Origin: Octopus vulgaris | Lineage: Eukaryota | Assembly (NCBI GenBank): GCA_951406725.2 | Contig: OX597817.1 | Location: forward strand, 129,332,001-129,396,000 | Direction of reading: 5' to 3' | DNA: 64,000 nucleotides | In this document: positions 1 through 64,000 of the stretch, piece after piece | How positions within the stretch are numbered: the stretch's first letter is position 1 | How the letters are laid out: the number at the start of each line of letters is the position of its first letter | The notes under the pieces: model-generated | What the model was told of the DNA's origin: nothing | Database searches by the model: none | Seen by the model: the letters and a program-made list of their open reading frames with translations, nothing else | Translations under genes and position numbers: made by a program

Positions 1-146
1 CCGTAACTTGGCGGTTCAGCAAAAGAGTACGATGAATAAATACAAGGCTTACAAAGAATAAGTCGCGGTGTCGAGTTCTTCGACTAAAGACGGTGCTCCA
101 GCATGTTCGCAGTCAGATGAGTGAAACAAATAAAAGAATAAAAGAA
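1..146 (+). mobile_element. 3' part of SINE family A
   Basis: Matches the tail of the full copies (…ggtgctccagcatg…cagtca.atgactgaaacaa.taaaagaataaaag). Confidence 0.8.
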
Positions 147-740
<594 letters not shown>

Positions 741-770
741 GATTGTACACACACACAAATATCTATTTTA

Positions 771-990
771 AGTCTTTCACGTGTTTCAGTCATTAGACTG
801 CAGCCTTACTGGGGCACCGCCTCGAAGAATTGGTAGTCGAATGAATAGACCCCAGTTCTTTTTCCTTTTTCTTTTAAGCGTGGTACTTATTCTATCGATC
901 AATGCTGCCGAATGGTTAAGATACGGGATCGTACTCACACCAACACCAGTTGTCAAGCGGTGGTGTGTGACGAATACTGATGCAAAAATA
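771..990 (-). mobile_element. SINE family A, diverged 3' half
   Basis: Reverse complement of the family A tail (tgtttcagtcatt.gactgc.gcc…gcaccgcc). Confidence 0.7.
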
Positions 991-1520
991 CCCAAAAATA
1001 CGCACGAACACACACACACACACACATATATATAATTAAGGGTTTAGCAACAAGTTGCTTCACCACATAGCGAAAATTTAGAAATAGCAACCAAAGACTG
1101 CTAATTCTTTTAACTACAAATATGACTCCACAGACAACAATATTTGTAACTCACATTGCCTATTTGAGTTACAAACTGAATATGGAACCATGCTGATATA
1201 CATTTATATACATGCATGTGTAAATAGTTCTGTCTATGTATATCTATATGTATGTGTATGTATATGTTTGTGTACATTTATGTCTATGTGTATACATATA
1301 TACTTATGCGTGTCTACATATATATATATGTATATGTGTATATATGTATATGTGTATATATGTATATAGTATATATATGTATATATTGTATATATATATA
1401 TATATATATCTACACATACACATATAGTCAACTAAAAAGTAGAAAAAGAAAAAAAAAACAAACATGGGGACATAGCACAAGCAATATTAGTATGACACTC
1501 AGAGAAAGAAGAGAGTAGTC

Positions 1521-1555
1521 GTTTTACGTTTCGAGCATAGTTCTTCTTCGGAAAC
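1521..1555 (-). ncRNA. Minimal hammerhead-like motif, variant core CCGAAGA, in a short PLE-like element (~1430-1630)
   Basis: GTTT-CCGAAGA-A-GAAC tat GCTC-GAA-ACGT-A-AAAC; stem I GTTT/AAAC; palindromic stem III ACGT. Confidence 0.5.
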
Positions 1556-1702
1556 AGGATAAACAAGAAAGTTCAAAGGGAAAGAAGGAAGTAGGAAGCA
1601 AATCGCCCACAGTCCACGCGAAGTTACACTTGTGGATATGTATATGTGTATATATATATACAATATATACATATGTATATATATATATCTATATGATATG
1701 TA

Positions 1703-1739
<37 letters not shown>

Positions 1740-1860
1740 GTATGTATATATATATGTATATATGTATGTATGTATATATGTATATATATGCTTATATTAT
1801 ATATGCAGGTGTGTGTATTTGTGCGTATATACATACATGTCTGCATATATACATATATAT

Positions 1861-2033
1861 GGCGCAGGAATGGCTGTGTGGTAAGTAGCTTGTTTACCAA
1901 CCACATGGTTTCGGGTTCAGTCCCACTGCGTGGCACCTTGGGCAAGTGTCTTCTACTATAGCCTCGGGCCGGCAAAGCCTTGTGAGTGGATTTGGTAGAC
2001 GGAAACTCAAAAGAAGCCTGTCGTATATATGTA

Positions 2034-2068
<35 letters not shown>

Positions 2069-2285
2069 GCATGTGTGTGTTTGTGTGTCTGTGTGTGTCC
2101 CCCTAGCATTGATTGCCAACCGATGCTGGTGTGTTTATGTCCCCGTTAATTAGCGGTTCGGCAAAAGATACCGATAGAATAAGTACTTGGCTTACAAAAG
2201 AATAAGTCCCGGGGTTCAGTTGCTCGATTAAAGGCGGTGCTCCAGCATGGCCACAGTCAAATGACTGAAACAAGTAAAAGTGTAA
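1861..2285 (+). mobile_element. SINE family A, full length (tRNA-like head, central microsatellite, A-rich tail)
   Basis: A-box-like TGGCTGTGTGGT and B-box-like GGTTCAGTCCC; at least 9 related copies or fragments in the window. Confidence 0.88.
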
Positions 2286-2527
2286 AGAGATATACCAAAT
2301 TGTAGACCACATTGCAACGAATGACACGCATGACTAAATATCAAAGCACTCCACAACCTTGAACCCTCATCATTCAAAAACTATTCTAACCATCCTATCT
2401 ATTCTTTATATATTTATTTCGTATTCTTTAACAATCATTCCCCAAATATGCAAACAAACCCTGCCTCATTAATCTATTAGTGATCTACTAACACACACAT
2501 AGTACCATCATTATCTTACTACACGTA

Positions 2528-2632
2528 TCAGCGAAATGTACATCTTATAACACTGGACCGGTTTATGTGGCATGAGGAGGTTTCTTCTGCAATATGGAGT
2601 GCATTCGATTCCATTATTTCGTTCCTCACCCA
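2528..2632 (-). CDS. Putative terminal exon 3 of the achaete-scute-like gene (WVRNEIMESNALHIAEETSSCHINRSSVIRCTFR*)
   Basis: Strong pyrimidine-tract acceptor CTTACTTCTGCACTTCTCCCTAG| at 2633, open in phase 0 to TGA 2530-2528, with a minus-strand AATAAA at 2418-2413. Confidence 0.42.
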   Translation of the reverse strand, partial: WVRNEIMESNALHIAEETSSCHINRSSVIRCTFR

Positions 2633-2718
2633 CTAGGGAGAAGTGCAGAAGTAAGCCGAAACGATCGTTGTCATAAATAAAGCTTCCAGTACACTGTTTC
2701 CCGCATTAATCATTTAGA

Positions 2719-2791
<73 letters not shown>

Positions 2792-3004
2792 GTATATATA
2801 TATATATATATATATTAGGGATCATTTGCCTAACGGAGAGCTGAAAGACACACCAGCATTGCACATGATTAATCAACCAATTAAGGAATCATTAATTAAA
2901 AATAATTAAGCATACGGCAAATTCAAGGATTGCATGACAATTAGTTGTAGAATATTTATTGCACAGTAAATAATAATAAATGAGTAAGGAAAGAAGTCGA
3001 TTTT

Positions 3005-3229
3005 CTTTACATGACGACCATCTCCATGAGGATGGTTGTTTATTGTTTAGTACGCATTACACATACAGAGATTAAATAATGTTACTGAACCCGGTGGTTC
3101 AACATGACGTCTGACGAAAAGAAATGAATATTTTCTTTTATTATTATGCAACATTTAACAATCACTGTATGTGTCACTTATAAGTGAACAATAAATAACC
3201 ATTCTCATGGAAACGATCGTCATGTAAAG
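3005..3229. mobile_element. MITE-like element with ~45-bp imperfect terminal inverted repeats
   Basis: ctttacatgacgaccatctccatgaggatggttgtttattgttta (from 3005) vs the reverse complement of 3185-3229, ctttacatgacgatcgtttccatgagaatggttatttattgttca. Confidence 0.7.
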
Positions 3230-3416
3230 GATATCTTCATTTCTTATTCATATATATATTTGCATCTTCTCGTATCCGAACAAGACTATTACTGAAGAGT
3301 TGAAGAAGCGTGCTTAAGTTGGCTAAGCTTTTTCATATCGTTAGGAAAATCGGTCATTAATTGTGAAGGCCTTTATGCTTATTAAAACTTGCATCATTCC
3401 TCATAGACTCACTCAC

Positions 3417-3458
3417 TTCGATTTTGGAATGTTCTGGAGACAAGCCCCGGCAAAGTAT
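3417..3458 (-). CDS. Putative 42-nt exon 2 of the achaete-scute-like gene (ILCRGLSPEHSKIE)
   Basis: Acceptor TGTTGCAG| at 3459 and donor GAA|GTGAGT at 3416. Phase 0 at both ends, matching the upstream donor. No homology support available. Confidence 0.45.
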
Positions 3459-3558
3459 CTGCAACACGCAAGCATATAAACACACAAACACACACGCACA
3501 CGCACATACATACATACATACATACATACATGCATACATACATACATACATACATACA

Positions 3559-3589
<31 letters not shown>

Positions 3590-4072
3590 TGACAACGAAG
3601 TAATGAACATGGGAACTGCTTTTAATGAGCCGCAAGGTGAATGCGGTGCATTTTTTTACCCACCTGATAATATGCATTTTAGCACATATATCGCATATCT
3701 CTTCTCGGTTAAATGCAGTACAGCATCATGGCATGAGATACTGCATACAGGCATGCGTTCTTTCAGAGCAGCTACGGAAAGATATTTGTAACAAGATTAA
3801 TAGATATATCTTTCAAATAACAGAAATTTAACTTGCTTTCGTTCATGCGTCCTTGATTGTTTAACGAGACCAGACTTAAATAGACAAACACGGTCACAAG
3901 TTGAACATTTGAAGATATTATTGCTAGTTATGAGTTTATTTTCTTTGCGACTCATATAAAATTTGCACGTTTAATGCGATTTTCTGAAATATATGTGAAC
4001 ACATTCAAATGCATATTTTTCAACATGATATCTTAACACCTACAGTATGTACATATGCATATGCATGTATAC

Positions 4073-4103
<31 letters not shown>

Positions 4104-4352
4104 CATATATGTATGTATATTGTATATATGTATGTATATGTATATGTATATATATATATATACAATATACATACATATATGTATATATATATACATATAT
4201 GTATACATACATATATGTATATATATATATATACATATATGTATGTATATAGTATATATATATACATATACAGAAGTACCTCGGTTTACGAACGTCTCTG
4301 ATCACGAACAAATCGTGCTCTCTCTCTCTTTCTCTCTCTCTCTCCCACTCCC

Positions 4353-4407
<55 letters not shown>

Positions 4408-6225
4408 TTGACCCGACTGTGAATTCTGCAGCTCTCTACACACACTGATGTCGGCACTAGGACTATTACAATGAAATCTCTTAGTTACGTATTCCTAACA
4501 GCTTTGCTAAACTGTGGTATATTATGATACATAGCAAAATAAAAGCAGAGGTGAAAAATCCTTCTAGTGTCAGGAGCCTGCTTCTTGTGTACAACTAATC
4601 TTTGGGTTATGAATGTGCTGTGGAAATTAAAAATCTTTAATTTTATAAATTCAGGTCTAGATAACTGTTATTAAATTACTGTTTGAGTCTTATCGTTTTT
4701 GTTTCCTTCTTGTCATATGGGTTTTTTTTAAAGATTTCGTCATCGGGCAGTTTTATATTTTAACGCAGGAAAAATTTCGTCTGCGGACAAGTGAGTTCCA
4801 ATCCCTGGCTTTGAAGTACGAAAAAGTTCGATTTTAATCTACTTAGATAATATGCGATCGAACCCAATGGTACAATATTTTCTTCATTCCAACAATTTTT
4901 TTCTAATAAAACATAACAGAGGAATTTAATTACTTTAAGTAACGACATAAATCATTTTATGAACTACCTTGAGTACTGGGCTTAATTCTATAACTCCGAC
5001 CTTTCTCCAAATTTATGACCTAGTGCTTTGTTAGAAATTATTATCATTGCACAACTGGCTGGGTTGTGAGAGAGTCGAGCAAAATACCTCGCGGTAATTC
5101 TTGGGGTTCTTCACGCCTGTGTTAAATCCCACCGAGGTTAATGTTTCCTTTCTTCCCTCCGGGGTCGGTAAAGCAAAAACCATTCAAGTACTGAAGTCTA
5201 CATAATCGATCAACCTTACCCCGCCCCCGCTAAATAGATTCTGTGCTTAAGAAATAATAATTATTATTGCGGGCAAGGCGGTGGAATGACAGAATCGCTA
5301 GAACTTTGGGAAAATAGCTTGCAGTTTTTGCTTCACTCTTTACGTTGTGAGCTCCATTTCCTCCAAGGTTAATTTTGCCGTTCGTCGTTTGAGGGTTGAT
5401 AAAATAACATACAAGCCTGGTAGTGAAGTTGTCGTATAAAATAACTCCTTACTCCAAATTTCAAACAGCATGCCTTTGTTGGAAAAAATTTAAGGGCGAT
5501 GTATTGGAAAATCGTTAGAGCATCAGTGAAAATACTTTGCAGTAATGGTTCCAGCTCTGTACGTGCTGAGATCAAGTTTTGTTGAGGTCATCCATGTGGA
5601 GTCGGTATATAAAATGCCAGTCGAGTGCTGGGGCCAATTTATTTGTCCACGCCCTTTCCCGAAAATTGAGATAATTATTTTAGATTTTCTGGAAATGATG
5701 CATTGATGGATCATGTGTTAAGGGATGATTTAGTAATATGGGGTCACTAATGGATCATATATAAGAGGATGATGTAATGATGGCGTATGACTGTTGTATA
5801 AATGGTTGTATATTAATTGGTAACTTAGTAGTGGTAAGTGCATTAATGTTTAAATATAGTGCTATGTATAAGAGTGCTGAATGTGCATGGCCTAGTGGTT
5901 AGGCTGTTGCAGTCATGATCACAAAATTATGGTTTCGATTCTTGTATAGGATGGTGTGTTGTTATCTTAGGCAAAACACGTCATTTCACATTGCTTGCGA
6001 CAAGATGGCATCCTCTTCAGGGAGAATGTTGTGATTTCGGTCACTTATACGTCATGGAGACTGGGTAATCGGTCTTATAAGTCTAGGACTCAAGATAGTA
6101 AAAGTTTGGGAGACTTACTATATGAAAAGGTAAATTATATGAAAAAGTAAATTATATGAAAACGTAAATTATATATTAAAAAGTGATGAAATGGTGGGAA
6201 AGGCACTAATGAATTATATATAAGA

Positions 6226-6882
6226 GGGTGATGCGATTATGACAATATAGCCGATGAATTAATAGATTATATATTAAACAGTAATGTAGTTGTGAAATGT
6301 TAGTGATGCGATTTTGGCAATATAGCCGATGAATTAATGGGTTATGTATTAAATGTTGATGTAGTTGTGAAGTGTTAATGGGTTATATATAGGCGTAGGC
6401 GTGGCTGTGTGGTAAGAAGTTTGCTTTCCAACTACATGGTTCCGGGTTCAGTTCCACTGCATGGCACCTTGGACAAATGTCTTCTACTACAGCCCCGCGC
6501 TGATCAAAGCGTTGTGAATAGGTTTGGTAGACAGAAACTGAAAGAAGCCCGTCGAATATATATGTATATGTATCTATATGTGTCTTTGTGTCTGTGTGTC
6601 CCCCTTCCACCACTGATTGACAACCGGTTTTTGGTGTGTTTATGTCCCTGTAACTTAGCGGTTCAGCGTAAGACACCGATAGAATAAGTCCTAGGCTTTA
6701 AAAAATAAATCTTGTGGTCGATTTGCTGGACTAAAAGGTGGTGCTCCTGCATGGCCGCAGTCACACGAGTGTAACAAGTAAAATAATAAAAGAATATATA
6801 AGACGTTGATGCGATTATGGCAAGATAGCCGATGAATTAATGAGTTATATATTAAGTAGTGACGTAGTTGTGAAGTGTTAAT
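6226..6882 (+). repeat. Diverged ~74-bp tandem repeat (3 copies) interrupted by a SINE
   Basis: gatgcgatt.tg.caa.atagccgatgaattaat…gtagttgtgaa.tgtta at ~6230, ~6305 and ~6808. Confidence 0.75.
6392..6795 (+). mobile_element. SINE family A, full length
   Basis: Colinear with 1861-2285. Confidence 0.88.
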
Positions 6883-7189
6883 ATATTTCATGGGTTATCT
6901 AGTAATGGGCAATGTATTCATGACAGGTTTTAATAACTGCTTTCGTAAATAAAAATTATCCATCTGTTTCCGACTTTTTTGATGAACTGAGGTAAGGTAA
7001 AAGCAAGTGTACTGCTGGGCCCATAGATACAATGGAAACACATCGTTGGATTTCAACTCAAAGTTAATTAGCAGAGAATATAATGATATAAAGTGTTAGC
7101 ATTCGGACATTACTTATATATACACACGCGCGCGCGCGCGCATTACACAGAATGGTTCTTCATATAAAAAGAAGTAAAGAAATACGAAA

Positions 7190-7411
7190 GAGGAAAAATG
7201 ATCCTTCCTAATGCTGGTACAAGAACAGCAAAATGGAGAGATGGGACAATTGATTAAATCGACCCCCCGATACATAACTGGAGCTTATTTTATTGAGCCT
7301 GAAAAGCAAAGTCGACCTCGGTGAAATTTGAACTCAGAACGTAAAGACGGACGAAATGCCGCTAAGCATTTTATCCAGTGTGCTAACGATTCTTGGCAGT
7401 TCACCGCCTTC
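7190..7411 (-). mobile_element. SINE family B, diverged
   Basis: gtcgacctcgg.g.aatttgaactcagaacgtaa is the reverse complement of the family B core. Confidence 0.7.
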
Positions 7412-7487
7412 CAAAGAAGGAAACGAATAACATGAAAGCTAATTAAGCAAAAATCTCATTGTTGAATAAGAAAGATAATAAACTTAC

Positions 7488-7982
7488 TGATGTGTCTGGT
7501 AACCAACAAGGTACACAATTGTTTCCTGTGGTTGGTGGAGGAGGTGCCGCTAATTCCGGTATGTCTCCTGTGTGATGAACAGCCGAACTTCGATGTAAGT
7601 GACTATTGTGATGGCTGTGGTGATGGTGGTGGTGTGGGTATTTACCGCATGGCTGTTCCTGCACCAGGGTCGTGTCGTAGTCTTGTATCATGTTTTGCAT
7701 GTTGCGTATGTAGTCGATGGCAATGCGCAAGGTTTTCACCTTCGAGAGGCGCTTGTGCCGTGGTTCGTACGGCACGTGCCTTCGAAGCCGAACAAACGCG
7801 TTGTTGACAGCCTGCACACGGCGCCGTTCGCGAGCGTTTCGCCTGGCCACCAGATGCGGTGGTTTCTCGCTGTGCGGCACATGGCGGTAAGAAGACTTCG
7901 ACCCCGCCGTTCGTCGTACTGCGCGACTACCTGTGCCGTTTGAACTCACGCCGCTTCCCATTCCTGTTGGTGAAGATGACAT
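7488..7982 (-). CDS. Achaete-scute-like bHLH transcription factor, main coding exon (unspliced ORF would run on to the stop at 7443)
   Basis: Translation contains an intact ASC-type bHLH, VARRNARERRRVQAVNNAFVRLRRHVPYEPRHKRLSKVKTLRIAIDYIRNMQ, preceded by YRHVPHSEKPPH and followed by a His-rich tract. ATG at 7982 (MSSSPTG). Consensus donor TCA|GTAAGT at 7488/7487. The short loop with KRLSKV suggests the non-proneural ASCb-like group rather than ASCa. Confidence 0.92.
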
Positions 7983-8278
7983 CACGGAATAATAAAAAAA
8001 CACCGCGAAGATGGTTGAAAACAAGAGAAGAAAAAAGAACAAAAGTTGACTGAAAAAGACTTCCTCAATTGATTTCTCTCCTTTTCTTTCTACCTCAATG
8101 ATTTCTCTCCTTTTCCTTTCTATTCTTTCTCCTCCTCTCTTCCTCCAATATCTCTTCTTCTTGCTTTTCCTATTTCCACCTGTTTTTTTTTGTTTGTTTT
8201 TCCCCCTTCCTTTACTCCGACATTTTCCTTTCTTTTACTCCGACATATGATTAATTTACTCTGCTTTTTTATTTTCAC

Positions 8279-8367
8279 CTTCTTCTTCTTCTTCTTCTTC
8301 TTCTTCTTCTTCTTCTTCTTCTTCTTCTTCTTCTTCTTCTTCTTCTTCTTCTTCTTCTTCTTCTTCG
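8279..8367. repeat. (CTT)n/(GAA)n triplet tract ~300 bp upstream of the bHLH ATG
   Basis: About 29 perfect CTT units. Confidence 0.95.
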
Positions 8368-8707
8368 CTAGTGTCGTTCTTATATTGCTGTTTCTTGTGT
8401 TGTTAGTAGTGAATTTACTGAAGCTGACTCTGATAAGAGTAACAGGTTCGCGTGTTACTCACAGACTCTGTTTACGTTTCCCTTACTCCTGTTACTCTCA
8501 TTGCACTTTGACAGTTATTTTTGTTGTTATTGTTCTTGTTGTTTAACTTCTTCATGAACTTATTGCTACTTCTGCAGCAGTTGTTTCTGTTGTTGTTGAG
8601 TTTATGGGGCCCGCTGCAGAAACTGTAACCTATGATGTTGCTTCCTTAACTTTCACTGTCGTTGCTGTTTTGTGGCTGTATTACTGGTGGTGGGCGTGGT
8701 GGTCTGG

Positions 8708-8754
<47 letters not shown>

Positions 8755-9607
8755 TTTACAACACTATGATTGTTGTTATCATGTTTATAATTGTTGTTTT
8801 TCTTGTCACTGCAGTTTCCGTTCTTCTTCTTACCACAGTTCAAAGCGCTTTCTGTCCTTAACTGTTTACTGAACTGTTGGTAAATATCGAAATAATTGCT
8901 GCCACTGCTGCTGCTGTTATTGCTGCTGCTACTGTTGCCGCCGTACTTTTTTCTTTTTTTTGCAGCTACAGCTGCTGACGGTGTGGCTACCACTAAATAC
9001 CTTCCCTTCTCCTACAATAACTGCTGTGACTGCCACTCCTGCTGCTGCTGCTGCTGCTAGTAATAATAATAATGTGATCAGTGCTGCTACTACGGTCATT
9101 GCTGTAGGTGCAACTGCTAGTGTTCTATGAGATCAAAAGCCAACTTTCATTTTTAGACACGCCGCAAAAAACCCCAAAAAAAACCAACAAAGAAAATTAA
9201 AAAACAATATGTAAAATATTAAAATAAGGATTTTAATATTTAAAATATTTAAAATAATAAAATAAAGATATTAAACATTATAATAAAATATAAAATTCGG
9301 CAATAGATTTCCCTCAATTTTTTTCCTTTTGTTCCAATGATAAGTAAGGGTATATGAGTAGGAGAATCGGTGGTGAACCGAACGCAAGTGGCTGTAGTTA
9401 TCTAGTTAGGTCGTTTATGATCCACGTTCGAATCTTTCACAAGTCGATTTTTGCTTTCTTTCATTCTACCAAGACTGAATAAAGTAAGCTCCAATCTACA
9501 GTTCTTACAATAGATTCTAGATTCTAGATGTTCCCCTAAAATATGCGATTTGTTTCTATGAAAGGAAAATATTGCAAATATTACCACTAAAAATTACTAC
9601 TATGGGT

Positions 9608-9749
<142 letters not shown>

Positions 9750-9839
9750 GTGTGTATACGTATATATATGTATATAAATATATATGCATATATATATATA
9801 TGTGTACGTACACACACACATATATATATATATTTTAAA

Positions 9840-10069
9840 GGCGGCGAGCTGGCAGAAACGTTAGCACGCCGGGCGAAATACGTAGCCGTATTTCGTCTGC
9901 CGTTACGTTCTGAGTTCAAATTCCGTCGAGGTCGACTTTACCTTTCATCCTTTCGGGATCGATAAATTAAGTACCAGTTACGCACTGGGATCGATGTAAT
10001 CGACTTAATCCGTTTGTCTGTCCTTGTTTGTCCGTCTGTGTTTAGCCCCTTGCGGGTAGTAAAGAAATA
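9840..10069 (+). mobile_element. SINE family B monomer
   Basis: ggcggcgagctggcagaaacgttagc head, B-box-like GAGTTCAAATTCC, tail …agtaaagaaata; many copies in the window. Confidence 0.88.
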
Positions 10070-10167
10070 TATATATATATAGACACATATATCTATATAG
10101 TTACCGTATTTGTTATATTCTTGATGATCCTGGTGAATGTTTTAAAAATCAATATATATATATTTAT

Positions 10168-10299
<132 letters not shown>

Positions 10300-10403
10300 G
10301 AGCGGTAGACATAGAGACAGGGAGAGACATACGTACGTATGTACAAATATACATATATACAAAGAAATGTGTATAGAGATATATATACATGTACATATAC
10401 ATA

Positions 10404-10439
<36 letters not shown>

Positions 10440-10562
10440 TGTATAGAGTATATGAATTCCTCTATATAAATGAATATATATTATATATAATTATGTATAT
10501 ATAATTATATATATGTAGATGAATCTAAATTATATATCACGGATGTGTGTATATATGTATGC

Positions 10563-10618
<56 letters not shown>

Positions 10619-10961
10619 GTAGGTAGGTAGGTAGGTAGGTAGGTAGGTAGGTAGGAGAGGATCAAATGTCTTTTCCGATGCATAGGTTCATAAGGCAGGC
10701 TTACCCGGATTTTGTAGCGTACATAATCACTACCCAATGGACTGGTCGCAGATCTGTCCCAAGCTTACAGAATTGCTCATTTCTGCACACTGACTATTAT
10801 GCAGAAACTCCCGGTTCAGGAATCGGAAGCCCGAACTTGCGATCATGAGTTCCACGCACTCATCTTCTAGGACACGCTTTTGCATACATTTGCACACACA
10901 CACACACACATATTTATATATATATATGGTTATATCGGCGCATATAAATGTATATTACATA

Positions 10962-11024
<63 letters not shown>

Positions 11025-11216
11025 TTATATACAAATATATAGGTATATGTATTTACACAGGTATTCATAAACATTTAAATAAATGTATGTATAAATACAT
11101 ACACACACTCAAGCATATATAACGGATATATGTGTGTGTGTGTGTATAGATAGATAGATCTAAATATACGTACATTATGTGCACATATAATATACATGTG
11201 TATACATATACTTATA

Positions 11217-11283
<67 letters not shown>

Positions 11284-12136
11284 GCATATATGCATATATA
11301 TATGTGTATATATACATATATATATATATATATTTATGCACATTATACATTTAATGCACGTGTATGTATGAGCTTTCTTCATGTGTGAATATGTGAGTGT
11401 ATGTGTGTGTGTGTGTGTGTGTGTGCGCGCGGGTGGTGTGTGTATGTGTGTTGTACATATACAATACGTTTCTTTTTCCGTCTATTTAATTATTTTACAT
11501 CTTTATACTTCTAAGTTCAATCTTACACAGAGAACGTTCAGAAAACCTCAGCAACATACACATGCACGCAAACTCATGCACACACGCACGCGCACGCGCA
11601 CACATACACAGACAGACACACTGTGACAAACGCACGCGCAAACACACGCACGCACACAAATATATACAAACAAACACACACAGCCACACACTCGCCGAAT
11701 CTTCTATCGATTGTAAGATTATATAGCAGCAAGTATTTCATTATCAATGGCAAACCTCCGTCGGCGTAGTGAACCGAATGTGGATGAAAAAACGGGATGA
11801 TTAGTAGAGACTGAAAATAAGGAGGAAAAAGAAAGCCTGGTTGTAAGCATCCATCCATCAGTTTGTCATGAGGAAAAGTGGGCGTGTCTCCATCGAGTAA
11901 AAATAATAGCATTTTCTTCTCCCTCTTCTTTCACTTTCTCTAATAATCATTCATTCATTCGTTTATTTCTTAAATACGATCAATTTATACAGAGATTTGA
12001 AGCTTAGGGTTTACTGCCTCGTTATTCAGTGTTTCGAATTCATGTGTGTGTGCCGGATATATACATGCGTCTCTCCCTCTCTCTCTCCCTCTTTCTCTCC
12101 CTCTCTCTTTCTCTCGCTCTCTCTCTTTTTCTTTGT

Positions 12137-12197
<61 letters not shown>

Positions 12198-12413
12198 CAT
12201 AAATGTGTTTGTATATAAATATATATATACAAAAATGTATATATATATATATATATATATACATAAATGTATATATATATATATATACATATATATGTGT
12301 ATATATATACACACACGCACACATACATATATACATATATACTTATATAGATAGGTAAGTAGGTAGGCAGGTAGCATACATATATTTGTAATATATTATG
12401 AATATATGTCAGC

Positions 12414-12474
<61 letters not shown>

Positions 12475-12940
12475 GTATGTATATATACATTTCTATATGC
12501 TTATGTATATTTGTGTTATCATATGTACATATAGATTTATGAAGATGTATAAATATACATATATGTACATGTGTATGTGTATGTATTAATACATAAACCG
12601 AAAGAATAAAACAATAAAATATTTCTTATACTATACACACACACACAAATACATATGCATTTGTGTATATGTGTGTGTGTGTGTGTGCGCGCGTAGGGTG
12701 GGGGCATCGTGACTGTGTGGTTGCAGGTTCTGTTCTATTGCTTAACACATAGGTCAAGTGTTTTCTATTGTAGTCTCAGGTCTACTAAAGCCTTGTGTGT
12801 GGATTTCGCAGACGGAAACTGAAAGAAGCCCTCACGCACATACACACATATGTATGTATGTATGTATGCATGTATGTATATATGTATGTATGCATGTATG
12901 TGTATGTATGTACATATATATATATATGTATATATATATC

Positions 12941-13900
12941 GTGAATTATATAATTTACAGAAGAATCAAAGTTTAGATAATTATCTTGTATTTATGACAT
13001 TATGGGAAAACAGGAATTATATTTCTTGTATTAATGACATGATGGGAAAGCAGAAATTTAAAGAAACTAAAAATATGTTATTATTGTATATTATGAAGTA
13101 TTCTGAGTAATAACGAATGATAAAACAGAAATTAGAATGCAAGAGTTGCTATTTATCATACCGTGCTTTATGTAGCTTTATAGCGCTTTGCATTCTAATT
13201 TCTCTTTTATCATTCATTATTACCCAGAATACATCATAATATATAATGATAATAATAACATATTTATAATTTCTTTAAATTTCTGCTTTCCGATCATGCC
13301 TAAAGAAAATTTATTTTTTTACATATATAAGCGTGAATCATTATTAAATAGTCAATATCTAACCCCATAACTGATGACCAGCATAATATAACCTTAAATG
13401 AAATTTCCTTACTCTGTATCTTCTTTTGAACATTGCTCTCTATTTTCCTGATGAAGGGGACATTGCCTATACGGGAATTATGAAATTCACACCTTACCAG
13501 GACAAATGGACTCCTGAAACGGCCGTAGAAATATCTCTTACTTGCTATTACAATCCGTTATAAATTTCTTTAGAACTCTTAAAACAAATATATTTTTCTG
13601 GCTTTTAAACTCCTGATAAGGGTTTTTCACTACCATCAATATCATTTCTAACTATTCATTTTTAATTCTAATTTTTTAATTTTTGATAAGGTTTTCTTAT
13701 ATTCGCTATATTCCTCAACATATCGAATTTAATTTGCTTATGTTTTCATGTACATTCTTATTTCATACATCTCTTATTTCTCTTATATTCTTAAATACTA
13801 CTTTTAATATGTTCCTAATGTTTTAATGTATTTATTGTAGTAATGTATGTCATAAATCCAAGATAATCATCAAATTTTTGTTTTTCTTCAAATTATATTA
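12941..13900 (+). mobile_element. Penelope-like element 3' remnant with an inverted segment and a hammerhead
   Basis: Internal inverted matches (13038-13066 vs 13270-13298; ~12966-13002 vs ~13845-13878). Short ORF ending KENLFFYIYKRESLLNSQ resembles a GIY-YIG C-terminus and is followed by an HHR. Confidence 0.5.
13441..13533 (+). ncRNA. Type I hammerhead ribozyme motif
   Basis: TTTC-CTGATGA(13448-54)-AGGGG…CTCCT-GAA-ACGGCCGT-A-GAAA; palindromic stem III; GUA site at 13525-27. Confidence 0.72.
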
Positions 13901-13976
13901 TTTACTATCAAGCGTCGCGAGCACTTCGAAGCAGTTCTATAATTTTGCGAAAGAAAAGCAATGTAATTACTACATA

Positions 13977-14346
13977 TATATATAAAGTGTAGGAAGAAAT
14001 GGAGCTGAACGAAGATTTAACAAAATTCCTTTTTATTATTTTCTACATATGTTTCGAAGGCTGCAAAGTCCCTAATTCGGATTGAATAAGGAGTCCATTT
14101 TGCAGCCTTCTCTTCAGAAAATTCAGGAACTTAATTCTCCAACAAAATACACAGCAAGCTTTTCGACAATGCTGTGCATTTTGTTGGAGAATTAAGTTCC
14201 TGAATTTTCCTGAAGAGAAGGCTGCAAAATGGACTCCTTCAATCCGAATTAGGGACTTTGCAGCCTTCGAAACATACGTAGAAAATAATAAAGAGGAATT
14301 TTGTTAAATCTTCGTTCAGCTCCATTTCTTCCTACACTTAATATAT
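13977..14346. repeat. ~180-bp-arm near-perfect hairpin (inverted pseudo-LTR pair of a Penelope-like element)
   Basis: aagtgtaggaagaaatggagctgaacgaag…cacagca mirrored by tgctgtg…cttcgttcagctccatttcttcctacactt, with a ~12-nt loop near 14158-14169. Confidence 0.95.
14204..14286 (+). ncRNA. Type I hammerhead ribozyme motif (mirror copy on the minus strand at ~14036-14123)
   Basis: ATTTTC-CTGAAGA-GAAGGCTGCAAA…TTTGCAGCCTTC-GAA-ACATACGT-A-GAAAAT; 12-bp stem II and 6-bp stem I. Confidence 0.82.
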
Positions 14347-14497
14347 AAAACTTCAAATTTCCGCACTAAGGCACGGATTTTATGCCCCATGGTCGTAACT
14401 TCAACCGTGCTTTTTCTGTTGTGATTTTTGCTACCCAGGTATCGGTTATCATTTGAATTATCCGTAATAAGATAATTCATTTATCTACTTCAATAAT

Positions 14498-14569
<72 letters not shown>

Positions 14570-14583
14570 TACAATCATCAATA

Positions 14584-14619
<36 letters not shown>

Positions 14620-14979
14620 TGTATGTATGTGTGTGTATATATATATATAAGTATGTGTGTATGTATGTATATATGTATGTATATATATACACCTTTCAAT
14701 GACGTGTTTGCTATAAAGTCTGCAAATCTGACAGTGGCTTCAAAAGACATTTTATGATCCACAAAGATCAGAACTTATATATACATATATATATGTTCTG
14801 ATCAGAACTTAACTGCAGCTATTGCGTGTCCAAATCAGACATGCAATCTATGTGGTTGACTTTTCAATACATTGTCTAATTTAAAAAGCCACTTCAAACG
14901 CCACAATGATGGATCTAATGTGTAAGTACAAGAGGTATTCTAACTCTGCATAAGGAGTAAATAACCACCATATAGTATA

Positions 14980-15051
<72 letters not shown>

Positions 15052-15065
15052 CATACATACATACA

Positions 15066-15096
<31 letters not shown>

Positions 15097-15099
<3 letters not shown>

Positions 15100-15489
15100 A
15101 TCATATAGGTAATCTCCAATGACAAATTTTCTGACAAAAACTCAAAATAATTTTGGCAGGTGTCCTGCATATTTTGTACATGCAAGTATGTTTCTATTAT
15201 GAGCTTTATTATATTTATATTGTAATTAATATTAAAATTTATACTCATAAAATGCATTCACAATCTTTTAAGGAGACACGTATATCACAGAATTCATATT
15301 CCAGTCTTTGTTTTAATACGTACTTAATGTGCAAATATCAAAATTCATCCGGGATCTCAATTTATACATATGATCTCGTTTAAAATAAAACACCGGCATT
15401 AAATGATTTGTACAAAGATACATGAAGGTGCTTTTTTTAAAGAGAACTACTGGATTACTTGAATCCATATATTGTGATATATATATACA

Positions 15490-15551
<62 letters not shown>

Positions 15552-15569
15552 CCTGTCTATCTACCTATC

Positions 15570-15616
<47 letters not shown>

Positions 15617-15960
15617 ATATATATGTATATACATATATATGTATATATATATTTATACATATACACACACAGTATGATATAGTCTAGGCAATAACCTCAT
15701 AACGTGTATACGAACGCTCCTATAGAGTCACTGGCTATCATATGTCTTTTTACAGCTGAATATTTTCGAAGATTGGATAAACATGTAAAACTCCGCATTT
15801 GTATAGGATTAATATGGGAATTATATAACATTATTCTGTTGTGACTGGGGAGAGTCATTTTCTTTTCGTGCCTTATAATGTAACACACTCACCGGTAAAA
15901 TTTCCACTTGTTTCTAAAATTTTCACTTATTTTCAAGAGTCAAGACTATTGGAAATGTTG

Positions 15961-16049
<89 letters not shown>

Positions 16050-16102
16050 AATAGATAGGTAGACGGATAATTAGATAGATAGTTAAATAGATAGATAGAT
16101 AG

Positions 16103-16199
<97 letters not shown>

Positions 16200-16588
16200 A
16201 ATATATGGATTCAAGTAATCCAGTAGTTCTCATTAAAAATAGCACCTTCATGTATCTTTGTACAAATCATTTAATGCTGGTGTTTTATTTTAAACGAAAT
16301 CATATGTATAAATTGAGATTCCAGATGAATTATGATATTTGCAGAATAAGTACGTATTAAATCAAAGACTGGAATATGAGATAGCATTTGAATTCTGTGA
16401 TATACGTGTCTCATTAAAAGATTGTGAATACATTTTATGAGTATAAATTTTAATATTAATAACAATATAAATATAATAAAGCTCATAATAGAAACATACT
16501 TGCATGTACAAAATATGCAGGACACCTGCCAAAATTATTTCGAGTTTTTGTCAGAAAATTTGTCATTGGAGATAACCTATATGATTAT
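15097..16588. repeat. Long inverted duplication (~550-bp arms including microsatellites, ~290-bp spacer)
   Basis: 15097-15480 matches the reverse complement of ~16190-16588 with few differences; the flanking TA/TCTA/TC tracts are also mirrored. Confidence 0.92.
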
Positions 16589-17059
16589 GTATGCAGGTAT
16601 ATATATCTTTTATGTAACTACATCTATATTGTTAATAATATTAATATTTATATTCATAAAATGTATTTTCCATCTCCTAAGGAAACAACTATAACACGAA
16701 ATGAAAATGGTACCGTATATTCCTATCTTTGTTTTTATACGTACACACACATACACAAGCACATACTCGCAAATACAAGCACACACACACGTGTGTGTTT
16801 GTGTGCATATATATATGTACGTTTATGCGTGTGTGTATACATATATATATATGTATGTATACATGTATGTTTGCATGTATTCTATTTGTATGTATGTATG
16901 TATGTATGTATGAATATATGTATGTACATATGTATGAATGTATGTATGCATGTAGTTGAAAACTGTAGTAGCAATAATACATAGGTATATTAATATTTTT
17001 AACTTCTAATTACAAAATTACCAAAGGCCGAGTTTCAGGGCTCCTCTCTCTCTTTCTCT

Positions 17060-17144
<85 letters not shown>

Positions 17145-17259
17145 AACAAAAAACCCAATAATCCACTGAACTCATTTCCAAATACCTTGACCGCATCCTG
17201 TCCCCTTTGGTTGCTACCCTCCCATCCCACATACATACATAAATACACACACACACACA

Positions 17260-17343
<84 letters not shown>

Positions 17344-19118
17344 TATAATTTTCTGTTTCGTTACCAATTTTCAATATCTTCAATTTCTGTTCGAATTGAT
17401 TTCATATTCTGTGTAATGATATAGTTTTATATGCTAAACAAAGCCATGAAGTTCATTTTCGCCTTACATCAATAACTAAAGAGCTAATAGTTTTAAATTT
17501 CGAAAATTTTGAGTAATTTTAGCCAATCGTAAGACACAGACACATTCATGCCTGTTTCCGTAGCAACAACCAAACATGAGAACTCTTTTGTCTACGAAAA
17601 AGCACGTGTTGACAAATATATTCTATTCATTCAGGTGGTGGTGAAACGCTCTAAATATAACAGCTAAATAGGCCTTAAATCACGCATCCCCAAATTTTTT
17701 GTATTTGTATCGCATAATCGTGTTAATTTTCGTGTGTAGAATAGAAATTACTAAAATCCTTCTGAAATTAAAAAAGAACCCCCAGATATGAGAGGTTATA
17801 TGGCATGCATAAAACAGAAATCTGCCAATATTTCATTTGTTTACAGTTGACAGCACATGCTTTTTTCCGACTGGGTAAAACTGATCAAACTTTAAAACTC
17901 TATAACTATTTTAAAATATATTTTTTTAGAAAAAGTGAAATCGTTCCTGAGATTCAGCTTGGAAAATTCCATTAATACACCAAATTTTAAAATTTTCAAT
18001 AAACTTTGAAATTTCCAGAGTTGCAGTCAAACAGAAAAGATACTTGCTGAGTCATGCACCCCTAAAGTTTCTTGTGCAATTTCAGTTTGTTCTTGGATTT
18101 GTGATGCGCCTTCGTTCTTAGCAAAGTTCCTTGTAGTAATGATCACATGTCATAAATATACTCAAACCAATAACACTAAATCAGCAATAACAATAGTAAC
18201 AGTAATCACAACAATAACAACGTGAATAAGGGAAACAATAGCAGCAACAACAAATAATAACAAACCAACAAGGTAACTTGTAATAAATACCTCGACCTGC
18301 AAAGAGTAGCGGCCGAAATGTGTCTCAAATTACACCATACCATTGTATATATGTCTCACAGGACAATTGAATCTTAACTTGTTTCTAAGAAAATGGAATG
18401 GGCATGGATGGAGTGGCTTTATAAATGGGTCTATTCAAGGAAGACTAACCGAGGTCTAAACAATAACAGAAACAAAATAACAATACCACTTCCGAAAGAT
18501 GGTTCCAAAGAGTCTAAAGTAAACGGCTTGGCTACTTTCTTCAACCTACATATAAAACACTTTGCTGTCTCAACTCTCGGAACCTCAAAAACTTCATCAT
18601 CACCACGACAAAAACTAAATTTTACAATTTAATGCAGATGTTCAGTGAACTGTCATCTTTATTTTCTTTAGAATACGGTGGCTGTCGGAGTTTGGAGTTG
18701 GGGAACGTAATAGGAAGGAAGTGGGTTCATAATTGCCCTTAGCTTAATAGGGGCAGGAGCTGAGGTCATTCTCATGATTACTGTTTACCTCACCCTACAC
18801 CACTATAGATTGTTTGATAATTTATTAATGATACATTGTGTTCATAATTGTCACATATACTGTAAGCTTTCCACCAACACCACCACCATACACAAAGGAC
18901 TAACTTCTTCCCTTCCCTTCTTTTCCCTTCACACCCTACTTCCCTTCATCTCCGTGTATTTGTGTGTGTTTGTGCATGTGTGTCTGTGCGTGTGTACACA
19001 CACGCAGAAACGTTTATATATTAATATATTAATATACATTTATGTAGGTAACTATGTATATAAATATGTGCGTATATATATATATATACATACATACACA
19101 ATAATATAATATAATATA

Positions 19119-19149
<31 letters not shown>

Positions 19150-19173
19150 ATTTATATTTATATTTATATATCT

Positions 19174-19237
<64 letters not shown>

Positions 19238-19436
19238 TTATATTTATATTTATATTTATATACGTCTATCAATTTGTGTTGCAAGATTCCTGATGTGAAA
19301 TCGTGTGTTGAAACATATATTGTTGTATCTCGGGACGGTCACTTTTTTTTTTATTTTGGCCAAATAAATACACGCACTATATATTTGTTCTTCCATAAAT
19401 ATTATCTGTAATTCTGTATTGACTCAAATCTCTCTC

Positions 19437-19503
<67 letters not shown>

Positions 19504-19531
19504 GCATATCTATCTATCTATCTATCCATCC

Positions 19532-19674
<143 letters not shown>

Positions 19675-20006
19675 AGAGAGAGAGAGAGAGATGAAAATCT
19701 ATATAGGTATGTATCTGTGTATGAATGAATACATTTAGAATATATTTATATTAATGTATTTGCACAGAGAGAGACACGCGCGCGTGCACGCACACAAACG
19801 CACAAACACACACGTACACACACACTCACACAAAGACAGCCCCACCCCACACAGAAACACACACAAATACACACGCGTGCACGCACACATACACGCATAC
19901 ATATAAAACCATGTACGTCTTCTTTCTCCCGGTATACCCGACTTATTTTACTTATACAGACTTTTGTCACAGTTTTAATTAATTCTTAATTAGTTATTTC
20001 CCCATC

Positions 20007-20331
20007 GGAGGGCGCGTGGCTTAGTGGTTAGGGCATTCGGCTCATGATCGTAAGGTTGTGAGTTCGATTCCCGGCGACGCGTTGTGTCCTTGAGCAAGAC
20101 ACTTTATTTCACGTTGCTCCAGTCCACTCAGCTGGCAAAAATGAGTTGTACTTGTATTTCAAAGGGTCAGCCTTGTCACTCTCTGTGTCACGCTGATTAT
20201 CCCCGAGAACTACGTTAAGGGTGACACGTGTCTGTGGAATGCTCAGCCATTTGCACGTTAATTTCACGAGCAAGCTGTTCCGTTGATCGTATCAGCTGGG
20301 ACCCTCGTCGTCGTAACCGGCGGAGTCTTTT
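20007..20331 (+). mobile_element. SINE family C (tRNA-like head), tail type 1
   Basis: TGGCTTAGTGG A box, GAGTTCGATTCC B box; near-identical reverse copy at 63198-63521. Confidence 0.9.
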
Positions 20332-20478
20332 TAATTTCCCAATCAAATATGCTCAGGGAAAGTATTTCATGGTATTCAATTGAAAAATATTTTGTTTAGC
20401 CGAATAAAAATATGTCTTGCGAAGTACATCGACACGTAATTTTCTACATTAATAGCCCCTGAATTTTATATACACCCG

Positions 20479-20845
20479 CGTGGCTGTGTTGTAAGAAGCT
20501 TGCTTCACAACTACATGGGTTCATGCTCAGTCTCACGGCGTGACACCTATAGCAAGTGTCTTCTATTGTAGCCTCGGGCCGACCAAGGTTTGTGAGTAGA
20601 TTTGGGAGACGGAAACTGAAAGAAGCCCGTCGTGTATATGTATGTGTGTGTGTGACCGTCGCTTGGCAACCGATGCTGGTGTGTTTACATCCCCGTAACT
20701 CGGGGATGTAAAAGTGACGGATAGAATAAGAACTAGGCTTCCAAAGAATAAGTCCTGAGTCAATTTCTTCGACTAACGCTCTTTAAGGCCTCTCTCCAAC
20801 ATAGCTGCAGTCAAATGACTGAAGCAATTAAAAGAATAAAAGAAT
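20479..20845 (+). mobile_element. SINE family A
   Basis: Colinear with 1861-2285. Confidence 0.82.
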
Positions 20846-20856
20846 ATATATATACA

Positions 20857-22123
20857 CAGGGTGCGTAAGATATGTGAGGACACACCTTTTTGGGTCATTG
20901 CTGCACTTTTTGGTAACTTTGTGTAATCTTTCTTTCAGAAAATAATAATGGCGGACCCTCAGCTTACTCGAGAAATGAAGAGGCATGCTGTTATTGTTGT
21001 TATAAAGGCTGAGTATAGCGATTTAGAAATACCTCGAATTTTAAATGTTGCCAGATCTTTCGTCTACAAAGTTTGTAGGGAGCTAGAGACTGAAACAGGA
21101 AACGTATCACCAGTATCAAAGTATAAAATGCATTCTAAACGCTCTGAAATCATCAGCATACCTGAATTTATCCAGCAAGTTCAGCAGATCATTGATTATA
21201 ATACAATCCCAGAAAGTCCATGAGGTCAATTGCAAAAGATCTCCATGCGTCAGAAGGAACAGCCAGAAATGTTGTCTACGAAGACATCAGATTTAAGTCT
21301 TATATAATGAGGAAAGGTCAATTTGTGAGATAAAGCAAAAGAAAATCACTGCATCAGATCTAAAAGGCTCTTAAACAAACTGAAAAATCCAGCAGAAGAT
21401 TTGATTTGGTTTTTCTCAAACAAGAAAGACTTCGACCAAGATCAAAAAATTAACAGAAGAAATGACAGATTGTTATGTGCACACCCTTTTGATGTTCCAA
21501 GGGTTATGCATACAAAATTTCCTGCAACTGTCATGGTTTTAGGGGTTGTCAGCAATGAAGGACATGAGATGCATCCTTACTTCTTTCCACAAGGCCTTAG
21601 AGTTAACTTTGCCGCCTACATTGAGGTCCTGGAAATAACTGTTAAGCCCTGGATAGACAGTGTATGCAATGGGCGGTCATATGTGTTTCAATAAGACTCT
21701 GCACTATCACACATTGCTCTAGTAACACAGGAATGGATGGTTGAAAATTTTCTTGATCACATAACCCCTAACATCTGGTCTCCTAATTCACCAGATCTCA
21801 ATCCATTGGACTATTACATGTGGAACGTTGTAGAGAGAGATGTCAATGAACACGCCTATAACACCAAGGATTCTTTGAAAGCTACCATAGTCAGAGTAAT
21901 GTTCAAAATGAACCCGCACCACTTGATTCGAACATATACAGGGTTTAGATCTCATATAGAAGCAGTTGTTGAAGCTGCATGTGGCTTTATTGAATAACAT
22001 TAGAGAAAAGAAGGTTTCTTTTTATCCTCATAGCATTTTTGATAAATACAAATATTATCTGTTATTATATATCTGTCTTGTTTTATAAACATAAATCTGT
22101 CCTCAAATATCTTACGCACCCTG
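20857..22123 (+). mobile_element. Full-length Tc1/mariner DD37D (maT) transposon with a disrupted transposase
   Basis: TIRs cagggtgcgtaagatatgtgaggaca / tgtcctcaaatatcttacgcaccctg followed by TA. Motifs WFFSNKKDF…NRRNDR, FQ*DSALSH and WSPNSPDLNPLDYY with 37 residues between D2 and D3. Frameshifts and stops present. Confidence 0.93.
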
Positions 22124-22307
22124 TATATATCTATACAAATGTATGCATGTATGTATGTACATTTGTATCTAAGTATGTATGTATGTTTCTAGGTATGTAC
22201 GTGAGCTGCTACCTGGATATTCACATTCCTATCAAGCGAGATTATTGAGGATCAGAGATGTGAAACACCAACTAGCGACTAACAGAGCTTCAGCATCGAA
22301 GACGAGG

Positions 22308-22368
<61 letters not shown>

Positions 22369-22488
22369 TACAGCTTTTACTACTGGTCAGTTACCTTATC
22401 GGTTGTCGACTAGCGATTTCAACGGTGTTGACACATTACAAATAGAACCGTTTCCGCAAACGTGGCCAACCACCATCTATAGATTTAC

Positions 22489-22544
<56 letters not shown>

Positions 22545-23524
22545 CACAGACACACACAAATACACACACACACTCACTCACACACACACACACATATACA
22601 TATATATATATACATACACATGCTTACAAATGGCAGAAAGGTATTCAATAAATGCTATGGAGTTTGTTTCTTAGGAATATGTCGACGATACTCTAAGCTT
22701 CACGTTAGTTTAAAATAGATGAACCTATGCGTCCGTAACCCAAGTAGCTAGCTTGATTCTCATTGGTCACCATGGATCATATATTTGATGAAGGCAGAGA
22801 TATGATTATTGCTAGCTTTATTGTTATAGTGTATGAGAAAAGCACCAAAGGCATGCATGGAATCAAGAGGTAACTCGACGGTGCTTGCTGAGTCTTTTTG
22901 CCGTAAGTTTCATTCAATAAACCGTTGATTGTTGGTTATATGAAAAATGTTCAGAAAGAAAGTTTTCTGATGACGACAAGCAGATGATATCTGAGATTGA
23001 CCATCTAGTAACACGATTAAGAACATTTCAGTTATGGACTAAAGATTCAGGATCTGTGAAAGTAACCCATGGCTTAGACATCTATACTGAATGTGATCCA
23101 TTTCAATCCCCGAATTTTCATTTGAATTGACAAAATGATACGAAAATTTCCCTATATGTTTTTTATCCAAACGCGCGATGTTTAATGTATTTATCCTGAG
23201 ATTCGATAAGATCTGTGTCCGTGATAACATTTCTTTCAATATTTTCGGTGGTTGTTATAGATGCTCAGTATATCTCTACTTTCGAAACCGGAAATTTTTG
23301 AGTATTCTGATGCGCGTACATTTGCACTAACAGATAGTTGTTGGAGTGATGGTTGTATAAGTGCTGGCTCTAAGTTAATAGAGTTCATAAGATAATTGTT
23401 TATTCTTTCACCATCTCATTTCCTATCCTCGACCTCCGCTTCGTTCTGAAGCATTGTATATTGAGTTCTACACCAGGATATACGTATCACAATGCCTAAG
23501 TGAAATATTAAGCGTATATATATA

Positions 23525-23924
23525 CGCTAAGAGAGACCAATGCGGTCAAAACTACTAAAAATAAACAAAATTTTACCGAATGCAAAACTTCAAAACACAT
23601 CATTTTAAAAAAGAATTCAGTTACATATCACATGTGATTTCGCATTGCGAATAAGCCCGCCATTTTCATAGATATGTAAAGATAAACATTCGTACATGCT
23701 ACGACGAATTCTACGGTTGGCTATCGAGCTTGTAATGTTATGTTTTTTCTTATATTTCTTGAGTTTGTTGCACTGATGAACATGAAATGCATATTCTGCA
23801 TTAAATGCGAAATCACATGTGATATGTAACTGAATTCTTTTTTAAAATGATGTGTTTTGAAGTTTTGCATTCGGTAAAATTTTGTTTATTTTTAGTAGTT
23901 TTGACCGCATTGGTCCCTCTTAGC
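23525..23924. repeat. ~120-bp inverted repeat pair enclosing a ~155-bp spacer with a minimal HHR-like motif
   Basis: 23525-23647 matches the reverse complement of 23804-23924; the spacer holds TGCA-CTGATGA-ACAT-GAAA…TTC-TGCA (23769-23800). Confidence 0.85.
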
Positions 23925-24070
23925 GTGTGGTATCTACGAATAGTAGTACCCTCAATATAATATAAATGAATATTTTCAAAGAGGAAGAATTTACGGATTT
24001 TTTCTCTGACGAGGTTTTTCACGCTGACTACTGATAATTTCTTTTAAAGATTTTATCCTCAATTGTTAAT

Positions 24071-24104
<34 letters not shown>

Positions 24105-24246
24105 ATATATATATATGTATATGCATATGTATGTATATATATGTATATATATACGTATGTATACATGTATGTATATACACTCAAACATACATAGAATATA
24201 CAAGTATGGGTGTGTGTGTGTGTCAAGAATATGAATGGGATTTAAA

Positions 24247-24832
24247 ATTTTAAACCCAATTTGTGTTCTTTTTATACTTACGCTACACCTAGAACCAACC
24301 TCGAGAATGATTTATGAATCTGATACTTAAATATCTATATCATACTACCAACACTTGATACCTCAACTGTTGTTTGATCTCACTGTGAACCCTAGCTTAT
24401 TATTAGCCATTATTGGCGTCCTACATGTTGTTGTACCTAGATTCTATTCAATCCTATAACCAATCTATATTTATTTATCTTTTATATTTTATTTTTTACT
24501 CGTTTCAGGCATTGACTGCAACCTAGCCAGACGTATTGGAGATATCATCTTTTGTATAGTGGTCTTTGAAAATTCCAAAGGAAAATAAATTAAATCTTGC
24601 TTAACTCTTTACCTTTTTATGTCTGTATGCCCAGCGTTTGAGTAAATTGCAAGTAGCTTCTCTATGTAATGTGGTGAGCTAGTCAAATAACAATTTTCTA
24701 CCTCACCACTCTGGTTAAAATCACCTGAAGATGATAGATTTTTGTCATAATGTAATCTGAAAATCCATCAATAAAATGTTGCTAGAACAGCTGTTGTGAA
24801 TTTTAAACCCCCATTTGTGTTTTTTCTAATAC
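24247..24832 (+). mobile_element. PLE-like element with a terminal direct repeat and a degenerate hammerhead
   Basis: aattttaaaccc..atttgtgtt at ~24247 and ~24799. TCAC-CTGAAGA-TGATAGATTTT…AAAATCCATCA…GA-ACAGCTGT-T-GTGA at 24721-24799. Confidence 0.55.
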
Positions 24833-25331
24833 ACATACATACATATATATATAATACATATATATATGTATATGTGTGTGTACATATATATAAAACATTT
24901 ATACATTCATGTATATATGCTTACATATATGATTACGTAAGTACATACATACATGCATATATACATACATATATACATACATATATACATACATATATAC
25001 ATACATACAATGGTATGGATATTGTTCACGATGATTATCCTAACAAATGGTGAGGCTTTTGTGGAAGAGGTTTATTTTTGTATGTTATATATTTAGCAAT
25101 TAAATAATTCTTATCACAAGGTGCTGTTTTCTATTTCACTTGAAACGTCGTATCTAACCTGTGAAAGCTTACAGCCTTTAGAAACTTAATTTCCTTCAAT
25201 GCATCGAATACTAATGATAATAATAATAATATAACATTAATATCACTATATGTACATATGCATTTTATATACGCATATATAATGTACAGTTTATGTGTGT
25301 ATTTATATATACACACATACATTCAACATAC

Positions 25332-25377
<46 letters not shown>

Positions 25378-25871
25378 TATTTACATATATATATACATAC
25401 ATATATATATATATGTATATACATACTTACATACATATGTATATACACGCATACGATGTACATTATATAATTTATATTCTATTGTATATCCGTACATATG
25501 TTTCGAGGTATACGCGAATAATCGTGTATAACATACACAAATAACTGAAATATGTATTAAAAAAAAACATTATATAGAGTAGAAATTCTAGTTTTTGCTA
25601 TAAATCTATTCAAATTTAAAGCATTTTATAATGAAAAAAAAATTTTAATTCCGAGCGGGTTGGTATGTGCGTATTTTCGTTATTGTTGTTCTGCTGTTGT
25701 TCTTCTTGTTCAGATCTCCAAAATGACTAAATAAGTAGATTGTATGAAAATAGAACTCAAACAGATTGGAAAAGACTGGAAAAGCTAATTTCACTCTTAA
25801 CTGAATCTCTCTCGACAAGATTTCCTGAAAGCATCTGCTCAGATTGTTCTCGAACGATATTGAATAATGTC

Positions 25872-25924
25872 ACCACTGTCGATGCCACTGCTGCTGCTAC
25901 CACCACTACCACCACCACCACCAT

Positions 25925-26023
<99 letters not shown>

Positions 26024-26056
26024 TAATAATAATAATAATAATAATAACAATAACAA

Positions 26057-26118
<62 letters not shown>

Positions 26119-26454
26119 TGGTAATGTGGTTGATGTTCATGGTGGTAGTAGTGGTTGTTGTGATGACGATGATGGTGGTATTTGTGGTGGTGATGGTGGT
26201 GGTGTAGGTGGTTGTGGTGATGAGGATAACTTTGGGGAGGAGAAGAAGTACGAGGAGAAGGATGATGATGCTGATGACGTTGATGATGGTGGTGATAATG
26301 TTGGTCATGGTGGGGGTGATGATCATGATGATGATAACAATGATGCTGATGATCACGACGACGAAGAGGAGGTGGAGTATAATATTGAGGACGATGAAAA
26401 TGTTAATGGCGGTGATGATAATGATAAACAGTAACAACAGCTTCTACTACTACC

Positions 26455-26527
<73 letters not shown>

Positions 26528-26528
26528 A
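25872..26528. repeat. Compound trinucleotide array (ACC/ACT/AAT/GAT/GGT)
   Basis: Direct reading. Confidence 0.93.
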
Positions 26529-26801
26529 ATAATTTTGATCTTGTTTCTTTTCATTCTTCGTGTCGACGTTAATATGAAAAAAAAATAACATTGCATTGAA
26601 GATGTTTCAATTTATTCGTGTTTGATGTGAAGATGTTTTGTGAAAGATTAAAGGATTGTTTTCTTTTGTGTCGAATGCTATCATCCTTTGCATTCCAAAT
26701 TTTTCGCCGCCATCACCGTCATCAACGCCATCATCATCATCATTATTATCATCATCCTCTGCACCAGCAGCAGTATCGTCATCATCATCAATATCACCAT
26801 C

Positions 26802-27280
26802 GGCATCTGGCAGAATCGTTAATACGCTGGGCGAAATGTTTCGCGGTATTTCGTCTGCCGCTACGTTCTGAGTTCAAATTCCGCCGAGGTCGACTTTGCC
26901 TTTCATCCTTTTGGGGTCGATTAAATAAGTACCAGTTATGCACTGGGGTCGATAGAATCGACTTAATCCGTTTGTCTGTCCTTGTTTGTGCTCTCTGTGT
27001 TTAGACGGAAAATGAAAGAAACTAGAAGCCATTTGTATATGAGTGTGTATTTGTGCGTGCGCGTGTGTGTGGGGGGGTGTCTCTGTGTGTATGTGTGTGT
27101 GTGTTTGTCCTCCACCACCACTAGACAACCGGTGTTGGTGTTTCTACGTACCCGTAACGTAGCGGTTCGGCAGAAGAGAAGTTAGAATAAGTACCTGGCT
27201 TTAAAACAATACTGGGGTCGGTTCATTCGACTACATATTCTTCAAGGTGGTGTCCCAGCATGATCGCAGTCTAATGAATA
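26802..27280 (+). mobile_element. SINE B fused to the 3' half of SINE A
   Basis: B sequence runs to …tgtgtttag (~27003), then A sequence from tagacggaaa.tgaaagaa. Confidence 0.75.
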
Positions 27281-27328
27281 AATTATTTTTTTAAAAATAG
27301 TATAACAGCGAAATGCTTGTACACTTAA

Positions 27329-27548
27329 ACGAGGGGGTGCTGAAAAGTTCTTGGCTTTAAGGAAATCACGAAAGGACCGGCTGGAAGCCCAACCTTCTGA
27401 GTTCTTTTAGGGGGCTTAGAAAAACTGAAAGACCGCTACAATAAGTTTGTGAATCTGAGACGGGAATATGTCGAATAAAATCATAATTAATTGAGCCTCC
27501 TGTATTTTCTTTTATCCAAAGCCAGGAATTTTTCAGCACCTCCTCATA
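27329..27548 (+). mobile_element. Mariner-derived MITE (internal deletion derivative)
   Basis: TIRs acgagggggtgctgaaaagttcttggcttt / aaagccaggaatttttcagcacctcctcat. The interior encodes a mariner-like C-terminus, GLEKLKDRYNKFVNLRREYVE*. Confidence 0.85.
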
Positions 27549-27779
27549 TATCTCTTTGTTTATTTTTGCAAGTTAAGGCGCACTAGCCCTCTAGCAATAG
27601 CTTGCTGTCTAAATGGTTCATAGATAAGTATTCAGTCGTCCGTTTCTTTTTAATATTAATGAAATCAAATAAACGCGGATGTGTGCTTGACTAACAGAAA
27701 CAAACTATGACGTTATCGAGAGACTCCGATTGGGCTACAAGATACTTTATTTAATATGTAAATTGTTATTAAGATAGCA

Positions 27780-28305
27780 ATCTGCCAGAATCGTTATCGC
27801 GACGGACAAAATGCTTAGCGGTATTTCGGTTGCCGTTACGTTCTGAGTTCAAATTACGCCGAGGTCGACTTTGCCTTTCATCCTTTCGGGGTCAATTAAA
27901 TAAGTACCAGTTACGCACTGGGGTCGATATAATCGACTTAATCCGTTTGTCTGTCCTTGTTTGTCCTCTCTGTGTTTAGCACCTTGTGGGTAGTAAAGAA
28001 ATAGGTATTTCGTCTGCCGCTACGTTCTGAGTTCAAATTCCGCCGAGGTCGACTTTGCCTTTCATCCTTTCGGGGTCGATTAAATAAGTACCAGTTACGC
28101 ACTGGGGTCGATATAATGGACTTAATCCGTTTGTCTGTCCTTGTTTGTCCCCTTCTGTGTTTAGCCCCTTGTGGGTAGTAAAGAAATAGGTATTTTGTCT
28201 GTTTTACGTTCTGAGTTTAAATTCCGCCGAGGTCGACTTTGCCTTTCAACCTTTCGGGTCGATAAAAAAAGTTAACAGTTGAGCCCTGGGGGCAGTGTAA
28301 TTGAT
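27780..28305 (+). mobile_element. SINE family B head-to-tail trimer
   Basis: Three consecutive cores joined at …gtaaagaaata|ggtattt.gtctg. Confidence 0.88.
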
Positions 28306-29685
28306 TTATCCCATCCATCGAAATTGCTGGACAAAATTTAAATCCCATATGTAATAAGTTATTCTTTTGAGCCAATTAATAGCTTTGTAAAGCGGGATTT
28401 CTTTCTTTTTTTTTTTTCTTATAGAGACCTTTCGGTATTTCATTTGCATAACAGTATATGCACAAAGTCTTTTCCACAGAGTACCAATATCATTAGCCAT
28501 ATTGTCGTAAATACATTTAATGTGGAAAAATTCAAGGCTGATCTTCAAATTAATACTGATTGAAGAAGCTTTACATCTTACTAAGTCGGCAAGATTCCAG
28601 AAGTACATATTCTTGCCATATGAATACCTCGCACTATCTTTTCTCTTACATTCGGTTTTCCTGCCTTACATATTATGTGTGTGCGTGTATGTGCCTCTGT
28701 GTGCGCGCGTGTGTGTATGCGCGCGTGTGTGTGCGTGTGTGTGTACATATATATATTATGTGTGTATATATATATATATACATGCGCGCATATACGGGGG
28801 AATGTGTAGGCACATGCATAGAAAGAGAAAAATATGTACATATCTATACACATACACTTATTTACACGAGCGTGCGAATTTACGTATAAGTAGATATATG
28901 TGAATTCAGAGTGTAAATGTAAAGGCTCAAAACACACATTGCATTAACATTTTAATGATCGTATCATATTACTTTCTCTTGACACTTGCAGGCTACAAAT
29001 CTTCTAAAAGCATATATTTGTTTTCGTATTGGCGCATGTATGTATTTGTATGTTTCTGTGTTTGTATGAGTCAGAATATATGTTACCCTGTCTATATCTG
29101 TAGTTGTGTCTGTCTGTAGACTTAAAGGACATTTTCTATCTCTTTATTTATGTTGATGGTTATCAATAAGATCCGGCCTCTAATCGTCTATATATCATTA
29201 ACTGTTATCTGTAACATCGGTCCTTAAGCTCTTTCCTTACAAGTTGTCTGCCTGGAAATCTGACGGCCTGTCTACCTATCAATCTTAATTTTCAACCACC
29301 CAACCATCAATTCATCCAGCCATCTATCCATCTACCAATAGAGATTCTATACGATCAATAAATCTGATAGAAATAGCAGCCAAATGTCTTTCTAATTACA
29401 AAGCTTTTATTATAAAAATGGAAGGATATATTAGTTAATGCAAAGATAAACCTTGTCTGAAAAAAAAGGGGTGAGAGCTACGATTAGAATGCTTTTAATT
29501 ACAGGCCTACCTTATCAGAGCTCACCTGATGTTACGCAAAAACAAAAATAGTCTATCCGTTCAACTTTCAGACATCTAGTCAGCCAGTGACCTTACATCC
29601 AGTTCGCCGTCCATCGATGTATTTTTCCAATAATCTAGTCAGCCAGCCAATCAATCAGTCCAGCATCCATCCCATCAGCTATTCA

Positions 29686-30909
29686 TTGTCAAACAAATTA
29701 CATTTCTTTTTCTCCAAATTTTTATTGAATTCGTAGTTTAGTTAATTATATTAAAGCGAATAATTGCATGATAACTATTTGTATGAAAATTTTACTTCAA
29801 ATGTTCATTTTCAATACTTGAGTTAACAATAAAAGAAGTTGATTTTATATGCATACACTCACAGATACAATTTAACTTGAGCTACACTCCCTATATAAGC
29901 TAAATACTAAAATGATTTGAATCATTTGAATTACATTAAACTTTTCATTTTGATACAAGATCAAAAATACAAATTTTTGCCAATAAATTATTTATAGTTA
30001 TTTGTCATTATTTCTTCATATGATTACAAACTTAAACTAAAATTGTTTGGAAGAATACAGATTCATTTTTATTGGTTGTTAATGCAATCAGTTTATGTGT
30101 AATTATCTGATGCATTTTACAAACTAAAGGAAACCTTGATCATCACTCATATATCCATATGAAAATTATCATTTTCAAATAATTATTATGTTTATATGAT
30201 CGTGGCTGTGTGGTAAGTAGCTTGCTTACCAACCACATGGTTCCGGGTTCAGTCCCACTGCGTAGCACCTCTTCTACTATAGCTTCGGGCCGACAAAAGC
30301 CTTGTGAGTGGATATGGTAGACAGAAACTGAAAGAAGCCCGTCGTATATATGTATATGTATGTGTGTGTTTGCGTTTGTCCCCCCAACATCGCTTGACAA
30401 CCGATGATGGTGTGTTTACATCCCCGTAACCTAGCGGTTCGGCAAAAGAGACCGATAGAATAAGTACTAGGCTTACAAAGAATAAGTCCTGGGGTCGCTT
30501 TGCTCGACTAAAGGCGGTGCTCCAGCATGGCCACAGTCAAATGACTGAAACAAGGAAAAGAGTAAATGAGTTATTTGTCATTATTTCTTCATAAGATTAC
30601 AGACTTGAACTAAAATTGTTTGGAAGATTACAGATTCATTTTTATTGGTTGTTAATGCAATCAGTTTATATGTAACTATCAGATGAATTTTACAAACTAA
30701 AGGAAACCGTGATCCTCACACATATATCCATATGAAAATTATCATTTTCAAATAATTATTATTTTTATATGATCATTAATTATCAGACAAATTACATTTC
30801 TTTATTCCAAAATTTTATTGAATTCGTAGTTTAGTTAATTATATTAAAGCGAATAATTGCATAATAAATATTTGTATGAAAATTTTACTTCTAAAGTTCA
30901 TTTTCAATA
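29686..30909 (+). repeat. Local direct duplications (A-X-B-SINE-B'-A') around SINE A at 30202-30565
   Basis: 29996-30201 ≈ 30569-30773; 29686-29818 ≈ 30781-30909. Confidence 0.88.
30202..30565 (+). mobile_element. SINE family A
   Basis: Colinear with 1861-2285, lacking the first ~9 nt. Confidence 0.88.
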
Positions 30910-31399
30910 AACAATAAAAGAATTCAGTATTTTTTATCATAAAATATGTATAATTTTGTATCATAAAGCTCTATACATATTTTTATTGTCTGATACTCTT
31001 ACTATCTCATTATCACATATTTACTGTTTGTCGTTTGAGACTTCAGTACTTTTCTACTCTTACTCTTTCCCTGAAGTTTACCACTCAACTTCTCTGACTT
31101 TATCATTTGATAAACCCTGTTTAAGAGAATTTATATTTTGACGATATAGTAATTCGCCGTTACTTCCAAAACGAATATGAAGGATTCATAAAATATTTAA
31201 TGAACTATATCAGTTATTATAAGCATTATTTTCAAGGGAGATACTTTTGCAATCAAATTCAAAAGTTGTATAAGATTTTCATCCTTCAACTCACCTCATC
31301 CTTCAACCGATGGTTTAATAATTTTATGTCTCTCTACTTCGCATACCGTGGTAAATAAACCAAAAGAAAAGAAGAAGACTAACAAACAATAGATAATAC

Positions 31400-31462
<63 letters not shown>

Positions 31463-31886
31463 AAAAAAGAAAGAAAGAGGGAAGGAGAGAGAGAGCGTGA
31501 TTTTCTATGATATTCACCATTGATAGGCCAATTTCGACGGTATTTGTCCCTAGCTAAATCTCTTATTGTTGTGCTGTGTCAAAAATGCAGTAATTATCGG
31601 AGGGAAAGGAAAATCCACTGCTGTGAATTAAGTATTCGCTGATGTTGCGAATAACCACCAGACTGAATAATACAAGATGAATAGGCAGTATTAACATAGA
31701 TGCCGATACATCTTGAGATAACATCTGTTACGGGCCTGCTATGTTAAAACACAATAAATATCGGAGGGTGGCGAATAATCACGCCAGTAGCAGCTAGTGA
31801 GAACGCCAGATGCAGTAAATAGTCTATCAATGGTATATATTCATTACGAATGAGGCATAGATGATTGTATTAATTTTATACTGCTT

Positions 31887-31990
<104 letters not shown>

Positions 31991-32792
31991 GTATATATGT
32001 ATGTATATAAACATTACGCCTTGAAACAAAAAAAACATAGACCTCCCATAAGTAATGTAAAAATATAATTAAGAAATATAAAAAATAAACAGGTGAAATG
32101 ATTCTGTTCTTTTTCAGAAATACTTTACTCGTTTCTTTTGAAATTTCTTAAAATGTGGGATTTGTGTCATAAAATTGAGAAAGCTTTCATCATAAAAACA
32201 TCCTCTTTCTTTTTCTCACTTACTTTTTCGCAATGCAGACAAATATTCCCCTTCTTGGTGTAGGCTCTGCCAAACTCAAGAATTTTCCTTTTTGTATGTT
32301 AGTTTGAATTTCTAATTTTAAATTCCTCATCAAAAGGGATAGCTATGTTCTAATTTTTTTGCGGCATTATTGGCAATATTTTTTATTATTATCACATTTC
32401 TTGGCATGAGTTTACGGGTGGAACTATAAACCTTTTTACCGCTGAACCTCTTGACAACATCATCCAAAATAATTTAAGTTGAATTTTCGTCTACAATCCA
32501 TTACAACCAATAAAGACTTCATATTGTATGACTTCTTCTTGAATCTCCCGTTTGGGGACTCGATACATTTAATGGGTTAATATTACATTCACATAAATCA
32601 TTGATACGCGTATATTTTGAATGTATCTATTTATGTTGGCTTCAAATAAGAGTAAACCCTAACAAAGGGTATGCATATATGTATAAAGGTGTGTATGTGT
32701 GTTTGTGTGTATACATACATACATACATACAGACAGACAGACAGACAAAGAGACAGGCACACAGACACACAGACAGATAGATAAATAGATAA

Positions 32793-32863
<71 letters not shown>

Positions 32864-33264
32864 CAAAGAAGGGGGAGCTAGAGAGAGGTAATAGATAATA
32901 TTGCTTACTCGCCGGCACCATATCCTCGTTTAAAACATACATTATAATCGATCACGTATTTCGAGCTGCTTCGACCGAGATTCTCCAGTCCATTGACCAA
33001 ATAATAGATAACCACAATTAGCAATAAATCTCAGACCTTGTGCCTATATAGGAAATTGCTTAAACATATATAAAAATTGTGCATAAGTGTCTTTAATTTC
33101 TTCTTCTCTCCACTTAATGGTGTTTCTTTTCGACGGGAATTATTTAGAGAATAAAGAAAGATGTCGTATAGCAACTTCCGCTTCGTGTTTGCTGATTGTT
33201 TGTGTTGATAACAGAGAAGAAAGGGCAAGTACGATATAATTCAGTATTAGTATAAGATTGAAAG

Positions 33265-33299
<35 letters not shown>

Positions 33300-34156
33300 T
33301 ACCTTAGGCTATGCGTTTACTTTAAGTTATACAACACATTACTTTAGGCTATACATCCATTCATATATATGCGTTCGTGCGCTGTTATTATTAATCGTCC
33401 CATTTGGAACGAGGTAAACGATAGATTATGGAAAGTACTTCGAGTATTTCGAGATGAGAAGGTATATTTATTCATCAATTAAATAAATGATTATGACATG
33501 ACTAGTTCTTATACTCAGTGATGGATTTATCAGGGTGTTTTTGAATGCTACTTTATAAGCATATAATTCAATCTAGCAGCTATGGTAAATGGTATGAGCA
33601 CAGCCCCATCTGGACTAATTCACTTCTGCACTCAATTAAATTTTTCATCTTTTAATTTCTCCCATTCATGCAAAGCCACATATTCGAGTTCAAGTCCTTG
33701 ATACATTTTATACTAATTGCTATTTTTTCTTTTAATTGTTATATTACGATTTAATTACCATTTTAATAAAATAAAATATATTTAATTACTACCTACTATA
33801 TTTACTATATTTAATTCAATTGTTATTATTACCTCTAACTTTTATTGCAATTTTTATTTCTAAATGTCTTATGGAACGTTGAGTGGATCTTATGCGTACA
33901 ATATATTTTTATATGATGCTTATATAGTTCCAAACGTCGGGCTTTATGTCTGTTCTGTATATATAAATGAATATATGAATATATGTATGTGTTTGACCTT
34001 TCTGTGGATTTTGTAGTGCTTTTGTAGTTGCTGCTCGCATTGCCTCCTCTCGGATTAAAAAGTGTATACAGCTCATTTGAGCACTACTGTTCCAGTCTGT
34101 TATATATTTTGAGCGTTGTTGTCACTAACGATCTCAAGATATAACTTTATATTTTG

Positions 34157-34217
<61 letters not shown>

Positions 34218-34224
34218 CATATAC

Positions 34225-34467
34225 ATACAATAGATAGATGTTTTTGTTTCACTTTTAACACGTAATACTGAAATAGTGGAGAAGATATGATACTGCTGTG
34301 GGCTCGCTCTAGGCAAGAAGTTAAACATTTTTTTTTGCCGATGACACTCCCCAGACCCTAGGTAAGGCATGTGAGAAATTTGAATGAAATCGGTTGCGTA
34401 GTTCTCAAGTTTTAGGGAAACACACAGACAGACAGACAGACACACATTCTCAGTTTTATATATAGAG
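34225..34467 (-). mobile_element. Non-autonomous Helitron-like 5' fragment
   Basis: Minus strand begins TCTATATATAAAA…(GTCT)n…caaccgatttcattcaaattt, the same organisation as 42078-42455. Confidence 0.55.
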
Positions 34468-34737
34468 AGATAACTATAAAAGAGAGTTTGTGTGTGTGTG
34501 TGCGTATGTTCCTTATGCATTCCAAAACCGATTTGCCGATTTTCAAGTAAGAAGTATCAAAAGATTCAATAAGCTTTTGGTTACCAACTAAACTATATTT
34601 TCATTAACATATTTGCTTACAAAAATTTTACAATAGCGAGCTCATTCCATACGCAAAATACTTTTTCGCAAAATACTTTTTCGAGATCAGCGACAGTTTG
34701 TGTGTGGAATGCATTTTCCTCACTAGCTCGTGATTAT

Positions 34738-34782
34738 CACACACTGATGACGGGTCACTACTCAGAAACCCGGGTCTGTGTG
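34738..34782 (+). ncRNA. Type I hammerhead ribozyme motif
   Basis: CACACA-CTGATGA-cGGGT cact ACTCa-GAA-ACCCGGGT-C-TGTGTG; 6-bp stem I; palindromic stem III; GUC site at 34774-76. Confidence 0.8.
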
Positions 34783-35591
34783 TATCATGTAAGGCTAGGG
34801 ATGGAACGATGATTTTCCCCTTGCAAATACTAATCGGACACAGTGTGTCGTTTAGCCAGCTGGAGGAGATGTCTTCTTGGGGCTAAAAACAACAGCAGCA
34901 TCGTCCTCTATGAAACCGCCACATTTAGTTGGCAATATTTTACTATGCATACATACATACATACATACAAACATACATACATATATACATATACATACAT
35001 ACATACGTACATATAAATATATATATATGTGTATATATATATATACACATTTAACAATGCTGCTTTTACATATAACGGACAATTCAATATCATATTTTAC
35101 TTTTACACTCACAAATATATGATTTACTTCCTGTGTGTATATATATATACATTATATCATATAATATTATATGTATATTTGCTTGTCTGTAAGTCTGTCT
35201 ATCTGTATGTATGTATGTATGTATGTATGTATATTGAATTGTCCGTTATATGTAAAAGCAGCATTGTTAAATTAAAACAGCTCGTGTTTAATACTTATTG
35301 TAATTACATCGTTGGAAGGCCAATTTACTGTGGTATTCGTCAAGATATAACATCTCTGATGGATGCGTTGTGCTTAAAACAAAATATATATCGACGTAGG
35401 ATGAAAATAGTTTCCGCAGCTGCTAACAAAATTGACAGACGCATTTCAGCTGCAACGAAGCTTGTTAATGACATGTACTCATAGCCAGACACATGCTACG
35501 AGACTTGTTTATTTTTATTTTAATACTGTTTCTATTGCATATAACGGTGTAGTTGTTCTCAATATAAGTGAATGTTAAGTGAATGTTAAGG

Positions 35592-35770
35592 CTTAGCGGC
35601 ATTTCGTCCGTCTTTACGTTCTGAGTTTAAATTCCGCCGAGGTCGACTTTGCCTTTCATACTTTCAGGGTCGATAAAACAAGCACCAGTTGAAAACTGGA
35701 GTCGGTGTAAACGACTTGCCCCTTTTCTAAAATATTGCCGGCCTTGTGTCAAAATTTGACACTAATATTA
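35592..35770 (+). mobile_element. SINE family B, 5'-truncated variant
   Basis: tacgttctgagtt.aaattccgccgaggtcgactttgcctttca core. Confidence 0.75.
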
Positions 35771-36095
35771 GTGAATGTTTATTGATTATTTTCCTATATA
35801 TCGGAAGCGATAAGTTGCGTCTAAGCAATTGGCCGTCCGTGAGTTCACATCCTTGATAAGTTTCGGCGAGGCCGAAATCCGGCGCTAGCCTTCGATATAC
35901 ACTGAATTTTTAAAGAAAGATCATCCACAAAGATATTATTTCTGGCCGAATATCGCGGTAAATTTGCTTTCAAGCATATATTTACATAGTTATCTGCATT
36001 GAATTATATATTGCCAGCACAATCACACACTTTTATGCTTGTGAAATTCCAAGTAAGAAAAGGTAGAATCCCAACAATATATATGAGTGTGTACA

Positions 36096-36193
<98 letters not shown>

Positions 36194-36217
36194 TGTATGT
36201 ATGTATGTATGTACGTC

Positions 36218-36283
<66 letters not shown>

Positions 36284-36979
36284 TAGAAGGTTTGGAGATG
36301 ATGTACAGGTATATATTAGAAGAAATGAGGTACTCAGAAATCTGGATGGTTTTATATTTACAGATATTTATTAGTATGTTACATGTTTTTATAAATCATA
36401 TATCATATATTAGCGCTTTCGTCCACTATACTTACACATACACACGCATATTTATATATGTATACATATATCTGTAGATATATGGTTTTTGATTCGTGTG
36501 GTCTATACTCAGGGTTTCATAGGCACACAAGCATGCGTTTAATCAGATTTTCACAATCAATAAATTTCTGGTACATTTTGCTTCCAAGTTAGTTTGCTAT
36601 TGGTCGCTTTTAATGAAATTCTCAGCAGATATGCCGCATCACACGATGAAAATCTTTGAAAACTGCAGCGTACGTTCCTGCAAAACTTTATCAAGTTGTA
36701 AAGTATATGGGAGTAGCGAATCGGGCTATATAACTCGGTAAAACAGCTAATTCTTTGAGTTTATTTGCCATTATTTCCCGAGTTAGTTTGAAGTAACTCG
36801 TGACAGATCTAGACGATTTGAATTAAACTGATGGTGGAATTATTTGGTTTAAGCTGACTTATTACAAGTGTTCGTCTGTGATACCATTGAAAAGTCTCTG
36901 TAGCTTCTTCGGGATAACCAGCTAACATTGACAGGCAGCAACTGCAATTATCTAATACACAGAATCAAAGACAAATCCT

Positions 36980-37408
36980 TTCTTATTTCTTTATTGCCCA
37001 CAAGGAGCTAAACATAGAGGGGACAAACAAGAACAGACAAACGGATTAAGTCGATTACATTGACCATTGACCCCAGTGCGTAACTGGCACTTAATTTATC
37101 GACCCCGAAAGGATGAAAGATAAAGTCGACCTCGGCGGAATTTGAACTCAGAACGTAACGGCAGACTAAATACCTATTTCTTTAATACCCACAAGGGGCT
37201 AAACACAGAGCGGACAAACAAGGACAGATAAAACGGATTAAGTCTATTACATCGACCCCAGTGCGTAACTGGTACTTATTTAATCGACCCCGAAAGGATG
37301 AAAGGCAAAGTCGACCTCGGCGGAATTTGAACTCAGAACGTAACGGCAGACGAAATACCGCTAAGCATTTCGTCCAACGTGCTAACGTTTCTGCCAGCTC
37401 GCCGCCTT
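36980..37408 (-). mobile_element. SINE family B dimer
   Basis: Two cores with the same junction as 27780-28305. A possible TSD, acaaatcctttct, occurs at ~36971 and ~37413. Confidence 0.88.
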
Positions 37409-37879
37409 AAAAACAAATCCTTTCTACCAGGATACATTGTGTCAGTCATGTTCCTGGTTCTAATGCTTTCAAGTGGAACAAGTCAAGGAAGTTGCGTTTA
37501 TCTGTTCACATCCACTAGCACCGCAACAACAACCACACCTACTAAATCTATGACACTTAAACCAACGATATAACCACACAACCAAGGCTACATTCATCCC
37601 CACAACCACCTCCATCGTCCACTTTACGACACAGCAAAACCCACACAGACTCCGAAAGAAGCAACTCGTCCAATCCGTATTCCTCGTTTGCTAATGATCG
37701 GAACACCCTTTCCCCTTTGTGCGCTTACTCGTGTTATGAGTGCACCGCCCTCGTTAACTGGTGTAACCTGTAAGTGAAGGGGGCAATGGGTAGTATTGAC
37801 CTTTGCTTCTCTTTGGGTCAAATAATATATAAAGAATAATGACAACAGCAGCTATAACGAAATAAAAAAACAAAAGCAC

Positions 37880-39020
37880 TGACAACAACCAACAAACATC
37901 ACCATTTACACTATCACCACCACCACCACATCTCAGAACTGGAACCAAAACTACAACACCACCACCTCCACTATCGCAAACACCTCGACTTCAACCATTA
38001 CCACCACCACTGCCACCACCATATCACCACAAGCTCTAAAAGAATCACTAGCACCACCGTCGCTACTACAACCATCACCACTCACCATTATTACCACCAA
38101 GACTATTACCAATGGCACTACAACAACGATCATTACTCCTACCTTCTCCACCACTACCACCTTTACAACCACTACTATTACCATCATCACCACTACCTTC
38201 ACAACTACCACACCATCTTCACAACCACCGTCACCATCACAACCACCACCACTATCTTCACAACCCCCACCTCCTTCATAACCACCATCATCATTACCAC
38301 TACTGCTACCACCGCTACTCCACCGCAACTTCTACTACAACCGCTACTACCCCATTACAACTAACATCGCTACCACTACGGGTACTACACCACCACCAAC
38401 AACACCACTATCACTACATCCCCACCACCACCACTACTACTACCTCACCACCATTATGGCCACCTTGACACCACCACCGCCACTACCACCACCACCACCG
38501 CCGCCGCCGCCGCCACCACACCACCACCACCACCACCACCATCCACCTTTGTGAATAAAACTGACTTGATGAATTAGAAACCTTACCGAGATACTGAACA
38601 TTATAGCTGGTAACTCATTAATCTTTCTGTCATTTAACATTCGTTACCACACGCACTATCACTATCATACTACTACCACCACCACCACATTAATTTCTAC
38701 CACTACCACAACAACGACTGTTAACACCGCTGTCTCCGTCACTGCTGGCAACATTCCCCTCAACTACGACCGCGATCAACGCAACCACCCCTATTAACTC
38801 ATAATGTTTGCTTAACACCTACATGAATACTATTGCAGCCGCTACTCCTAATATCCACTTCAATATAACACCCACCCAAAAATGGTTATCATCTCTGTCT
38901 CCGACATCATCGCTTTTAATCCTTCCCAATAAAACTATTGCCACAACTGAAGCCTTACATCCCAACAGGAACAATAACACCAACACCACCACCACCGTTG
39001 CCACCACCACTCACCATTAA
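37880..39020. repeat. ACC/ACT-rich low-complexity region
   Basis: Degenerate trinucleotide runs. Confidence 0.85.
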
Positions 39021-39183
39021 CGTCACATACGCATGCATATATATATTTATGGACTGCCATATTAGTTTGGCGAAAACTATTAATATCCAGTAACGCTGCC
39101 GTAATCTCCTTTAGAGAGACTTAGTAATTTTAATATTTCTATTATATATATATATATATATATATGTAGATATTTAATATTTC

Positions 39184-39215
<32 letters not shown>

Positions 39216-39692
39216 AGATATTGTTGCTGTTATGTTAAACTGTCGTATATCCAAGTTTGGCCTAATGCGTATTTTTGTTCAATATCTAATTTATTATTTT
39301 TTTTTGGTCAAGCTATCGAATCTCCATGTGCTTCAGATGAAAATTGACGAAGCGTAGTACAACGGTTTAGCATTTTTCAAAAGTGTAGTAAGCCCCTTAT
39401 ACGACAGTTTTGCAAAAATATTTCTGACTGAAAATATCATATATGCATAGAGCTACGATTTTACGCACCCAACAAAGTAATATTGATAAATTGAAACTGT
39501 TACAAATGTGAAAAAGAAATGGAATGGTGAAACTACTTTTCGTTTGCTGAAAAAGCAACGTTTTGGACTTACGACACTTTTGCATTATAGCAACGATAAA
39601 TATATATGTGTGTGTGAGTGTGTGTGTGTATGTGTGTGTGTGTGTGTGTGTGCATGCGTGCGTGCGTGCGTGTGTGCGTGTGTGTGTGTGTG

Positions 39693-39978
39693 TGGAGGCG
39701 CAATGGCCCAATGGTTAGAGTAGCGGACTCGCGGTCGTAGGATTACAGTTTCGCTTCTCAGGCCGGACGTTGTGAGTGGTTAGTGAGCGAAAACACTGAA
39801 AGCTCCACGAGACTCCGGCAGGGGTGATGGCGATCCCTGCTGTACTTTTTCGCCGCAACTTTCTCTCGTTCTTTCTTCTGTTAGCCAATGAGGTGGCGTC
39901 ATTTGAAGGCTAAAACAATGCGAAGCGCAATATGACCAGTGATGTGTAGCAACATGATAGCCTGGTCGGTCACGTAAT
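39693..39978 (+). mobile_element. SINE family D (tRNA-Arg-like head), tail type 3
   Basis: ggaggcgcaatggccca.tggttag…gactcgc head with a TCG anticodon-like loop; related copies at 41484, 46322 and 56277. Confidence 0.8.
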
Positions 39979-39996
39979 ATATATATATATATATAT

Positions 39997-40569
39997 ATAA
40001 TTAATGTAGGATAAAATTTTTTCGGGAAAAAAAATTATCAATGGCCAGCATATCAAAAAATACCTTTAAAAGTTAAATTTATAAATAATTTACAAAATAA
40101 GGGCAAAAGAAAAATTCTAATGCCAAATACGCCGAAAAAAAGACAATAATTGTCAATAAACCATTATAATTTATGCGTCTCGAAACAAACCGATAGAAAT
40201 CTCTAAAAAATTCGTTATTACCGTATTGGTCCAATTTCGGGGTTAATTCGTAAGAAATTTTCCCCTCTTCAGCGGCAAATACGCGAGATATAAGTGAAAT
40301 ACTTACTCATACCCATGGAAAAAGCAAGCACTAAGTCCCGAGCAGAACTAAGTACCCCAAATATATCCAAAATAGAAAAATCTTCGGCACATCTCCAGAC
40401 ACGTGTGATTCGAACTAGAAACTTTCACAGAGTGAGAGAATCCGGAAGTGAACACTATTCAATTTATAATTAATGTAGGATGACGCATAAATTGTAATGG
40501 TTTATTGACAATTATTGTCTTTTTTTCGGCATATTTGGCATTAGATTTTTTCTTTTGCCCTTATTTTGT

Positions 40570-40577
<8 letters not shown>
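39997..40577 (-). mobile_element. PLE-like pseudo-LTR element with a direct repeat, an inverted segment and a hammerhead, flanked by (TA)n
   Basis: ataattaatgtaggat at ~39997 and ~40466; 40085-40178 matches the reverse complement of 40482-40577. Confidence 0.75.
40218..40278 (-). ncRNA. Type I hammerhead ribozyme motif
   Basis: TTGCCG-CTGAAGA-GGGG…CCCC-GAA-ATTGG A CCAAT-A-CGGTAA; all three stems pair. Confidence 0.82.
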
Positions 40578-40607
<30 letters not shown>

Positions 40608-41117
40608 TGTATAAATTTAGTATTTTCGATTAATGTGTATATGTTGATTAGTGTGTTGAAGTGTTTGGTAAACTACTGGCACAGTATGAGCTACCTGGTG
40701 TCATCCGCAGTCGGAATATATTCTCGATGGATCTACTTCAGGAAGTCCGCAGTATTAGTTGAGTTAATAATAATAAATTCCTAAGTAATCAGAGGATGGA
40801 TTTGGATATTATTTTCGATGTCGTGTTGTTTTATGCCCTAACAAAATGGGCTTATAACAACACGACAGCCAAATCTCAGTTTCTTTAGCGAGACACAACT
40901 TTATGTATGGATGTACCTAACGAAATTCAAACTGCAAAATAGATGTGACACATGTTAAACGGAGTCCATTCCATTAGGGACATAAGCAGGATGAGTTGAA
41001 ACAACTGTTGTACAAAGTAAAGATTAATACCAAATCCATTTTCTGATTATTTAAGAAATTATTATTATTATTATTATTATTACTATTATAATGTTTATAT
41101 GTACAACATACATATAT

Positions 41118-41220
<103 letters not shown>

Positions 41221-41483
41221 ATATACATATATATACATATATATACATATACATATATATATATATACATATATACATATATATATATATATACATATAT
41301 ATACATACATATACATATATATATATATATATACATATATATATACATATATACATACTTATACACATGCATGTATATATATGTGTGTGTATATATATAT
41401 ATATATTTATACGCATGTATATATCTATGTATATACATATATATATATACATATATATATGTATATACATATGTATATATATA

Positions 41484-41637
41484 TCACATGATCACATGAC
41501 CGACCAGGATATCAAAAGTTGCTATACACTTTAGGTGTTTTCGCTCAATAAACACTCACAACGCCCAGTCCGGGAATCGAAACCGCGATCCTACGACCGC
41601 GAGTTCGCTGCCCTAATCACTGGGCCATTGCGCCTCC
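41484..41637 (-). mobile_element. SINE family D, internally deleted
   Basis: The D head is joined directly to the end of tail type 3. Confidence 0.78.
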
Positions 41638-41919
41638 ATATATATATAGCAGTCATCACCACAGCTGGCTTTGTCATTATCTCTATTCACCAAAAATACA
41701 CACACACACACACACACACGCACGCACAAACACACTTGTCATCTTGCACACACACACACACACACACAGGCATTCCCTTTTTTTGGAACTCTCTTGCATT
41801 ATAAAACCATTTTTCAACTACCTCCAAATTCTGTTCTTTTCAACATGTGATCTCTTAAGCACCACCAGCTCAAATATTGTCTCCTCTGTCTTCCCTCCTT
41901 GGGATCTTTCCTTCTCCTT

Positions 41920-41954
41920 GTTTCCGACGAAGAGCTCCGCTCGAAACGTTAAAC
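41920..41954 (+). ncRNA. Minimal hammerhead-like motif, variant core CCGACGA, in a short PLE-like element (~41770-42065)
   Basis: GTTT-CCGACGA-A-GAGC tcc GCTC-GAA-ACGT-T-AAAC. Confidence 0.58.
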
Positions 41955-42077
41955 CCTCCTTCCTTTCTTTCCTGAGCGTCAATAATACTTTAATTGTTCC
42001 ACGTCCTGCGTTGCTGTGTTTTTTTCTCTTTTTTTCTGTGTTCTCTTGTTTGGATTAACTTTATATATATATATATA

Positions 42078-42444
42078 CTAGCAGTATCGCCCGGCGTTGC
42101 TCGGGTTTGTAACGGAAATAACTATAAAGCATCTTTAGAGAGTTATAGCCAAAAAATAGCAAAAAAATGGGGGAAAAAATGATGATAAATTTTTTTTTGA
42201 TAGTTAAAAAGGTCGAGTTGCGTCCCCTAGACCATCTGTGGTTTGTTTCTGATTGTCGACCCCATGTCGAATTTATCGATCTTTTTCAGAACTGGGGGAA
42301 CTTTTCAAAATTTTCGCTGCGTTAGTTTTGAATTATGACATTGGGCTATGTGTGTGTCAAGTTTCATCAGAATCGGTTGAAAGCCGTGGTCAGAGTGAGG
42401 GTACAACCAAACAGACACACAGAAACACACACAGACAAACTGCC

Positions 42445-42455
<11 letters not shown>
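42078..42455 (-). mobile_element. Non-autonomous Helitron-like element
   Basis: Minus-strand 3' end is a GC hairpin CCCGAGCAACGCCGGG, then about 7 nt, then CTAG|T. The 5' end reads TATATATAAAcggcagtttgtctgtgtg. Confidence 0.72.
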
Positions 42456-42478
<23 letters not shown>

Positions 42479-42481
<3 letters not shown>

Positions 42482-43412
42482 GGTTTCGAATGTCCTGTCC
42501 GTGTTTATTGTGTCGTCTTCTAAGAGTTATACGTTCTTGTCCATGTTGTATTTTTCTACATACCTTAACATATATTCCAGGCGCCCCGTACCCCCCTTAA
42601 CATTTATGTGAGCACATATTCTTAATAATTGGTACGACTCTCTGTTTGTCTCTCTCTCTCTCTCATTTTTACTTGATCTGTCCCCCTCTCTCTCTTTTCT
42701 CTCTACTCATCCTCTTTTTCTCTTCTCTTTCCTCTGATTCTTTGGTCTAGTCTTCCACTACCCTCCTATTTCTTTGTCTCGCTCTGCACTCACAGGTCAT
42801 TCTTCGACACCCATCCCTTCTCCTCTCTGATTCCTTCTTTCTCTCTCTTCTCTCTCTTTGTTGCGTTTGTCCCTCCTCTCTCTCTCTCTTCCTTTGCTTC
42901 TCTTTCTTTTCTTTTCCCTCTTCTCTGTCACGTGACTGTTGGCCGAAATCTGCCTTTCAGCCTCTGACCCTCGTTCTGTTAACATCGCTGTTTTCGTCCG
43001 CCACTATAAAGGCTTTTTCCATTGCGCCAGAGAAAAAATTTGTTTGCTTGTTATCAGTCGTAAGACACTGTTGTTTTCACCGTTAATGCTTCTGTATTTC
43101 ATGTTTCTGTATTCCATTATTGTTTTTTGTTTTTTTATATCTGTCCCTTTTGCTGTCCTGGTGTTCGTATGCATTCGATCCTTCTTCCAGGAAATCTACG
43201 CTTCCAGCTTAGTTTTTCTAATGCTCGTTGCTTGGTTTTTCTTGGAGGGCTGGCCGTGATCTAGTAATCTCAAGATTAATCAGCCGAAATTACTACGATG
43301 ATCCGGTTCTTGACTGAAGACTGAGGGTTTCGAATGTCCTGTCCGTGTTTATTGTGTCGTCTTCTAAGAGTTATACGTTCTTGTCCATGTTGTATTTTTC
43401 TACATACCTTAA
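42479..43412 (+). mobile_element. ~845-bp non-coding element with ~90-bp terminal redundancy (sister subfamily of the tandem unit), in (TA)n
   Basis: 42479-42568 repeats at 43324-43412. It shares the CT-rich block, TCACGTGAC and the ribozyme module with 43426-45708. Confidence 0.82.
43262..43324 (+). ncRNA. Non-circularly permuted hammerhead (C-B-A order), variant subfamily
   Basis: TAGTAAT-C-TCAAGA … TCAG-CC-GAA-ATTACTA … TCTTGA-CTGAAGA-CTGA. Confidence 0.72.
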
Positions 43413-43990
43413 TATATATATATATAAGCATTGATACGACTCTTAATCTTTCTTTCTCTCTCTCTCTCCTCCCTTATTCCCCCTCCTTTCTTTCCCTCTC
43501 CATCCGTTTCCCCCCCCTTCTACGTTTCTCTATCTCTCTCACCTCCAGCCCCCTCGATCTGTCTCTTTCTTCTCCTCCCTCGTCCACCTTCTCTCTCTTT
43601 TCATCTGTCCCTTTCTCTTGTCTTTTGTTCTCACGTGACCGCTAGCCGCTGTTGAACGCTCTTTTCGTTCCAGCAGCCGTTGAAGCAACACGTACTTGTT
43701 CGTCTCCCTGTGGCCATTAGGCACAACTTCATAAGCTAGCCCCATGCTCAATTCGTCCTGTCGAAAGACCCTTGTCCTACGTCCTGGTTTTATTTTGTTG
43801 TTTATTCTTTATACTTTATTTTTACCGTTATTGTTTTACGTTTTTGTATTCTTATTGTTGTCACGTATTCTGTATTTTTGTTCGTGTACTTCGTTCGCTT
43901 TCCGTCCTCGTGTTGTATACATTCGAAGCTTTCTTCCAGGGGATCTAATGCACTTGGCTTAGATTTCCCGTGGCGGGCTGGCCATATCGG

Positions 43991-44052
43991 AGCAATCTCA
44001 AGATTAATCAGCCGAAATTGCTAAGATGATCTGGTTCTTGACTGATGACTGA
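43991..44052 (+). ncRNA. Non-circularly permuted hammerhead, unit 1
   Basis: AGCAAT-C-TCAAGA … TCAG-CC-GAA-ATTGCT … TCTTGA-CTGATGA-CTGA; predicted AUC cleavage after 43997. Confidence 0.72.
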
Positions 44053-44772
44053 GGGCTTCGAATGTCCCGTCCTGTGGTTCTTGTGTCGTCTCTGTGGCGT
44101 TTCATGTTCTTGTCCATGTCTGTAATTATTTTTACTGTTTACCTATATAATCGGCGGCTACGTATCCACAATTGTCCTTATACGATAAGTATATTTTTTC
44201 TCAAGCATTGATACGACTCTTAATCTTTCTTTTCTCTCTCTCTCTCCTCCCTTATTCCCCCTCCTTTCTTTCCCTCTCCATCCGTTTCCCCCCCCCCCCT
44301 TCTACGTTTCTCTATCTCTCTCACCTCCAGCCCCCTCGATCTGTCTCTTTCTTCTCCTCCCTCGTCCACCTTCTCTCTCTTTTCATCTGTCCCTTTCTCT
44401 TGTCTTTTGTTCTCACGTGACCGCTAGCCGCTGTTGAACGCTCTTTTCGTTCCAGCAGCCGTTGAAGCAACACGTACTTGTTCGTCTCCCTGTGGCCATT
44501 AGGCACAACTTCATAAGCTAGCCCCATGCTCAATTCGTCCTGTCGAAAGACCCTTGTCCTACGTCCTGGTTTTGTTTTGTTGTTTATTCTTTATACTTTA
44601 TTTTTACCGTTATTGTTTTACGTTTTTGTATTCTTATTGTTGTCACGTATTCTGTATTTTTGTTCGTGTACTTCGTTCGTTTTCCGTCCTCGTGTTGTAT
44701 ACATTCGAAGCTTTCTTCCAGGGGATCTAATGCACTTGGCTTAGATTTCCCGTGGCAGGCTGGCCATATCGG

Positions 44773-44834
44773 AGCAATCTCAAGATTAATCAGCCGAAAT
44801 TGCTAAGATGATCTGGTTCTTGACTGATGACTGA
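44773..44834 (+). ncRNA. Non-circularly permuted hammerhead, unit 2
   Basis: Identical to unit 1; predicted cleavage after 44779. Confidence 0.72.
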
Positions 44835-45551
44835 GGGCTTCGAATGTCCCGTCCTGTGGTTCTTGTGTCGTCTCTGTGGCGTTTCATGTTCTTGTCCATG
44901 TCTGTAATTATTTTTACTGTTTACCTATATAATCGGCGGCTACGTATCCACAATTGTCCTTATACGATAAGTATATTTTTTCTCAAGCATTGATACGACT
45001 CTTAATCTTTCTTTTCTCTCTCTCTCTCCCTCCCTTATTCCCCCTCCTTTCTTTCCCTCTCCATCCGTTTCCCCCCCCTTCTACGTTTCTCTATCTCTCT
45101 CACCTCCAGCCCCCTCGATCTGTCTCTTTCTTCTCCTCCCTCGTCCACCTTCTCTCTCTTTTCATCTGTCCCTTTCTCTTGTCTTTTGTTCTCACGTGAC
45201 CGCTAGCCGCTGTTGAACGCTCTTTTCGTTCCAGCAGCCGTTGAAGCAACACGTACTTGTTCGTCTCCCTGTGGCCATTAGGCACAACTTCATAAGCTAG
45301 CCCCATGCTCAATTCGTCCTGTCGAAAGACCCTTGTCCTACGTCCTGGTTTTGTTTTGTTGTTTATTCTTTATACTTTATTTTTACCGTTATTGTTTTAC
45401 GTTTTTGTATTCTTATTGTTGTCACGTATTCTGTATTTTTGTTCGTGTACTTCGTTCGTTTTCCGTCCTCGTGTTGTATACATTCGAAGCTTTCTTCCAG
45501 GGGATCTAATGCACTTGGCTTAGATTTCCCGTGGCGGGCTGGCCATATCGG

Positions 45552-45613
45552 AGCAATCTCAAGATTAATCAGCCGAAATTGCTAAGATGATCTGGTTCTT
45601 GACTGATGACTGA
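45552..45613 (+). ncRNA. Non-circularly permuted hammerhead, unit 3
   Basis: Identical to unit 1; predicted cleavage after 45558. Confidence 0.72.
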
Positions 45614-45702
45614 GGGCTTCGAATGTCCCGTCCTGTGGTTCTTGTGTCGTCTCTGTGGCGTTTCATGTTCTTGTCCATGTCTGTAATTATTTTTACTGTT
45701 TA

Positions 45703-45799
<97 letters not shown>

Positions 45800-45807
45800 C
45801 GCATGGT

Positions 45808-46139
45808 GAAGGCGCATGGCTCAGTGGTTAGAGCGTCGAGCTTACGATCGTGAGGTTGTGAGCTCGAATCCCGGACCGGGCTACGTGTTGTGTTCTTGAG
45901 CAAAGCACTTTATTTCACGTTGCTCCAGTTCACTCAGCTGTAGAAATGAGTTGCGACGTCACTGGTGCCAAGCTGTATCGACCTTTGTCTTTCCCTTGGA
46001 TAACACTGGTGGCGTGGAGAGGGGAGGCTGGTATGCATGGGCGACTGCTGGTCTTCCATAAACAACCTTGCCCGGACTTGTGTCTAGGAGGGTAACTTTC
46101 TAGGTGCAATCCCATGGTCATTCATGACCGAAGGGGGTC

Positions 46140-46141
<2 letters not shown>
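45808..46141 (+). mobile_element. SINE family C head with tail type 2
   Basis: Head and core match 20007 up to aaatgagttg, then an unrelated 3' half. Confidence 0.82.
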
Positions 46142-46219
<78 letters not shown>

Positions 46220-46244
46220 TATATATATATATACATGCATATAC

Positions 46245-46278
<34 letters not shown>

Positions 46279-46321
46279 GTATATGCATGTATATATATAT
46301 ACTTATATATATATATATATA

Positions 46322-46460
46322 TGGAGCCGCAATGGCCCAGTGATTAGGGCAGCGGACTTGCGGTCGTAGGATCGCGGTTTCGATTCCCAGACCGGGTGTT
46401 GTGAGTGTTTATTGAGCGAAAACACCTAAAGCTCTACAAGGCTCCGGCTGTACTCTTTCG
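46322..46460 (+). mobile_element. SINE family D 5' fragment
   Basis: Matches the 56277 head. Confidence 0.78.
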
Positions 46461-47614
46461 TGTGTGTATATATATATATACACACACACACACACATTTG
46501 TATAGGTTTATAGATACACATATAATGTATATATATATATATATATTACATATTTATATACACATACATACTATACATACACAATAAGTACGAACACACG
46601 CATATATTTCATTGTATATATGTACGTGTGCATGTGTATACACACACTCACATGAACATGTAATACTAACATATATTTATGTTTATATAAGTGTGCTTGT
46701 GCATGTGTGTGTGTGTATGCGTGTGTATGTATGCATGCATGAATATATGTATGTATGCATGGATGGATGGATCGATGGATAGATGGATGGATGGGTGGAT
46801 GGATGGATGTACGTACGACATACACCACCACCACCCTATCTACTACCTCGGAACTACTCTCGCCACACCATCTCACTTCACCCTTAACTCTCCCCCTCCC
46901 TCCGCCTATCTTCCTAAACCTTCCATCGTCTACCTGCTGTACAGCGGATTCTACAAAAGAGCTCCGGGGGTCGAGAATGAAAACCAGAATGATGTTGAAT
47001 TATGATTAATGAGTTCATAATGTTTATATATTTATTTGCATTTTGGGATGTGGGGTGAGATTTGAAATGCTAATACTTGTTCTTTCCTTCATAAACAATA
47101 TACTTTGCTCCTCCGACAAACGCCGACTCTCGCCGTCTCTCCACAAAATGTATTACTTGAAAATCATAAATTCGATATATATTTTTGTTTATCTTTTTCT
47201 CTACCACCCGTTATCCGCCAGTTCTTCTAAGAAAGTGCACCACACCTTGTCATCGTAATCAGAAGTCATTATTCACAGGGATCACAGATTTACAAAGGCG
47301 AAAATTAACCATTGCCACCTTTGGCACCTTTGTCAATAGTTTAACACGTCCCAAACACTTCAACAATCCCTTCCCTACAAACAAACTTTAAAATCCTCCC
47401 TCCAATCATATAAACTACCAACAACAGTTACCCATTACCCTGGTCACTACCGTTGTTGACTCTGTTATCACAATATGTTATAAACATCACGACTACTCTA
47501 CAACCAGAGCAATCAGCCGCCGAATTATGATGTCAAATATATGCGCGCACGTGTGTGTATGCGTGTATATATATGTGTGTGTGTATATATATGTATATAT
47601 ATATGTATATATAT

Positions 47615-47678
<64 letters not shown>

Positions 47679-47764
47679 TCATCCCAACATGTTGGACCAA
47701 TGAACTCTACACAGTTTTTCTCTCTCCGTATTTTATTTCGTTCTCTCTCCATTTTCCCTCATTT

Positions 47765-47800
47765 CTTTCTGTAGAAGAGCGTAGGCTTGAAACGTAAAAG
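47765..47800 (+). ncRNA. Minimal hammerhead-like motif, variant core CTGTAGA, in a short PLE-like element (~47680-47905)
   Basis: CTTT-CTGTAGA-A-GAGC gtag GCTT-GAA-ACGT-A-AAAG. Confidence 0.52.
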
Positions 47801-47986
47801 ACTTTTCCATTTTTCCTGAGCGTTAAACTAATACACCTGAATGTTGTTCCTACTCCTATCTTCGTCTCTTGTTTTTTTTTTTTCGTAAATTTGAACTATA
47901 TATATACCAGTGTATTTGCGCTGTAGAGCCGTTCTGTTTCATGGGTATGTATTTTGTTTGTATTTATATGCATTGATTGTGTTATA

Positions 47987-48044
47987 TTACACTGATGATA
48001 GAAAAAGGGATTATCCATTAATCTTGAAATCAAATGATGTGTAA
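47987..48044 (+). ncRNA. Type I hammerhead motif with G at the cleavage position (probably inactive)
   Basis: TTACA-CTGATGA-tAGA…TCTt-GAA-ATCA aa TGAT-G-TGTAA. Confidence 0.55.
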
Positions 48045-48247
48045 TTGAACCGTTTCATGAATCTGTTTCACTTATTTGCACGAGTACGGCACGTTTATAC
48101 TTCATGATGAGATCTTAAAGTAGATTTTAGACATTGGCGTCTTTTTCTAGCATGTTAGCGACTTGTATACGTACTCGCTCACCGGAAGCCAAATCACGAC
48201 CTGGTAATACCAACTCCTACTCCTTAAACACTGAGTAAGTCCATGAA

Positions 48248-48630
48248 AACTTTCCGAGAGTCCAAGAAGTTCCTGTGCACGAATTCGTTTTGAGTGGATA
48301 AAGTAATACACAGCACTGAATCCATTTTCAATACAATCAACCATAAAATTAGTGGCACCATAGAGATTGAGACAACCAGAAACCGATTGCACTTAGGTAT
48401 TTCATACGTGTTTAGCGTGTTTTTGAATGAAGTTCCAACGAAAACTAGTTCTTCACTCTCAGTGGTTCATGCTAGTTAACCTATAACCAGGACTCTAACA
48501 GATGCTGCTACTCCGAGTGAGAGTAGACCAGGGAACAATTGTGACTTAAAAGTTGGTTCAGCACTTCTCAAAACTCCAGAACTCTCATACCAGGGCCCCA
48601 CTACCGCATACAACTTGGATCCATACTCAG
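48248..48630 (+). repeat. Diverged repeat pair also present at ~51230-51590
   Basis: gagagt.caagaagtt.ctgt.c…attcgttttgagtggataaa…gagacaaccagaaacc and …gagtagacc.g.gaacaa blocks recur in the same order. Confidence 0.65.
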
Positions 48631-48789
48631 GACTCGTATCAATTTTTTTGTATTTCAAGCTTTACTTAATAGTTCTAACAAATTATGTACGAAAAGTACA
48701 TAATGAAACTATATCTTATCATAATCTGTTGCCTGTTGCCATTGTTATGTCGGAAGTTCAATTCTACGCTTATACCAGTTGGCTGGTTA

Positions 48790-49808
48790 AGAGGCAAAAA
48801 ACTCCCTGAGCCCATTTTCAACCATATCCACATTGTTGGACCTGACTCAGAAAAGGTATTAATCTAATACTGCAACGGCTTGACTTGTATGTAGTGAAAG
48901 GCAGCACTTTCAGTCCCTCAAGTTTCCTAGGTTTGCGCTTGACAACATTAGCATTATGTGTTGGGGCACTGTCATGGTGTAGGAATGCGAGTCTCCGATT
49001 GACCAATGCTGGGTAATGGGCTTTCTAAGTATCATGTACTCACTGCAGTCGTTAAGCATAAAGTTAAGCATTCACAGCATAACCATCTGGGACAAGTTCA
49101 AGGAGCAACGTCTCCTCAAAATTTCACCAAACACGCAATATAACCTTCTGCTCAACCGACCTTATTTGACAACAGATTTTGAGGTCTAGCCGGAGCGAAG
49201 CCATCTATTTCTCTTTTTAGGATTTCTCATTCCCAGTTACAATTTGACATCAAAAATAGGTATCTTGGGTATTTACCAGCAGCCTGGTCATTCATCAGTT
49301 CATGAGGAACTTTTCGGCAGCGTCTGTTCACAAGGCCGAGCTTATGGAGGTGGTTTGTGGAAGACCAACTTCTGCCGACAATATACAGGTGTTTGTACTT
49401 GGTTGTTGTTCCACCATTCATCTACAACAACACGTCTCCTTGACCTTGGTTTGACTTCGAGGTTGGTGTCACCTTCCTTGAAACGTCCGATCTAGTTTTT
49501 TGTCACACGTTCGTTGACAGATTCTGAGCCTTCCACATGATTAATTTCCTTTACCGCTGCCCTTGCACTTAGTCATTTATTCCACATGGTATGTAAAATA
49601 ACTCTAATTGCATTTTTCACTACTCATTATCAAAGCTAAAAAATAAAGAATAAGCAATTAATGCTTGTATGTTATTGATGAAAATAAAGAATAAAGTATT
49701 CAGCAACGATTGGACAATGCGTTGTATCAAATTAATCTTTAAACACAGAAATAAAGGTTGCCAAAAATCATCAGTGAAAATCCGAAAAACTTTTGATTCA
49801 ACTTGGTA
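48790..49808 (-). mobile_element. Degenerate mariner transposon
   Basis: Fragments LHKLGLVNRRCRKVPHEL (WVPHEL motif) and FLHHDSAPTHNAN. Terminal TA-CCAAGTTGAATCAAAAGTTTTTCGGA at ~49808-49782. Confidence 0.75.
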
Positions 49809-49815
49809 TAAATAG

Positions 49816-49865
<50 letters not shown>

Positions 49866-52331
49866 GTGTGTGTAAATCCATGTATATTTCTTTGTATATG
49901 TGTGCGCATGTGTATACCTGGACACAACACACGTGGCAGTGTATTTTCATATGTAAGAAGTTGGGAATTCGTGCCGCTGTTTTTGAGACGGCAATTAATT
50001 TGACTGACTGAGTGGACAATACTGGAAATCACAGATAATGGATCACGCAATATTTTCATTGGTTACACCAGATTGTTTTGTTTTTTGTCATCAATTTTCT
50101 TCCGGAGTTTGTTTTTATATAGTCTCTGAGAAGAGACTAAAATTATGTTTACAATTTTCGTAGGAGGAAATAACTTTTGGTGTTATTTGTCTCCTGCAGC
50201 ATGGCTGAGTTGTCAGAGGTATTTCACAGAGTCTATTCCTCTTGATCTTAATTCAAGTGAATTTAAGCGGAATGTCTTTCCCCGTGGGTATATCATAAAA
50301 GTTTATCATCCATTCAATATGTTATCTGTTGCCATTCGTGCATTGAATATTCGTACCGTTCAAGTTTCCTATTCGTTTTGCACATGACAGCTTTTTCAAC
50401 AATGCTCCATTTTATTTACTAACCCATGAGTCCTCTAACACTGAGTGCCAAGATATATTGGGACAGTGAAGTAGAGCTGATTCTGCCATCATATTTGAAA
50501 GAATGTGTAAGGAATTTAAAAGTGTTTTGTATTACTCCTATATATATGACATTTTAATACCATCATCCGTTGTAGCTGTATCTTTAAATATGAATTCATT
50601 CGCTAGACATTCTTCATTAAGAGGACGGTTTAGTGGATTTCTAATATTACTCTCAGAAAACTAGAGTAGTTTATTATTGCAATGGTTACAGTCACTAAGA
50701 GATTTTGGAGGTTATCTTCAATTGGAAACTGTTACCAGTTTTTACGCTATTTTTATAAAAGATATTGCAAGAATATCTCATATTCAGAAGAATCTTCAAA
50801 TCAAAAACAGAAAGGTCACTGTTAAATTTGTAGTTACCTTGTTCTGTATGAAGGATTGCATCAAATTATTTTCTTCATCCTGGGTTACATGATCTTGTTT
50901 TTGTTCTTTTTCAAATTTTTTTGTGGTGTTTCCAGTAAGTAACACGTATCATTGTAACATTCCTGATTTTTTTCTTTTAAGTAAGGAAGAAATAAGTCAC
51001 ATAATCTGAAAGTTGAACTGTTATAGTATACTTAACTTTATACAGATAAGAGTCTTAGCAGTTGATAGCATATTCCTGTTTTTGGAATTGACAAATAGTT
51101 GCACTTAAGCCCCATTAGTCCTTCCAAGACGATGGCTAGTTCACTCTTCATCGTTCTAAGAAATAAAATTCAATAGATTCATTACCAATGTAAATGTACA
51201 AACACACACAGACACTCACATGCATGCAAACTTTCTGAGAGTTCAAGAAGTTTCTGTACGTGGATTCGTTTTGAGTGGATAAAATATTACAGAATACTTA
51301 ATCCACTTTTCAACGCAATTAGCTATAAAACCAGTGTCACAACCGAAGGTGAGACAACCAGAAACCAACTGCACTTCAGATTCTGTGTTTGAGTATACCT
51401 TCTCCTAGTAAAAATTCCAATTTATATATCAATCCACACATAGATGGGACAATCACAGGGGCTACTACTCCAGATCAGAGTAGACCTGTGAACAAATAGT
51501 GGCTAAGAAGTACATCTACACTCTGCGCAAAATCCTGGAACTCACGTAGTAGGGCCCCTAGCGGATGCAGTTTAGAGATATACCCAGGACATATATACAT
51601 AGATTTATACATACATATATACATACTTACGTATGCGTATGCACACACACACACACATACACACATACACACACATATACACATATATATACACACATAT
51701 GTATATGTATGTATTTATGTATGTATATGTAAGTATATATTTATGTATATAAGTATACTTATATATGTGCGTGTCTGTGTGAATGTGTATGTGTGCGTGT
51801 ATGTGTGTGTATATGCGTGTGTGTCTGTGTGTGTGTATATCTGTCTGTGTCTGTGTGTGTTTGTGCCTCTGTGTGTCATTTATTTTCTTTCCCCAGCTGA
51901 ATCCTTCTCTACTTCTCTATTCAATTCTGATTTTCTTATTTTTATTCTTCTCGGTATTCTTTTTATTATTTACCATCATCGGCGTAGTTGATATCAATAT
52001 CATCATCAACTTCATCATTAATTTTATCAGCACACTTCATTCTACCCCTTCAACTCCCCTTTTCAATATCTTCATTTTCGTTTCTTTTCACCACTTCTAT
52101 ATCGTTTTTCTTCCTCCTTCTCTTCCTTTTCAGCTGTTCAATGTTACTTACCCTCCCACGTCCATGACATCTCTCAGAAATTTCTTCTTATAAGATGAGA
52201 AGACAGTTGATCGTCTGCAAAATAGAATCTAAATTGTTCATTAATAAAATATTCATAAACAATCTTGTTTAAATCTTAGATCAATGTCCGGAGTGTGGGC
52301 GGAGAAGCGAAATAAATGAGGTTAGAATGCT

Positions 52332-52410
<79 letters not shown>

Positions 52411-52421
52411 TATAGACAGAC

Positions 52422-52480
<59 letters not shown>

Positions 52481-52493
52481 GAGATAGATAGAC

Positions 52494-52549
<56 letters not shown>

Positions 52550-52555
52550 GGATGG

Positions 52556-52603
<48 letters not shown>

Positions 52604-52604
<1 letters not shown>

Positions 52605-54960
52605 TGTTTCTTTATTAGCCACACAGGGCTGCACACACACAGGAAAAATTACAAGGTAGAGCTTTTCTTTTGGGGATAAAAAGGGGATTTGGTTTTCGAT
52701 CAAAAGGGAACGTATAAGGAAAGAAAGAGGACAAAAAAGGGGGGGGTAAAAAATCGATCAATAGGGATCGTTATCACAGAAATGTCAATATAAGGTGTAA
52801 AGGGGAGGACAGGTGAGGTTTACCCGTGGAAAGAAAAGCCTACGGAAAAGATCACGGTAACCTCGGTCAATGAAGTCACATGTTATATTTTTTTACAAAT
52901 AAACAACTCCCTGTATTAATTTTTACGGTTCATAGGATCACAGTCAAGGTGGCTTCGTCATTCATACGTGCTATCCTTGCTACATTCACCCATCATTTTT
53001 TTTAAACATTCACTAGACAACACTTGCCTCTCTACTCTCACTTTCCTCTTCAAGTGATACTTGAAGAAGTTGATGAGAGATTGACCAGAGAGGAAAGTGT
53101 TTGTCTCTAATCCTTTCAGGCGCGTCCACCAGATACATTCTTTCGCCATAGCCACAAGTATGATAAAAATAGCTCTTCCTTCCCGTTTGAAGGAAGGAGG
53201 CGTGACGATATTAACGATAGACTCGGCTGATAAACCGACACGTCCCACAAGTGACAGCAGTCGTTCGACATAAGCCCACTGGTCGGAGATTGTTGGACAG
53301 TGCACGATTGCGTGCAGAACGGTTTCGTCGCTCTGCCCGCATCTCGGGCAGGTCGGCCCCGTGTTTCTCGAGCCATGCCTATAGAGCTTATCCCGAACGG
53401 GTAGCGCTTCTCGGTAGCACTGCCAGGACAGAGATCTCTGGAAGTTGTCCATAGGTCCCGGCCCGAAAGTTGTCTTGAACAGGCGGGTCAGGTATTCCTC
53501 GTCGACGCCCAGGTTTGCCTCAAGATCGTCGTCGTACCTCCCCTCCACTAATCACCTATAGAATGCTTTGGTTGTGTTGAAGTCACTCAAGGTCGACCCG
53601 GGACGGCAGAGTTGCTTGAGAGCAACGCGACACTCGCGGTGCCATTCGCCCTTCCTCGGCCTCTTTTTGATCCACGACTGCAGTTCGGTCATGGAGACGA
53701 GCTGCGGGAACGCGTGCCTCACAAACGGCGACCACACCTGTTCACCGTCGTCTACATAGAGCCGGAGATGTCGCAGTCTCAGCGCGTGTCTGCACATCAT
53801 CAACCACGGCAAGCCCAGCCCTCCTTTTAACGGGTGCTGACAGCAAATGGATCGCCTGACCATCGGGATGCATCCTTTCCACAAGAAGCGGAAGAGAATG
53901 CGTTCTAGTTTGGTGATGGTAGGGTCGGGACAAGGTACGACGGTCAGGCGGTAGTAGATGATGGACGCGATGTACGTGTTCGCCACCTCCGCCCGACCTT
54001 TTAGGGACAGGTTCCTCTCGGCCCATTGCCGGGCGAGAGTGACCACCCTACTCATTATCTCGTTCCAGTTCTTCTCCATTTGGATGTCCGGACCGAACCA
54101 GACCCTGAGCAACTCAACCGGGCCGTCCGTCCAGCGTCCCACGACGGAGGTACTGGTGGATGGCATGGGCTTGCTTCTCCAGGTGCCGAGCCGTAAGCCC
54201 ACTGACTTTTGCCGGTTGATTTTTGCTCCTGTCACCGCTTCGTGGTCTTTCAGTGTCTCGCCGACTTGCTCGATGTGCTCGTGGCTTGACACTATGACGG
54301 TGACGTCGTCCGCGTATGCAGACACGCTCGTCCCGCATCCCAATTCTCGCGGGATGCCTCTCAGAGTTGCCAGCTTCCGCAGTAGTGGCTCGAGAGTCAA
54401 TACATATAGAAGCGCTGAGAGGCGGCATCCCTGACGGACCGAACGTGCAATGTCGAAAGGTCTCGATAGATGTCCATTTACGCGAATTACCGAACGGATG
54501 CCTCTGTACAAGGCAGCTATCCAGCCGCGGAAGACGGGACCGAAACCAGCCGCTCTCAGGACTGCCTCCAAGTATCGATGGTCTACCCTATCGAAGGCTT
54601 TCGATTGATCCAAGCTGATCATGGCCCCACCCATGCCAGGTTCCTTAACTACTCTGTCTATGATGTAGCGCATCAGATGGAGGTTGTCATGGATGCTCCG
54701 GCCCGGCACGGCGCACGTTTGTGCGTTGTCGACCAGTTTCTCGATGACAAGCGCCAACCTCTTGGCTAACACCTTGGTCAAAATTTTCAGGTCTGCATTG
54801 AGCTGAGTGATTGGTCTAAAGTTATCTATAATGCTCCCCTTGTTTGGATCTTTCTTCAGCAGCGTTACGGCTCCTCGACTCACAAAACCGGGTATGCTCC
54901 CGTTTTGCTGCCAGTTGCAGTATACCGCTGCCAAGACGTCTCCAAACAAGTCTGGCATAC
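52604..54960 (-). mobile_element. 5'-truncated Tx1/L1-clade LINE (RT plus C-terminal CCHC), inserted in a (GATA)n/(GA)n tract
   Basis: RT motifs NFRPITQLNADLKIL, SLDQSKAFDRVDH, VRQGCRLSALLY and SAYADDV; zf-RVT-like ALPVRDKL…CPRCGQSDETVLHAIVHC. One in-frame stop near 53552 and a frameshift near the end. The 3' UTR ends AATAAAGAAAC. Confidence 0.93.
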
Positions 54961-54980
54961 AATTAGATAGACAGACAGAC

Positions 54981-55043
<63 letters not shown>

Positions 55044-55689
55044 AATAATACTTCATATATGTTCGGATATGTGTGTGTGTTCATGTGTGTGTGTGTGTGT
55101 GTGTGTGTGTTTGTGTGTTTGTGTGGGTGTGTGGGTGTGCGTGTGTGTGTGTGTGCGTGTGTGTGTTGTGTACATATGTCAACTAGTCTCAATGAAAAAT
55201 ACTTTTTGAAACTTCCCAATGAAAAATTATAAATATAAACTGAAGAGATTAAACTGAAAGGAAGTACGTCTAATAAACAATGTATCTATATACATATGTA
55301 TATAGATATATTATTTATTACACATTCGTATGCATATGTACATATATGAATATATATTTATATACATATCTATCTGCCTCTCTCTCTTTCTCTCTCTCCT
55401 TCAGTATATATGGATGTGCGTGCACGTGCGCGTGTGTACTTATATTTAAACATATATATCTCTTATATTGTATATCAGAAATTTATTCTTCCAGTTTTAT
55501 TTCCCCAGTTTAGATTTATGTGAAATTTCCGAGTAATTTATATTCATTCCTTAAGCACTTTCTGTAGATAATATTTCATTTTGACTAGCTCAGACTCGTA
55601 ATGTTTTGAGTTATTGTGAAATTAATTTACGCACGTGTGCGCGCGTACACTCATACGCATACATGTATGTATGTATGTATGTATGTATG

Positions 55690-55720
<31 letters not shown>

Positions 55721-56276
55721 GTATGTATGTATGTGTGTGTGTATGTATGTATGTATATATGTATGTATGTATGTGAGTGTATATATGTATAAGGAAAATC
55801 TTTTTCAAATATGTTGAAGACACAATGATATTCGTGTTTGATCTCTTCTATAAATGCATTTTCATATATTCTTAATATACCTTCATATATTCTTAATATC
55901 GCCATCTCCATTAATATATTTCGAGACCTTCTTAATTTAATCTTCTTAATAAAACGCTGTTAGTGTCTCTGTTATTGCTGCAGTTTAATAGTAAGCGGCA
56001 AATTAAAACTGATCAAATCATGGCTGGCCAATTTAAAATTGGATTACTATTAATTCCATATTACTTTCGTAGTTTATTCACTGGGAACGGTATCTCTGTT
56101 GGTTTTCCTTTGTATGTTGCTTCCATAGTTAATCTCGTTAATTTTTCTGTTAATTCTGTATAGAACGGTTATACTATCTGTGTCATGATTGTATTATTGT
56201 CTGCTTTAATGACTACTTTTAAATTTATGTGAACTGATAAGGAAGTGTTGTATTTGTGTGTCCTATGTAACAGTAG

Positions 56277-56660
56277 GTGGAAGCGCAATGGCCCAGTGGT
56301 CAGGGCAGCGGACTCGCGGTCATAGGATCGCGGTTTCGATTCCGAGACCGGGCGTTGTGAGTGTTTATTGAGCGAAAACACCTAAAAGCTCCACGACGCT
56401 CCGGCAGGGGATGGTGGTGATCCCTGCTGTACTCTTTCACCACAACTTTCTCTCGCTCTTACTTCCTGTTTCTGTTGTACCTGTATTTCAAGGGGCCGGC
56501 CTTGTCACTCTCTGTGTCACGCTGAATATCCCCGAGAACTACGTTAAGGGTGCACGTGTCTGTGGAGTGCTCAGCCACTTGCACGTTAATTCCACGAGCA
56601 AGCTGTTCCGTTGATCGTATCAGCTGGGACCCTCATCGTCGTAACCGACGGAGTGCTCCT
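56277..56660 (+). mobile_element. SINE: family D head with tail type 1
   Basis: 5' half matches 39693; the 3' half from gtac.tgtatttcaa matches 20148-20326. Confidence 0.88.
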
Positions 56661-56776
56661 GCACTTATCATATTTGCATAAGAATTTAGTATTATATTAG
56701 TTATCTGAAGTATGCTTTTTGGCTCACAGATGTGTTTTAAATTCTACTGTCTTTTCAGTATATTGCAATATAACAT

Positions 56777-57218
56777 GCGCAGGCATGGTTCTGTGGTAAG
56801 GAGTTAGCTTCCTAACCACATGTTTCTGGGTTCAGTTCCACTGCGTGGCACCTTGGGCAAGTGTATTCTGCTATAGCCTCGGGCCGACCAAAGCCTTGTG
56901 AAAGGAGTTGATGAAAGAAGCCCGACTTATACACGCACACACACGCACACACACATACATACACAAACGTCTATATATATTTATTATATATTTATGTATG
57001 TACTTGTTCTGTGTTTGTGCTTGTCCACCACCACCGCTTAACAGTCGGTGATGTTTTGTTTACGTCCCATAACTTGTCGGTTTGGCCAAAGAGACCGATA
57101 GAATAAGTACCAGGCTTAAAAATAAGTACAGGCGTCGATTCGTTCGACTAAAAATTCTTCAAGATGGTGCCCAGCATGGCTGCAATCTAATGACCGAAAC
57201 AAGTAAAAGATAAAAGAT
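56777..57218 (+). mobile_element. SINE family A, diverged
   Basis: Colinear with 1861-2285. Confidence 0.82.
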
Positions 57219-57741
57219 AATATGACGAAGACTTCCATATTATTCCTTAATACGATCCGTCAGATTCGAATGTGAATATTCAAATCGCCGTTTTGTTTCA
57301 TCACAGAACAACTTCTCCTTTACGATGAATGTGTGTTCATGACAAACTCGATTCATTTGTTTAAAGAACTCTGTAACATCTAGTGTCTTGACATACTTGC
57401 GTCTCTTCAGCCACAGGTACCCTGGCTAATAAATCTGTCATGAAGTCGAGACTCTTATTTATAACTTCAGTCAGCAAAATATTTGCTGATACATGTAAAT
57501 GTCTACCAACCAATAATAAATTTGAGAATGAAAACGACGGCTTGCATACTTATTCTTATACATTTCGCCAGATTCGTATATGTCAATATAGAACGCATTG
57601 TGTTCTATTTTACATGTTCACATTGTCATTCATTCTGTTTCTAGACGTATTTGCTTCATGTAGCATAGCTTATTTATTGGTTGGGTTAAATTGGTGCTTG
57701 TATATTATTCTATAGCTTAGTCCACAAACAGATTCGAATAT

Positions 57742-57819
<78 letters not shown>

Positions 57820-57905
57820 GGGAATTCACAAAAAACAAAAGACGTAGACAGGTGGTGTAAACATCAAACAGAAGTATTAGTATAACACTCGGGAAGTGAA
57901 AGAGA

Positions 57906-57941
57906 CTTTAACGTTTCGAGCCTACGCTCTTCCACAGAAAG
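57906..57941 (-). ncRNA. Minimal hammerhead-like motif, variant core CTGTGGA, in a short PLE-like element (~57817-58020)
   Basis: CTTT-CTGTGGA-A-GAGC gtag GCTC-GAA-ACGT-T-AAAG. Confidence 0.52.
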
Positions 57942-58018
57942 GAACACAGAAAGAAACAAGGAGAGAAAATAAAGAATTAAAGAATGTGTAGTGGCTAGCG
58001 ATCTATCATGGCGAATGC

Positions 58019-58077
<59 letters not shown>

Positions 58078-58269
58078 GTATAGGACGTTACCAACAGTAA
58101 ACAACATGAAATACGAAAACAAATGAGTTCAATACGGAAACAACGAAAGAAATGGAAAACAGAACAAGTAACATAAAGAACGATCCTTCATCAGTTGTCG
58201 GCTGTCTATCTACTCATCATTTCGAGCATTATGTATATACATATATATATATATACTATATATTATAAT

Positions 58270-58481
58270 ATATATACTAAGTAATTAAGGGTTTAGCAAC
58301 GAATTGCCTCACCACACACCGAATTTAGAAATAGCAGTCAAAGAGTTATAGCTATTCTTTCTACTAAAAGGGAGATCTCAGTAAAAACACAGCACTTGAA
58401 AGGCAAACATGCCGAAATCTACTTGGTGTAATTAATGATTATTCCAAATTAATTAATTTCACCCTATATTATTACTGATAA

Positions 58482-58482
<1 letters not shown>
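58270..58482. repeat. TA-flanked interspersed repeat also at ~1033-1190
   Basis: Shared taattaagggtttagcaac.a.ttgc.tc.accaca…aatttagaaatagca..caaaga. Confidence 0.65.
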
Positions 58483-58549
<67 letters not shown>

Positions 58550-59617
58550 ACATAGTATGTATGTATATATATATATTAATGCTTTTTGGGAAGAACTAAA
58601 ATGCTATGAAGTGCACTCGATTATTATATTGACTAAAAGGGATGGAGAAAGCCAAGAAGAGGCTGCTTAATATCTCAACCTATTGGCTGTAGTCCGCTAT
58701 CGAAAGAGAAAAGTGAGCAGACTATCCTGAGAAAAAGAGCAATGATAATAACGATGACGACAACGACGACGACGACGACGATGATGGTGATGGTGATGGT
58801 AATGATGATGATGACGACGACGACGACAACGACGACGATGATGATGATGATGATGATGATAGTAGTGGTAATGATGGCCACTCGAGCTGGAAGCGATACG
58901 AAAAAATACAAAGAGATGTTAATCAGGGAACTTACAAAACATTTGTAGAAAGGCAGATGAATTATACAAAGAGCAGGTAAAGGGTTAAATACGACATGCA
59001 ATATATAAAGGGAGAAATTAAAAATTTATAGAAACATGCAAATGTTTACACAGAATATATAATAGTATGATAAAACAGACAACAATTAAAATCAGATATC
59101 TATATATAATTCAAACCGCTAAATAAATTGATCAGAGCTCCCTACGTCCCTATTTAAGCCACAGCTCTTCTTCATTTCTATATTGTTTATTGCAGGGGAC
59201 TAAAGAGTCTTCAATGAGGATGTCTTGGTTTATAGTGAACGTGTGAGGGTCGACGTCCTCTGGATTGCTGGCATAGAAAACTACGCGTCGACAACGGTGA
59301 CAATAGAGGCAATAAAATATCGGCAATGATTACAAGGCAAATCAAAGACGATCTATTATTGGTGAAATACGACACAGAGTGCATCGTTTGTAGTATAGAT
59401 ATACATAGACACTGTATTCATTGGAGCTGAAGACCAGAGAAATCATCCGGTACATTGACGTATATGAATGCATATATTACATACATATATATAAACATTT
59501 TGACATATGAGCATACACATATGCACACAACAGACACATATGTATGTATACATATAAACACAAACATATGCGTGACGTGCATATTCATAGAAAAATACAC
59601 AAACTCATAGATACATA

Positions 59618-59690
<73 letters not shown>

Positions 59691-59922
59691 TGAGAGAGAG
59701 AGAGAGAGGAGATAGATAGGTAGATAGATAGATAGGAGGCGATAGATATATTTAATTATATATATATACACGCACACATATATATATATGTTGTATGTAT
59801 GTATGTAAATGTATGTATGTGTATATATATGTGTGCATGTATATATATATATCATTAAATATATCTATCGCCTCCTATCTATCTATCTATCTACCTATCT
59901 ATCTATCTCTCTCTCTCTCTCT

Positions 59923-59959
<37 letters not shown>

Positions 59960-59980
59960 GATATATATATGTATATATAC

Positions 59981-60061
<81 letters not shown>

Positions 60062-61863
60062 ACAGAAGGATAACGTCCTGATTAAGAAGGATTGTGTGTA
60101 GTAGTTAGGGAGAAAGTGAAAAAAAAGACGAGAGGCATGTGAAGCTAGAGAGCCTGAGAAGTGGCACGAGATGGTCAGTTCCGACGAAGCTGGGGAAAGT
60201 CACTGTGGTAGCATTAGGAAAAAGAGAACGAAGAGAGATACAAGGAGTTAATGGACAAGAAGTTTGTGAGCTCAACCAGTTGGCTGGCCTTTTTCTGGAT
60301 GTAGTCTTGGATATATGTGGGTGTAGCAACAACACCATACCAGACAGACGAACAATTTTCCAATGCAAATTTCACTTGATTTTTCTTTATCATTTAGCAT
60401 ACCACATATAAGAAGTTTCTAAACGGTTGCTTCTAGAGGCACCGCGCGAAATTAAGTCAAATTTAATCAATTTTAACGATTATTTGTTTGTGAAGTATAT
60501 TTTAGATCAGACACCTCATTTTACAATTAGATGTCACAATAAACGATATTCAACCGCTATCAAAACTTCTCACCAACGTGAGTAGTTTGGAAAACTCTGC
60601 TATATAGTTCACCCAGTATTTTATAAAATATAATTCATTTTACCATATATGTCCAGTATTCTTACAACAGATCATTCAGCTAACCAGCATTCCGTTAAAT
60701 ATATCACTGAACTTAAAACAAATGTAGTGCCCTATTCTTTACTATAGATCTTGTAGAACTATTTCTTGAAGACACCGGCCAAATGCATTTGAACTGACTT
60801 ATTTATGATCATGTTATTGCTAATGCTTTTTATTGTTTAACCTCAGGACACATCTGATCGAGAAGATCCACAATCAAATCATTCCATCTCGCTATTTTAG
60901 TAGCACGTGTGGCTACCATTATCCAATGTATCTACTCATTTTCACATAATGGCAGGATATTAGTTGAGGGATATTTGGCTGTTATTTCTAACAGCTAAAA
61001 CGACTTGATTGACGTTCTCTTGTTAACTAGTTATCACTATGCGGACTCAACCGTTTCAAAAGCCATCTTGAGTAATGGATAGACGCAACAGAATTCAAGT
61101 CTCTTGATCGCTAGCGAAATACGAATCGTAAACTCTTGTTCGACTTGTCTACTCTATTCTATTTGAAACCTGCTGCAACCCTTTAAATTTGAATAATCCC
61201 TACCTCTCCTTCCCTCCCTCTCTCCCTCTTATGTATCAATATAAGAGATAAAAACGAACGCAAAATCAATACTACCTGGACTGGCTAATAAAACTTTGTT
61301 TAAAGTGATTGCTATTATTTTGCAATAAATAATTAAATAAATAGATAACAACAGCAGAATCTTCATTCAGCTCTCGTTAAATAGTACCTTAAAAGAAATC
61401 GTGTTTGGCGGGGGAAAGGGCCATATCGAGCCAGTGCAATTCAACAAGTTGTTTCTTTACAACTCTTACATGATTTTATGTATTTCAAGAACTCTGTGTC
61501 ATCGTTCTTGGTTGACATAAGCAATCCACTCATGAATAATATTGTCGCTTGATGAGTATTTAGCTTGATGGATGGATGGATAAATAGATTGGTCTGTAAA
61601 AGAGAGGAAGAAGAAAAATGGATATATGAAGAATGAAGGGAAATCGGGTACATATAAAAGAAAATGGCGGACGGGGTATGTCGAATGCATAAGATTTACT
61701 ACGGACAGAGAAATAAAGGAGAGATATAATATAAGACTAAAGAGAAAGATGAAAAAGTGAGATAGGTGCACACGGAAACACACAAGCAATTTCACAAATT
61801 TGCTTAGATATACGAAACAAAAGATACATACAAACAGACATTTAAATCATACACAAACATCAT

Positions 61864-62315
61864 CTTATTTCTATATTGCCCACAAGGGGCTAAACATAGA
61901 GGGGACAAACAAGGACAGACAAAGGGATTAAGTCGATTACATCGACCCCAGTGCATAACTGGTACTTAATTTATCGACCCTGAACGGAATGCTGGTTAGC
62001 TGAATGATCTGTTGTAAGAATACTGGACATATATGGTAAAAGTCGACCTCGGCGGAATTTGAACTCAGAACGTAACGGCAGGCGAAATACCTATTTCTTT
62101 ATTACCCACAAGGGGCTAAACACAGAGGGGACAAACAAGGACAGACATAGGTATTAAGTCGATTACATCGACCCCAGTGCGTAACTGGTACTTAATTTAT
62201 CGACCCCGAAAGGATGAAAGGCAAAGTCGACCTCGGCGGAATTTGAACTCACAACGTAACGCAGGCGAAATACCGCTAAGCATTTCGCCCGGCGTGCTAA
62301 CGCTTCTGTCAGCTT
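61864..62315 (-). mobile_element. SINE family B dimer with a 59-nt templated insertion
   Basis: Two cores; 61983-62041 is not SINE sequence. Confidence 0.88.
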
Positions 62316-63061
62316 CTATGTGTGTGTGAGTGTATGTGCGTGAGAGTGTGTGTATGTGCGTGTGTGTGCATGTTATGTGCGTGTATGTGTGTATGTGTTT
62401 ATGCGTGTGTATGTGCGTGCGTGTACATGTACGTGTGTGTGTATGTGTGTGTATGTGTATATGTGTGTGTATGTATGTGTGTGTGTATGTAAGTGTTTGG
62501 GTATCTGCCAACACTGTATGCGTAAGTAAATAGATGTGTGATACATGCATAGATACATGCATACTAAGTATGATGTAGCATGGTAGTAAAAGTTGCCCCT
62601 TGAATACGGGGTATATACGAAGGTTAGAAAGAAATGAAGCGATTACGTACCGCTTGGTGTGTAATGTTAGTAGGCATGGACGGCAAAGCACAAATAAACT
62701 AAGAGAAAAAGCGAGCGCAAGGAATCGGATGCAGAGTGTAATATGCTGGTGTATAGATGTCACGTGCATAGAGGAAGTCAGCTGGGTAGAGAAGTGCCCA
62801 GAGACCCAAGTAGTTGGAAGAGGATGGCAGAGAAAAATATGAACAGAAGTACTGAAAGCTGGTATCATCATTATCCTCCTCCGCCTCCTCCTCCTCCTCC
62901 TCCTCTCATCATCATCATCATCTTCATCATCATTATCATCATCATTCTTGTTATCATCATCATCACTTTTACGTCCGTTTTCCATGCTAACATGGTGCTG
63001 GTGATGGTGGTTAGGATGCACTTCCTGCTGATTATGATGATGACAGCTAGATAGATAGAAT

Positions 63062-63121
<60 letters not shown>

Positions 63122-63197
63122 CATACATACATACATACATACATACATACATACATACATACATACATACATGCATACATACATACATACATACATT

Positions 63198-63521
63198 TAA
63201 AAAGACTCCGCCGGTTACGACGACGAGGGTCCCAGCTGATACGATCAACGGAACAGCTTGCTCGTGAAATAACGTGCAAATGGCTGAGCATTCCACAGAC
63301 ACGTGTACCCTTAACGTAGTTCTCGGGGATAATCAGCGTGACACAGAGAGTGACAAGGCTGACCCTTTGAAATACAAGTACAACTCATTTTTGCCAGCTG
63401 AATGGACTGGAGCAACGTGAAATAAAGTGTCTTGCTCAAGGACACAACGCGTCGCCGGGAATCGAACTCACAACCTTACGATCATGAGCCGAATGCCCTA
63501 ACCACTAAGCCACGCGCCCTC
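63198..63521 (-). mobile_element. SINE family C, tail type 1 (young copy)
   Basis: Near-identical reverse complement of 20007-20331. Confidence 0.9.
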
Positions 63522-64000
63522 ACACATACATACATACATACATACATACATACATACATACATACATACATACATACATACATACATACATACATACATG
63601 TATGTGTGTTTGTATGTGAGAGTCTAAATATTTAAATGTGTTATTGTCGTTTAGCCCCAGTTAGAATACCTATGATCAAAATTAGTCCAAAATCTATCAC
63701 GTCTATATAGGAATAGATATGACTGCATTATCTAAAATACCCATATTATTTGTAAGAAGGTGAAATGTCATTAGAATGGAGTCTGTGTCATATTTGTAAT
63801 AAATCGAGTGACTTTCTGGACGTGGTTATGATCAGATTAGCTGAGGTGCAATTATTCTATAATGTCAGATAGATGTAATAAAATCGCATAACATTCGTTA
63901 TTTATTCTCACCTGATCATCGAAGCTTGCTCCAGTTTTTATCTGAGTGGATTGTGCAAATGAATGTGTCCCGCTGGTCAGAAAGTCCAGAAATATTTACT

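What the first reader, a model, noticed from the sequence alone, without database searches (positions are those of the whole stretch)
43262..45613. Hammerhead ribozymes with strands in non-circularly-permuted (C-B-A) order, with covariation
Seen: each unit reads 5'-AGCAAT C TCAAGA ttaa TCAG cc GAA ATTGCT aagatgatctggt TCTTGA CTGATGA CTGA-3'. AGCAAT/ATTGCT forms stem III around GAA and an AUC site. TCAAGA/TCTTGA forms stem I, abutting both the cut site and CUGAUGA. CTGA/TCAG forms stem II, with a CC bulge. Established: hammerhead types I, II and III are circular permutations (A-B-C, B-C-A, C-A-B); the order here is C-B-A, which is none of them. The sister subfamily copy (43262-43324) has a compensatory change in stem III (AGTAAT/ATTACT), and its core differs only at the free N7 position (CTGAAGA). 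That is the pattern expected from selection on this fold. The module is further enclosed by CATTCGAAGCTTTC/GAGGGCTTCGAATG. Inference: a pseudoknotted or dimer-assembled self-cleaving ribozyme that standard HHR searches would miss. I recall that non-circular HHR permutations have been reported, so novelty for this family and lineage must be checked.
Basis: partly seen in the sequence, partly recalled or inferred. Interest (0 to 1): 0.93.

Follow-up and report, generated by a model that had tools for sequence, protein, structure and literature searches.

The report
Rewired hammerhead ribozyme in jumping repeats
Thousands of copies of a non-coding jumping repeat in this animal genome carry a self-cutting hammerhead RNA wired in a way I could not find described, with its catalytic core split by an extra four-way junction, and many shortened copies begin exactly at the predicted cut site, which suggests it really cuts in the animal.

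Summary
A9 and G10.1 are therefore not neighbours in the chain: helices P0 and P5 form a four-way junction there. Helix P4 joins stems I and II and meets stem III through a kink-turn (30 of 30 loci). The ribozyme sits in ~700-890-nt ORF-less tandem units with a fixed 3' tail in (TA)n, a Penelope-type non-autonomous retroelement with at least 7,000 pattern matches. Indirect evidence of cutting in vivo: of 109 5'-truncated copies on contig C1, 26 start exactly after C17 and none at -1 to -4. Eckert found no SGC form in genomes of known organisms and assumed the core block cannot be split. Cleavage was not assayed; monomer versus swapped dimer is open; the mobilising element was not found.

The parts
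43427..45704 (+). Main-family (M) insertion: three ORF-less tandem units (spacing 782, 779 nt), 5'-truncated, ending in a fixed tail at (TA)n
   Evidence: longest ATG ORF 72 aa
42479..43412 (+). Sister-family (S) insertion: 844-nt unit plus tail, between (TA)n runs; starts just after a ribozyme core
43920..43933 (+). P0 5' strand (copy M1); pairs with 44051-44064; entry helix of the four-way junction
   Evidence: MFE; 88.3% paired, no double change in the 6 columns counted; inner part differs by family yet pairs (read by eye)
43936..43973 (+). P5 hairpin, between P0 and G10.1
   Evidence: 96.5% paired over 4 pairs, no double change; a different hairpin in the same place in X and Y families
43976..43980 (+). 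True stem II 5' strand; G43976 = G10.1; pairs with 44009-44013
   Evidence: 94.9% paired, 66 double-change cells, 0/500 shuffles; three further sequence types in X families
43982..43991 (+). P4 5' strand and non-bulged strand of the kink-turn (G3n, G2n, A1n)
   Evidence: P4 86.9% paired, 4 of 7 pairs with double change
43992..44003 (+). Block S: stem III 5' strand, C17 (43997; cut 3' of it), stem I 5' strand
   Evidence: truncation edge at +1
44009..44021 (+). Block G: stem II 3' strand, G12-A13-A14, stem III 3' strand from A15.1
44022..44034 (+). Kink-turn bulged strand (3-nt bulge, G1b, A2b, U3b) and P4 3' strand
   Evidence: definition from PMC8191799
44036..44064 (+). Shortened block C: stem I 3' strand, CUGAUGA (44042-44048), two nt, then P0 3' strand instead of stem II
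44702..44846 (+). Second M ribozyme copy (C17 = 44779)
45481..45625 (+). Third M ribozyme copy (C17 = 45558)
43172..43336 (+). S ribozyme (II 5' strand 43248-43252, C17 = 43269, core 43314-43320); a 4-nt bulge replaces the kink-turn
45705..45796 (.). (TA)n target microsatellite at the fixed 3' end
58075..58232 (-). 5'-truncated copy of the deeply diverged X2 family of the same ribozyme (starts 3' of its cut site), tail into (TA)n

Best explanation
A self-cleaving hammerhead ribozyme with a new wiring, carried by a non-autonomous Penelope-type (retrozyme-like) element. 5' to 3': P0a, hairpin P5, stem II 5', P4a, stem III 5', C17, stem I 5', short linker, stem II 3', GAAA, stem III 3', kink-turn, P4b, stem I 3', CUGANGA, P0b. 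It is the S-G-C ring of Eckert's type SGC with all three links closed and the chain opened at a new place, between A9 and G10.1, where P0 and P5 make a four-way junction and P0 carries the rest of the element. Functionally it has a 'head' (the stem III loop with the cut site and GAAA) that docks on a 'base' (stem II 5' strand plus stem I strand and CUGANGA). SHOWN from sequence: block order, helices, covariation, kink-turn consensus, copy number, fixed 3' tail, truncation edge. INFERRED: it cuts 3' of C17 in vivo; a Penelope-like RT starts about 95-100 nt after A9 at a nicked (TA)n and either runs off the cut end (short copies starting at +1) or reads through uncut or circular RNA (tandem arrays). 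Docking on its own base through the kink-turn versus on a neighbour's base is unresolved (about 45:55 for kink-turn families; swapped docking favoured for X).
For: Core: A15.1-U16.1 in 70 of 71 copies; H17 is C or A in 29 of 30 loci found without constraining it, G10.1-C11.1 in 27 of 30; N7 takes all four bases. Helices: 92.3% of 2247 cells paired, 184 double changes vs 57.6 shuffled, 0/500; slid controls 15-42%. Stem II occurs as GGCUG/CAGCC, GGGCA/UGCCC, GAAGG/CCUUC, GAGCA/UGCUC and GAACG/CGUUC, which found these, did not constrain stem II. All four helices met in 26/30, 24/30 and 18/30 family loci against 0/80 chance core matches from metagenomes. Kink-turn consensus in 30/30, 21/30 and 10/12 loci, with 3b:3n U:G or C:C, both listed as folding in metal ions. 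Footprint: 26 of 109 truncated copies start at +1, 0 at -1 to -4, 84 in +1..+9 vs 4 in -1..-9; the window's families share it (S 5 of 20, M-like 2 of 7 at +1). Element: 22 of 24 M arrays end 100-101 nt after A9, 5' ends range 85-613 nt, matching PLE tails and truncation. P4 corresponds to the stem I-II helix that Eckert showed to be required.
Against: No cleavage assay. Splitting A9 from G10.1 breaks an assumption of the published block model, and its effect on the metal site there (recalled) is unknown. Covariation counts related copies: the stem II changes in alignment A2 are largely one event between two clades, and only X adds independent types. Family Y fits poorly: stem II needs a bulge, all helices met in 1 of 12. 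The strict AGUA/GAA motif was in only 8 of 30 decayed X copies. Family S, recently active, lacks the kink-turn. In X a weak downstream stem II with small insertions is possible in 21 of 30 loci, though it does not covary. The truncation test has no control region elsewhere in the element, and its largest bin (+6, 31 of 109) is explained by TA microhomology. The autonomous partner was not found.
Confidence: 0.8

Rival explanations
1. Plain Eckert type-SGC hammerhead: stem II is formed by the bases right after CUGANGA (with a bulge), and the upstream pairing is only an inactive or storage fold.
For: The 4-bp pairing exists in M and S. With 0-2 inserted nt a downstream 4-bp stem can be drawn in 11 of 30 K-group and 21 of 30 X loci. 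It keeps A9 next to position 10.1, as in all known hammerheads. The upstream pairing is in the MFE fold, which lacks stem I.
Against: 59.2% paired, no covariation signal. Flush downstream stem II in 0 of 102 parsed loci of the other families, and 0 of 30 G-family loci even with insertions. The bases after A9 track P0a, not block G. It puts C at 10.1 and CC before G12.
Confidence: 0.08
2. Same split-core ribozyme, but active only as a domain-swapped pair: the head of one unit docks on the base of the adjacent tandem unit or of another molecule, so cutting is confined to multimeric transcripts. (A sub-case of the best explanation; the confidence given is for obligate swapping in the window's families.)
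For: Crude geometry: a straight P4-E-loop-stem III arm (X families) leaves about 75 A between ends that one linker base must join; reach is about 32 A. The kinked arm leaves about 30 A, only borderline (assumed A-form rise and coaxial II/III). S lacks the kink-turn. Copies come in tandem, and minimal PLE hammerheads are thought to cleave as dimers.
Against: A kink-turn kept in three sequence-diverged groups is what self-docking would need. Validated SGC ribozymes with the same distal link cut during transcription of single copies. The geometry is not a 3D model.
Confidence: 0.45
3. A hammerhead-derived structure that no longer cuts (for example an RT or protein binding site); 5' ends pile up at +1 because RT stalls or switches template there.
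For: No RNA end data. In the anole PLE, ribozyme activity was dispensable for insertion in vitro and no reads ended at the cut. +1 is a U that gives 1-nt microhomology to (TA)n; tandem arrays read through uncut sites.
Against: 8 of the 26 +1 starts follow a T or G, not a clean TA run, and the better AT microhomology at -3/-2 has 0 of 109. The partner strands of stems I and III are already copied when RT reaches +1, so a structural stall is not expected there (inference). H17 avoids G and N7 is free across families.
Confidence: 0.1
4. Chance motif or assembly artefact in a satellite repeat.
For: The window is rich in microsatellites.
Against: Thousands of dispersed copies with near-zero controls; 0/80 chance core matches meet the descriptor; contigs from four public runs, two under other organism labels, cover the ribozyme region.
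Confidence: 0.01

Closest known systems
Type-SGC hammerhead ribozymes (HRIMA-1 and variants), Eckert et al. 2023, PMC10085705
   Same: Order site block, GAAA block, CUGANGA; short linker from stem I to stem II; a helix joining the other sides of stems I and II; same core bases and predicted cut.
   Different: There the CUGAnGA block is continuous with stem II and the ends lie between blocks C and S. Here stem II's 5' strand precedes block S, P0 and P5 interrupt A9/G10.1, and P4 is tied to stem III on both strands through a kink-turn or other loop. Theirs are from metatranscriptomes, none in genomes of known organisms; this is a high-copy animal repeat.
Non-LTR retrozymes of animals (PMC7229834; bioRxiv 10.64898/2026.07.22.740005)
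   Same: Non-coding tandem repeats with one hammerhead per unit, coexisting with autonomous Penelope-like elements.
   Different: Those have type I hammerheads and 150-450-bp units; here units are 699-885 nt and the ribozyme is non-circular with a split core. Circular RNA was not shown here.
Penelope-like elements (PMC11167929; bioRxiv 10.1101/2021.04.23.441226)
   Same: Partial tandems, heavy 5' truncation, occasional inverted 5' piece, fixed tail past the ribozyme, (TA)n targets.
   Different: No ORF in M or S units; PLE hammerheads are mostly minimal type I forms.
Hammerhead core-insertion variants (Perreault 2011, PMC3088659)
   Same: Natural departures inside the core.
   Different: Passages read describe 1-2-nt insertions (A6a, U13a, 2a/2b), not a two-helix junction at A9/G10.1.
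Standard kink-turn (PMC8191799)
   Same: 3-nt bulge followed by tandem G:A and A:G; 3b:3n U:G or C:C; -1b:-1n mostly C:G in the main group.
   Different: Here it links the stem I-II helix to stem III of a ribozyme; replaced in families S and X.

Membership tests
Hammerhead ribozyme class | CUGANGA, GAAA and UH core with A15.1-U16.1 | tested here: met
   U-A in 70 of 71; H17 not G in 29/30, 30/30, 30/30, 11/12. CUGANGA and GAAA were built into most patterns; the BLAST-found Y set parsed with both in 12 of 15.
Hammerhead ribozyme class | Stems I, II, III flanking the core, G10.1-C11.1 next to G12 | tested here: met
   using the upstream strand for stem II; weak in family Y
Hammerhead ribozyme class | A9 directly linked (0-2 nt) to stem II | tested here: not met
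   A9 leads into P0
Hammerhead ribozyme class | Self-cleavage 3' of H17 | not testable with these tools
   indirect only: truncation edge at +1
Hammerhead types I-III (Rfam models) | Circular block order and covariance model match | tested here: not met
   order is S-G-C
Type-SGC hammerhead (Eckert 2023) | 5'-3' order S, G, CUGAnGA with short stem I to stem II linker | tested here: met
   (5-nt linker in M); about 3-6 nt in X
Type-SGC hammerhead (Eckert 2023) | Helix joining the other sides of stems I and II | tested here: met
   P4
Type-SGC hammerhead (Eckert 2023) | Uninterrupted block C ending in the stem II strand | tested here: not met
   so it works like SGC but is not filed as a member
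Non-LTR retrozyme | Non-coding tandem repeat with one ribozyme per unit | tested here: met
Non-LTR retrozyme | Type I hammerhead; 150-450-bp unit | tested here: not met
   units 699-885 nt
Non-LTR retrozyme | Accumulates as circular RNA | not testable with these tools
   only assembled contigs were available
Penelope-mobilised non-autonomous element | Fixed 3' tail past the ribozyme, variable 5' truncation, (TA)n target | tested here: met
Penelope-mobilised non-autonomous element | Shares terminal sequence with an autonomous PLE | tested here: inconclusive
   one active PLE-like family checked of 28,679 candidate places; no shared ribozyme or significant DNA match
Standard kink-turn | 3-nt bulge followed by tandem GA/AG pairs | tested here: met
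   30/30 K, 21/30 G, 10/12 Y, 0/30 X; absent in S
Standard kink-turn | Folds to a 50-degree kink in Mg2+ or with L7Ae-type protein | not testable with these tools
   predicted from the published rules

The most novel reading that the evidence does not exclude
A seventh natural hammerhead architecture: the non-circular S-G-C ring opened inside its catalytic core by a four-way junction, built as a head-and-base module with exchangeable bending parts (kink-turn, E-loop, bulge), cutting in vivo mainly by docking on the neighbouring tandem copy and so sensing multimeric transcripts of an animal retroelement with more than 7,000 copies.
Probability: 0.4. Interest if true: 0.93.

Novelty: new variant of a known kind. 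Interest (0 to 1): 0.87.

Why it matters
The six-permutation scheme for hammerheads rests on the CUGAnGA block being indivisible. A conserved four-way junction at A9/G10.1 would show the core tolerates a strand exchange there, giving a fourth attachment point for ribozyme engineering and a reason why descriptor and Rfam searches miss whole families. It moves non-circular RNA permutation from unassigned metatranscriptome contigs into an animal genome, with many diverged subfamilies as a natural mutagenesis set. It suggests that Penelope-type elements reported to lack hammerheads may hide rewired ones. The pile-up of insertions at the cut is, to my reading, a genomic record that cleaved RNA serves as template, which bears on the open role of PLE ribozymes and is cheap to test.

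Tried and rejected
Rfam: no hammerhead hit. RNA evidence: no RNA holder listed on record; four runs laid were contigs only, with no joints and no pile-up of ends, which is uninformative. Autonomous partner: ORF scan of loci L001-L170 (output partly cut) and tblastn of PLE-like proteins against the loci showed only neighbours separated by microsatellites. An active 717-aa, ~2.59-kb tandem PLE-like family carries a different, canonical-looking hammerhead motif; Pfam gave 0 families for two partial proteins, so its PLE label rests on recalled motifs and architecture. Inverted 5' pieces: seen by eye, none flagged in the M and S sets. Literature: searches found no octopus or split-core hammerhead; Eckert's supplement (1 file held) has no hit for Octopus, mollus, kink, insertion or Metazoa. 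Lunse 2017 and Hammann 2012 were not held; subscription journals, Repbase and Dfam were not searchable. Look-ups of earlier findings by this sequence and by two word sets were blank.
Full report
1. Observation. The genome is 2.8 Gb in 227 contigs. Both forms are young and abundant: the 40 scored of 1572 and of 977 candidates are all 100% identical. Rfam has no match.

2. What is known. Eckert et al. 2023 (PMC10085705; parts 1-6 of 8 read; supplement searched) divide the hammerhead into blocks S (cut site), G (GAAA) and C (CUGAnGA). [quoted passage not shown] The order here is S-G-C, so non-circular order alone is not new.

3. Subfamilies correct the fold. Pattern searches built to avoid the two window forms found many more: 481 matches (control 6), 4725 full-length matches with a non-C base after the core (control 3), 144 of a diverged G family (control 0), 109 with another stem II (control 19), 2274 of a deeply diverged X group (control 2), and a Y family (42 matches, 462 candidates). 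I aligned 71 of 79 extracted copies (8 near-duplicates or mis-cut rows left out). The same block-G strand pairs instead with a strand upstream of block S in 94.9% of 353 cells, with 66 double changes and 0/500 shuffles as high. In X, whose search did not constrain stem II, three more sequence types appear, all opening with G10.1-C11.1 (22 of 30 loci). Stems III and I and a further helix P4 covary as well: 96.6%, 93.8% and 86.9% paired. These counts are of related copies, so independent events are far fewer. As a specificity control, stems I, II, III and P4 were all met in 26/30 K-group, 24/30 G, 18/30 X and 1/12 Y loci, and in 0/80 chance core matches from metagenomes. Y needs a bulge in stem II and is the weakest case.

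4. Anatomy. The order is P0a, P5, II 5', P4a, III 5', C17, I 5', linker, II 3', GAAA, III 3', P4b, I 3', CUGANGA, P0b. A9 leads into P0 (directly in G, R, X and Y, after two bases in M, S and T; read), and G10.1 follows hairpin P5. Core, P0, P5 and stem II therefore meet as a four-way junction at the A9/G10.1 step. P0 and P5 show no double change within alignment A2; their support is that unrelated sequences form them in the same places in X and Y. P4 joins the far ends of stems I and II like the required helix in type SGC. Between P4 and stem III lies a 3-nt bulge with tandem GA/GA in 30/30 K-group, 21/30 G and 10/12 Y loci: a standard kink-turn with 3b:3n pairs listed as folding in metal ions (PMC8191799, passages). 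S has a 4-nt bulge instead. X has AGUA opposite GAA, which I recall as the sarcin-ricin or E-loop motif; the strict form is in only 8 of 30 decayed copies. The nested scaffold folds within 3.0-10.2 kcal/mol of the MFE in six natural copies before stems I and II are counted, without pseudoknot penalties (the row labelled L203 there is L214).

5. The element. M and S units have no ATG ORF over 72 aa; units are 699-885 nt in the families with tandem pairs (the 1445-nt Y spacing spans unrelated DNA). 22 of 24 distinct M arrays end 100-101 nt after A9 and 15 of 21 S arrays at 99, mostly straight into (TA)n, while 5' ends scatter (M 85-613 nt, n=22; S 20-673 nt, n=14). This is the Penelope pattern of tails, partial tandems and TA targets (PMC11167929, part 1 and passages; bioRxiv 2021.04.23.441226, passages) and resembles animal retrozymes (PMC7229834, passages; bioRxiv 2026.07.22.740005, part 1 and passages), which have type I ribozymes and shorter units. 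An active PLE-like family with a 717-aa ORF and a similar tail exists but carries another ribozyme motif, so the mobiliser is unidentified.

6. Does it cut? No assay was possible, and run data were uninformative. The genome gives a footprint. Searches for a (TA)n run within 30 nt of stem II's 3' strand gave 840 and 788 matches (overlapping). I fetched all 109 distinct loci listed on contig C1 and mapped their 5' boundary against natural full-length copies. 26 start exactly at the base after C17, none at -1 to -4, 84 within +1..+9 against 4 within -1..-9; 96 start at or after the cut and 13 before it. The AT microhomology at -3/-2 is never used, and 8 of the 26 follow T or G. The +6 bin (31) reflects TA microhomology of the linker. 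S and M-like copies show the same edge (5 of 20 and 2 of 7 at +1, one upstream each). The simplest reading is RT running off an RNA cut at the hammerhead site. No control window elsewhere in the element was tested, and X was not tested.

7. Mechanism. Shown: order, helices, junction, tail, truncation edge. Inferred: the stem III loop (head) docks on the two single strands beside P4 (base) to build a normal core; cutting after C17 trims read-through transcripts to unit RNAs; a Penelope-type RT inserts them at (TA)n, and arrays come from uncut or circular templates. A rough geometry puts self-docking at the limit for kink-turn families (30 A gap, about 32 A reach) and out of reach for a straight X arm (73-76 A), so swapping between tandem neighbours is a serious option, as proposed for minimal PLE hammerheads (PMC6765202, passages).

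8. Novelty. My searches (listings, with passages of PMC3088659, PMC13725137 and two 2026 preprints) found no split-core or animal non-circular hammerhead. PMC13725137 mentions variants with additional helices but I could not resolve its cited sources beyond Eckert. Subscription papers, repeat databases and preprint supplements were not visible. Unchecked notes from this scan mention a phage hammerhead entered through an extra core helix and a permuted hammerhead in another Penelope-like element; these are leads only. Verdict: works like a type-SGC hammerhead, fails its contiguous-block test, and is best filed as a new architectural variant. Interest 0.87.

Noticed in passing
window 41924-41952 (+); similar at 1551 (-) and near 57930 (-): Minimal type I hammerhead-like motif (CCGACGA, short stem II, GAAA, palindromic stem III) in a different pyrimidine-rich repeat, of the kind typical for Penelope-like elements (recalled); no Rfam hit.
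   Followed up: no
window 58075-58232 (-): 5'-truncated copy of the diverged X2 family of the same ribozyme, starting 3' of its cut site.
   Followed up: partly
L246-L257 (for example G000:C6:13764222-13767963): Very young PLE-like family: 717-aa ORF, ~2.59-kb tandems, 107 scored copies 99-100% identical, hammerhead-like motif with CCGA instead of CUGA in its UTR (12 of 12 loci) and a tail into (TA)n; Pfam does not recognise its C-terminal 385 aa.
   Followed up: partly
L069, L074, L080, L085, L090, L182, L198: Copies with an inverted 5' segment that turns round inside the ribozyme, near GAAA.
   Followed up: no
window 45800-46140, 46325-46450 and 41490-41640: tRNA-derived SINE-like elements between (TA)n runs next to the array (read by eye).
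   Followed up: no
L231-L245: Family Y has a perfect 8-bp P5 hairpin but a bulged or mismatched stem II; it may be an older or intermediate form.
   Followed up: partly
G000:C1:57292693, 57300824, 57308981 and 97978032, 97986208: Identical ribozyme copies spaced about 8.1-8.2 kb apart: segmental duplications or a long element; not examined for an ORF.
   Followed up: no
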